From positions 1 through 56,917 of the forward strand of contig MU271478.1 in the NCBI GenBank assembly GCA_021432655.1: a DNA stretch of 56,917 nucleotides, read 5' to 3'. Positions within the stretch are counted from its first letter, which is position 1, and the number at the start of each line of letters is the position of its first letter. Of the stretch, positions 1 through 56,917 are shown one piece after another. Source of the stretch: Atractiella rhizophila. Lineage: Eukaryota. Made by a program: the position numbers and the translations under genes. The notes under the pieces are model-generated. The model saw only the letters and a program-made list of their open reading frames with translations, did no database searches and had not been told where the DNA came from.

Positions 1-1891
1 GATGACTTTCTCAAGTTGCGAGACTATGGGCATACCGTTCTTGGTGGACGGAAGGAGAGGCGAAGGTTTAGTTTGCTGGGAATGCGCCGCTACTTGGGCG
101 ATTATCTTGATGTTGGAGGCAAGTCGGCATTTGGAGAAACTTTGCACAGTGCTGCTGGCATTTCTGGTATGTCCCTGCCAAGCCAAGGTTTTCCAATGTT
201 CACTGTTAAGCAGGAGCGGAGACCGTTGCTTTCAGTTCCAGGGCTGAGATTCTGACGTCCAAGTTTGGACGATCTAGCAAACTGACCCCGAGATTCGTTG
301 TCGTCGTTCGTATTCACGTTTTCGTAACTGAATTTGATTGACCAAGGGATAGACCGACAAAGCGGTATACATTCTTATTACCCAGCTTGTTCAAGGATCT
401 CCCCAGACAAGTTGCGACCGAAAGATTCCCTTGGTGACGATATCCAGCGTTGGCCTCTCTAATCTCAAGGATGATTGGATGGTCAGCGCAACTTAATCAG
501 CTTAGTCAAACTTGACGCCTTTTTGCCAGGTCATCAATGTCAAGAATTCTGAGGAGGCAGATCCCGTTCTCGTTGTGCCATTCAAAACCGAAATGGTTGT
601 TCACCTTCTTCAGCGCACTGGCGGTAGCATTCAAATCGCGATTGGACCGACCCTAGACTACCAGAAGAAGAAAGGCAAGCGAGAGCAAATCCACGTTTCT
701 AAGGATCAAATGGGAGGAGAAGACGGTGTTTACAAGAGCCATAAGCTGGCCATTTCTAGTGGACAGCCCCCAAGTAGCGTATCCAAACCGATGCCCAAAC
801 GAAAGCCAGGTATTGTTCGTCCTATCACTCAAGGGAAGCTTTTACGGCCTGGCGGACCATCTGTGAGTGAGATGTTGGCGTGAAGCTTTATACTAAGCGT
901 GTCGTAGAAACCACGACCTGCTGCTCGTCCTGTTCCCAAAGCTCAGCCACTCCCTTCGGGTGGAGTCTCATCTACACCAAAAGCTCCCCCAGCTATCAAT
1001 GGAGGAGCTGGGAAGTCGGCTGCAGTACCGAGGGCTCCTCCAGCTCCTAAGGCTGCTGCCATCGTTCCCAAAGCGCCTCCTGCCCCTTCGACATCTGCGG
1101 CTACAAAAGCTGCCGCACCACCAACAAGAGCTCCGGCTCCCCCTCCTCCGCCTCCACCCCCAGCACAACCAGACGTGCCGATGTATAAGGCGTAGGTCAT
1201 TGCCAGGGTTGAAGTGATTTACTGAAAGCTTGCAGGACATTTAAATTCGAGACCACAGAGGATGGGGAATTAGCCCTTCAGAAAGATGACCTAGTCGAGG
1301 TGGTACAGAAGGATGATACGGGATGGTGGCTTGTAAAGAAAGGGAACAAAGAAGGATGGGCACCGTCGAACGTAAGTGGTACAACTCACTGAAGCGATAT
1401 CCTGGCTAAGCTTGCTTGCAGTACCTCCAACTTGTCGAGAAACCCAAGCCAAAACCAGCAGCTCCCCCTGCACCAGCGCCAGCATCAGTTAGGAAGACCC
1501 CTGTTGCAACACCTGCCCCATCTTCGGTGAGAGCCGACGCAAATGCAGCTCCTGTTTCTGTCTTCGGAACTGCACAGCCAGGAGGACTTCAGGTGAGCGT
1601 GTTGTCATACCATGGTTGAAAGCTCACTGAAAACTGCTGCTTCAGGCCATCCTTGCGGCGAAGCGAGCAGCGGCAGATCAAAATGGCGAATCCAATGGTG
1701 GCTCTGCTGCGAGCTCACGGCCATCGTCTTCTCTCGCCAACAAGCCAGCTCCTGCACCAAAACCCAAACCCGCTATTCCATCCAAGGCAGGTGTTGGCGC
1801 ACCTCCCCCGAAACCTAAGCCTGGAGGCGGTGTAGGGCAAATGGATTTGGCTGCCGCGCTCCAGAAGCGACAGGCTCAAATGAATCAGTGA
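1..1891 (+). CDS. MYO1: Class I myosin, 3' part (TH1, Pro/Ala-rich linker, SH3, C-terminal tail); 5' end lies outside the window
   Basis: Spliced exons give TH1-like [21 protein letters not shown] and [18 protein letters not shown]3 [37 protein letters not shown], and end [18 protein letters not shown] with TGA at 1889-1891. Confidence 0.93.
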
Positions 1892-2091
1892 AAGATTGAG
1901 ATATATGGACTTTTGACTCTCGCAAGCGAGTAGAGTATAGTATACCCTTGCTGTATTTTAGATATGCAAATTCTTCTGAATATGGATTGTGTGTTACATG
2001 TCAAACGTAGAGACCAAGCATGATACGAGGCGTATGAAATAAGATGCAAGACGACGAAGAGCAATAAGTTACTGGTAGAACTGAGCAGAAA

Positions 2092-5000
2092 TTAAGACAA
2101 TGCGTGCACAAGGTGGTCGTCTTTTTGAAGTTCCAAAATCCAGTGCTGTTCTGAACAGAAATCAAGAAATTTCTTCAAAGTGGGAACACTGGTGAGAGTG
2201 CGTCGAGAACCGAAGATGATTAACTTGACTTTGGCACGAGTGAAGCAAACATTCAATCTGCGCCAGTCGCGTAAGAGATCGCCAACCTGAACGTATTGAC
2301 CATCAGTTTTAATCTATGAGTGTGGTTACAAGCAGGCTTACTTGATGTTCGGGATTTGACCTCGTGAGAGACATTAGAATGCAATCTTTGTCCCTCCCTT
2401 GGCTCTTATCGGCAGTCAGGACTTCAATTTGATTGTGTTGCCTCAGTCGTTGCGAAAGAAGTTTGATTTGCTGTCGATACAAGGCTATCACCCCAATGGA
2501 CGACTCCTTAACGCCAGCGGCCAAGAGCGCGGCACTGGTCTGTAGATGCAGGCATCAGAGACGGCACTGATTCTGATCGAGGAAAGCAAACCTGAGAGAT
2601 CAACTCTGCTTCGACATCGTTTTGTATCAAGTGACCCCCCGCCAGCTTCTTCTCCAAACCAGGTACGTTATCGGTATTTACGAAGGCGACACTTCGACTG
2701 GAAAGCAACGGTTGAGTTCTCAGTGATGCTCGCTACAAGGAGGACTTACTTCGGATCTAAGAGAATCTTCAACCAGCAGGCATCCATGGCGCATGTGCTA
2801 GATTCGTGAAAAGTAGCAAACTCTTCAACTCTCGGCAGGAATAGCTGCCTTCGAGCAACGTCTTCAGACCCGCATCGGAGCCTTCCATCGTAGATGAGGC
2901 GATTAGAGACTTCCATGATGTCTGCATTCATACGATACTGTTGCGTGAGGTAGACAATGGCTTGAGGGTGTGCATCGGAGAGGCGTTTGAATAAGCTGAC
3001 GTCCAATCCCTTCTCTCTCGCTTCGATACTCTTCACAAGCGGAGGGAGCTGGTTGTGATCCCCCACAAGAACGAACCGATCAGCGAAGCGGAGAGGTCCG
3101 AGGCAAGTAGGAAGAGTTATCTGAGAAGCCTCGTCTACGATGCAGTAATCAAAATGTCGACGCGAGAAAAGCACGCTGCATGAAACATCAATAAATATGT
3201 TCGCCGTAGTGGTTTCACATACTGATCGATGGCCAAACAAGTCGTGGCGACAATTTGAGGAGTCATGAGCTGGTGATTGAGTGCTTCGATTGACATGGCA
3301 GGGCTGTCTGGGGAGATGGTGAATCGTTGGATAGCATGTGCGACCTGCAAAAGTCAATGTTTATTCTCATTTGAGACACGAACTCACTTTATCTGGGTTG
3401 CCGATTCGAAGGATGCTGAGACCGGAATCCTTGACTTTCTCGAGGATTGTGTCGACTGCAGAGTGGGTGTAACTCGTCAATAGAATCGTCTTGCCTCGAG
3501 CCGCTAGAATCTCAATAACTTTAGCAATAGTGGTGGTTTTCCCCGTCCCAGGCATTCCGAGGAGAAGAGCATAGTCTTCCGTCTTCAAAACCTTCATGAC
3601 CGCTGCTTTTTGGTCGTCATTAGCACCGTCGAGCTTCAGGTCGTCCAAATCGGCCCCTACAGTGAATCTTGGCTCCTCCAGATCTACTATCAACCTCCTC
3701 CTTCTTTCATCTCCATTGTCGTAGAAAAGCTGCGCTAGGTTGTCTCTCACTCTCCCCATCCCGGCTCCTAATTCATCCCTATCGATTCGAAATTTCGTGT
3801 TTTCTAGACCTTGACATCTTTCTGGGAGTTTGAGTTGTCGATCCAGTCCCAAGGTCACGAAAGAGTGGTTTAGATCTAAGATAAAGCCTCGCGCAAATGC
3901 AAGCACGACTCCGTCAATGGATACGACGATGGGGTCGCCACGAGTCAAGTGACCAGATAGTAGAGAAGTCGACGGAAGGGAAGGGTCTTGGATAAAGCGA
4001 TAGACAAAGCGTGACCATCGCGCATTTGTGGCTACAGTTGCTGAATCGAAAGATGAATCCAAGACCATGTCAGCCAAACACCTAACCAATATGTCAACCA
4101 GTTTGCTGAGCAATGGTGACGAACATCTGTACCTTCCATGATTTGCTCGTTCTCCAGCAGCCATCGTCCATATCTCTTTCTTTGACCGTGAACCCTCCCT
4201 CTCTTCCAAGCTGATGAGTTCTTCCCAATGTCGAAAGAAGTCAGTGTGCCTGTTTGTGAGATGACTGGTCTTTCTCTTGTACAAGTCGATCAACCAATCG
4301 TCAGCTTGCGGTTCCTCGACTTGCAAGTCCTTCTCGACACTCTGTGCACCATTCTGAACAAGCTATCGCGACAACCACAAGTTGGATGGACGTACCCGGC
4401 GGTAAAGTAGACAAGAATCTACAACATAGCAGCGCTCGCAGGCTCTCTTCTCATCGATTGAACGAGGAAGAATACCCTTCCAACACTCTTCAACGTCGTC
4501 CGATGTTGCTTCCTCCGCCTTCCAAGTCGAGAGCGTTAGGTGAGAATGGTGCATGAAGTGAGCCATTCGATTCCTGCTCTGGACTAATCCTCGAATCTCC
4601 TTCTGCGCTCCCCAGACGCGATGTACCGAACCGCTTTGGGTATAATAGAGGAGACCTGACGCGATTTCTTCGCCTAGCACGAATAATCAGGACATCACAT
4701 TCGTGAAGTGCAAGGGACGAACCATAGCGTTCGCTCATGAGGAGAGTGTACAGCATGGTCTGCGCACGATGTTCGAGCCCTCCCTCACTTTTCCCGGTTT
4801 TGATCTCAAGCGGTAGAGTCATCTTCGTCCCCTGCACATCTGCCTTCACGGATGCATCGATCTTTCCCTTCAACCCCCACTTTGGACTCCAAACATCTTC
4901 CTCCACATCGAATACGCGCTCAATCTTCAGCTTTTCTTCCCTCGTCGCACGCCCATCGACCATCCTTCCCTCATCCTCTCCCAAAACGAATTTCTTGCCG

Positions 5001-6474
5001 AACTCCGCTGCCGCCTTCCCAATTCTGTTTTTAAGCTCAAAAGTGGCCTTATCTACCTCCAATCCCATGCTCCATAGAGTTTCGATTTCCTTCTTGCAGA
5101 CATCTTCGCACGTCGAATCGACAAAAGCCTCGTCCCATTTCTCAGCTTGCAAACATCGTTGAATGACTTCATGTCCCAGATTCCCGATTAACAACCCCAT
5201 TGAACTTGTCCCATTCGACCTGAACTTTTCTTGCAAAATCGGTTTGCGGACACATTGACTGGAATCCGAGATCTTTGTCGAGGAGAGCAGGAGATCCGGA
5301 TGGAGGACGAGGAGCGTAGGAGTCTTGAGGGAGAGGATAGCAAGGTATGGTGGAGATGGAGCGGGCGAAATGAGGTGGATCACGTCTCCGCGTTTGATCG
5401 GGGACGAGTACCAATCGTCTTTGAGCAGGATTTCGCCTTCTTGCTCCTCTATGTCCGCGCCCCCAGTTGATATCCTCAGCTTTGGACCTCCAGGTTCGTT
5501 GAGGATGGGAAGGCGAGAGACCGTGAGATATTTGACTGATTCTTCAACATTGTTTTTGACGGAGAGGACGCGGAAACGGAAATAAGGCTCATCCTTGCTG
5601 AAACCCTTGGGAGCGACGGTTGGTAGGTGAGTCTGTAAGGATCAGGTTAGCAGAGCATGGCATGGAGTGAATTGGATACCTGAACCAACGATGGCCCTTT
5701 CTCCTTCGTAGCTCTAGCCGGGGAGGACTTCTTCCTTGGTGGTTTGATGGGGGACACATCGAAGTCGTCCCAATCTTCCACATCGTCAATAAGATCCTCC
5801 ACATCCACAACCTTGAGGATCTGCTCCGTCATTTCCGCCACCACTTTCTGCACTCCACCCTGTGCTTCCTTCTGATCCTCTCCATCCGCAAAATCATCAT
5901 CCATATCCAATCCCTCCGCCAGATCCCTCAAGTCATCGCTCGTCAACGTTATTCTTGCTTTCTTGCTCTTAGTCGAACCAGAGATACTATCCCGTCGTTT
6001 CCTCTTCGGGCTCACGCTGTTCTTGCGCTCGCGTTCTCTCCGAGGACTGTTGAGCGGTACGGTCTGGAGAGCTTTGCGTTGCGGAGGAGGAGTGGTGGCG
6101 CGGAGGTCGGTTGTGACTGGTTTTGACGGTAGTTTTGGAGCGAATGTCGGTGACGTTTTGGTGTGAGCACTTTTCGGTGTGGCAACCGTGGGATTGAAGC
6201 GCGAATGCGAAGATTTTGCGATATCTGCATTTCTTTGTTGCATAGACGTCTTCCTCTCCCGACTCTCATTCATGGATTTCCTCTTGATAACCTCCAGTTC
6301 CTTCTTCGGCAGGCTCTTCGCCATAATACCACTCTTCTTGGCTATGGGTTTCTTTGGTTGAGAGAGAGGAAAAGGGGGCGAAGAGGAAGGGAATTTGTCA
6401 AAGTCGTCATTGTCGAGTCCAGAGAGGAGATCAGCCATGAATGCGTCTTCTGCACTTGGAGCTACTCGTGACAT
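2092..6474 (-). CDS. DNA2: DNA replication nuclease/helicase Dna2 (multi-exon)
   Basis: Nuclease motifs EEDVWSPKWGLKGKIDAS, PLEIKTG and HRAQTMLYTLL; Fe-S Cys (CERCY..C); SF1 helicase GMPGTGKTT, DEASQ, LVGDHNQLPP, QYRM, TADKSQGRD and RRLNVCFTRAK. Stop TAA at 2092-2094. Confidence 0.96.
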
Positions 6475-6867
6475 CTTGGACGACTTGACGAGAGGGGCAT
6501 TAATGGCTTTTGGGAAGCGTAACTTCGTTTGTGACGATGCTACAGCTTGGATTCGTGATGTTACCCTTGATAGCCAGATGAGAATACGAACATGTGGTTT
6601 TACCCATATTTTTCTCGATCCCGGTACTCCTTAACACAGCACTTACTAAATCACTGATCAAACCACTAAGAGATAAGAGAAGACGTAGGTGTCGTTCCTG
6701 GGCGCGTTGGTTGTTTTTGGACATTGTACGCGCTTTGTCCTTCTCGAGTCCCTAGCGTCTCACTTAGCCGTAGCCTAATCAGAAACTACATCACAGGTAA
6801 CTTTTTTCTGCCACGAGAGTAGCTGGAGGTGCTTAGGGTGCTTACTTTGAAGGTTATTTGAGGTGCA

Positions 6868-8396
6868 ATGCTGGTTCGTACTGGGACAAGGGGTTTGTTA
6901 CGTTTGTCGGCACGAAGGTGAGTATCTACTTCATTTCCTACACTGGGTAAAGACCTTGCGAAAGCACACGGCCTGTCGTCTTTGCACGAGCTGCGGTCCC
7001 GACATGGAGCCAGGCTTCGTTTCCTCAACAGAGGAACATCTCTTTTTGGCCTTTTGGCTCTTCTGCTCCAAAGACAGCTCCTCCCCCACCTCCAGCGCAG
7101 GTCGAACCTCTTGCAGCATCTTCACCACCTCCTCCAGCACCAGAGCCCGTCCTCGAAGCCGCTGAAGTAACCCCTTCTCCTGCTTCAGACGCCGTCATTC
7201 CTTCAGAACCACTAACTGAAACCGCTTCAAACTCGATATCGACATTCTCGAGCGCTGTGCAAGAGCTCGCAGCTATCAATCCCGACCATACGTTGCTTGT
7301 CTCATGGATGCAAAAGATCTTCTGCCATCTCCACGACTTCACGCACCTGCCATGGCTATACACCATCCCTCTCTTTGTCATCTCCTACCGTCTTCTCCTC
7401 GTCCCGACTGTCGCCACAGGGCTTCGAAATACGATTCGATTGCAACGACTGAATCCAGAAATGACAAAGTATTCGAACGCAATCAAGGACGCTCAGCTGC
7501 TGAACGACCCTCAACTGGTGCAGACGAAGCAGCGCGAATTGGTGTTTTGGTTCAAGAGGAACGATGTCCATCCTCTCAAAAGCATGAAGGCGCCATTCAT
7601 GCAGGCTGCCGTCGCCATCCCCATCTTTTTCGGACTCAAAGGACTGGCCGAATGCACACTCCCAAGCATGGTCACACAGGGAGCGGCCTGGTTTACGGAT
7701 CTGACGGTCTACGATCCCACATTCGCTCTACCAGTGATTGGACTGGGCACCACTTTGGTCACTATTTGGGTGGGTGGTTCTTCCCGTTTCAGAGTTTCAA
7801 GGAGCGAGCTAAGACATGCTGCCATAGACCGGAACGAGCGAGTTCAGCACAGGTGCTAAGCCTCCAGCATCACAACAAGGCGTTATGAGGTTCATGACCT
7901 TCCTGATCTGCGCATCAGGGTTTTGGGTCGCATACTTCCCAGCCGTATGCTTCAATTCACTCGGATAAAGTAGAGTCTTCTAACATTGCATATAAAGGCC
8001 GTAACATACTATTTCTGTGTGAACAACCTCTACTCCTTCTTCCAAGCCATGGCGTTCCGCACTCCCGCTGTCCGTCGTTACTTCGACATCCCAAAGCCTG
8101 TTCCAGGTCCGAAACCGGGAGAGCCGGGGTACATCGAGCCGCGGTCGCTGAGGGAGATGGTTTCAGAGATGATGGAAGATCGGGTGAGGAAGCAGGCGGA
8201 GAAACAGGGCAAGAAGATCCTGAACCGAGAACAACAGAACGAGCAGGAGAAGGTGGACTTTTATCGGGAGTTGGAGCGACAGAAAATAGAAAGGCTCCAG
8301 GGTGGCACGAGGGCAGAAAACGTGGTGGAGGACAGGATGAAGGCCGCTAATGAGAGGAGGGAGCAGTGGAAGAAGGGCCTCAAGACTCAAAAGTAG
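6868..8396 (+). CDS. OXA1: Mitochondrial inner-membrane insertase, Oxa1/YidC family
   Basis: Arg-rich presequence MLVRTGTRGLLRLSARR (ATG 6868), then LHDFTHLPW, HPLKS..PFMQ, GAAWFTDLTVYDPTFALP, YFCVNNLYSFFQ..FRTPAVRRYFDIP and a charged C-tail. Confidence 0.85.
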
Positions 8397-8631
8397 TTTA
8401 GTGTTATTGTACTTCCTAATTCCACACCCCCTCTCAACGGAACTGAATACGTAACTGAAGGAGGAGAACTATTCATCATGAGAACCTCACCCGGTGCAAG
8501 AAAAGGTCAAGCACACTCGGTAATAGGGCACGTGAGTGAATATTGCTGACTTCGATCATTCTTCCTTTGACTTTGAGTCGTCAACCATCTTGCTGTCTCC
8601 ACAGCCGGGCGCCAATCGCATAAAGTCCACG

Positions 8632-10667
8632 ATGAGTTCCATGACTTCCGCTATGCTCGGAGCCAACAACAACCCTGGCATTCGTAGCCCCTCCCCACTC
8701 CCCTCTCCATCCTCCTCAAATTTCGCCCCATCTCACTCCCAGCCACAAGCCGGAAACACCATGTATCCTCCAACCTCCTCGGTCCAGATCGAACCCTCCT
8801 TCTGGGAGGTATCTCAACTGTTACACTCCGATCAGGGTAACCTCGTCCCCATCTATGCCACCTTACCAGGCGACCTGCTCACGCCAACGGCTGCTTATCT
8901 CAAAATTACGAATGGATGCAGGGTTGGCGAAAGCTTCTTGCTAGAGAGTGTGCTCGGCGCAGCAGGAGTTGCGAGGTATTCATTCGTTGGCGCAGGTGAG
9001 GTGTCCGACAGTATGCCCTTGGTTATTTTGCTCACGATGTGGCGAAAGATCCCATAAAAGTTTTGCGGACTGGGAATCGAGAGGAGGCGCAAGGAGATCC
9101 TCTTGCTCATCTCGAATTCCTACTCTCGGAATACAGATACGTCGAAGTTCCCGGACACAAACTGCCTTCATTCACAGGTTGTTCAACTCCAATAATAATC
9201 ATTTTTCTCTGCTGATCGTGACATTGCAGGAGGAGCGATTGGATACATTGGCTACGATTGCATCCGCCACTTCGAGCCTCGAACGCAGACAAAGCCGTTA
9301 CGGGACGTTCTGAAGATTCCAGAGGCGGTATTGATGATCTGCGACACAATCATCATCTTCGATCACGTCTTCCAAACGGTCAAAGTCGTCTCTCACGTTC
9401 ATCTTTCCGCATACGCCTCTTCCTCCAAGGAATCAGAGATCAGGAAAAGCTATTCTCAGGCTTGTGCGAAGATCACCAATATCGTCTCCCTCCTACTTTC
9501 CAACGATCCAATCCCTTCACCTCCCCAAGAAAAGATCGTGCCTTCTGATAGTCGAGGCGAAAGCAATGTTGGGAAGTCGGGTTATTGTCGATTCGTTACG
9601 GAATTGAAGAAAAGGATCACGCAGGGAGATATCATCCAAGCCGTCCCTAGTCAAAGGCTGAAAAGAAAGACCGACTTACACCCCTTCAATGCTTATCGGT
9701 TCGTTCTTTCCACTTGTCTAGCCTCCTCGCTATCTCTGTTGCTCATTCTGATGAGGATAGACAACTTCGCTCCTTCAATCCTTCACCATATATGTTTTAT
9801 GTCGATTGCGGCCGCGACCTGAGACTCGTAGGCGCCTCTCCAGAATGTCTCGTTAAGGTAGAAGATGGCTTGGTGGAGTGCCATGCCATCGCAGGGACGA
9901 TTCGGCGTGGAAAAGACGCAGCCGGTTCGCCTTTCCTCCCTCCACGGCTTATCCATACCTTCATGGTGTAGAGCTGATCAAACCTTTGCTTGGAACAGAG
10001 GACGTAGAGCTGTCCAAAAAGCTTGCTGAGTCGACGAAGGATAGAGCCGAACATGTCATGCTTGTTGATCTCGCTAGGAACGACGTGAATCGCGTCTGTG
10101 ACCCTGCCACCGTAAAGGTGGATTTCTTGATGCAGGTCCAACAATTCAGTCATGTCATTCATCTCACAAGTCAGGTTTCTGGACGTTTGCGAGAGGGACA
10201 ATCTCGGTGCGTTCCTACTACTCGTCGTTCCCCAATTTGACGCAGCTGTCTCGCTACCATTTATGTCTGGGCATAGCTTTGATGCGTTCAGATCCATCTT
10301 TCCTGCTGGAACAGTATCCGGTGCGCCAAAGATACGAGCGATGCAGCTGATTGGAGAGTTGGAGGGAGAGACTCGAGGAGTATATGCGGGAGCTGTGGGC
10401 AACTTCAACTTCTCACGGAATTCATTGGACACTTGCATCGCCATTCGAACGATGGTCTTCCTCAATGGAACTGTCTACTTCCAAGCTGGAGGTGGGATCG
10501 TTTACGACAGTGTGGAGGAAGAGGAGTTTGAGGAGACTATTAATAAACTTATGGCCAATGTTAATACTATCATCCAGGCTGAACGTGAGGTTTCATCAAT
10601 TATCGACCTGTGAGGAGATGCTGATTAATGGCTTGGGATAGAATACCAAGCTAGCTTACAGGGTTGA
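8632..10667 (+). CDS. TRP2: Anthranilate synthase component I
   Basis: [90 protein letters not shown]. The last small exon ends at TGA 10665-10667. Confidence 0.96.
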
Positions 10668-11012
10668 GTTCTCATTATGGAATGTATTCCGTTATCCGAG
10701 CATGCTCTACAATGAACTGTGCAGTCAAGATTAAATCACCCTCCTTCCTGAGAGCTCCGGTGGCTACTACTAGACTTTGGTTGGTATCAAGCAAATATGC
10801 ATGTACAATACTACAAGACGATGTAAACGCAAAAAGGTAGATTAAACTACATTAACTTTCTTAAATGTGATGCAAAGCGAACAAGGGTTCAATATTGTCA
10901 CTGGGAGTCCCTCGTCGAGGGGGAAAATCAGCAGCACAGCACCACCGTGAATTAGTCCAATTCGACTTAAATCTCGCTTAAAGAAAGCTCTAAGCAATGT
11001 CCATGGCCCCAT

Positions 11013-14000
11013 CTAGAAAAGCACTCTCCTCAGAGGAGCCAGCATCATATACCAGGGTTCCTTCGACCCTATTGGCTTTTTCTCTTTCACGATGACTTCC
11101 GCTGCACCTGTATTGACTGCGTCCCAAAGATTTCGTTTGTGTTCGAGCTCCATCATGAGAAAAAGAAACGAGCGTACAATCCATATCCTCTGCTCTCACC
11201 CAACGGGTCTTGAATCGAACCTTGTAACCAACGTAGAGGAGCGTAAAAAGAATTATAGGAGCGTAAGAGGTTATGAATGTCGCTTGAAGCCTAGATTCAG
11301 CATTAAACGTCCTAACAAGAAACCACTGACAGGTTTTGAAGTGTCCCTTCAGGAAAACTCGCCAGCCGGAGAAAATCAAGATGAGGACGACCCACACTAA
11401 GTTGAGGCAGCCAAATCAACGGCGGGTTGGGACGGTGAAAGAAGAGGCGCTTACTGATTGCCCACCAAGCGGCATAGGGTTGGAACGGAGCGTAGAAGGG
11501 GAAGCGTCGACGATCGATTCCTTGGGCTTTGCATCCATAGTACCAACTAGCGTGCATTTCTGTCATTTGAGATCCCATTTCTCGAAAGAGTTTGAAAGCG
11601 TACCGCAGATATGTGACACAGATACCACCCCAAGAGATAAGCCAGCCTATTGAAGAGAGAGTCGTGAAGTAGCCGAAAGTCTACTCCTGGTTAGCATCCT
11701 CTTGTATCCCGATGCAAAACAAACCAACCTCAGCTGCTGACTGAGAGCCTGCGGATGTGTACGCCAGCAATCCGAACAGGATCGATACTATCCACGTCTT
11801 CCAAGGCAGACCGTAAGAAGTAGTGGACAGGAAGAACTTTGGGGCGGTTCCTGTAAACGCAAGTCATCAGTACCTTCACCGTATGAGAGACAGAGGTAAC
11901 AGAAATACCCGTTATTGACATGCCAAAGAGCACTCGGGACGACACAAACATGTTGGAACTCGCACAACTGTGCCGATGGATCAACACTCTTACTTTCTCA
12001 AGAAGGCAGAACGGTGAGATACTGACCTGAGGGCAGAGGTCAGAATGGCGGCATTTATGACTCCAGGAAGCGATTTGATTCCCGCCTACAGCACGTTCAG
12101 TCGTTAGGCTTCAAGGGGAATTGAAAACGAAGGGTTGGTCGCACCTTCTCTATTGCAATGACGAAAGGTGATACCTCAGCTGTTTTCTGCAAGGAGGCTC
12201 TGGCATTATTGAGCCTTGGATCTTTCGAAGAGACAAGGATGCCGATGATGAAGACCCCGACGATATAGAAGATGAGAACTCGATAAAAAACGCTCTTAAT
12301 CGCGGCCGGGATTGACTTTCTCGGATTCTACTCACAGCGGTGCATCATCAGCTCTCAAAAAGTTCGTGTATAGTCGCTACTATACGGACCTTTGCCTCTG
12401 CAGCAGCGATTCCAATGATTTCTGCACCAATGAAGGCGAATGTAGCTTGGATGAGGACACTCCAGAATCCTAGGAATCGACCGAGAGCACCTGGGATGCC
12501 GAGTACCTGGACGAAGGGGCCGGGGTCGCCTGTTTTCAACCAAGGGTTCGTTAGAAGGGGGAGGAGGGAAGGAAAGACGAACGCCAGTATTTGAAGCCAA
12601 TTGTCTCTCCAGTCGGTCCACCGCCAGCACTGATGACTATCCCGACTATTATAAGGCTGTCCCTCTCCTCAGAAATGAATTAAAGAACAGCGGAATGAAG
12701 TACCCAATAATGGTAATTACTTTTATTGACTAAGTACCCCATCAGACACTTGTTTCTAGAATCAGATGAGCCAACTCACGCTGAACCAAAACTCGAGCTC
12801 TCCATACGAACGAGCTCCGAAACCATTGATGATGGAAACGACGGTCAAGAAGATGGTGACCCATACTGCATTCGAGATCGTTTTATTCCAATAACCAACA
12901 AGCACGGCGGCGGCGGACAGTTCAGCGGGTAAGAGGAAGAGGTATGTGAAGCAATATGCCCATCCTAGGGCAAAGGAGAAGGCTGGATCCCCGAATCTCG
13001 CCGCCAGAGATATTTGGCCCCCGACAACCGGCAGATGGGAAATCATTTCGCCCATTGATATCATCTGGCAGTAAAGTACTGTCCCTAATATCGTGTATGC
13101 GAGAAGGATCCCAAGTGGGCCGCCGGTTTGGAGGGAGACAGCGCTGCCGAGGAAGAGACCTGTGCCTATTACACCACCTATGGCCTATTCCACGTTTCCA
13201 GCGGTTAATGGCGAAGAAGGAAGGAGAGGAGGAAGGACGGACCATCATGACTATATGTCTATTCTCCAGTCCACTCTTTAAACCCGTCTTGATCCTGGCT
13301 ACATTATCCTCTGTCCACTTCTTCGTCTTCTGCACGCTCGACTGGTGCAACAGCAGAGTGGAAGCGTCATCCCTATCATCACCCTCCTCATGTTCGGTCC
13401 GTCTATCCGCCTCGTGTTCTTCCTCCTCCTCCTCCTGTACCACACCATACGACCACCGTGCTCTTCCCTTGGGGAACAACATGCCTTTCAACGGCGCATG
13501 AGCCCTACTGAGAGTTCGCTGTATATGATTTGGACGTTTCTTCTCCTCCTCCTGCACAAGCAAAGAAGTAGACGGCCCATCGTACGTCGGATACGTATCA
13601 GGATACTCGTCCCCGCTCCGACTCGTCTGGCCGCTCAACGGAGGAGTGGGAGCGAACGAGCCCTTTTCTGACTTTGAATTGTGCAGGTTCGACACCTCGT
13701 CCGCACTGAGGAGAGCGTCAGTGGAGCGATAGCCCATCGACTCCTCTTCTGCTCGAGGTGTCTGCGTCCAGTTGAATACTGGCGGCGCGTTGAGCTGGGA
13801 CATGATTGGGGTTGCATCTCTCGATGAATCCGAAGCTGAATTTGATCCCGAAGGATCGTCTGGCCGCTCAACGGAGGAGTGGGAGCGAACGAGCCCTTTT
13901 CTGACTTTGAATTGTGCAGGTTCGACACCTCGTCCGCACTGAGGAGAGCGTCAGTGGAGCGATAGCCCATCGATTCCTCTTCTGCTCGAGGTGTCGGCGT

Positions 14001-14363
14001 CCAGTTGAACACTGGCGGCGCGTTGAGCTGGGACATGATTGGGGTTGCATCTCTCGATGAATCCGAAGCTGAATTTGATCCCGAAGGGACATACTGGTGG
14101 AACGGAGGCAGGGATTCTCGTACAGGAAGGTGAAAGGCAGGAGCAGTGGACGTGGAAGGATAAGAAGAGTAAGGCAGCGGATTTGAGGAGGGCGATGGTT
14201 GGAGCTGTTGCGAGTTTCGGACGTTGTGTACGAGGTTTGTGAGTGGCGAATTGGAAGGCAAGGAAGTGGGAGAGACGGTCTCCGGTCGAGAATAAAGGTG
14301 TTGATGTTCAGGGTATCCCCCGTAATATCCGTCACGGTCGCCGTCGAAGGGCTGCCGATCCAT
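11013..14363 (-). CDS. APC-superfamily (YAT) amino acid permease; N-terminal tail disrupted by a tandem duplication, with an alternative start at 13803
   Basis: Spliced: LENRHIVMMAIGGVIGTGLFLG, YGELEFWFSSIKVITI, AFIGAEIIGIAAAEAKNPRKSIP, SPFVIAIEKAGIKSLPGVINAAIL, PFQPYAAWW. Stop TAG at 11013-11015. Confidence 0.9.
13623..14088. repeat. Direct tandem duplication, 233-bp period, two near-identical copies
   Basis: 13623-13855 repeats at 13856-14088. Substitutions seen at 13741/13974, 13763/13996 and 13777/14010. Confidence 0.95.
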
Positions 14364-14837
14364 CCTTTCTCTTGGCTTTTATTTATAAGGCGCCTCAGTC
14401 GACTGGGCCTTGGTGCTTTCGAGGCAGAAAGTATTAGCAAAAGCAAGCAAAGAGCGAGGCGGAGGAGAGGAGAGTGTTGGTTTTCTTGGAACGGAATGGG
14501 GAGACTGCACTGCCTGTGCTTCAGTTATCCACTCCGACCATGCGCAGACCAAACATGACAAGGACACGCTCCATTCCCTTCAATCCTTATCGATTTTGTC
14601 ACCTCACCTCACCGGACTTCTGTATCCCACAAACTTTCCTTGACCCATACCGCAAAATCCTCCGTAACATCGGTTAAGCATTCATTCCAGACAGCTTGGC
14701 ACACACTGAGCGAAAAGATACAAAGCTTAAAAAAGCACAACTTTCTTCCCAAATTAAGAACCAGCAGATGGTAGATCAACATCCCGAGACTGAGGTCGGG
14801 TCGGGAAGGAGAAAAGACGGAATGGACGGGAAAACAA

Positions 14838-16385
14838 TCACTGTTGCTCCATGCCTTCCAGTCCACCGAACCCTTGAGGCGTCAACCCACCCGGCTGCAA
14901 GCTGTCAATCAGCTCCTCTCTCTGTCTCTTCTCCCTCCCCTGCACACTTCCATCCACATCTCCATCCTCGAATCCCAGACCGTCCATCTTCCTCTTCCCT
15001 CCACCACTTCCACCCCCACCTCCTCCCCCAGCATTACCTTCGAGTCCAGAGGAAGCGAGACCGACGTCAAAGTCCACGACGGATTCAGCGGGATGGAGTG
15101 GCGCCGCGTTCTTTCGAGGTCTTCCGGGTTTCCTCGGCGCGGTCTGTTGCTGCTGAGTCGTTGTTGTCATTGGCTGTTGATGCTGTTGAGGGTACGGAAG
15201 GGAGATATTTTGGAGGGAAGGATCGATTGAAGCGGCCATGCTACTGGCATGGGCAGCTTGCGTCTGCGGCTGAGTTTGTCGAGGTCGGACTTGATTCGCC
15301 TTCGGTGGTGGAGGACGACGACCTTGAGTATGCATCTGAGTCTGAGTTTGAAGTGCTCGCTGGATCACGTTCACGTCCGGCACTTCTCCTCCCATCCCTC
15401 CCACTCCATCCGCACTCCCTCCAACCACGACCGGAATGTCTCCCTCCCCCTCCAATCCCTCCATCCCTCCCACGTGTCCTCCATCTCCGTCTTCACCACC
15501 ATCGTCCATCTCACCTACCAATCCTCCAATGCCAACGCCAACGCCTGGAAGAGAATGCAACTGCATCTGTTCCGGCGGCACAAAATTCCTCGGATCGATC
15601 TGGCCTCCAGTGCTGACGGGCACTCGATTCCTGGGATCGATAGTCTCGCTCCCATAGTTCCTAGGATAATTACCCGAGAGGTTCGATGGCGGGTTGTAGT
15701 GTCGAAGGAACGCGTCCTTCTTCCCTCCTCTCGTCGGTGGCACTTGGGATTGGGAGGTTGGTGGAGCAGATGGGAGAGGGAGTGTAGATGGGTCCACGGG
15801 AGCGGGTGGCCAGCTTTCGGTTGGTTCTTCTGGGTTTGGAGCCGTTAGACATCTCTGTTTCCATCCAACACGAATGAGAACGGTGTTAGCTAGGCTATAG
15901 GAAGCGTAGAAACACAAGGGGATGGAAAAGGAACAAGGAGGCGTACCTGGATCAACTCTTTCCCCTCTTTCTCGACAACAATAGGTTGTAATTTCTCAGT
16001 CGAGTACGTGTACACCAGTCCGCTCTCCGACACGATGAGGAGAAGAACTTGGGTCCCCGTGAGGACGGACAGTTCGAATGCTTTCTTCATGATCCCAGCT
16101 TTGCGTTTCGAGAACGTGATGTGTCTCCTCGACCTATCCTGTACATACTCTTCACACGCACACCAGAGTAAATATCAGCCCTATCTTCTTCCCACCTAGC
16201 TTTGACAGAGACACATTCAAGAGAAACATACCAATATCGATCCTCCTCCTGCTGGGTGGTTCCTTCCCTGGCTTCCCTTCCTCCTCCACATCCCCGTCCA
16301 TAGGATTAACATGGCTAAAGACCAATCCCTCAGACTCTAGCTGAGCAGTCGCATTGGCTGCGTTGTTGGTGGCTGATGTCGACAT
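14838..16385 (-). CDS. MCM1: SRF-type MADS-box transcription factor
   Basis: Spliced RRRIDIEYVQDRSRRHITFSKRKAGIMKKAFELSVLTGTQVLLLIVSESGLVYTYST..LQPIV...GKELIQRCL, followed by a low-complexity Q/G/P tail. Confidence 0.93.
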
Positions 16386-16517
16386 TTTCCTGGTTGGGAA
16401 TAATCGATTTGGGAAGTTGCCTGAACAGGACGTTGACTTTTCATCCCAAAATTACTTGCGGGTCGGTCCTCACCACAGTTCAGCTGAAAGGACTAACAAA
16501 ACAACTAAAGACCACCC

Positions 16518-17207
16518 ATGTCCACTGTGGCCCTTGGGACCCATTTCGAGTCTCTGTCCCATGCTTTCCTCACTCGCACCTTGCACATGTCCCTCCGCCA
16601 AGTTGGACAGGCGAACGACCGCGGCGTCGACCTCAGGGGCTGGTGGTGTCTCCCTGACAGACGACTGAGGGTCATAGGCCAGTGCAAGTGGAGCCTCAAG
16701 TCCAAGGTCGCCCCCAGGGTATTCAGGGAGCTTGAAGGTACCGTTCTTCGGTCTCATCTGGTCGGTGGCGAGAATGGAGAGGTGGATGGAGCTGTGGGAG
16801 GAGAGAAGGAAGGAGTGTTGGGCGTGTTGTGTGCTAGCAGAGGCTTTACGAAGGAAGCGATGAGGTATTGGAGCGGAAGTCGCGTTCCTCTCATGCTCGT
16901 TCAAGTCGACGACTCTGTCATCCTCTCCTTCCTTCGTTCCTCTGCATCAAACGCGTCAAACGCGTCAAACACGGGTGTATGGGGAGGAGGAGTGGAGCAA
17001 CAAGTGAGGTGCGAAACAATCTTGTGGAACGATGCGGCGCGTGGCGTATTGGGAGAGAAATTTAGCACGGAGTGGAGGAGGAAGATGGGGAGGGATGGGA
17101 AGGTTGTTGAGGGTCCTGTGGTCCTTTGGAATGGTGAGGAGGTGAGAGATTCGCGTCCCTTAGAGTGGAGGAAGAGTGGTTACGAGGTCAGAGATTGGAG
17201 CGTATAG
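16518..17207 (+). CDS. RRG7: RRG7/DUF2034 family, PD-(D/E)XK restriction-endonuclease-like protein (single exon)
   Basis: STVALGTHFE...LRQVGQANDRGVDLRGWW...VIGQCK...PRVFRELEG...GFT..A, which I recognise as the RRG7-type pattern. Confidence 0.75.
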   Translation: MSTVALGTHFESLSHAFLTRTLHMSLRQVGQANDRGVDLRGWWCLPDRRLRVIGQCKWSLKSKVAPRVFRELEGTVLRSHLVGGENGEVDGAVGGEKEGVLGVLCASRGFTKEAMRYWSGSRVPLMLVQVDDSVILSFLRSSASNASNASNTGVWGGGVEQQVRCETILWNDAARGVLGEKFSTEWRRKMGRDGKVVEGPVVLWNGEEVRDSRPLEWRKSGYEVRDWSV

Positions 17208-17325
17208 TAGTGAGTTATCATTGTTTTGTTGACATCCAATATTTAGTATTTCTGTTTGGTATTGGGCAGACTGCACGTTTTACACCTCTGAACGCTTGGT
17301 TATCCCTTCTATCTTTCTTTCATGT

Positions 17326-18675
17326 TTAAAATTGAGCGACCCTCCAAAACTTCTCTCTCTCCAACACGACCACATTTGCCACCTTCGCCTCTTCCCCCTC
17401 TCCCATCCTCAACAACCCTTTACTTTCGAATCCGACATCCTCAAGGTACCGAATCATCTTCGCATTCCTGTGATCCGGATCGCACACGACTCTCTCAGTT
17501 CGAGAGTCGGCCATGAAGACGTAATGACACAGGCTGGTCAACCAGGCTTTCACACGATGAGGACCACGTTGGGTGGAGAGAGAAGAGCCGACAAGGAAGT
17601 GCAGGCCTCGATCGTACGGGTGCGGAGTGTAAGAGATGGGGAGGTGAGATGGAGGGAGGGAGAGATAATGCGCCAACTTGTCTTCGAAAGCCCAATAAAT
17701 TTCGACTGCAAGGTCCACCAAGAAACCGTAAGTATTTCTTTTTCTTCCATGAGGAGAAGATGTAGACGCACAGTAACTGAACCACCCTTGGGTAGTCATC
17801 CTATCCTTCACGTCTTTTTTCCCTTCCTGTTCCCCATCCGGAACAACTCCTCCAACCTTCCACTCCCCCAAACTAGGTATCGTCCTCCCTCCCCCACCCT
17901 CAAATCGCTCAAGCAACCACTTCCTCCTCGCCTCTTCATCCTCCCTCCAATCTCCCCAAAACTCATCCACCCTAGGATCGTTCAACCACTTCTGTAAAGT
18001 CGCTATCGCACCTTCTTCATGCAACGGGAAAACACGTAAAGAGAGCGAGACCTGTGTTTCCAACGTAGAGAGGGAGGGAATGAGCCTTTCGTAGAAAGGT
18101 TTATTGAAAGAAGGGAGAGGAGGACGTTTGGGATGCGAGCGAGGATGTGGTTGGATCTTGTTCGTCGTTGGAACACCTCGTGGAACAGTGATTGATGGAA
18201 GAGTGGGAAAGGGGACTGGAGGAGAAGTGAAGTTGAGATAGAGCTGGTGTAGGCTTTGGATTGGGATGAGAACTGCGTTTTCTTGAGGAGGTGGAAAACC
18301 TAGTGCTTGAAGCGCGGAGGAGAGAGAATTAGAGGAAAGCGAAGAGAGCAGCTTGTCCGTCTTTTCAGTCGTTGATGTCACAGTTTGAGAGATTTGAGAT
18401 TCATCGAATTTGAAAGGTATCTTGAGATGACCTTGTTGAACCATCGTATCCTCCCTGTTCAATATTTTCCCTGATACCCATAATCCATACCCTATTCCCC
18501 AGAGCTCGAGCGGAGTGATCACAGTGGAAGAGCTCAGAGGGTCGGCTGCAGAGAAGCTGAAAACCTTCCCATCGATTTTGATGCTCGGGTCCTTGGACTC
18601 GAGGCTATGGGACACCTCAATCGACGGCGAAGGAGTGATCTGGAGTGTTCCGATTTGATTGTCCTGACTGGTCAT
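17326..18675 (-). CDS. Hydroxyornithine/hydroxylysine N-acyltransferase (AlcB/IucB/SidF/SidL-like GNAT), siderophore biosynthesis
   Basis: KWLNDPRVDEFWG, (Y)FEIYWAFEDKL, YDRGLHFLVG..RGPHRVKAWLTSLCHYVFMADSRTERVVCDPDHRNAKMIRYL. One in-frame 66-nt intron at 17706-17771. Confidence 0.88.
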   Translation of the reverse strand: MTSQDNQIGTLQITPSPSIEVSHSLESKDPSIKIDGKVFSFSAADPLSSSTVITPLELWGIGYGLWVSGKILNREDTMVQQGHLKIPFKFDESQISQTVTSTTEKTDKLLSSLSSNSLSSALQALGFPPPQENAVLIPIQSLHQLYLNFTSPPVPFPTLPSITVPRGVPTTNKIQPHPRSHPKRPPLPSFNKPFYERLIPSLSTLETQVSLSLRVFPLHEEGAIATLQKWLNDPRVDEFWGDWREDEEARRKWLLERFEGGGGRTIPSLGEWKVGGVVPDGEQEGKKDVKDRMTTQGWFSYCASTSSPHGRKRNTYGFLVDLAVEIYWAFEDKLAHYLSLPPSHLPISYTPHPYDRGLHFLVGSSLSTQRGPHRVKAWLTSLCHYVFMADSRTERVVCDPDHRNAKMIRYLEDVGFESKGLLRMGEGEEAKVANVVVLEREKFWRVAQF

Positions 18676-18705
18676 GGTTCCTCGATGTTGACGATATCCT
18701 GTTAC

Positions 18706-18827
18706 TTATCTGATGAGATGTTTGTCTTGTCTGATAAAAATCTGATCAAGGTTCTCGGAGCTTATGGTTACAGCGGCTTCTTCATCTTCATTCATTTCAA
18801 CTCAGACTCTGATTAAAAGTTTGATAA
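18706..18827. promoter_or_regulatory. Cluster of iron-repressor GATA boxes (SreA/Urbs1/Fep1 type)
   Basis: ATCAGATAA on the minus strand at 18706-18714, GTCTGATAA 18729-18737, ATCTGATCA 18740-18748 and TTGATAA 18821-18827, all 31-152 bp upstream of the acyltransferase ATG. Confidence 0.65.
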
Positions 18828-18986
18828 CGATCGAGTTATGAAGCTATCATAAGTGACGCAGCAAATAAAGCTCAAGACCACGGGAAGAGAACCTTTGTAT
18901 TATCTTCTTCACCAGTATTACACCATGTAGCAATCGAAATTCGAAAAAGGGACAAAGAAAGACCAGACAGAGAAATAAGAAAGGGA

Positions 18987-19703
18987 TTACACTATCTTCT
19001 CGCTCAACCTCTTGAACAGTTTAACAACCCAGCACTTCTTCCGCTCTGCCTCCTCCTTTCTCCTCTTCTCCGCTTCTTTTTCCCTGATATGCCGGGTAGC
19101 CTTCCGCTGCTTCCTGTACTCTGCCACTTCCACTCTCAAGGCAAGGGTAGCACTATCGTCCGGAACGATTTGGATGGATTTCCTCTGGCTGGAGGGGGAT
19201 GGCGAAGAGGATGCGCTTGAGGATGGAGAAGTGGTAGTGGACCTCTTCCACGGCGCATTGGTCCTTTGGAAGCAGATCATCTCGAACGGCGGCATGGTAC
19301 GAGGATCTTTCGGATGAGGGTTGAACTGTTGAAATATTACACTCTGTGAATTTCAAAGCTAGAATACTCACACTCCACTTCGGAACTTCAGTAATCTCGC
19401 CTGACTTACTCTTTCTCTTCAGATCCTCCTTGAGATAAGCTCTTCTCCACTCGTAGCATTTCCCTGGTTCCTAACTCGTCTCGTCAGTTTTGAAGAGCAA
19501 GAAGCTGTAAAGCTTACTGGGTTGCAAAAAGGGGAACAGGCTGTGCTGGAGTCAACGAAGCAGATAGGATACTTTTCCCCATTAATGACTAAGTGGGTAT
19601 ATGGCGCCATTCTCTTAAAGCGCTGATGCTCTAAGAGGTTCACTGTTGGTTGTTGTGCTTCGTGGAGGAGTGGATTATTAACGGCGTGTTGGTGTCCCGA
19701 CAT
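18987..19703 (-). CDS. Hypothetical three-exon orphan protein with a basic C-terminal coiled segment
   Basis: ATG at 19703. Canonical introns 19471-19517 and 19326-19371 join three open frames in phase (CSPFCNP|EPGKCYEW...PKWS|FNPHPKDPRTMPPFE...). Stop at 18987. Confidence 0.6.
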
Positions 19704-20953
19704 TTCGATGAGCGGGAACGGGTTGCGGAAGGAACAGCGTCCCGACAATTCGATGAGCCGGTGGCTAACTAGGACGCGACGCGACGAAGAAGGAAAGTTC
19801 TCGTCATAGATAATGAACAAAGAACTTTCATGGACACAACTTTTCCTCACAAAATACACTTCAGTCTTCTGCACTCGTGAGTGTGCTACTCATCTATCTG
19901 CAATTGCAACTAAATGATTTGGATAATTTCGTTCGTCAATATGTAAGAACAATCAAGATTCTGCAATGTCAAGATGTCGGGAGGTTCTGACACTCAATGA
20001 TCCATTGACGAAGATCGCCGAGTTCTTTAGCCAACCTTTTTCTCTTCGCTCCTTGAATCTCCATCACTCCCTAAACTCCGATGAGGAAGAGGAGGATGGA
20101 ACTGTCTATGATACGGAGCGGCAGTTCTGACATCGTAGTTGAGCTGCTCTAAGGCTGCTGACCACTCATTACCAAGAGGAAGTAAAAGTGTCATGCACCT
20201 CTCAATCCGTGCTCTAATGTGGCTTCAGAAACTTTCTTCTGATAGAGCCCAAGAGTTTGTGTGTGAGATTTGTCCCACATTGCTAGAACCATAAAAATCG
20301 ACTCCTCACATGTTCTAGGCTCCTCGCATATCATTCCCCTCTCTCAGCACAACGAAAGCCAGGCAGTATTACATTCATGCCATCCTGTAAGATCAGCAGA
20401 TCCCTCCTCATGAAGGGAAATTAGTCCTTGTGCGCTGAGCATTGTGATGGTTGGTGGTTGAGTTGAAAAAAAAAATGCAGGTCGCTTTACCGTCCGCGGC
20501 GTACGGTCCAGGGTTCCACCGTGACTCGTCAACACAGCTTCCCCTTACACCAAGGCAAGGCGTGAGTTTCAGAAGTTCTATTATCGTGAACATCGGGCAG
20601 GAGAAAGTTGTGGAAAGTGTTGGGAGAAGCGTTAATGCGTAATAGAAAGAGAAAGAGCATCTTCTCAATCAAGCTCAACCCTTCGTGAGTACGAACGCTG
20701 CATCCAGCGGCACCTCGCTCTTACCTTTCTGCGATCAAACTATACCAAGTCAAAATATGTTGGCTCAGGTTGGTTGGTAAACGAGTGCGCGGTTTATTTA
20801 GCCAATAGGATGCCCTCTTGAGTCCCTTGGGACCGCTAGAAATTATGCAGAAGTGTTTTCACGCACTTTGAGCTATTAGTCCAGTCGAATCCGCTCCTCC
20901 AGCTCAGTTTTGTGAAAACCTGTGATGAATGACATTTTCTTGAATTGTAGAAC

Positions 20954-23064
20954 ATGTCCTCTCTCAACGAGATCGTTAACCCGTCCTCCTTACATCCGAT
21001 AACCAAAGTGACCCTTCACCCCAACCGAGCCATTATCACTCGTTCTATAACAGCACACCTTGAAGAAGGCGAGAATCATCTGACAATCACACATCTGTCT
21101 TCATGCATCATTGACAGAAGCTTGCGGTTCGGCTTCCTTATCATACCTCCGTATACCCCACTTGGCTGAACAAGCTGTTGTTGTTTGATCAGAGCGAAAG
21201 CGAAGGCGTTTGTTGAAACGAGGATCAAACACGTCGACTTCGTGTCCAACAGCCTCGACAGCACAAAGAAAAAAGACGAAGATCCCAAAGTCCTTGAGTT
21301 GGAAAAAGAGCTCCAAAGGAGCGAAGAAAAGAGAATACTCACGCAATGGAAAATCGATACCTTCAGGTCTTACATCCAGTCTGCTAATGCGGAACAAGGT
21401 GATCACCCATCCTCTTCCTCCTTTCTTCTAAATGATAACCTTGGATGAATAGTTCCCATCGAGAAGGCTGATGAGCTTTGGAGAATTCAAGACAGGCGTG
21501 CTGAGGAGCTGATGAATGAATTGAGGGAAGTGAATGAAAAACTGGAGAACGTGAAGTTGCAATTGGAGGAAGAAAAGGAGCGCGTAGACGGACAGAAGGA
21601 TGACCTCGAAGAAGAAAACATGAAAACTCTGACCTCTAAAGCAAAAATTGAAATATGGGCGGTGGCGGAGACGGACATTGAGCTGGAGATGACCTATGGT
21701 ATGCCCATTCTCGCCCTACACACAAGTAACTTACCAAATTGGGAAGCTGTCACGAATGCATCTTGGACTCCGGCTTACGACGCGTCCCTGAGCATTCCTG
21801 GTAACAAGTCGGATCCGGAAAAGTCGACACAAGAGGAAGAGCTGAAGCTGACGTATCAAGCTCTCCTCTCTCAGAGTACGGGAGAAGTATGTCGTTTCAT
21901 TACGACTGTAGACGCGCTGACATCTGAAAAAGGAGTGGACCAATGTTTCTCTTACCCTATCGACCGCCATCCTGTCCTCTTCTCTTTTCTCGTTTGATAA
22001 CGCCCTACCCACTCTTTCACGGTGGACTATCGGATATCATCGACCAGATCCACCTTCAAATACCGGTCAGTCCCTCTTCGGCAGTCCGGCCACCGTCAAT
22101 ACCACCCACACTGCCTACACTGCCTACGGTATTAAAGGCACTACCCAACCTAACGCATTTTCTTTTGGTGCACAAGCGGTAAAGAACGTGCCAACAAACA
22201 AACAACCAAAAGTGGAAGCGACTGAATTGACAGCAGAATTCAAGGGTGAAGGTGCACTGAGTGCGACGTTCCAAGTAAAAGGAACAATTAGCTTGCGATC
22301 TTCAGCCGTGTCTCAAAAAGGCTGGAGTAAAAGGGGAGTAGAGCGACGGTTGGTTGTCACTGAGCTTTCTTTCCCCAGGACATTGGAGTGGATTTGTGTC
22401 CCAAGAAGTAGAAGGGCTGTGGTTCTCCTGGTTGGCTTCCCTTCTCGTACTTACCAAGTCTAAATTGATCCCATCTGACAGGCGAAAGCAAGGAATACAT
22501 CTGCCTTCCCTCTGATGAAAGGGGAAGTGGCAGTCCATCTTGACGGAGATTTCGTCGGAACTTCCACTCTCCATAATGTTAACTCTGGAGCAGAATTTTC
22601 TCTAAACCTGGGGTTAGTAACCAATTCTTGGCTCCCTTAGTCAGGAGTAACTGACACCATTTTGTAGCGCCGCGCCCTCTATGCTTGTCACATATCCCCC
22701 CCTCTCAAAACTGCTCTCCACCGCCGGTCTGATCTCAAAGACGGACATGTACTCTTACACCAGAACTATCACGTTGCAATACACCAAATTGGTTGCCCCT
22801 CCGACTACCGTGTTGGTCAAAGATCAAATACCGATCTCTGAGGATGCTACGTTGACTGTCAAGCTTCTCACACCTTCACTCTCAGCGAATTGGAAGGAGC
22901 TTAAGCCTGAAAAGGGAGTTATGAGTAGGCTGGGAGAGGTCGAAGGAGAAATCGAGTGGAAGGTAACATTAAAAGGCGGGGACACAAAAGAACTCAAGCT
23001 GGAATGGGAAGTGGGAGCTGACGCGGGAGAGAAAGTGCGAGGTCTTGATTCTTCTTTTCCCTGA
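20954..23064 (+). CDS. DUF4140/DUF4139 protein (mucoidy-inhibitor-A-like)
   Basis: N-terminal ITKVTLHPNRAIITR...G.N.LTI..LS..I...SLR, a coiled coil, YAVTNASWTPAYD, QSTGEEWTNVSLTLST, V.LDGDFVGTS, and C-terminal VLVKDQIPISED...G.IEW.V.L. Confidence 0.82.
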
Positions 23065-23444
23065 AGAACCCATGCTCGAAATCAAGAGTTGGGAAGAAGT
23101 TGCTCAAGTTTTCCCGTATTCAAAAGTTCAATCAATGTGTAACGGAATCGACATCTGCTCCAAACGGAATGTACTAGTACGATTGATTTGTAATAGCATC
23201 AGCAAATTGACTGTGATCGCGTTTGAACTGACTATATACCACAGCATGGATTGGGCGTGCTTTGACCACTAAAGCTCGTCCCAGGTTTTCCTAGATGTTA
23301 TCTGTCCACAGGTCTAATGTCTAGAAAAGGGGAGGTGGTGCTTTTGAGGAAGTCATTTCAATCCACGGGCCATTTTTATAATCCAGTTGCATTGCAATTT
23401 TTGCCTCCTGCATCGTTATTGCGTACATTGAAAACTCCAGAAAA

Positions 23445-25649
23445 TCACTTATGCTTGATAAGAACGGCCTTAACCTGTACCGAGAAGGGTCAATCATCCT
23501 TTTTGAATGTCGAAGTGTCAGGAAGTCTTACCTCAAGCCAGTCATCCACACCTTTAGATCCTCCTTCTCTCCCAATGCCACTTTGTTTCCATCCTCCAAA
23601 CGGCATGTCTGCTGCTCCTTCAGGAGATGCACTATTCACGCCGACTTGTCCGGCTTCGAGTGCCTTTGCGACTCGAATGGCACGGTCGATGTCTTGCGTC
23701 CATACGGAGGCGTACAGACCGTCTGTACATAGAGTGAGATGAAGAGAAAAGTTGAAAGGAACTACAGACATTCCGTGTCGTTGGCACGACTGATGGCGTC
23801 CTCTTCTGTTTTGAACTTGTGCAGCACGACGACAGGTCCGAAAATTTCCTCTGCACGAAACAGATGTCAGAAATCATCCATCAACGTAGTGTAACAGACC
23901 CTTGTTGATTTTGGCTTGGTCGGACACATCCGTGAAGATAGTAGGCTGGAAAAAGTAACCCTTTTGCCATATTTCATGAGACCAGAAGAGAAGAGGAAGA
24001 AGAATCAGGCGCTTACCTTGTCTCCCGCCTTCTCCCCACCAATGAGCGCCTTTCCTTCCGTTTTGCCCGTTTCCAGATAGCTAGCAACTGTCTTTGCTTG
24101 TATTGAATCAGCTTGGGGTCTGATCACCTTTCCGTCACAAATTCACCCTCAGGAGAAGCGGAACAAACTTACCCATTCTGAGTGGCAAAGGCACCAAGCG
24201 CTTTCTTGTACGCCTCAGTGAACTTGTCAGCGATACCTTCCTGCACATAAACGCGAGATGTGGCCTATGCACAATGGCAGACAGATGTAAACCAATGAGA
24301 GGGGTGGCAGGATGAAAACGGACGGTACATGTCTGCCCGCTGTTTAAACCTATCGACAGCGCAAGCGTGGGAACAGCTCTTTCAAGATCTGCATCGTCAA
24401 ACACAATGGTGGGACTGTTTTTGATCGTTAATCCCGTTCTTCCATCCGTGCAGGATATATTCAGCACGTACCTCTTCCCACCGAGTTCCAGAGAAACGTT
24501 CTTTAAATTGCTGGCTGCTGCAGACTGAAGAACGCGCCTTCCAGTCCTGTATCGCCTTTAGAGGAGAAGATAGTTTTGAGAAATGAAAGGCAGCTACCTA
24601 GTTGAGCCAGTAAATGAGATTTTACGGATCTCCATGTGTTCAGCAAGTAATTGGCCTGTTATGCCCGCTCCGTTCAAAACATTGAGAATTCCTGAGTTCT
24701 TCGTCAGGACGCGATATCAACTGGTAAAAATCCTACCCGGTGGAATCCCAGCTTCAACGCTCAATTTGGCCAGCAGAAGGCCCTGTTGCTCTTATAAATA
24801 CCAAGCAACGAACTAGCAAAGGAAGACGAACCGAGAGAGGAGACTTCTCGCTACATTTCAGCAGAATGGCGTTTCCTATCTCCTTCATGTTAATTTATGA
24901 TTGATCTTCAGAAACTTGACATACCGGCTGCGATGGCTGGAGCAACCTTTGATACGAACATGATGAGGGGATAGTTCCACGGCACAATACCAGCGACGAC
25001 TCCGAAAGGCTGTCTGATCTCAAGGTTCAGGTTCCCAGGAGTGTTGAGCGAGGTGTGCCCTCCTACGCTCGTGGATAAGGCTGCCGCGTGGTCTACCATG
25101 TTCGCAGCGATTGGGGCATCCACTCCTGCGTATCGCCCAGCTGGCCTTCAGTGACGTTAGGCCAAGTTTGAAGTCTACACGGAAGCAAGAGACGCACACG
25201 CCCATGCTTCGCGAGTCAAGCTGATGTGTCCACAGGCAAGCTTCACTTCATAGCTCATGCACGGGGAGGGAGGACGGACCTCGCCTAATTTTGCACCCGA
25301 TTGCAGGATGAGCTGAGCCCATTTTCTGAGCACTGCGCTTCTCTCAGCCGCGCTCTTCGCAGCCCAAGCTGGTTGTGCAGCCTTCGCAGCTAGATGTCCA
25401 GAAGTCAGCTTACAATTTGCTGAGAGAAGAAAATCCAACCGGCAACTGCAGCGTTTACATCGTCCGCGTCAGCTTCGTGTACCTCAGCGGTCAACTCTTC
25501 GGTAGCTGGATTGTGCACCTGAAATGTCTTCCCTTTGCTCGAAGGCACGAATTGGCCGTTGATGAAAAGTCGGCTACACTTCCTAGTTCAACAGTGGACA
25601 GTTGATGTGATGTGAGAACTCACGTTTCGATGTCTTTTGTGGAAGTCAT
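23445..25649 (-). CDS. Aldehyde dehydrogenase (many short exons)
   Basis: [59 protein letters not shown] (catalytic Cys), [29 protein letters not shown]. Stop TGA at 23445-23447. Confidence 0.94.
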
Positions 25650-26616
25650 ATTGTTTAAGATTGAGACCCAAAATCCTCAGCAGTTTCGAGACGACGATGT
25701 AGAACTTGAAGGTAAGATCTGTCAACAGTTTAAATACCAATGGTACAGTAATCAAGCTCAAGGCGGGGCTTATGCCTCCACATATAGGAGCGATCATTAC
25801 AAGCGGGGAGTAACGAAGAAGCGGAGTGCACAAGATGCACATGAAGAAAATGAAGTAACCGGGATAAATCGATTCGGATGAATCTGCCTTTCGTGAGCTG
25901 TGGAGACACAGATGCCACTTTTACAACACGTGCCCTATCCATGGATACGCATCCCGCGGCGTAGGGGATCCATCTTGCCCAACTTGAAGAGTTCTGAATT
26001 CAAGTTTGAAGTTTGTGCCTACTGCAATGGCATGACGGGAGTACGAGATCCTTTCATACATGCAGTTCACGCATTCATAAGCGGGAGTTAAGTTGGCCAG
26101 ATCGCTGAAGAGGCTGAAGAGGTGCTTTCAAGGAAAAGCAGTGAAAATGGAAATGGATCGAGGATGCGCCAGCTGATTGGTTGCTTAAACGAGGGCCACC
26201 CTGGACGACCCGGACCTCCCACTGGCGGCGCGATGAACAATGTAGTAAGCGAAGCGAATTGGACACTTACCAAGTTGGTTGAGGGAAGCGGTGTTTTACC
26301 TCCTGCTGATTCTTTTGCCGTTCTTCAAGTCGCTTCGCGAATTGCATACTAAGGGGTAACAAATCTGCAGTTGGGCAGTGGTTAAACCACGAGCTAGGTG
26401 ACAGTAATGGTCAATCCAGTCGTTCGTGATGAATTCAGGTCCAGACGATTCAAACAGGGGATGTCGTGGATCCTGGCGCAACTGAAGTTTCTCTAAGATC
26501 ATGAAAGCCGTGTATTCCCCTAGAGAGCCCATGTATATACAATATGAACGCATAAATGGTTCTAATGTACTGCAAACCGTGAATGCCCTACCCTCTCAAC
26601 ATCGCAAAACTCGGTG

Positions 26617-29600
26617 TCATGATAATGGTTCATCCAAGCCCATAAGCCTGGTCAAAGCCTCTTCAATACGCTTATTGCTCTCTTCGATAGCCTTGAGCCT
26701 CTCGTCGAATTCCCTTCTAAAGCCCGCCTCCTCTACCTCCTGCTCCTCTCTATTAGTCTCGACCATGGTCTGTCCTCTCTTGGGACGCCTCGGCTTGATC
26801 GTAGAACCACCGCCGAACGTCGAGGTACCCTCGTCGCTGTCCTTCCACCCACGCCTAAAGATCCTAGCGACAGGTAAAGGCTGACGCGGACGTTCCTTCT
26901 CTTTGTTTTTGTCAATCGCGACAATGTTGTTAACTGGAGGGATGACGAAAGAGATTGAACGTTCTGAGTCTGTTCGTCTGTTTGCCAACTTCGCTTTGTT
27001 ATAATCGAATGTCTCGGCTGGCGGTGCTGCAGCTGCGACAGCTTTGAAGATGTCTTCCCATTCATCTTGTTCCAACTCGACGTCGAAAGTAGCTTCAATG
27101 TCGCGATGCGCTGAGACGAAAGACAAAAGACCTTTCGGCATCATCCGAGCACGCTTCTTCAGTCGGCCTGCACTGTCGCTCAAGTTACGGCCGGCGTATT
27201 CTCGAAGCTTGCGATAGGCGCGAAGGCGAGATGCATAGGTAATGGTGAGGAGTAATGGAGCATTGAAAAGACGAGCGAAAAATACTAATTATCCCTGGTG
27301 TCAGGCTACATTCACGAACAGACCGAGAACGAACCTGTCACTTTGTGATACCATCGAGCATTGAACAGGTATCCAGCAGGGTAAAGAATCAAGAGCGCGA
27401 GGATGCTGTCATCCAATCAGACCTCACTTTACCGCAACGGATCAAATCTTACTTAAACGGGGGTTGGAAGAGGAAGAGAGCATCCGACTTGTTTCCCTCG
27501 AAAGTATTAACCGCTTTACGATACATATCCTAACCATCCGGATGGTCAGTTGTCTTCTACTAATGGAAGCAACGCGAACACACCTCAGCAATAGCATCCT
27601 CGTTGACCTCGGAAAAGGTATGTGACAACATCGATACGAGGATCGTGAGCACACTGTGGATTTTCATTAGCGGCAATTTGACGAAATGAAAGAGCTGATT
27701 GTAACGAACAGAGTACTGGACAAGCAAGCGTATGCAACCCAAAGAATTGGTCCTAGTATCGGATGAAAGTCGCCTACGGAAAATGAATATTAAGCTTTTC
27801 CCAAATGTCAAAGGTACTCACGTGCAACATGAATTCCCGTCCCATCCAATCCAAACCTGTGTCCAAGTCAGCTTTATTGAATTGCGGAAAGGCATAAGGA
27901 ACGCGCCATAGCCAAATCATGAGCTTTGCAATGTAAGGAAAGCTGTATTCGCCTCTCCCGAGTGCATAGAACGCGGTGGCGAAGCCAGCAAAACTATTGT
28001 CGCGGTCAGTGACTGCATCTGTTCGGAAAGCCATGAACTAGACTTACCACCAGGTAGCGAGAAACATGAGAAAAACGAAGCTTGACATAAGCGCTCTCAG
28101 ACTGAGAACGAGGACGTTATCTATCCCAATTGCCTTCATCAATGCATGCTTGAAGACACCGAAGACACGGAGGCAGACGGACCAGCGAGGCTCACGAAAG
28201 CGAATCTGGGGAAGAGGACACAAGCCGCGCTAGTCAGCACAGCGTAGGCTTGATCACGATACACTTCTTCCTGCTTCTTCAAGCCATACGCTCTTAAGCC
28301 GGCATAGAAAAGGAAAAGGGTAACGAAGACTGCGTCGAGACCATTCCACAACTGCGGTGCTCAGTCAGTATGACGAGACATAGAGGCAGGAATAATCAGA
28401 GAGGAAAGTGTGAAGACGCACGGAATGCATGTACACTGTGTACCCGTGTGCTAGGCCAGTGGCGAATTTATCGAGCGAGAAGCCGAGCGCAAAGACCATG
28501 AACCAGATCTCCCAAGGGTTCATATGGTGTTGAGTGGCATCGAAAGCTACGAAGGAACAGTATCAGCATTCCTTGTCAGTTCCGCGAAGGCGGAGCATAC
28601 TGTAGAGACAGAGGAAGTAGGATGCGAAGAGGACCAGGAAGCTAAGTTCAAATCAGATCCAGTCACTGGAAGAAGGGGGAATATGGACTGGGCGAATTCC
28701 AAGCGCGCTCGATATTTGGGAACGAGCAAACGATACTGATCGAGGACCGGACTCTTGCCGGGACGATAGAGCATGATTTCGCGGCGCTTGTAATGGTCGG
28801 GAAGGAAGTCGTAGAAAGCGGAAGGTGTGTACATAATTCGCCCATTCCACATGTCTTCGACCGTCTACCAGCAAGGCTCGTGAGCATCCATCTCTTTCAA
28901 AAGCTAACTGAGTACCTTCTGACATGCCGCGCTTCGTATAAACTGTTTAGCCTCTGAGATAATCGCCATCTGCCCGTACAATCAATACCTTTACTTTTCA
29001 CAGTGGCAGGCGTACCTCCAACGCGTTCCCTGTTGGAGTCACTGCCCTGTCCATCTCCGCAAATTTCTTCAATACCGGCTCTGGTGCTCCTTGAAAAGGC
29101 GAGAAATTGGCACATAGGACCTTCGCCAGTCGATACGTCGTCTCATCGTCGTCCGGAGGCGTAGATCTGATGTTCTTCATGCTCGACGCGACATGAAGCG
29201 GGGGAAAGGCGGAGCGAAGGATCCTTGTGGCCAGTATCTCACAAAGGTCGGCTCTTTATCCTGCTCACTCAGGTTACACTCTTTGAAGGGAACAACGGAA
29301 GCCGTACCGAGTGTGATTGACGCTGTACTGCGACGTCGTGCGCTGGTTGCTCAAGAAATGTACTCTGTTCACAAGCAAGGCATAGACGATAGCCCCATTG
29401 CCCAGTGCTAAATAGGTCTTCTCCAATGGTTCTACAAGGTCCGTAAGGACTTTCACTCCGTTGAGCTGCTTTTCGGTGAGAGGTGTATCGATGAGTGAGA
29501 CGACGTCTGCACGGATCTTGTGGATGAGTCCGAATACTTGGATGTTCCGTTGGCTGAATTCTGTAGGGCCAGGAGAGGGAGAGCTAGAGCGTGATGGCAG

Positions 29601-29699
29601 ACGCGAACGCGTTGGACTGATGTCTGGAGTGAGAAGCGGTGTGCGCTCCGAAGTTATAGGTTTTGCCGCCATGGCGACTTTTTTGGTGATGGAGGACAT
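26617..29699 (-). CDS. Fungal TRP-type (Yvc1-like) non-selective cation channel; start at 29699 or 29672
   Basis: Spliced: IDTPLT..QL, VYALLVNRVHFL, RADLCEILA, GNALEMAIISEAKQFI, WNGRIMY, LDQYRLLVPKYR, multiple TM segments, WFGLDGTG, FHPILGPILW..YACLSSTL.LTILVSMLS.TF, KSDALFLFQPPFN, and a C-terminal coiled coil RLKAIEE..KRIEEAL. Confidence 0.85.
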
Positions 29700-30416
29700 G
29701 GAAGATGAGAGAGGTGCTAATAAACGGATAAGCAACAGTTGGATCGTAGAAAGAAACATGGTGCAGGAGCGGTGGCACAATTTACAAATAGGCACGAAAA
29801 AGTGACTATTGATTGCATGTTACAAGTTAGGAGGCACAGCGAAAGCCATCTGAACCATTGTCATTGCCTCCAAACTTGGTGTGTCCCGCCTGTGACTGTG
29901 ATAACAACGAGGCAGATTTAAAAGACAATGGATACTAGAATTTTTCCACATCTCCCTGTCTATAAGGAATATAGCTGGCTCAGTGTGCACCAAAGTTGTC
30001 TGCTGCACCGCGGCATTTGATGCAACCACTCCCTTTCCTTCTCTCAGCTCTACTTTAGAAACAGTGGGTGGTGAGCAATGTTGAGGAGGATTTTCTGTCT
30101 CTTTTCCTGCAGGTATCTAGCTCTCTCGCAGGAGGTGGATATGACGGATGTGACGTCGCGTCTCGACAAATTGTCGCAGGAAAACTGAAGCTCACCTCTT
30201 CAGCGTTCTCGAGAAATTTAACACCCCTCTCTAGCTCAACACTACAGTAACGCAGTCAAATATCCCACAAAATCTTGCAAATTCCTGAGATACAAAATGA
30301 AAAAGTGGTTGTTATATACAGTGCTGCGGTCAGGTGATGCGACATGATGAGTTCCGCCACAACCAAAACCAAAACGAGCAGGTCGTTTGTACCACGTTCT
30401 AAGCGGTTAGATCAGC

Positions 30417-33400
30417 ATGCCCCATTCTTCTGTCACAGACTCTCCACGCGACCGCGACAGAGACAGGGACAGAGACCGTGATAGAGACAGAAGGAGGGGT
30501 GATCGTGAGCGGAGCAGGGAAAGGAGAGATAGGGAAAGGGACAGGGATAGGGATAGGGACAAGGATAGGGATAGGGATAGGGATAGGGATAGGGACAGAG
30601 ATAGGGATAGAGATAGGGAGAGGGAGAGGGAGAGAGACAGAGACAGGGATAGGGAAAGGGAGAGAGAGAGAGAGAGGGAGAGGGAGAGAGACAAGGAGCG
30701 GCGCAGGAGGAGCAGGAGTAGGGACCGTGGGGATCGCGATAGAGATAGGGAGAGGGACGCTAGAAGGAGGGAACGTTCGCGCGAGCGTGACAAGGAGAGG
30801 CATCGTGAACGAGACGGAGAACGCGACCGTCACCGCGAAGAGAGAGATAGGGACAGGCACGCTGATTCTCCGTACGTTCTCCCCTTTATCTGTATTTGGA
30901 TGACAAGATGACGAATGGATTTTCTTGTTCTAGGAGGAAGCGCCGTCGTTCACGCTCGCGGTCAAGATCGCCTCCTTCCAAACAGCCTCGCACTTCAGCC
31001 ACAGCAACGGCGACAGCTTCACCCAGAACACTCCCTCCCAAACCTTCAGAACAATCCAAAGAATCCAAGTCTGCACAAGACACCAAGCCATCAAATGGGT
31101 CCAAGGAAGGGACAGAGAAGGAAGATAAGGGGGTATCGGAGGAGGAGAAGGCGCGTCTGAAGCGCGAACGTTTGGAGGCTTGGAAGAGGGAGAGGGCGGC
31201 GAAGGCAGCTTCCGGAGCTGCACCGTCTGCAGCAGCAACAACACCTAACGCCTCTACGCCTGGCACTCCTGCTCCAACTACACCAAACACTTCGTCCTTG
31301 AAGAAATCCGCCGCCCTACACCCTCCCCCGCCTCCTCTTTCCACTGCAGCACAAACCGCTTTATCCACCAAACGCCTCACCTCGAGGCTGATGCCGTCAA
31401 TATTTGGGAAGGGGCCAAATGGCACTGCGAAAGCGAAGAACGGGGTTGGAGGTGTGGGAGGGAAGAAGAAGGTTGGGAATTTCGGGGAGGAGGAAGAGGA
31501 GAAGAAGATGGAAAAGATTGACTTTGGGGATATCAAGATTGAGAATGGACCGGTGGGCGAGGGAGGTGAGGGAATGGAGGATGGGGAGGAGGAGGATGAC
31601 GAGGACCTACTGGGGGATGGGAATGTGGGCAGGAGTAGGAGGCGACCTGGAGAGGACGAGGAGGAGGAGAAAGAGAAGGAACAGAAGATGGAGGTCGAGC
31701 CCACGGTTGCGGAGAAGGTAAATGATGAGGAGAAAAAGGATCCCGACGGCGACGTGAAGATGGAGTCTGTGGAAGCAGCAGCCCAAGTAGAGGAAAAGAA
31801 GGAAGCAAAGCCACTTGTTACAGTTCCCATTCCATCCATCACCGCCGCTCAACCGACTCCGCCTGTGAAGAAGAAGAAAAAGAAGGAGCCCGCTCCCTCA
31901 AAAAAGGAGAACGCGATGGACGAAGATGAGGTTGACCCTTTGGAAGCGTTCATGTCCACCGTCACTTCCGAAGTTGCAACAATTAACGCTGCGGATGCTG
32001 CTCGTCTCTCCACCACCAATGGCTCTCATCACGTACAACGATCTGTGAAGCGGGAAGAAGAAGACGCGGAAGGTGGAGGTGGAGAAGAAGAGGTAGAGGA
32101 AGTGGATGAGTTGGAGAAAGTTGGATTGGGCCCGGCGGATATCTTGGCGCTGGCGCAGAAGAAGGCGGCGAAGGGAAAGAAGGAGATCGGGGTGGTAGAT
32201 CACGCTAGTATCAAGTATGAACCGTTCAGAAAGGCGTTCTATGTACCTCCTCCTGAGGTGATGGAGATGACCGAAGAACAAGCGGACTTGTGAGTCCTGT
32301 TTTCTTCGCTTTCATTTCTGATATAGGTGAGTGATGATTATTGTTTTCGCGGATAGCATTCGAATGGAACTTGATTCCATCAAGATTCGCGGCGTCGATT
32401 GTCCCAAACCTGTTACAAAGTGGTCGTGGTGTGGTTTGCCCGTTTCATGGTACGTTTTTCCTCCACCTATTGACGGAGCTAACGCTTCATGAAAATGGAA
32501 AGCACCGACGTCATCCGTTCTCTCAACTATACCTCCCCTACTCCGATTCAAGCACAAGCTATCCCAGCCATTATGTCTGGCCGTGATGTTATAGGAGTCG
32601 CGAAGACAGGCAGTGGAAAGACGATAGCTTTTCTCCTCCCCATGTTTCGACACATCAAAGACCAGAGACCGATCGAGACTATGGAAGGACCAATTTCCAT
32701 GATCATGACGCCGACGAGGGAATTGGCGACGCAGATTTACAAGGAGTGTAAGCCATTCATGAAGGCTATGGGATTAAGGGTACGTCTTTTCCCACCTTTG
32801 CACTTTCAAGTGAGCAGCGGGCTGATGTCTTGGGTCTTGTGGCAGGCCGCCTGCGCTTACGGCGGTAGTCCCCTCAAGGATAATATCGCGGATATGAAGA
32901 GAGGAGCGGAAATCCTTGTCTGCACACCAGGGAGGATGATTGAACTCTTAACCACCAACTCAGGAAGGCTGATCAATCTGCGGAGAGTCACATATCTGGT
33001 TTTGGACGAAGCAGATAGGATGTTCGACATGGGATTTGAGCCGCAGGTTCGTCCACTCTATGCTTTCGATCCAACAACCATGCTGAAAATGGAGGTGCGG
33101 ACAGGTTATGAAGATTGTCGGCCAGATTCGACCCGATCGACAGACGGTCCTCTTCTCCGCGACTTTCCCGAAGCAGATGGAAGCTCTTGCGAGGAAAATC
33201 CTGCGTAAACCGCTTGAAATCACCGTCGGCGGCAGGTCTGTGGTAGCTGATACCATAGAGCAGATTGTCGAAGTTCGGGACGAGACGACCAAATTCAACA
33301 GACTCCTCCAGATCCTTGGCAAGACTTATAACGAGGACGAAGATGCGCGCACTCTCATCTTCGTCGATCGACAGGAATCGGCGGATAATCTCCTCAAGGA

Positions 33401-34759
33401 TTTGTTGAGGAAGAACTATGTCTGCATGTCCATTCATGGCGGCAAGGATCAAGTGGACAGAGATGCTGCCATCACCGATTTCAAATCTGGTGTCGTCCCC
33501 ATCCTTACCGCGACTTCAGTGGCAGCGAGAGGTCTGGACGTCAAGCAGCTGAAGCTCGTCATCAACTACGATTGCCCGAATCACATGGAGGACTACGTTC
33601 ATCGAGCAGGTCGAACGGGGAGGGCAGGTAATAAGGGGACATGTTATACCTTTATCACCAAAGAACAGGAGAGGTATGCGGTCGACATCATGCGAGCCAT
33701 GCAGGCGAGCGGAGCCACAGTGCCTGATGACCTGAAAGCCATGGCTGATGGTATGTCTCTCAACATGCTTTGTGAAAGCAAAACCAATGGGTGGAATAGC
33801 GTTTTTGGAGAAAGTCAAATCCGGGAAAGCTCTCGCTGCTGGTTCAGGGTTTGGAGGGAAGGGACTGGATCGACTTGACAAAGAGCGGGATGCCAAAGCT
33901 CGAGCTGAAAGGTCGGCTTACGGAGAGAATACAGAGGACGACCAGGGCAAGGAGGAGACCAAGTTTGACGTTCCGGATTTCAAGGTTGAGATCAAGAAAG
34001 GACCTGCGACCGTTGAGTCTGGCTCCGGGCTCTTCGGTTCTGGCTCTCCTTCCACTTCAACTCCCACTGCTGCGCAACAAAAGTTCGTCACCTTCTCTTC
34101 CTCCTTCAGAGCAGATCTCATCAAATCATGTAGGGCTATGACTGCCACGGAACGAGCACAAGCTGTTGCGGCGAAACTGAATGCCGCTCTCAGAGCGAAA
34201 ACGGCCGCCAAACATGCTGAGGCTGATAGTGTTCTGGGTATCGATCCAATGCGTCGACGAGATCCGGATGCTACAGATTATCACGCAATCGTGCCAATCA
34301 ACGACTATCCGCAGGTTTGTCACTTCTTTCCAATTCATCTGTGCAACACTGAAGTATCCGCTGTGACACAGAAAGCGAGATGGAAGGTTACGAACAAGGA
34401 GACGATGGTGCAGCTCATCGAAGATACAGGAGCTTCTGTTACGAATAAAGGAGTTTATTATCCTCCAGGCAAAGAACCTGCTTATGGAGAACAGCCTAAA
34501 TTACACTTACTTATCGAGTCTAATGAGGAATTTAGGGTGAGCTCTTTGTCTCACGAATTGGACAGTACTGATGGAAGCACTTGGGGTAGGTCAAGCATGC
34601 GATTTCGGAGATCAAGCGATTGCTTCTGGAAGCATCGACGGCTGCTTTCGAGGTTCGTCCCTCAATTCTTATCCGTCCAGGGCGCTCGTTGATACTCATT
34701 CTGTGCAGGCCGAATCGCGAAATCCGGGACAAGCGATGGGACGATACAGTGTCATCTAA
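30417..34759 (+). CDS. PRP5: Pre-mRNA-processing DEAD-box RNA helicase Prp5/DDX46
   Basis: RD/RE/RS N-terminus, [84 protein letters not shown]-like [14 protein letters not shown], ending GRYSVI*. Confidence 0.96.
30449..30860 (+). repeat. Coding hexamer microsatellite (GATAGG/GACAGR/GAGAGR)n encoding the PRP5 (RD)n/(RE)n tract
   Basis: Visible 6-nt periodicity; the other frames read as (IG)n, (SL)n and (IP)n. Confidence 0.9.
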
Positions 34760-35403
34760 AAGCCATTCGAGTTGCGCTCGAAAGATCAGTTTGTTCTCTC
34801 CTCTGCTCTTCCTCAAATACAGTCGTACTGCTCTGTTTTTTGGTATGCGTTATGCAAACAGTGAATGAACTATCAGCGCCGTAGCAACAAATGAAAGCAG
34901 GCATTGGCTCCTTCCTTGTACAGTTTTTTTATAGGAGATATGGAGATATCCAGGTTGGTCTTTGCTTACTACATAACAGGGTTCGCAAATGCTGCTCTTG
35001 GTCTATACCCCACAGCCTTACCCTCCGTATCTACGCACTGTGAACCCTTTCGTGGGTGAAGTCCGCACGTTGGAGCAATATGTGAGAACCTGGTATGTCC
35101 TTTGCCGCATCCTATTACGGCAGCTGCACCTGGTCTTGCCGCCTTCACAGCTTGATTCCTCTCCCGCCCAAATCACCGCTTTTACTACAGCAAAGAAATC
35201 CTCTTGGTCCCAACAAACCAACGGTACCACTGGAATCTAACTCCCCCGTGATTGTCAAGGCAATCCATCGGTGTAAATCCAAGCTGTTTTACATTGCAAA
35301 GCACTTGTAAGAGTTCACCGAAAAGCGAAGCAACGCCAGACCATCCTCTTGGTCATATCTGCACTTCATCGTATCCAAGGCAGACATATAGCCTCTTGTC
35401 GGC

Positions 35404-37164
35404 TTAGTATCTGCCTCCGTATCCTCCATATCCGTATCCATTCCCACCACTCATGCCTCCACCGCTAAAATTGAACTGACCCTGTCCACCCTGTCCGAAA
35501 GTGAACGGTTGCTGCTGCCCCTGCTGAGGCGCGTTCCAAGCCATACCTCCTGGCTGCATATGAGCATGAGAGGGATCGTAAGGGGTGTACTGTTGCACAG
35601 GGGGAGGAGAAGCCTCGTACATCCCATATGCGGATGAAGGATGAGGCTGATATTGCTGTTGCTGTTGCTGGGGAAAGGGAGGGTAGGGATTAAGATGAGG
35701 CTGATAGTCTGGATGGAACTGCGGAGTATGTGATGGGCCTGGAGGATAGGAGAGGTTGATGTCGTAGGCGGTGGATTCGCGTGAGAAGTTAGCGCGACCT
35801 CCTCCTCTCCCACCGCGACCCCGCTCATGTCCACCACGCCCGCGTCCACGACCTCGTCCTCTTCCACGAGGGGTCCACAAGGTTTCTCCTCCCCCATCTC
35901 GCTCGCGGCCACCAGCTTCAGATGTCGACGCTACTGAGCCAGCACGCTCCGCCGCAGGGGAAGAGTAATTGTCATCGTTTTCTCTTCTCCTATAAAATAG
36001 AATGGTATTGACACGCGATGGAGAGATAAGAAGTAAGAAGGACTACCCTTTCTTCCCTTTTTGAGCCTTTTTAAATTCTCTCTCCTTCTCGTCATCGCTC
36101 CACTCCTGCTCCTCAGCCTCCTCATCCCACAAATTACTTGCATCCGTCCCTTTCCCGCCTTCTCTCCTCACCACACTTTCAATCACGACCTTCGTCTTGT
36201 TGGGCGGATACCATATTTCTTTCCCCGCCCAGCCTTCCGTCCCTTCCGTGCCATCTGCGGTATCCTGAGGTTCAAGAACTTCTCGACGTAAACGGACGGT
36301 ATAGAACGGTCGCATGGTGGGTCCAAAAACCTCGAAAATATGTCCCAACGGCTTTCGCTCACGGGTACAGACAAGTGAACCCTCATCGAGCACGGTGTTC
36401 CCTGTGGAAGCGATGACGAGCACATTAGATATGATGCTTTGTACGTTCCCCAATTTCGAGATCTGCTCGTCCGGGTCGATCGTGGGAAGAGGGGGGAGGT
36501 CGTCCTCTTCAGACACCGTCACTTCGTTCTTTGTCTTCAGCGGCACCTCTGGAGTGGGAGAGCGAGAGGCGGCAGCAAGAATTGGGGGTTGAGGACGACG
36601 ACGGGTACGTGGGGATGCGGAGAGGGCGGAAGAGGACGACGAGGTTTGTGAGGATGAAGAGGACGAGGAAGAGGAGGAAGCTGAGGAATGAGAGCGAGAT
36701 CTCTTCTTCCCCTTGGTCACAGTAGACGTGGGAATCTTGTCGTCTTCCCCTTCTGACCCATCCATTTCTGTTATTTCTAACGGACGAACGACGCCACGTG
36801 CCTCCATCTCTTTCTCTATCTCTCCCAACAGTCCGCTCTTTACACGCACCTCTTGCACTGCACGCGAGATGTGCGACGGAATGGAGACCTCACCGCTTGC
36901 CGTTTGGATGACCACTTCTTTCTCTTCTGGTGGGCCAAGCTCAGAAGGGTCAAGCGAGGCCATGATATGTGATATGTCATCCGTCACTACTTCTGCGCCG
37001 TCTTCCTCTTCTAAATCATCCAGCTCATATATTTCTTCCCCTTCCACCTTGATGGGAATGTCGTCTTCGACCTTGACAGCCGAGGAGGTTGCAATGGGCA
37101 TGGCTGCATTGTCAATGAGCATTTCTGCGTCAGTTGTCTGTGAGCTGGGATGTGAGGAGGACAT
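35404..37164 (-). CDS. NAF1: H/ACA snoRNP assembly factor Naf1
   Basis: KTKNEV, LGNVQSII..VLVI, VLDEGSLVC...LGHIFEVFGP..RPFYTVR, KGTDASNLWDEE..EWSDDEKE. One intron near 35991-36045 leads to an RGG/Pro-Tyr-rich C-terminus. Confidence 0.92.
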
Positions 37165-37895
37165 GGTTGTTCAGTTCTGGTTGGCTTGGGTTGGTAGCAA
37201 AAATTTCGGGAAGCCAGATTAGGTTCGGTAGACTGACAGTAAGCAAAACATGTTACTTTATTAACGGCAACATAGGCAGTCACACAATAGTGGAGACAGG
37301 AATGGGAGACCACCGTAGAGGTATTTGTAGTAAGAATAGTTGAAAGACTGAGAGCGGTGGCGCCTGTGAAAAGAGTAAATCTAAACTCGCCTTCTTTCGC
37401 CAGCGCTTCCTTCTATCCCCCGTCTTCGCAGCACATCCTCGACTTTTCAAAACACTTCCTTCGACTCTCTGTGTTACTATCCGCTCCCCACACGATAATC
37501 CAACACCTGCTTCAATGCAGATCACTTCCCCATCCTCACGTCGAGTACCTGACTGCCGTCCACCATCACTCTCTAATACTTCCAGTAGTCTGTCTCTGCT
37601 CACTGCCGCAATGAGCGAATACTGTGTGGTTTTATGCGAGGACAAAAGGGCATAAGGACGCTTACCTGTTGCCATCGCCACTCAAGCCCATCGGGGAAAG
37701 ATTCGAGGACCTTTGCAACGGTTGAGGTCGAAAACTTCGAACAAATGATAGATGTTCCTAATACTAGAAAGTTCTGAGCTTTGACAAGCCTTCCTGGTCT
37801 TGTTCCCGCTTAATCGGCAAGATCGATCGATGCTGCAGAGTCGATCACAAAAACAACGATGCTCGTCTCCGGCAGCCTCTCAGAGTCTCACTCCC

Positions 37896-39248
37896 ATGGC
37901 CAACTCGCCCTTATTTGAAGTACGGCAGACATCCTACTCTGGGCGCGGGGCATTTGCTGCAGTCCCAATCCCAAGTGGAACCGAAATCTTAATATCTTCC
38001 TCTGTAAGCCTGTTCCCCAGCCTCCCGAGTTCATTTCGAGGAACATGCTATGGGGACAGCCAGTAGCTCACACTATTGCGGCGGAGTATAGGAAAGAGAC
38101 GTGTGCTTGGTGTTTTGCGTAAGACTGTGGGAGGGAGTGGAAGATCCGTCTGCCTGAAATGGGAGCAGTGTTCTGTTCGGATGCTTGCAGGGAAACTTGG
38201 ATTAAAGATATGGGGGAGGAGGGTCAAGAAGCGAGGAAGGAAGTACAGAAATTTCTTAATAGGTCTGTCTTCCTTCACTGTGAAGGAACCATGCCGATAA
38301 TTTTCAAGGCGACCAAAGAACGAAGAAAAGGATAATGATGAAGACGAAGACGACCCTCCCACACGTTCAGATATAGAGAATACTTGGAATGGCATCGAAT
38401 CTCAAGCGGTCTCTATTCGCCGTGCTCGCTCCTCCACTCTTTCGCCAACGCCAACAAAAGTGGACCGTCTGGCTCTACAAGGCACTTTGACGGCCTTGCC
38501 TCCTGACACATCGACTACCTTTTACCTTTTCTCCTTCCTCCACTACACCTCTTCTTCCTCGAGAGATATCTTGGAAGACCTGTGCATATCTACTAGGCCA
38601 TATCACACGAGTCAGGAATTGGTGAATACGAACAGGGCTTATTTGGCCTTGTTGGCATTATTACCAAGCCAACGAGCGGAAAGACTGACCCGAGATATGG
38701 TGGAAGATTTGATGGGGAGGAGCGCTTGCAACGTATTCGGAATCTGGAGTCCAGAAGAAGCAGGCTCCACATCAGGCAGTGAGGTGCGTTTCTTTCGCTT
38801 GGTCGACTTCCTCCTCCGTCCCAGCTTCGTTCGATTTACAAACAACTCGAATATGTTGTGCTGCCAGATCCAGGCTAAAGTAGGATGTGACTGGGATCGT
38901 AGATGCTCGGATACGGTTTGTGGCCTGATGCGGCATATTTTAATCATTCTTGCTCTCCCAACGTGAGGAAGGAGCGGAAAGGGAGAAACTGGACATTCTG
39001 GGTATCTAGGTTCGTCTGTTCGATGTTTTTCTTTCAGTTCCCGCTCGTGTTGTTTCGGTTGCTGACATTCATCGCGCAGGGATGTAGAAAAGGATGAGGA
39101 ACTCTGTATTTCCTACCTTGGAGGAGACGAGGAGACAGCGGGAGTGAAGGAAAGGGCAGTGAGGCTGCAGGAGTGGGGATTTGAGTGTCGTTGTGAGAAG
39201 TGTGTGCTGGAGAGGGGGATTTTTGAGCTACAAATGTCAGGGACGTAG
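37896..39248 (+). CDS. SET6: SET/MYND-type lysine methyltransferase (Set6-like) with an in-frame TAA at 38120-38122; possibly a pseudogene allele
   Basis: SPLFEVRQT..GRGAFA..IP.GT.I, YRKETCAWCFA*DCGREWKI..FCSDACR, CNVFGIW, GYGLWPDAAYFNHSCSPNV, V.KDEELCISYLG, WGFECRCEKC. Confidence 0.8.
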
Positions 39249-39581
39249 GTTACCGTATAAATGACAATTCTTTGCTTGCTGAAATATGCGTTGACGTTCT
39301 GGATGTAGCGAGGATCATTGTGATCTCGTGCCAATAGCTTGAAAAGGTGGCGTATAGAACCAGGGAGAGGTAATGGTTGTAAGCAAGAGTGTGATATATT
39401 GCTCTTTCTTCGTGTTGACTTGGTTGTGCAGCTCTTGAATTCATGAAGCGACAGGTCTTTTGATATCGTCTTCAATGAATATAAGAGGAGCAAACATGTT
39501 TTATGCCTATAACTTGAAAAACTGTTTTGAAACAGAACATATTGTATTGATCCAACTCTAGCATTTAAAGGGACGCGGAAT

Positions 39582-40911
39582 TCAGAACTGAAAACCTTCT
39601 GCCCGGAGAATCGTCACCAATTCATTGAACACCCTCCTTTGCGCTTCAACGCCATCGGGAGTTGTGACGAATTTTGAAAGCCCTTCTTGAGGTTTACAGG
39701 TATGGATATAACTCCCACTCTCGAACTCTTCGATTGCTCCCCATACCAAATTCCGTGCTCCTACCTCTGCCGGTTTTGCAGCAAGAGCTCTCAGGATCCT
39801 ATAGAACGAGTTAGTCCGGAAATGTCGAAACGAGGATTCGGTGAGCGCACCCAAATGCGAGTTTTACACCACCTGTTGCGTGTCTACTGAGTTCCGAAGT
39901 GCACAAGCCTTCACCTTGAAGTGTAAGAATATGCGAGATGATCAACAGTCACACAAACCAGGGTTAGGAGCGGACACAATGATCCCTTTCGCCTCCGGAC
40001 GCCTCGCCAATTCTCTCGCGAAGAGAATATCCAACAGCTTTGACCGCTGATATGTTTCTGATAAGGTGACAGGCTGCCGGTTCACAGATTTCATTATTTC
40101 AGGATCTTTGTGCTCTTTGAATTTCGCTACAGCGTGCACTACAGTCGCTTGTCACATCTGTTATGAGAAAGAACGTAGGCTCGTGCTCACAATCGCTCGT
40201 TACGACTGCAAGATGCGGCTTGATCAATACGCCGCCCTGTGGAGTCGGGAGGTGCGACGTGGCTTGCATTTTGTTGACTAAGGAAAGAGCGAGACCAGCA
40301 GTCGAGCTAGTCCTCTGATGATGACAAACAATCTGTCGAACTGAGATGACTCTTACATTACGTTGACTTGTAGCCTGGCTTTTGTCTTAGAGTTTCTCAT
40401 CTTAGAATAGCGAGACCCTTACGTTAGCTCCCACCCGTCCCTTGTGAGTGGCTGCTCGCCTGGCCATACCCCAGCGTTCTCCACTATTGATTCCTCTTTT
40501 TAGGACGGGGACGGGAGTAAGGAAGACAAATCAAACCCAATATATCGAGATGGTCGAGTTCTGCATTCGCTTTCGCAGCGAACTCTTTGACGCTCGTGAA
40601 ACTGTCAAGTACTAGTCTCCATACGTTTATAGCCGTGGTCGTTCCCGGTACGAGTTCCTTGAGCTTCTCAGCTGCCAATTCCCCTTTCTCCAGGTCTCGA
40701 ACTGCGAGAATGAGCTTGTTTGGCTTCACTGTGTACACTAGTGAGTTCCGCCAATTAAAGACGGTGCGCGAAGGCACATACTTCGTAGTAAAGCTAGCGA
40801 AGTCTCGAATCCCAACCCAACATTAGCTCCAGTCACAATAACTGTCCTACCCGTCAAGTTTCTAGAGGCGACGGGAAGGTCCATGTATTTCTCGCGAATC
40901 AGCCTCAACAT
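39582..40911 (-). CDS. Short-chain dehydrogenase/reductase, retinol-dehydrogenase/WWOX-like
   Basis: TVIVTGANVGLG, LILAVRDLEKG, LDILVENAG, DGWELTLQVN, Y..SKLL (YQRSK), NPGLC. The start codon is uncertain. Confidence 0.85.
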
Positions 40912-41338
40912 GCTGTCACACAATATGCGTGTTGAAAACAATGCTTACACACCTCACCAAGAAGGGTTTTTATACCCCTATACCTACGCTGTCGTCTGGA
41001 ATGCCGTGTATTATCCAGACCATTCATCCCGAAAGTCTTTCTGTGCCCGTCTGGCTGCATCACTGCTCAAGTATTGTAGTAAGCGTTTCTTCTGCACAGA
41101 CAGAGGAAAGCTGCTGTAATTTTGAAGACTCTGGCGAGAGTTCGCGCGCTCGGTCACAATCCCTCCGAGTTCGGACAAAGGCAGTGAAATAGTCCTGCTA
41201 CTCGAAAGCAGCAAAGGAGTTGTCTACGGTTCATAAATTTATATACTTAGAATGCTGTAACAAACTGTCACATATGACAGGGTTTTGGAATCATAAAAGG
41301 AGAACATGTAAGAAATGGGTTATTGCACCCAGGGGTCT

Positions 41339-41373
41339 GTGATACGTTGACAAGTGATACGTTGACAAGTGAT
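41339..41373. repeat. 15-bp tandem direct repeat (GTGATACGTTGACAA x2 plus a partial copy)
   Basis: Exact copies at 41339-41353 and 41354-41368, then GTGAT. Confidence 0.85.
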
Positions 41374-41884
41374 TGTTGTGTTCACTGTTTGAAGCTTCAC
41401 TCGGGGACCTGCTAATCTGAGACTGCTTTTTCAGTAGATGACGACGCAACCGGCCGCCGACAAGGGAACACGTTAGGATCGAACAAACTCTGTGGCCTCC
41501 TTCATAAATAAAACCTGACTGGCATACTTGTTCCTCGACCCTCGTGTAGGCGAGAATAAATTGTTGTTGAGAACAATAAATCCCTTTCTTGTTTCAAAAT
41601 GGTGGGAGAGAATCTCGAGGTGACTTGTTCAAGGCAGTTATAGCAGCCAATAAGCAGAATTATGTGCCTGCCAACAAGGGAGAGGAATATTGGCCATCTT
41701 CGGTAGTCACCGCTTCCAACAGATTGACCTTCCTCTATTGTTTCCAACTTCTACATCCTACTTCTACAACACCCTCACGCGCTCATATAACGCAATACCC
41801 CTCCCTAAAAGCATACTTCAACACGAACTCAACAAAATTCACAAAACGATTAAAAGGAAGCATCGAAATCAAGGCGACTCCGAT

Positions 41885-42891
41885 ATGATGGAAGTCGATC
41901 TACCTGACAACAAGGGAAATACGACGCCCTGCCCTCCTCCAGATTATTAGGGAGTAGAACACACCCCTTCCCCTCCTTCAGAACGCACTCCTTTCCCCCC
42001 TATGAAGGATATCACGCCGCCTCGTCATATGAGGGAACGCGCCCCATCTCCTCCTTCACCCCGCTCGAGGAAGAGATATTACAAAGCCCGCCACGCAATG
42101 ATACAGTCTCAGACAGCACCAGTGAGGAGAACCAAAAATTTCCTCAGAGAGGAGAAAGTTGGAATGGGATTTCTTGGAAGAGGTAGGCGGTCCGTTGATC
42201 GAGAGAACGAGACGATCGCGGGGATCTTGGAGGGAGGCGGTAGGAGGGTGAGCAGGAATGGGAAGATTGTAGAGGAAGATGCGGAAAGGAGGGCTAGGAT
42301 CCAGAATATCAGGAGGAAGCAGGAGGAGAAGAGAGTGCAAGGAAAGGATGAGGAAGTTATGCGCTTGAAAAGAGAGAAGGAGAATGCCTATCGTGAGGGT
42401 GTAGAAGGTATGTTTTCTTTGAATTCTTCATCAGTGGGGAGGGTATTGATAATCATCGCGTATTTTGGAAGATTTGACGGCTGCTCTAAGCGGAATGGCG
42501 CTGAATAGTGGATTGCCCTTCAACATCGACTTTTGCTTTGGTGTTCTGACTGATAATGAGTTCTACCGAACAGGTTAGGCCCTTTCTGTCTTCTACAGGC
42601 GTTGCACACCTTGATCACTTTTCAACAATAGATGCCGCCTGGCAATTCTACTTGGATAACGTCGCCCGCTTTATTCCGGACTGCTGTGATGAGCACCATG
42701 CCCTTGAAGATCTCGAAACTGGCCAGTATTGGAAAATTGTATACTGTGCAACAGACAGCCCACGATTTCAAGAGATTGATAGGGAACAATACGAATTCAA
42801 TTGTGCTCACGAAACGGAGCAGGAGAAGAAGCAGCGTTGCATGCAGAGGTGCGTGGAAATCGCAAACGATAGATCGAAATACGAGGCGTGA
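41885..42891 (+). CDS. Hypothetical spliced orphan protein; in-frame TAG at 41948-41950, alternative start 42002
   Basis: Introns 42408-42471 and 42574-42631 join in phase (EGVE|DLTAALSG...FYRT|DAAWQFYLD...KYEA*). No recognisable domain. Confidence 0.55.
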
Positions 42892-43638
42892 TTCCTCAGT
42901 CAATTCTTCCTTCTTCTCAAGCATATAAGTAGAAGACTCCACTGAGCAGCTGCGCGGAATTGATGTTCGTGTGTTCGTTTGCAAAGTCAGCAAAGGCAGG
43001 CGCATTCACTTTGTGTCTGTTCATAAATCCGGTACATTGTTGTGCTTCTCTAGAATATGAATTCTTAACCCCCAATACCAAAACTGGATGACGGGATTGT
43101 GATCTGCAAGGATGAGTTGCAGCATAGTGCGAACCATCAAAATTAAATTAGGCAACGTTCTAATGGTTCCTCTGTCGCGCTCTTTGCGCAAAGCCGTTGG
43201 AAAGCAAGCAAGATCCTCTCCCAAAGAGATTAGGACAGATGGCGCACCATATGATCTATTGGACACTGATTTGTGTTGCATGTTCGTTCCCATCCTGTAT
43301 CTCTTACACATCACTCGCCTCTATCCCTTGTAGATCTCCGTCCCCAGCCCCTCTGGTACCTGAATTTCCTATGAGAGTTCTGATCTCTGCACTTCTGTCA
43401 ATATGATCTTCGTCTCTTCGGTTCCAAATATTAATGCTTCACGTGCATCTGCAGCGATGTGGGTTGTCATAAGGTCCAAGCTGCATTCATGGCACTTAAC
43501 GACTTGCTCAGACTTCTGAAATGGCAGGTAACGATGACAGAGAGCCTCGTTGGTAGATGTAGTGACTGCCTTTGCTTAAATGAAGCTTGAATTCTAACAC
43601 AAGTTGATTGCTTTATTTGTACATTGATGGCTTCATTT

Positions 43639-44842
43639 TTACAGCCTGCCTGTCTCGAGGATGTAGCCACCATCCACGGCAAGACTGTTAATCATCCATG
43701 AGCTCATTAAACAATGATACAACGAAGCACCTACGTTTGCCCATTGAAATAGGTGTTGGTCGCAGCAAAGAGGACAGCGCTTCCCATGTCCCTATTCAGT
43801 GCATCAATACCATCCAATGGGAGATAAAAAGAGTATCGGACCTATCCGTTCCTGCACGATTTGCTGGAAATTTTCCTTCATACTTGTCTTTCGGGATATG
43901 CGACTTCTGCGCCTCATTGGAGTCATTCGTGGTCATTTCGGATGGATAGACCCCAGGAGCGATAGTATTTACTCTGCTCTTTCTTCAGTAATGGCTTGGA
44001 CAAGAAAAGGACAGACAAACCGAATTTTCATGTTGCTACTAGTAATTTCGCTCGCCAACAAATTTGTAAGGTGTATGGTGGCACCTTTACTAGCATTGTA
44101 AGCAAAATGGTGTTGAGCGGACTTGACGATTCCACTAATGCTTGAGATGTTGATCACGGTGCTAGACCATCCATGCTGCTCTTCTGACGATTTCTGAAGG
44201 AGCGGAAGAAAGGCAAGTGTTGTGAAGTATACGCCGACGACGTTCGTTCGGTAGATTGAAAGCCAATCGTCGAAGGTGGCCTTCTTGTCATCAAATAGGG
44301 CTTTCTTGAATTCCTCCGCCCCTTCTGCATCGGTGTTAAAGGTTTCTCCATCTACCGAACCAGCTCGTCAGTTTGCCATTTTCTGATTAGTCTAAGAGTG
44401 GAAGTCGCACCAATTCCCGCGTTGTTGATCAAGATATCGAGTCTGTTCTCTTTCGAGCTGAAGTCGTTTAGAAGCTTCTGTACTCCTGCCTTCTCATTCA
44501 CGTCCCCCGGAAGAGGAATGATCTGTCCCTCAATTCCTTGTCCATGAGTTTCTGCTGCTCTCTCCAAAGCATCTTGTCGCCTTCCAGCAATATACACCTT
44601 CGCCCCGTTCACAGCCAGGGCTTGGGTAGCCATGAGACCTATCCCAGTCCCTCCACCAGTAACCAACGCGACTTCACGTTTGAGAACACGGATAAGCGCC
44701 ACAAATACCTTTGAGAGAAGAGGGGACCGATACCTTTGCCCTTCACGTTGAAAAGGTTGGAAAGCTTGAAATCGTTGTTCGTCGACATCGGATGGAAATT
44801 TCTTTTGAGCGTTTGAAATGGAAGGCGAAGGAGAATTCGCAT
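43639..44842 (-). CDS. Classical short-chain dehydrogenase/reductase (3-oxoacyl-ACP reductase/RhlG-like)
   Basis: LFNVKGK|VALVTGGGTGIG, LDILINNAG, INISSISG, YNASKGA, RVNTIAPG.YPSEMT, AVDGGYILETGRL*. In-frame ATGs at 44842 and 44788. Confidence 0.9.
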
Positions 44843-45096
44843 CGAATGACTTAGGGAGAAAAGCGTGAAAAAAGAAAAGGTTTTATATAAGAGAGAGAGA
44901 GGAAGGACAAAATTTGAGGTCACAACTCGGATTATGATGTCACTGGCATCCTCTCCTTCACGTGCCGCTTCATCCATACTCGATACTCGAAGGTCCAAGC
45001 GAAAGATATATTCACTAGCAACAATTCAAAAGTCATAAAATACCTGAGGCAGCATTCAGCGTTCATCGCAAGACTAGGGACGCGCTGATCACAAGT

Positions 45097-45525
45097 CTAA
45101 ATGCGTATGCCGTTGCCCAACATGCCAGTGTAGCCCCCAATCATTGCCCAAATAGTTGCCCCGAGTCCCTTGATAATGACTACAGATGTATGCAAGACTG
45201 ACAGGCAGAGTGCGAGGATGCTGAGAAGGAGAACGGAGATGAGACAGTCGGCGATAATGCAGACGTTCGAGATTACTCGGGAGATACACCTGAAAGTTGG
45301 GTCGTTACCGTCGTTGTTGTAGAGCTTCGGGAAGCGAAGTGTAAAAGGAGCGGAGAAAAGAAACGATACATGCTGCCTGAGAAACATGAATGAGCTTGGA
45401 GGGTTCAATACGCGAGGAAAGACGCACACGTTGGAGCTCAAAGGACGACAGATACGACGAGAATATTGCGATGTGTGATGGTGGTTGAGGATGGGGACAG
45501 CAGAGGAGGGCTCAGTGCGCTCCAT
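45097..45525 (-). CDS. Possible small membrane protein (weak call)
   Basis: Open frame with a hydrophobic stretch VCIIADCLISVLLLSILALCLSVL and intron-like segments; no family recognised. Confidence 0.25.
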   Translation of the reverse strand: MERTEPSSAVPILNHHHTSQYSRRICRPLSSNVCVFPRVLNPPSSFMFLRQHVSFLFSAPFTLRFPKLYNNDGNDPTFRCISRVISNVCIIADCLISVLLLSILALCLSVLHTSVVIIKGLGATIWAMIGGYTGMLGNGIRI

Positions 45526-45686
45526 CGAATGACAGAACAAAGCCCACGCAATATCTATCTGAGCACAGACTTCAGTAGTTCAGTCATAAAGCTCCACATC
45601 CTTCTTAATCAGTATACATACTGAGGCCAGTAATGTATTGAGCATCAAGAACTAGAGTAATGTACAGGAAACTGTTTCGACAGCCC

Positions 45687-47271
45687 TCAAGCGGAGTTAA
45701 ATACGGCTGCTCGAATTTTCAGACAACAACTGAGGATCTGGAGCTCCTCGTCTCCTCCATCTGTCAAATACTTGTCCGTCTCTGCAAGCGCTATGCCAAC
45801 TGCCGCTTTTATGCGGGGAGACAGAAGGGGGGAGAGGATGAAAAAATCGTGCAACTACCCCAAGTGTAACGTTTGAAGGTCAGTATCGAATAAGTACTGG
45901 TCGGCAGAAGACTGAAGACGAAGGAGGGAGCCGTCGGAAGAGAGGACAGACCTGCGAAAGAATCTGACCCGCGCTATAACCCTCCATCATGACCGCTTCC
46001 ACCTGCTTCTTCACCTTTTCGTACCCTCCCGCACTGCCACTCATAACAATGCTTCCATCAGGCTCGACACCTAGTGCTTCTGCCAGACTACTGAGGACTT
46101 CGGAGGGAATAATTCCAGCTATTTCTTCTACACTCGCAGTTGTTATCGGATCTTCTGCGGAAGGATGAAGTCGTGAGGCGGACTGGAGGAGGGTGATAGC
46201 TCGCCGAAGGTCACCTGACGAGACTGTGAGGAGTGTATCGATGGCCTATGCCACACTCGTTAGAATGGTATGACTATAGAGCGGCTGCCGGTAAGGGGAA
46301 ACGAACGGAGTCTTCGCAGTAGACCTTCTCATTTTGGCAAATCTCAACCAGCCGAGATTTTGCATTCGTGTTGTCTAAAGACTTGAATCGGAACTTGGAG
46401 CATCGGGAAGTGATGGGCTCGATTATTCTTATTACTCTCTCATAAGAAGTAAGACTAGAGTTAGTAGAGATAACACACCGCGTGACATAATTGCAGACAA
46501 GACAGAACCTGGTTATCCTGCTGTATGTCTCCATGATTCTTCGAAGTGCAGACTGAGCATCCGTTGTCATTGAATCCGCTTCATCTAGAATAATGATCTT
46601 GTATGGAGGTCTATGGACGCAACGAATTGAATGGTGCATAAACTCGTTAGTCCTGCTCCATTCACGGCTGGGATAGGACGAACGCAGTTTTGCTCGTTTG
46701 TTCAGTAACAGCGGCTTTGGCAAAGGTTTTGATCTTCTCCCTTACGACTGCGATGCCACGCTCGTCGGATGCATTCAGCTCAAGAACTCGTGAATGGAAG
46801 AGGGGTCTAAATCGCGAGTTTTAGCTATGAACCATGAAGGAGGATGCGAAGGAAACCTACCCAAATAGCTGGTGGCACAATGCTAAAATAGTTGAGGTTT
46901 TTCCAGTACCAGGAGGGCCGTAGAACAGCATGTGAGGGAGCTAATAGACTATTCCTCAACAGTGTGTAGGCGTTTGGGACGGCAGTACATTACTGCTTCC
47001 CAGAGTCTTCCTCAGCACCTGCACGGTATGCTCCTGTGCAGCGACATCATCGATCGTCTTAGGTCTGCTACACACAATTTCCATCGATCCCGAGCTTCAA
47101 TGTCCGTATTCCACACTACCCAGTAAGAAAGAAGACGCACTATTTCTCAACCCACGGTTGCAGCTTTTCGTCCAACTCCGCCTTCCTATTTGCACCATTA
47201 GTAGCACTTGCTCCATTCCCTGCTGTTGAAGCTTTTGCTTGTCCGGCTCGGAGAGCTGCAAACGCGTCCAT
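45687..47271 (-). CDS. RFC2: Replication factor C small subunit (yeast Rfc2/human RFC4)
   Basis: [89 protein letters not shown]. Confidence 0.95.
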
Positions 47272-48211
47272 GAATAGGTAATAACGCGTTGAGATCTCTT
47301 TGAAGTAACAGTTAAGAACAAGAACACGACTAATTCCCGTACTATAAACTATAGTGTGGTGGACCTATCGAAGATGCGAGTTATCCGTTGTCGCCTTATC
47401 CATAGCTAATCCATGATTGGGTATATGTTTCTGAAGGAATAGAGGTGGTTGCGCCTGGGATGGTATGTGATAGTTGCAGAGGGCTTGCATCGAGGCCTTG
47501 ATCTTGGGACAGTATGTAGGAGGTGAACAAGCTGCTTCTGAACGCCATGTATGTTTCTGGTGCTTTCGGACAGCCTTAACGAAAGTGGGTTGTGCCCTTT
47601 CTTTCAGTCATTTGATCGTATATAGCCTCGCCTGTCCACGAGGAACTGTTTGAGGCTCATTTGAACTTGCGTGTGGTGCAAAGTATATTTGGTTAAGAAG
47701 AGTTGTCATGCTTTACTGAAAGAGCGGTGATTATTACGCTCAGGTAGGCTCGATGGCAAGCTCAGTGGGATTACTTCTGCCCCATTCTCATTTGCCCTGA
47801 TGATGGGGTTTGGTGTCACCCTGAGGAAAGTTGGTCTAAGGTGGCAATTATATGCCTTAATATTTCTCAAGTTGGTCTGAGGTAGCAATTATCTGCTTAA
47901 TATGAACCCCCGTCGAGCCGATTCACAAGTGTGTTGGTGACGCTGTATGTGTTGTCCCTTATCTCCAACCCTAGTTCCAAGGGACAACATCCAGTGTCGA
48001 AAGTTAAGTTGTCTCAACTTCGCTTCTCCTAATTCTGTCGAACTGTCCCCTCCCTGTCCTTCACCTTTTGGCGCTCCCAACATTTCTGATATGCACTGCC
48101 CAAGCTAGGTGCAGGAACGGTGAACGGTCAAAGATCCACGACCGCAGGCACACCGAACCCCGTCACAGTTTTGTATTCTTCACGCTGGTTTGTTCAAGGA
48201 GTATTAACAAA

Positions 48212-48282
48212 TCTCGGATGGTCTAACGGTAGGATGCCTGCTGGTCTTGCAGTCGACGGAGGTTCAACTCCTTCTCCGAGAG
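48212..48282 (+). tRNA. tRNA-Asp(GUC)-like gene with a non-canonical anticodon loop
   Basis: Hand-folded cloverleaf: acceptor TCTCGGA/TCCGAGA plus G73; A-box TGGTCTAACGG; D stem GTCT/GGAT; anticodon stem (C)CTGC/GCAG(T) with loop TGGTCTT; T arm GGAGG-TTCAACT-CCTTC. Confidence 0.85.
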
Positions 48283-48287
48283 TTCTC

Positions 48288-48292
48288 TTTTT
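48288..48292 (+). terminator. Pol III oligo-T terminator of the tRNA-like gene
   Basis: TTTTT begins 6 nt after the discriminator base. Confidence 0.7.
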
Positions 48293-48831
48293 GCTCTACA
48301 TGTAAAAAATGTTGCTGAAGCTTGCAGACGCAGAAAATCAGGTTGACAATACGACCTTGTTCCCTCTGGACCCCGTTAGTTGTTCCGTTCATATCTCACA
48401 AAAGCAGCATGCCGTTCCCTTTGCTGTCTTATTCATATGCATCTGATAACACTGTTGCTGGCAAAGAATGAATTGGCATAGCATGATTCATTACAGCTAC
48501 TAATGTCGTGTATTAACTTTCCGAATACTTGGCCTTGGGGCTTCAAGCTGCAGCGGGAACGGGAATCTCAACTAAGAGATTATTCCTTCTCACAGTCTGG
48601 TCGAGATGGGGCCAACTGGCTGGTTCCAGAACATCACAACCGGGGTGGCCATTATGGATAATGTCCCATGTTTGTAGTAAGATTATGCGCCAATTGCACA
48701 ATGGTATATATGGATAACAAAGACAAGGGTACGCTGCCAAAGTTGTACAAAGAAAAGGAACTCAAGCCCAGAAACGGCTTATTCACTTATTCACAACACC
48801 ACTATACACAAATAGAAGTATAACGAGCGAT

Positions 48832-49392
48832 TTAGCGACCCATGCCCCTAGTGACCTTCTTCATTCCAGACGCCTACACAATCCATTAGATTGCATAGAG
48901 AACGAAGAGACAATAAACTTACCTCCTTCAACTTCGCCTGAGCCAACTTGGCTTCCCTGTTGGCCTCCTCCTCGAGCTTCGTGACGTGCTGTTTCGCCTC
49001 TCGTCTAGTCCAGACAAACAATGCGTGAGCATCTTTCTGTGGTTGAAAAGACCTAAATGTTCAAATGCCTACAGGGAAACCTTGCTCCTCTCCAAAGCCG
49101 CTTGTGCGTCTCTTTCCGCCTGAACGGCTCTATTCAACCCGTTCCTCGCATCTGACAAGGCTTGAGAAGTGATGGGTTGAGCACCTCCGATCGTCCTGTC
49201 GTGTTTCCTCAGATTATCGGTGTGAGAAAAACTGTCGGCAGAGTTGCGAGGAGAGTTGCTACGCCTGCCAAACATGCTGCCAGATCTGGTGGTGGAGGAA
49301 GTCGAAGTTCGGCCAGCGTCTCGAGTGGCAGGCGGAGCGCCGCGAGAGGTATTGGTGGTGGTGTTGGTGGTGTTCTTGCGAAAGAGACCCAT
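48832..49392 (-). CDS. Small hydrophilic uncharacterised fungal protein with a coiled-coil C-terminus
   Basis: Spliced: MGLFRK...ARNGLNRAVQAERDAQAALERSKVSL|REAKQHVTKLEEEANREAKLAQAKLKE|ASGMKKVTRGMGR*. It resembles a fungal hypothetical family as I recall it. Confidence 0.75.
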
Positions 49393-49830
49393 GATGTTGA
49401 TTGATTAATAGAGATTTTTTAGTCGTTAGATTTCGTCAAAGGTTTTGTGCTTGGAAATTGGGATTCAGGGGTGGATGGGATGGCTTTTATACTTTAACGC
49501 TGCTTTATACAGAAGGAGAGGTGACGATATCTCGAGCTACGATCCATGACGCAGTAATTCGCGATGACCTCACAAGAAGCAAATTTGAACCTTATTCGCC
49601 ACATCCCAGCTCGCTCTCTCGCGTACTACTAGTTGGCTACAAGTCCGAACGGCAAACAACGCGGAAAGACGACAGTGCAAAGTCAGCGAAGCGGTTAACA
49701 TTAGAATATTCAAACCTGCGGACAGTCGTCCCGCAAGCAGGAACCGCATGGCAGCTACAAAAGCGGTCCTCAGCATTCATGATTATATACCTTCCACCAG
49801 ATACCAGCTCCGCCTGTCGCATCGATTATC

Positions 49831-50864
49831 ATGGCATTAACAGACATCTCGTTGCGATATGTCCCTCTCCGTGGTCTCGTTGAGCCACTCCTTCTCATGC
49901 TCATCGATTCGGGTCATCCTTTCGAGTACTCCACGATCACATACGAAGAAATCTCTGCATTGAGAGAGCAAGGAAAGTTGAATCCTGAGGATGGCTATCC
50001 TTTCGGATTGTTTCCCATTTTAAAAGCAAAATATCATGGCGAATCTTTCATCCTCTCGGAATGTTTGGCCATTGGTGCATTATTGGAAGAGGAGTTTGGG
50101 GGAAGTATCCTGGTAGGGCTCCTCTCTCGAGTATGAGCAATGCTTAAGGAGAGAAAGGGAAAAAAAGGGCCGCTCACAAAGGCGAAGGAGATGATGTTAA
50201 CAACTGCCGCCGCCACGCATAGATCCAACGTTTTCTACGTCGCTGATCCAGTGCGCAGTTCTCTTTCACACTGACAGAATATCAATCATTTACATTGTCC
50301 TGAAAGAATGGGATAACAGCAAAAAAGTTGAACAGATACAAACACCAGTTTATTCTCCCAAATTTGCGGTGCATGGAATATCAACTCAAGACGAAAGACT
50401 TTGACCACTTCTTTAGTGTTTCCTCTGGAGGTATGTATTTGCTAAGTCGGATAAGGCATTTATTTACAAGATGCGAAGATGAGCCACTCAGCGTAGCAGA
50501 AGCATACATCGCCTATGCAATCGATCTCATGATGCTCTTCTGGCCGATTGTCTTCCCTAACTCCATTGCATCTGCCTCTCTCGCTCTGCACTCAGCTCTT
50601 GAACCAAATGCAGATCAAGCAACCTTTACGAAACGAATCGAAAACCATTCCATCGACGAGGTAGGCAAAGACACCGAGTTTCCTCTCTGTGCGAAATTGC
50701 ATTGGAATGTGTATCACGGACGAAGCAGGATACGAGAATGGTGGGTAAAAGGAGAAAAAGAGGGATGTAAGAGGGATTTGAGCATAAGCAAAGGAGAGGG
50801 GGGATCTTGGGAATTCATTGTGACGCAGTTGAAAGCGTTAAAGGAGCAAGGAGGACGGCTGTGA
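49831..50864 (+). CDS. Glutathione S-transferase-like protein, copy 1
   Basis: Thioredoxin-fold GST N-domain LRYVPLRGLVEPLLLML...YPFGLFPIL...LSECLAI; C-domain N-cap-like LSVAEAYIAY; three introns. Confidence 0.72.
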
Positions 50865-51270
50865 AGGAATCTTAGGATACGTCAGAGGAGAGATGCCATA
50901 TCTCGTTTTGCGCTCTTTTTCAACATACAGGGGTAATTAACATGCGTTGAAGCACGAATGAACAGCTACTGCGAGATTGTTTGCTATTCACCACATCCCA
51001 CCTTGAGTTCGGTATTCTGCCTGAGCTACCTAAACAGCGAGGCACCCTTAATTGATCAGAATGAACCGCAAAGAATAGGACGAAAGAGTGGCGCCAAGCA
51101 AACGCAGGCGGGTGACGGCTGATATGCAAATGGCAAACGCATCCGGAGAAGTATGAGCCGCAAAGTACGAACCGCATCGCAATGTTACAAAAGCAGCCTA
51201 GCCCTATGTTATCCTTCAGCATCTCAAAAGGCACTACCACCAGTCCCACATTCTTGTCGCCTTGACTATC

Positions 51271-52351
51271 ATGGCCTTAACAGACATCTCGTTGCAATAT
51301 GTCCCTCTCCGCGGTCTCGTTGAGCCACTCCTTCTCATGCTCATCAATTCGGGTCGTCATTTCGAGTACTCCACGATCACATATGAAGAAATCTCTGCAT
51401 TGAGAGAACAAGGAAAGTTGAATCCTGAGGATGGTTATCCTTTCGGATTCTTTCCCATTCTGAAAGCAAAGTATCATGGCGAATCATTCATCCTCTCAGA
51501 ATGTTTGGCCATTGCTGCATTGTTGGAAGAGGAGTTTGGGGGAAGTATCCTGGTAAGGCTCCTCTCTCGATGTACGAGAAATGCTTAAGGGAGAGAAAGG
51601 CAAAAAAAGGGCCCCTCATAAAGGCGAAAGAGAAAATGTTGACAACCGCCGCGGCGACGCATCGATTCAACATTTTCTACATCACCGAGCCAGTGCGCAA
51701 TTTTACTTTATCGCGATAAAAGGAATATTCACTGACATTCGTCTTGAAAGGGCTGGATAACGGTAGAAAAGTTGGAGGGATACAAGCAAGAGTTTGTTCT
51801 CACAAACTTGCGGCGCCTGGAATATCAACTCAACACAAAAGACTTCGACCACTTCTTCAGCGTTTCCTCCGAAAGTAAGTATTTTCTCAAGTTCGGTTGG
51901 AGCTTCAGTGACAGGACGCCAAGATGAACCGCTCAGTGTGGCAGAAGCATACATCGCCTATGCACTCGACCTCATGATTCTCTTCTGGCCGACTGTCTTC
52001 CCTAACTCCATTCCATCCGCCTCTCTCGCTCTGCACTCAGCTCTCGAACCAAATCCAGATCATGCAAACTTCATGAGGCGAATCGAAAGCCATTCCATCG
52101 ACGAGGTAGGCAAAGACACCGAGTTTCCTCTTTGTGCAAAACTGCATTGGAATGTGTATCACGGACGAAGCAGGATACGGGAATGGTGGGTAAAAGGAGA
52201 AAGAGATGGACATAAGAGGGATCTGAGCATATGCAAAGGAGAAGAGGGATCTTGGGAATACATTGTGACGCATTTGAAGGCTTTAAAGGAGCAAGGAGGA
52301 GCGGCTGTGAAAGAGACAGATATGTTAGAGAACTCATCTGACTCTTTTTGA
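51271..52351 (+). CDS. Glutathione S-transferase-like protein, copy 2 (tandem paralog)
   Basis: Highly similar to copy 1, with the same intron positions; starts 1440 bp downstream. Confidence 0.72.
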
Positions 52352-53134
52352 GCTCTCTACACGTGTGAAGGAATAAACATTATGGCCAAATACCGAAGCG
52401 TCATCAGATTCCGTCAAAGTAGACATGAATGAATAAGGTCATTAGTTATTACTTAGGACGAGGAAGATAGTGGTGCGTGTGGCAATCTGGTTAACGGTTG
52501 GTTCTTCAGACAACCAAGGGCCACATGGATGATGCAGAGTGCCGTGGTTAGGAGCACATGAAAGAGAAATGATGGGAGAGAAGGCATATGACGCGGGTGT
52601 ATATGCGTTAAAAAATGGAAGACGGAGGATGAAGCGCAACGGGTTCGTGATACAAATGAGAAGCGGTCAAGTTACTGTATGGATTGCCCATTATCATTAT
52701 CCATTTTGAGCCAACCTTTTACAATTTAGATACAAGGAAAGGAGGCAGCCACAAGTGTTACAGTATAGCCTACAACTGTCTTTGACTTAGATTTGCGAAA
52801 AAATGTTTTGGGATGAAGTAAACAAACAACCACGCTTACCACTGGCATTGTTGGTACCCCCCAAGTCGCAATCGCGTTCTTTCCATCTTTAGCCCCAACT
52901 GGCGCCTATACCTGCCCTACGCTTAAGGATATTTCTTAACAGCTAAGAGAACAATCATTGCTCCAAAAAAGGCAGGAAAGATTAGGTTTCCTAGGGCCAA
53001 CTTACGGACAGTGCCTCGAGCTGAAGAATCAGGAGGCCAAGAATCCTTCCAGCTTCAACACAAGAACCACTCCCTTCATCCTATCAAACGTCACCTAATA
53101 GTGCCAGCCTTGAGGCGTCTGATTCTGGCCCGAG

Positions 53135-54839
53135 ATGCACTTTGGACGTCAGGTACTGCTTGTTGATTCAGCACTGTATCAGGCAGCTGATTTTATCAAT
53201 GTAGCCCACGTCTTACTACAAGAAGAAGAACTACGAGTTCCAGCATGTTTTGGGATCTGGGACGTTTGGAAGCGTGAAGAAGGCGACTTGGTTAACTCAC
53301 GATCCTCCTATTGATGTCGCAGTGAAGATTATCAAGAAGCACAGTGTGAAAGGACAGGAACAGGTGGTATGGGATGAAATGGAGGTTATGAAGCATTTGG
53401 ATTCGAATCGCATTGGTACGTTGCTGCTATACTCCTTTATCGTAGTATTATGGGCGGTTGTTTATAGGAATGCTGGTTAATAGTTAAATTCTTCGACTGG
53501 TTTGAATCCCGAGAGAAGTACTACCTCGTTTTTGAACTTGCGTCTGGAGGAGAGCTCTTCGATCGAATATGTGAGAGAGGGAAGTTCACGGAGGTCGATG
53601 CCGTGGAAGTCATTCGCGCGACGTTGGTGCGTTCTCTCTAACCTTTCCGATAAGCATGTTCGCTTGCTCACGTCTCAATTTAGGAAGGAGTCGAGTATCT
53701 TCATTCCAACGACATCGTTCATCGAGATTTGAAGCCCGAAAATTTGCTTTATCGTGAACAAGGCTCCAACGAGCTGGTCATCGCTGACTTTGGCATTGCG
53801 AAGCACCTGAGCAGCAGTGATGAGATGCTCACGACAGTTTGCGGGAGCCCGGGTTATGCTGGTTAGCACCTTCGTTCCGCTTACCTCCTTGGCGACTGAC
53901 GCAGTCGGAATGATAAAGCGCCCGAGGTTTTAAACAAGCTAGGACATGGAAAGCCAGTTGATGTTTGGAGCGTTGGGTCCGTCTACTCTCTTGGGTTGAT
54001 GCCACAACTGAACAAGATTGTGCAGGATCATTACCTACACGCTGTTCGTCACTCTTCACCGTAATAGCCTTGAGGCTAATAAATGTTGCTCACAGACTCT
54101 GCGGATACACACCGTTCCGTTCTGAGGATCGGCGCGAATTGATTGCTGAAACAACTCGAGCGAAAATTGAATTGTCAGTGTCCCTTTTGATCCATCATTG
54201 TTTTCTCATCTCTGACAAATGCTTTACAGTCATGATCGGTATTGGAAGAATGTCTCCGAAGCCGCTAAGATGTTCATCAAAACGCTGCTGAAACCGGATC
54301 CATCGGAACGTCCCACAGCGACTGCAGCGCTCAACCTTCCTGTTCGTCCTCTTTGCTTGCCGACTCCCTGTCTTGTCCTGATCCGAAGCCCAGTGGCTTT
54401 CTAGCTTCAAACCCTCCACCGAGCACGATCTTTCTAGTGGTCTGCGTGAGAACTGGAACCCTCGTCGGCATTGGAAATCTGCCATTTCGGCCGTTCGTAT
54501 GACTGGGCGTCTGAAGGGGCTGTTGAGTGTGAAAAACATGCAGCAATCTTTGGAGGATACGGATAGCGATGTTGGTACGTAACACTTTCCTTTACTTTCA
54601 TTTGTAGGAGGAGCTTTTGAAATCCTGACTTGCGATTGGTTGTAGAATATCATACGGGAGAAGAAGACAATCTGGACGAAGGAACAAAGTCGAAACGACA
54701 CAGCAAGCACCCGTCGCAAGACTTCAACAAAGACGCGTCCAAAGAGGCATCGAAGGAAGCATCGAAGGAACCCGTCCCTGAGCCTCTTGTCGCTCCAGAA
54801 GCAGTTAATCTCCAGCCTCACGATGCTGTAAAGTCGTAA
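53135..54839 (+). CDS. CMK1: Ca2+/calmodulin-dependent protein kinase (CaMK1 type)
   Basis: [62 protein letters not shown], and calmodulin-binding-like [14 protein letters not shown]. Confidence 0.93.
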
Positions 54840-55257
54840 AAGTTCCCCTGGTCTGGTCTAACGATTGTCATGTAACGATCTGTCCTGCTCGCCCTCAATC
54901 TCCATTTTGTTTCCTTTCTCCTTGGGTTCAGAGTTGGTTCTGTTCGAAAAAACTAAGTTGCTGACTTCTTTATTGATATCAAGCGAGAGTTCTTCTGCCA
55001 TTTGTAAATGAAAGCGCGGTGCAGATAGACCTGATATGTAATAGGAATAGTGGTTCATTGTAACAATATCCCAGAGAAGCCTTGAAGAGCAGGCAAGCAG
55101 AATCTTCATAGAGTTTAACACATTTCACATTCTCTGACAGTTTACAGAAACAGACAAAGCGACAGAACACAAGCTGTTGCACAACAGCATCCCATAAATC
55201 AGCTCATAAGTTAATGAAGCTTCTCCCATGCGAACCGTTAAGTCTTCACATTCGAGA

Positions 55258-56580
55258 TCAAGCAGTGCGTCTGAGGACCTTCGCAGCCACCCTCTTGAAG
55301 AACCGATTCTTCTTCTTCTGCTCTCCAGCCGCTTTCCCTTTCCCCGTTTTCTGGCACTGCGCTAATTGGTTTCTGCATTGGTGGGATTTGGAAAAGGACA
55401 GCAGGTAGTCCACCGCAGCTGAACTCTTCGCGGGAGTGATGGTGATTGGAGCACCGGTTGGCGTTTGAGGGATGTAGTTCGCTTTCTTTGGAGAGCGGGG
55501 CGAAGCGATTTCCTTGGCTGCGATCAATCACAATTGTTGTTCAGATATTGCCTAAAGTTGAGAGAAGGAGGACTAACCCAGTTCGAGCTCGAATAGGTGG
55601 TCTAATGCGTCTACGTATTCGAGGGGAACTGCCCTCTCTACATATCCCAGTAAAGGAGTCAGAAAACCTAATAAAGAATAGTGAAAAGGGGAAGACGGTT
55701 ACCTCTCCAAAATACGAAGCCACCCTCTTCCATAGTCTCCCAAGTCAACATCCTGATTGGACCGACGACCTCCCAGGCCTCGACGCCTTCCCACCTCCTT
55801 CTCCCTTCCAAAATAGACATCCTCCCAAGCACCCTCTCTTCCATCCCTTTGCTCACTCCGACATCTTTCTTCGGCGCGAACCTGAACTTTCGCTTGCTAT
55901 TTTCCACCAACGTTTGGAGCGAAGAACTAGATTTGTCCGAGTCTTTCTTACAAGTTGAAGTAGAGAGGATGGCTGAAACGTGCGGATGGTCCGGTTGAGG
56001 TTCGACGAGGGAGCAAAACACGCCGGAAACCGAGGTTGGCATTCCCCCTTCAACTGGCATCTCGGTTTGTGCTCCCACTCCGTCGATGGAAGACTGGATG
56101 GTGGACACGGTAGATAATCTCGAGCCAAGTGGATATTGAAAATCCAAGTAGACTTTGGGAGCAGGAAGGTCGAGAGGGAGGAGGGAGAAGCCTTGATGGA
56201 TTGGGATGACAGGCTTGAGGCGAGGAGTTGGAGGGTAGATAAAACTCTTTTTTTCCGCGTCCAAGCTGTATATGTAACCTAACCATACAGTGAACATCCT
56301 TTGCAGATGCTTGAAAAGGAGGAGCCCACCGAGATCGTCTACTCCCAATCGTCTTACTTCTAGGAAGTCCGCTAGCTCTTCCTCTGTCAATCCCTCTGCG
56401 GCGGCGAGACGTTGAGCGCTCTCGCTCAATCCATAATGGTTTGCTGCGGTTTTCGCGGGAGTGGGGAGCTTGACCGCTGACGAAGCGGGAAAGAGGATGG
56501 ACTGTGGACTCAAATGGGCTTGCAACTCTTTCTCCAGGAACGAGACTTACCTTGATCTTTAGAGATTGGGCGAAAGGCAT
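55258..56580 (-). CDS. Hypothetical four-exon protein
   Basis: MPFAQSLKIK joins via a 49-nt GTAAGT..CACAG intron to the long exon (SILFPASS...FVFWR), then ERAVPLEYVDALDHLFELEL and a final exon ending KVLRRTA* at 55258. Confidence 0.65.
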
Positions 56581-56818
56581 GTTACTGTATTAGTTGAGTG
56601 TAATTGATATATGTAAAGGGAGCGTGAGGTGCGTGAGGTCGTCAGATAATAAGCATGAGTGGGGGATTAGGAAATGGTCGTTGTTGTCGGAAGTCGGGAC
56701 GCAAGGCTTCCACGTTCTTTAGGGTTAGGGTTGTGCCATCCTCGTCCGCGTCACCACAAATTTTGCCGCTCCCAGTTCCCAGTCAGCATAACCCTCCCCC
56801 AACCCAAAACAAGCAGGG

Positions 56819-56917
56819 ATGTCCACCCCCGCCACCTCCCCACAAGCCGAAACAGCCCTCACGCGAGCGACCTCGTTCATTCAGGCACACCGGAAGGCCC
56901 TCATTATCACTGCCCTC
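56819..56917 (+). CDS. 5' start of a gene running off the window; N-terminal signal-anchor resembling Tom70
   Basis: MSTPATSPQAETALTRATSFIQAHRKALIITAL is open to the window end. Basic residues then a hydrophobic run resemble fungal Tom70 N-termini, but only 33 codons are visible. Confidence 0.4.
   Translation, partial: MSTPATSPQAETALTRATSFIQAHRKALIITAL

What the first reader, a model, noticed from the sequence alone, without database searches (positions are those of the whole stretch)
48212..48292. Intact tRNA-Asp that looks chargeable but poorly suited to decoding: candidate non-translational tRNA
Seen: a 71-nt cloverleaf with a perfect 7-bp acceptor stem, intact A and B boxes, a T5 terminator, GUC at 34-36, G73 and a G10.U25 pair. 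The anticodon loop is U-G-G-U-C-U-U, so it has G33 instead of the near-universal U33 and U37 instead of a purine. It also has a C27/U43 mismatch and G50.U64 plus A51-U63 in the T stem. Established: G34/U35/C36, G73 and G10.U25 are the main yeast AspRS identity elements; U33 and R37 matter for ribosomal decoding; A51-U63 weakens EF-Tu binding in staphylococcal non-proteinogenic tRNA-Gly; many fungi use Asp-tRNA outside translation via ErdS (AspRS-DUF2156, ergosteryl-aspartate). Inference: damage concentrated in decoding and elongation-factor features, with charging and Pol III features spared, suggests a dedicated aminoacyl-donor or regulatory tRNA rather than random decay.
Basis: partly seen in the sequence, partly recalled or inferred. 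Interest (0 to 1): 0.78.

Follow-up and report, generated by a model that had tools for sequence, protein, structure and literature searches.

The report
Odd-looped aspartate tRNA gene in fungus
A basidiomycete fungus carries one well-formed aspartate tRNA gene whose codon-reading loop breaks two near-universal rules, so it is probably a poor decoder, but whether it has a special job or is simply decaying remains open.

Summary
At 48212-48282 (+) lies a 71-nt cloverleaf tRNA with anticodon GUC. It is the only tRNA in the window (ARAGORN; Rfam tRNA 43.9 bits). The loop reads U32-G33-GUC-U37-U38, and a T5 run follows.

The window comes from Atractiella rhizophila or a very close relative.

An independent contig set from reads shows the same 71 letters, so the loop is not a consensus error. 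That DNA contig runs unbranched from unique flank into the tRNA, so it is one locus and not a SINE head. Two other runs hold the tRNA plus trailer at 79 of 81 letters inside unlike flanks. In one of them the odd loop letters are probably unchanged, but this is an indirect inference.

No whole genome or more distant relative could be reached. The genome's other tRNA-Asp genes, mature expression, charging and the presence of ErdS are therefore all untested.

My reading is near a tie. A maintained, poorly decoding variant isodecoder with a side use gets about 0.35. A recently disabled gene copy gets about 0.30. The ErdS-donor idea has no direct support, and G33 alone does not exclude translation, as the Candida tRNA-Ser(CAG) precedent shows.

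The parts
48212..48282 (+). tRNA gene, 71 nt, anticodon GUC (Asp type), cloverleaf with 7/4/5/5 stems and a 4-nt variable region
   Evidence: ARAGORN; Rfam RF00005 43.9 bits; sequence read directly
48242..48248 (+). Anticodon loop U32-G33-G34-U35-C36-U37-U38. G33 (48243), U37 (48247) and U38 (48248) are the non-canonical letters; the anticodon is 48244-48246
   Evidence: Sequence. The same letters stand in X1 contig 48101-48282, whose one difference lies in the flank at 48137
48219..48229 (+). A-box region (positions 8-19, TGGTCTAACGG)
   Evidence: Sequence; the comparison with the Pol III A-box consensus is recalled, not run
48261..48271 (+). B-box region (positions 52-62, GGTTCAACTCC)
   Evidence: Sequence; the consensus is recalled
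48258..48274 (+). T arm with G50.U64 and A51-U63; a shifted 4-pair register is computed as more stable
   Evidence: Sequence; energies -3.8 (canonical) against -6.1 (shifted)
48283..48292 (+). 3' trailer TTCTC followed by a T5 run (48288-48292), a Pol III stop signal
   Evidence: Sequence. The matches of X3 record 13 and X5 record 18 both run to 48292
48105..48211 (+). Upstream flank that is also the second exon of a low-level spliced + strand transcript running into the tRNA; unusually alike between isolates (1 difference in 111 nt in X1)
   Evidence: X3 joints 47548>48105 and 47548>48115 (GT..AG), X3 record 12 at 48115-48241, X1 record 5; no notable fold, z -0.29
47377..47548 (+). First exon seen of that spliced transcript. 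The intron is 47549-48104 (GTATGT...AG), with an alternative 3' site at 48114
   Evidence: X3 record 10 and joints; splice-site letters read

Best explanation
This is a real, single-copy nuclear tRNA gene of the Asp(GUC) type in Atractiella rhizophila or a very close relative (Basidiomycota, Pucciniomycotina). It keeps what RNA polymerase III and the tRNA-processing enzymes need: A and B boxes, a T5 stop, a perfect acceptor stem and all elbow letters. It also keeps the eukaryotic AspRS marks G73, G34-U35-C36 and G10.U25. Its loop, however, is U-G-GUC-U-U.

My most likely reading is that it is a maintained variant isodecoder. It is made and processed like a tRNA and can still be bound, and less efficiently charged, by an AspRS-type enzyme. 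It would enter ribosomal decoding poorly for three reasons: G33 replaces the U-turn uridine, U37 removes the purine stack and any m1G37, and the T stem is weak. It would then serve a side use of tRNA-Asp, either as an aspartyl donor or as a synthetase-binding decoy.

Shown: the sequence, the fold, that the letters are real in reads, that it is one locus in one DNA data set, and that it occurs in other data sets in another sequence context. Inferred: Pol III transcription, maturation, charging, exclusion from translation, and any partner.
For: The tRNA body is intact while three of the four non-anticodon loop letters are atypical and the anticodon is untouched. If five changes fell at random on 71 positions, three or more landing in those four positions has odds of about 0.002. 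This is my arithmetic and assumes a canonical ancestor.

The loop is real. X1 contig 48101-48282 differs only at 48137, at depth 352.

The tRNA and its 111-nt upstream flank show 1 difference in 182 nt in X1. The neighbouring X1 pieces show 27 in 264 (record 3) and 12 in 374 (record 6).

X3 record 13 and X5 record 18 hold 48212-48292 at 79 of 81 letters, joined to sequence that does not fit the window: 153 nt downstream in X3 and 68 nt upstream in X5. A further X3 record has 82 unlike letters before 48212.

X5's tally of changes has no G>N, T>A or T>C, and its single T>G is at 48819. G33, U37 and U38 are therefore probably unchanged in that copy (indirect).

Precedents exist for tRNAs held out of translation. 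Staphylococcal non-proteogenic tRNA-Gly has a weak T stem including A51-U63 (PMC7826273, passages). A human non-aminoacylable tRNA-Asp isodecoder is described in PMC8007984 (passage citing Rudinger-Thirion 2011). ErdS sequesters tRNA-Asp as a 'prosthetic swinging arm' (PMC13219428, sections 14 and 15).
Against: All comparison data come from the same species or close relatives, and nothing shows conservation over real evolutionary distance.

Which two letters differ in the X3 and X5 copies was not printed (82 rows hidden). The intact loop in X5 is therefore an inference from a tally.

The unlike-flank copies could be recent duplicates, which a dead gene could also have.

C38 is lost, and it is listed as a strong Asp determinant (PMC9976931 section 29). 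This weakens the 'chargeable' claim.

The letters ErdS touches in A. fumigatus tRNA-Asp (G50-G52, G57, C20a) are not matched here (PMC13219428 section 14).

The RNA contigs that hold the tRNA carry long flanks, and one reads through the T run. They show Pol II or background transcripts, not a mature tRNA.

The Rfam score is low for a tRNA, and the computed best fold is not the cloverleaf.

Whether the organism has ErdS, or canonical tRNA-Asp genes, is unknown.
Confidence: 0.35

Rival explanations
1. It is a recently disabled copy of a tRNA-Asp gene, a pseudogene in the making. Pol III signals and fold are still intact, loop mutations have removed it from useful decoding, redundancy makes this neutral, and it has no function of its own.
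For: It is a single locus in the DNA run (unbranched X1 contig, only_partly_on_it 0). Its first 30 letters are shared with no other locus there, so it is an outlier among the genome's tRNA genes. It has a C27/U43 mismatch, G50.U64, U38 instead of C38, a low Rfam score (43.9 bits) and a hit lost by the default filters. The computed best fold is not a cloverleaf. Only close relatives are seen to hold it. Most odd nuclear tRNA genes are pseudogenes (general knowledge).
Against: The changes are concentrated in the loop flanks, with an untouched anticodon, a perfect acceptor stem and all tertiary letters intact. A51-U63 is a paired state, not a break. Near-identical copies (79 of 81) sit in unlike flanks in X3 and X5. 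Diversity over the tRNA and its upstream flank is low compared with the neighbouring intergenic DNA in X1.
Confidence: 0.3
2. It is a working, if inefficient, translational tRNA-Asp. It could be a minor isodecoder or, at the extreme, the lineage's normal form. G33 and U37 would be tolerated, as G33 is in Candida tRNA-Ser(CAG).
For: G33 occurs in a translating fungal tRNA (PMC8178436 and PMC5041475, passages). PMC11415595 (passage) says G33 curtails but does not abolish decoding. The anticodon, G73, G10.U25 and the whole tRNA body are intact. The sequence is kept in other data sets.
Against: U37 as well as G33 removes two separate supports of the anticodon (PMC5041475, passages on purine-37 and U33). 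It is a single locus in X1, whereas Asp codons are common and fungi usually carry several tRNA-Asp genes (general knowledge). The first 30 letters being unique in X1 implies that the other tRNA-Asp genes are different.
Confidence: 0.17
3. It is a tRNA-shaped processing signal inside an RNA polymerase II transcript, mascRNA-like or like mitochondrial t-elements. RNase P would cut at 48211/48212 to form the 3' end of the upstream spliced non-coding RNA, so the anticodon loop would be free to drift.
For: In X3 a + strand spliced transcript (exon to 47548, GT..AG intron of 556 or 566 nt, next exon from 48105 or 48115) runs into the first 30 letters of the tRNA (record 12). The 100 nt upstream of the tRNA are unusually alike between isolates. 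The acceptor, D and T features that RNase P and RNase Z use are intact, while the loop is not.
Against: The transcript is very weak (depth 2-4, against 85 for the neighbouring gene) and has no long reading frame or notable fold (z -0.29). A drifting loop would not be expected to keep GUC, G73 and G10.U25. The A and B boxes and the T5 stop fit an ordinary Pol III gene. No such element is known to me in fungal nuclei (recalled; not searched after one search failed).
Confidence: 0.08
4. It is a naturally mistranslating or dual-identity tRNA. It would read GAY codons but be charged by another synthetase, for example GluRS (the D stem and 4-nt variable region recall tRNA-Glu) or ArgRS (no m1G37 block). 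G33 would throttle its use.
For: PMC11415595 (passage) says natural mistranslating tRNAs often carry G33 or A33, and that G33 limits decoding. PMC9976931 section 29 says m1G37 protects yeast tRNA-Asp from ArgRS, and that tRNA-Glu and tRNA-Asn share G73. Here position 37 is U.
Against: No isotype model or reference tRNA set from this lineage could be run. The Glu-like look of the body is recalled, not tested. The full eukaryotic Asp set of Table 1 in PMC9976931 (G73, G10.U25, GUC) is present.
Confidence: 0.05

Closest known systems
Candida albicans tRNA-Ser(CAG) with G33
   Same: A fungal nuclear elongator-type tRNA with G in place of the near-invariant U33. G33 is reported to distort the loop and lower efficiency (PMC8178436, PMC5041475, PMC11415595; passages).
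   Different: That tRNA keeps a purine at 37 (m1G37), has a reassigned anticodon with dual Ser/Leu identity, and is known to translate. Here 37 and 38 are also atypical, the anticodon matches the body's apparent identity, and function is unknown.
Staphylococcal non-proteogenic tRNA-Gly (NP1-NP3)
   Same: Extra isoacceptors kept out of translation and used as aminoacyl donors. They have a weak T stem including A51-U63 (PMC7826273, passages).
   Different: They are bacterial, and the rule is for EF-Tu. The NP tRNAs also have A49-U65, U50-A64 and a UGC/UGU T loop, which this gene lacks (G49-C65, G50.U64, TTC). Their partner transferases and proteogenic siblings are known; here neither could be looked for.
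tRNA-Asp held by ErdS (AspRS-DUF2156) in Dikarya
   Same: The only known use of Asp-tRNA outside translation in fungi. ErdS is reported to keep its tRNA as a prosthetic arm and to read the anticodon through an AspRS-type domain (PMC13219428 sections 14 and 15; PMC7334510 passages).
   Different: Those papers used the ordinary A. fumigatus tRNA-Asp and mention no special isodecoder ('isodecoder' 0 hits). The contacted letters G50-G52, G57 and C20a are not matched here. ErdS in this organism was not testable.
Human non-aminoacylable tRNA-Asp(GUC) isodecoder (Rudinger-Thirion 2011)
   Same: A low-expressed tRNA-Asp gene variant that does not work in translation and acts as a regulatory RNA (PMC8007984, passage). 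The alternative fold computed here is a loose parallel.
   Different: Its changes lie in the T stem and loop, not the anticodon loop, and it binds an Alu element in the AspRS mRNA. Nothing comparable was found or sought here. The original paper was not read.
Ordinary nuclear tRNA pseudogenes and tRNA-derived SINE heads
   Same: A tRNA-like sequence with a defective anticodon loop and a low model score.
   Different: There is no shared 3' tail, a T5 stop lies 6 nt after G73, there is one copy in the window and one locus in the DNA run, and the stems and tertiary letters are intact.

Membership tests
tRNA (Rfam RF00005, cloverleaf) | Score at or above the family's gathering cut-off, with cloverleaf stems | tested here: met
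   43.9 bits against 29, model positions 1-71. ARAGORN also calls it. The hit was lost by the default filters.
tRNA (elongator, decoding-competent) | U33 (U-turn) and a purine at 37 | tested here: not met
   G33 at 48243 and U37 at 48247. The rule is taken from PMC5041475 passages.
tRNA (elongator, decoding-competent) | Conserved core and elbow letters (U8, A14, G18, G19, A21, G53, T54, T55, C56, A58, C61) | tested here: met
   All are present (numbering). The list of positions is recalled.
Eukaryotic tRNA-Asp (AspRS identity set) | G73, G34-U35-C36 and G10.U25 (Table 1, PMC9976931) | tested here: met
   All are present.
Eukaryotic tRNA-Asp (AspRS identity set) | C38, one of 'five strong determinants' (PMC9976931 section 29), and G37, whose m1G blocks ArgRS in yeast | tested here: not met
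   U38 at 48248 and U37 at 48247.
Eukaryotic tRNA-Asp (isotype of the body) | Isotype-specific model score (tRNAscan-SE 2), or likeness to the same genome's other tRNA-Asp genes | not testable with these tools
   No genome is held and no eukaryotic tRNA reference set is available. Collection scans gave 0 hits.
RNA polymerase III type 2 gene | Internal A and B boxes, and a run of four or more T close behind | tested here: met
   TGGTCTAACGG at 48219-48229, GGTTCAACTCC at 48261-48271, T5 at 48288-48292. The consensus is recalled. Transcription by Pol III is not shown.
Non-proteogenic (donor) tRNA, staphylococcal type | Weak pairs at 49-65, 50-64 and 51-63, and an altered T loop (UGC/UGU) | tested here: inconclusive
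   A51-U63 and G50.U64 are present, but so are G49-C65 and a normal TTC loop. The rule is for bacterial EF-Tu (PMC7826273).
Non-proteogenic (donor) tRNA, staphylococcal type | Coexists with canonical isoacceptors and has a transferase that prefers it | not testable with these tools
   No genome.
tRNA-derived SINE or retroposed repeat | Many dispersed copies sharing a 3' tail beyond the tRNA part | tested here: not met
   One copy in the window at up to 3 mismatches. The X1 DNA contig is unbranched from unique flank through the tRNA, and unlike sequence follows 48292 in X3 record 13.
tRNA-like 3'-end processing element (mascRNA type) | Lies at the end of a Pol II transcript, with a stabilising structure just upstream | tested here: inconclusive
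   A weak spliced transcript runs into it in X3. No notable upstream fold was found (z -0.29). Ends cannot be read from contigs.

The most novel reading that the evidence does not exclude
A eukaryotic counterpart of the staphylococcal non-proteogenic tRNAs: a private tRNA-Asp that an AspRS-type enzyme still charges, such as the AspRS domain of ErdS, which is reported to trap its tRNA as a prosthetic arm. G33, U37 and a weak T stem would keep it off eEF1A and the ribosome, so that sterol aspartylation does not drain the translational Asp-tRNA pool.
Probability: 0.07. Interest if true: 0.85.

Novelty: new variant of a known kind. Interest (0 to 1): 0.42.

Why it matters
U33 and a purine at 37 are among the most constant letters of elongator tRNAs. 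A structurally sound nuclear tRNA that lacks both, while keeping its anticodon and most synthetase marks, is rare.

If it is maintained by selection, it would be one of very few eukaryotic tRNA genes kept for a role outside normal decoding. It would also give a concrete candidate for a question raised by the 2026 ErdS structure paper: which tRNA-Asp does the enzyme hold on to?

If it is only a decaying copy, it is an ordinary annotation note: do not count it as a decoding tRNA-Asp. A whole-genome tRNA scan and one tRNA-seq experiment would decide between the two.

Tried and rejected
**Consensus error: rejected.** X1 contigs built from reads give the same 71 letters. X1 may be the source sample, so this excludes an assembly slip but is not an independent isolate.

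**SINE head or dispersed repeat: rejected**.

**Extra identical copies in X1, inferred from contig depth (352 against roughly 240): rejected.** The contig is unbranched at the tRNA's 5' edge. The break at 48282 fits the two haplotypes seen beside it (records 3 and 4).

**My first reading of X3 record 13 was wrong.** I took it to carry a foreign upstream flank and to end at the T run. Checking minus-strand records 9 and 16 shows that its 153 unlike letters lie behind 48292. The 82 unlike letters before 48212 belong to another record that was not listed. My idea that these RNA contigs stop at the Pol III terminator is therefore dropped.

**Searches for relatives found nothing, so no inference is drawn.**
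- Metagenome contigs, anticodon-arm pattern with N at positions 32, 33, 37 and 38: 0 hits.
- Metagenome contigs, 3' 22-mer: 0 hits.
- Genome contigs and viral contigs, 5' 24-mer: 0 hits each.
- Earlier findings by place, sequence and words: nothing on this genome.
- A 16-letter D-arm string in papers: 0 hits.

**No whole genome is held.** The tRNA transcript sequences in the supplements of the ErdS papers might have allowed a direct comparison.

**Structural ideas that failed.**
- A G33.U37 pair closing the loop to three letters is not favoured (-1.6 against -4.7 kcal/mol).
- A triple-helix-like or otherwise special fold upstream was not found.
- The bacterial promoter and terminator scan is irrelevant to a eukaryote.

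**Other checks.**
- A 12-letter motif from the foreign flank occurs nowhere relevant in the window (one 1-mismatch hit at 6403, chance level).
- The part of the stretch without X3 cover (48293-48571) is no evidence of a transcript end.
- The small word shares of the 20 runs I did not lay (X2, X6-X24) are no evidence of habitat or distribution.
- Structure prediction, complex prediction and fold search were not used, because no protein claim depends on them.

Full report
**What is there.** Positions 48212-48282 (+) read as a 71-nt cloverleaf.
- The acceptor stem has 7 Watson-Crick pairs.
- The D stem is G10.U25, U11-A24, C12-G23, U13.G22, with the loop AACGGUA.
- The anticodon stem is C28-G42 to C31-G39, with C27 facing U43.
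- The loop is U32-G33-G34-U35-C36-U37-U38.
- The variable region has 4 nt.
- The T stem is G49-C65, G50.U64, A51-U63, G52-C62, G53-C61, with the loop UUCAACU.
- The discriminator is G73.
- After five more letters comes a T5 run (48288-48292).

ARAGORN finds exactly one tRNA in the window, tRNA-Asp(gtc), at these coordinates. Rfam's tRNA model gives 43.9 bits against a cut-off of 29. E is 2.3e-08 on 301 bases and 4.4e-06 on the whole window, where it is the only hit. The default-filter run missed it, and the model stepped over the loop.

The review of tRNA identity (PMC9976931, section 29 read) lists C38 with G73, G34, U35 and C36 as the five strong aspartate determinants. Its Table 1 (section 6 read) gives G73, G10.U25 and G34-U35-C36 for eukaryotes. 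The same section says m1G37 protects yeast tRNA-Asp from ArgRS; here position 37 is U.

**Whose genome.** The window is eukaryotic, with short spliceosomal introns. A Dna2 exon is 99% identical, and a siderophore-type GNAT reading frame 90% identical, to proteins named Atractiella rhizophila. The next hits, at 32-44%, are other Pucciniomycotina and Basidiomycota (lineage). The organism is thus A. rhizophila or something very close, and not an ascomycete mould. No whole genome is held for the window.

**Surroundings.**
- Upstream, on the minus strand, lies an RFC-subunit-like gene. Its spliced mRNA contig ends at 47241.
- Downstream, on the minus strand, lies a small, very highly covered spliced gene. 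Its contigs cover 48671-49368 and its start codon is read at 49392. It has a poly(A) site at 48671.
- The tRNA therefore sits in a 1.4-kb spacer between two genes.
- In run X3, a weak + strand spliced transcript starts by 47377. It splices from 47548 to 48105 or 48115 (GTATGT...AG, read) and runs into the first 30 letters of the tRNA. It has no long reading frame, and its second exon has no special fold (z -0.29).

**Evidence from public runs.** All runs are kept as contigs. I laid 4 of the 24 listed.

X1 is probably DNA and may be the source sample.
- It covers the whole 3.1-kb stretch and shows two haplotypes beside the tRNA. Records 3 and 4 have depth 155.5 and 82.3, and one of them has 27 differences in 264 nt.
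- One contig spans 48101-48282 with a single difference, at 48137. The odd loop is therefore real in reads.
- That contig passes from unique flank into the tRNA without a branch, and no X1 contig is only partly on the stretch. In that genome the tRNA's first 30 letters thus occur at one locus only. It is neither a repeat nor a plain copy of a multi-gene tRNA-Asp family.

X3 is RNA, because its contigs are spliced.
- It holds the window-like upstream flank joined to tRNA letters 1-30 (record 12, 1 difference in 127).
- It also holds a contig that starts at letter 1, matches through 48292 with 2 differences, and then continues for 153 letters unlike the window.
- A further record has 82 unlike letters before 48212.

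X5 is RNA, with adapters and splicing visible.
- It holds 48212-48292 with 2 differences, after 68 unlike letters.
- Which letters differ was not printed, because 82 rows were hidden.
- X5's whole tally of changes is A>C 1, A>T 1, C>T 2, T>G 1, and four of these five are accounted for elsewhere. No change of a G, and no change of U37 or U38, is therefore on record for that copy. At least one of its two differences must lie near the contig's end, in the trailer.

I read this as follows: the same tRNA, probably with the same loop, exists in another sequence context in related material. It is not proof of deep conservation. The copies could be orthologues in a more distant relative, a paralogue, or a recent duplicate. 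Because these RNA contigs carry long flanks, they say nothing about a mature tRNA.

**Attempts to reach relatives.**
- Two scans of metagenome contigs gave 0 hits: the anticodon arm with the four loop-flank letters left open, and the 3' 22-mer.
- Scans of prokaryotic genome contigs and viral contigs gave 0 hits.
- Earlier notes of this scan held nothing on this genome or sequence. Word searches gave only loose analogues.

**What the letters imply.** G33 is not a bar to translation.
- Candida tRNA-Ser(CAG) has G33 and decodes CUG (PMC8178436, PMC5041475; passages).
- A 2024 review says natural mistranslating tRNAs often have G33 or A33, and that G33 curtails decoding (PMC11415595; passage).
- A pyrimidine at 37 removes the purine stack that supports the codon-anticodon helix (PMC5041475; passages).
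- Together, G33 and U37 should make a poor decoder. This is inference.

The T-stem argument rests on bacterial EF-Tu. The staphylococcal non-proteogenic tRNA-Gly have A49-U65, U50-A64, A51-U63 and an altered T loop (PMC7826273; passages). Here only A51-U63 and G50.U64 apply, and the rule is untested for eEF1A.

Nearest-neighbour energies put the cloverleaf at -20.5 kcal/mol, against -26.9 for an alternative that uses G33 (C16-G33 to G23-C27). They also favour a shifted T-stem register (-6.1 against -3.8). In-silico U33/A37/C38 versions also fail to give the cloverleaf as best fold, so this is a property of the body and not of G33 alone. A G33.U37 pair closing the loop is not favoured.

**The ErdS idea.**
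- ErdS (AspRS fused to DUF2156) occurs in Ascomycota and Basidiomycota (PMC7334510; passages).
- A 2026 structure paper reports that it clamps tRNA-Asp and uses it as a prosthetic swinging arm. It also reports that ErdS fungi keep a separate AspRS for translation (PMC13219428; abstract and sections 14, 15 and 19 read).
- That makes a private tRNA conceivable. However, the paper used the ordinary A. fumigatus tRNA-Asp transcript and mentions no isodecoder (0 hits).
- The letters it reports as contacted (G50 to G52, G57, flipped C20a) are A51, A57 and no 20a here.
- Its supplements could not be opened.
- Whether this organism has ErdS could not be tested.
- I found no paper on an odd fungal tRNA-Asp. 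The mascRNA search failed on syntax and was not repeated.

**Verdict.** The gene is real, single-copy, built like a Pol III tRNA gene and Asp-like by anticodon, G73 and G10.U25. Its decoding loop breaks two near-universal rules and lacks C38.

The pattern is an intact body and anticodon with three atypical loop-flank letters. That pattern, together with the near-identical copies in unlike flanks, leans toward a maintained variant with little role in decoding (0.35). Weighing against this are its singleton status, the mismatch and wobble in its stems, its low model score, and the fact that only close relatives are seen. A recently disabled copy is therefore almost as likely (0.30).

The other readings are:
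- a working but inefficient decoder, 0.17;
- a processing signal for the upstream Pol II transcript, 0.08;
- a mischarged, throttled mistranslator, 0.05.

The specific ErdS-donor reading is possible but unsupported (about 0.07).

Noticed in passing
window 48671-49392 (-): A small spliced gene with very high RNA contig depth in X3 (up to about 94,000) and cover in X4 and X5. Its introns are 48873-48921 and 49004-49071, and a poly(A) tail joins at 48671. It encodes about 147 aa: a Ser/Thr-rich start followed by a coiled-coil-like tail. It has no Pfam family; only a sub-threshold Alanine_zipper hit, 16.9 bits against 23.1. In the three RNA runs laid (X3, X4, X5) nearly all cover lies on this gene rather than the tRNA.
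   Followed up: partly
window 47377-47548 and 48105 onward (+): A weak spliced non-coding transcript on the + strand with a 556-nt GTATGT...AG intron and two alternative 3' splice sites (48104 and 48114). It starts near the divergent RFC-subunit gene and runs into the tRNA gene.
   Followed up: partly
window 48212-48282: Rfam's default 'gathering' run on the whole window returned no hit, although the tRNA scores 43.9 bits against a cut-off of 29 with laxer filters. Atypical tRNAs can be lost by the speed filters.
   Followed up: yes
window 47867-48130 and 48283 onward: Run X1 holds two haplotypes, with depth 155.5 and 82.3, and 18 substitutions plus 9 gaps in 264 nt. This fits a heterozygous or dikaryotic source. 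The contig break at the tRNA's 3' end is such a bubble.
   Followed up: partly
window 47828-47896 (+): Two direct copies of a 28-nt unit, 41 nt apart and 89% alike, inside the intron of the + strand transcript.
   Followed up: no
window 45880-47241 (-): An RFC-subunit-like AAA+ gene with three short introns (46807-46860, 46941-46988, 47068-47140), confirmed by spliced X3 contigs.
   Followed up: partly
window 2746-6630 (-), 17326-18705 (-), 36043-37170 (-), 6951-7859 (+): Ordinary fungal genes: Dna2 nuclease-helicase, an MbtK/IucB-type siderophore acyltransferase (Acetyltransf_8), a Naf1/Gar1-domain protein, and an Oxa1-type insertase.
   Followed up: no
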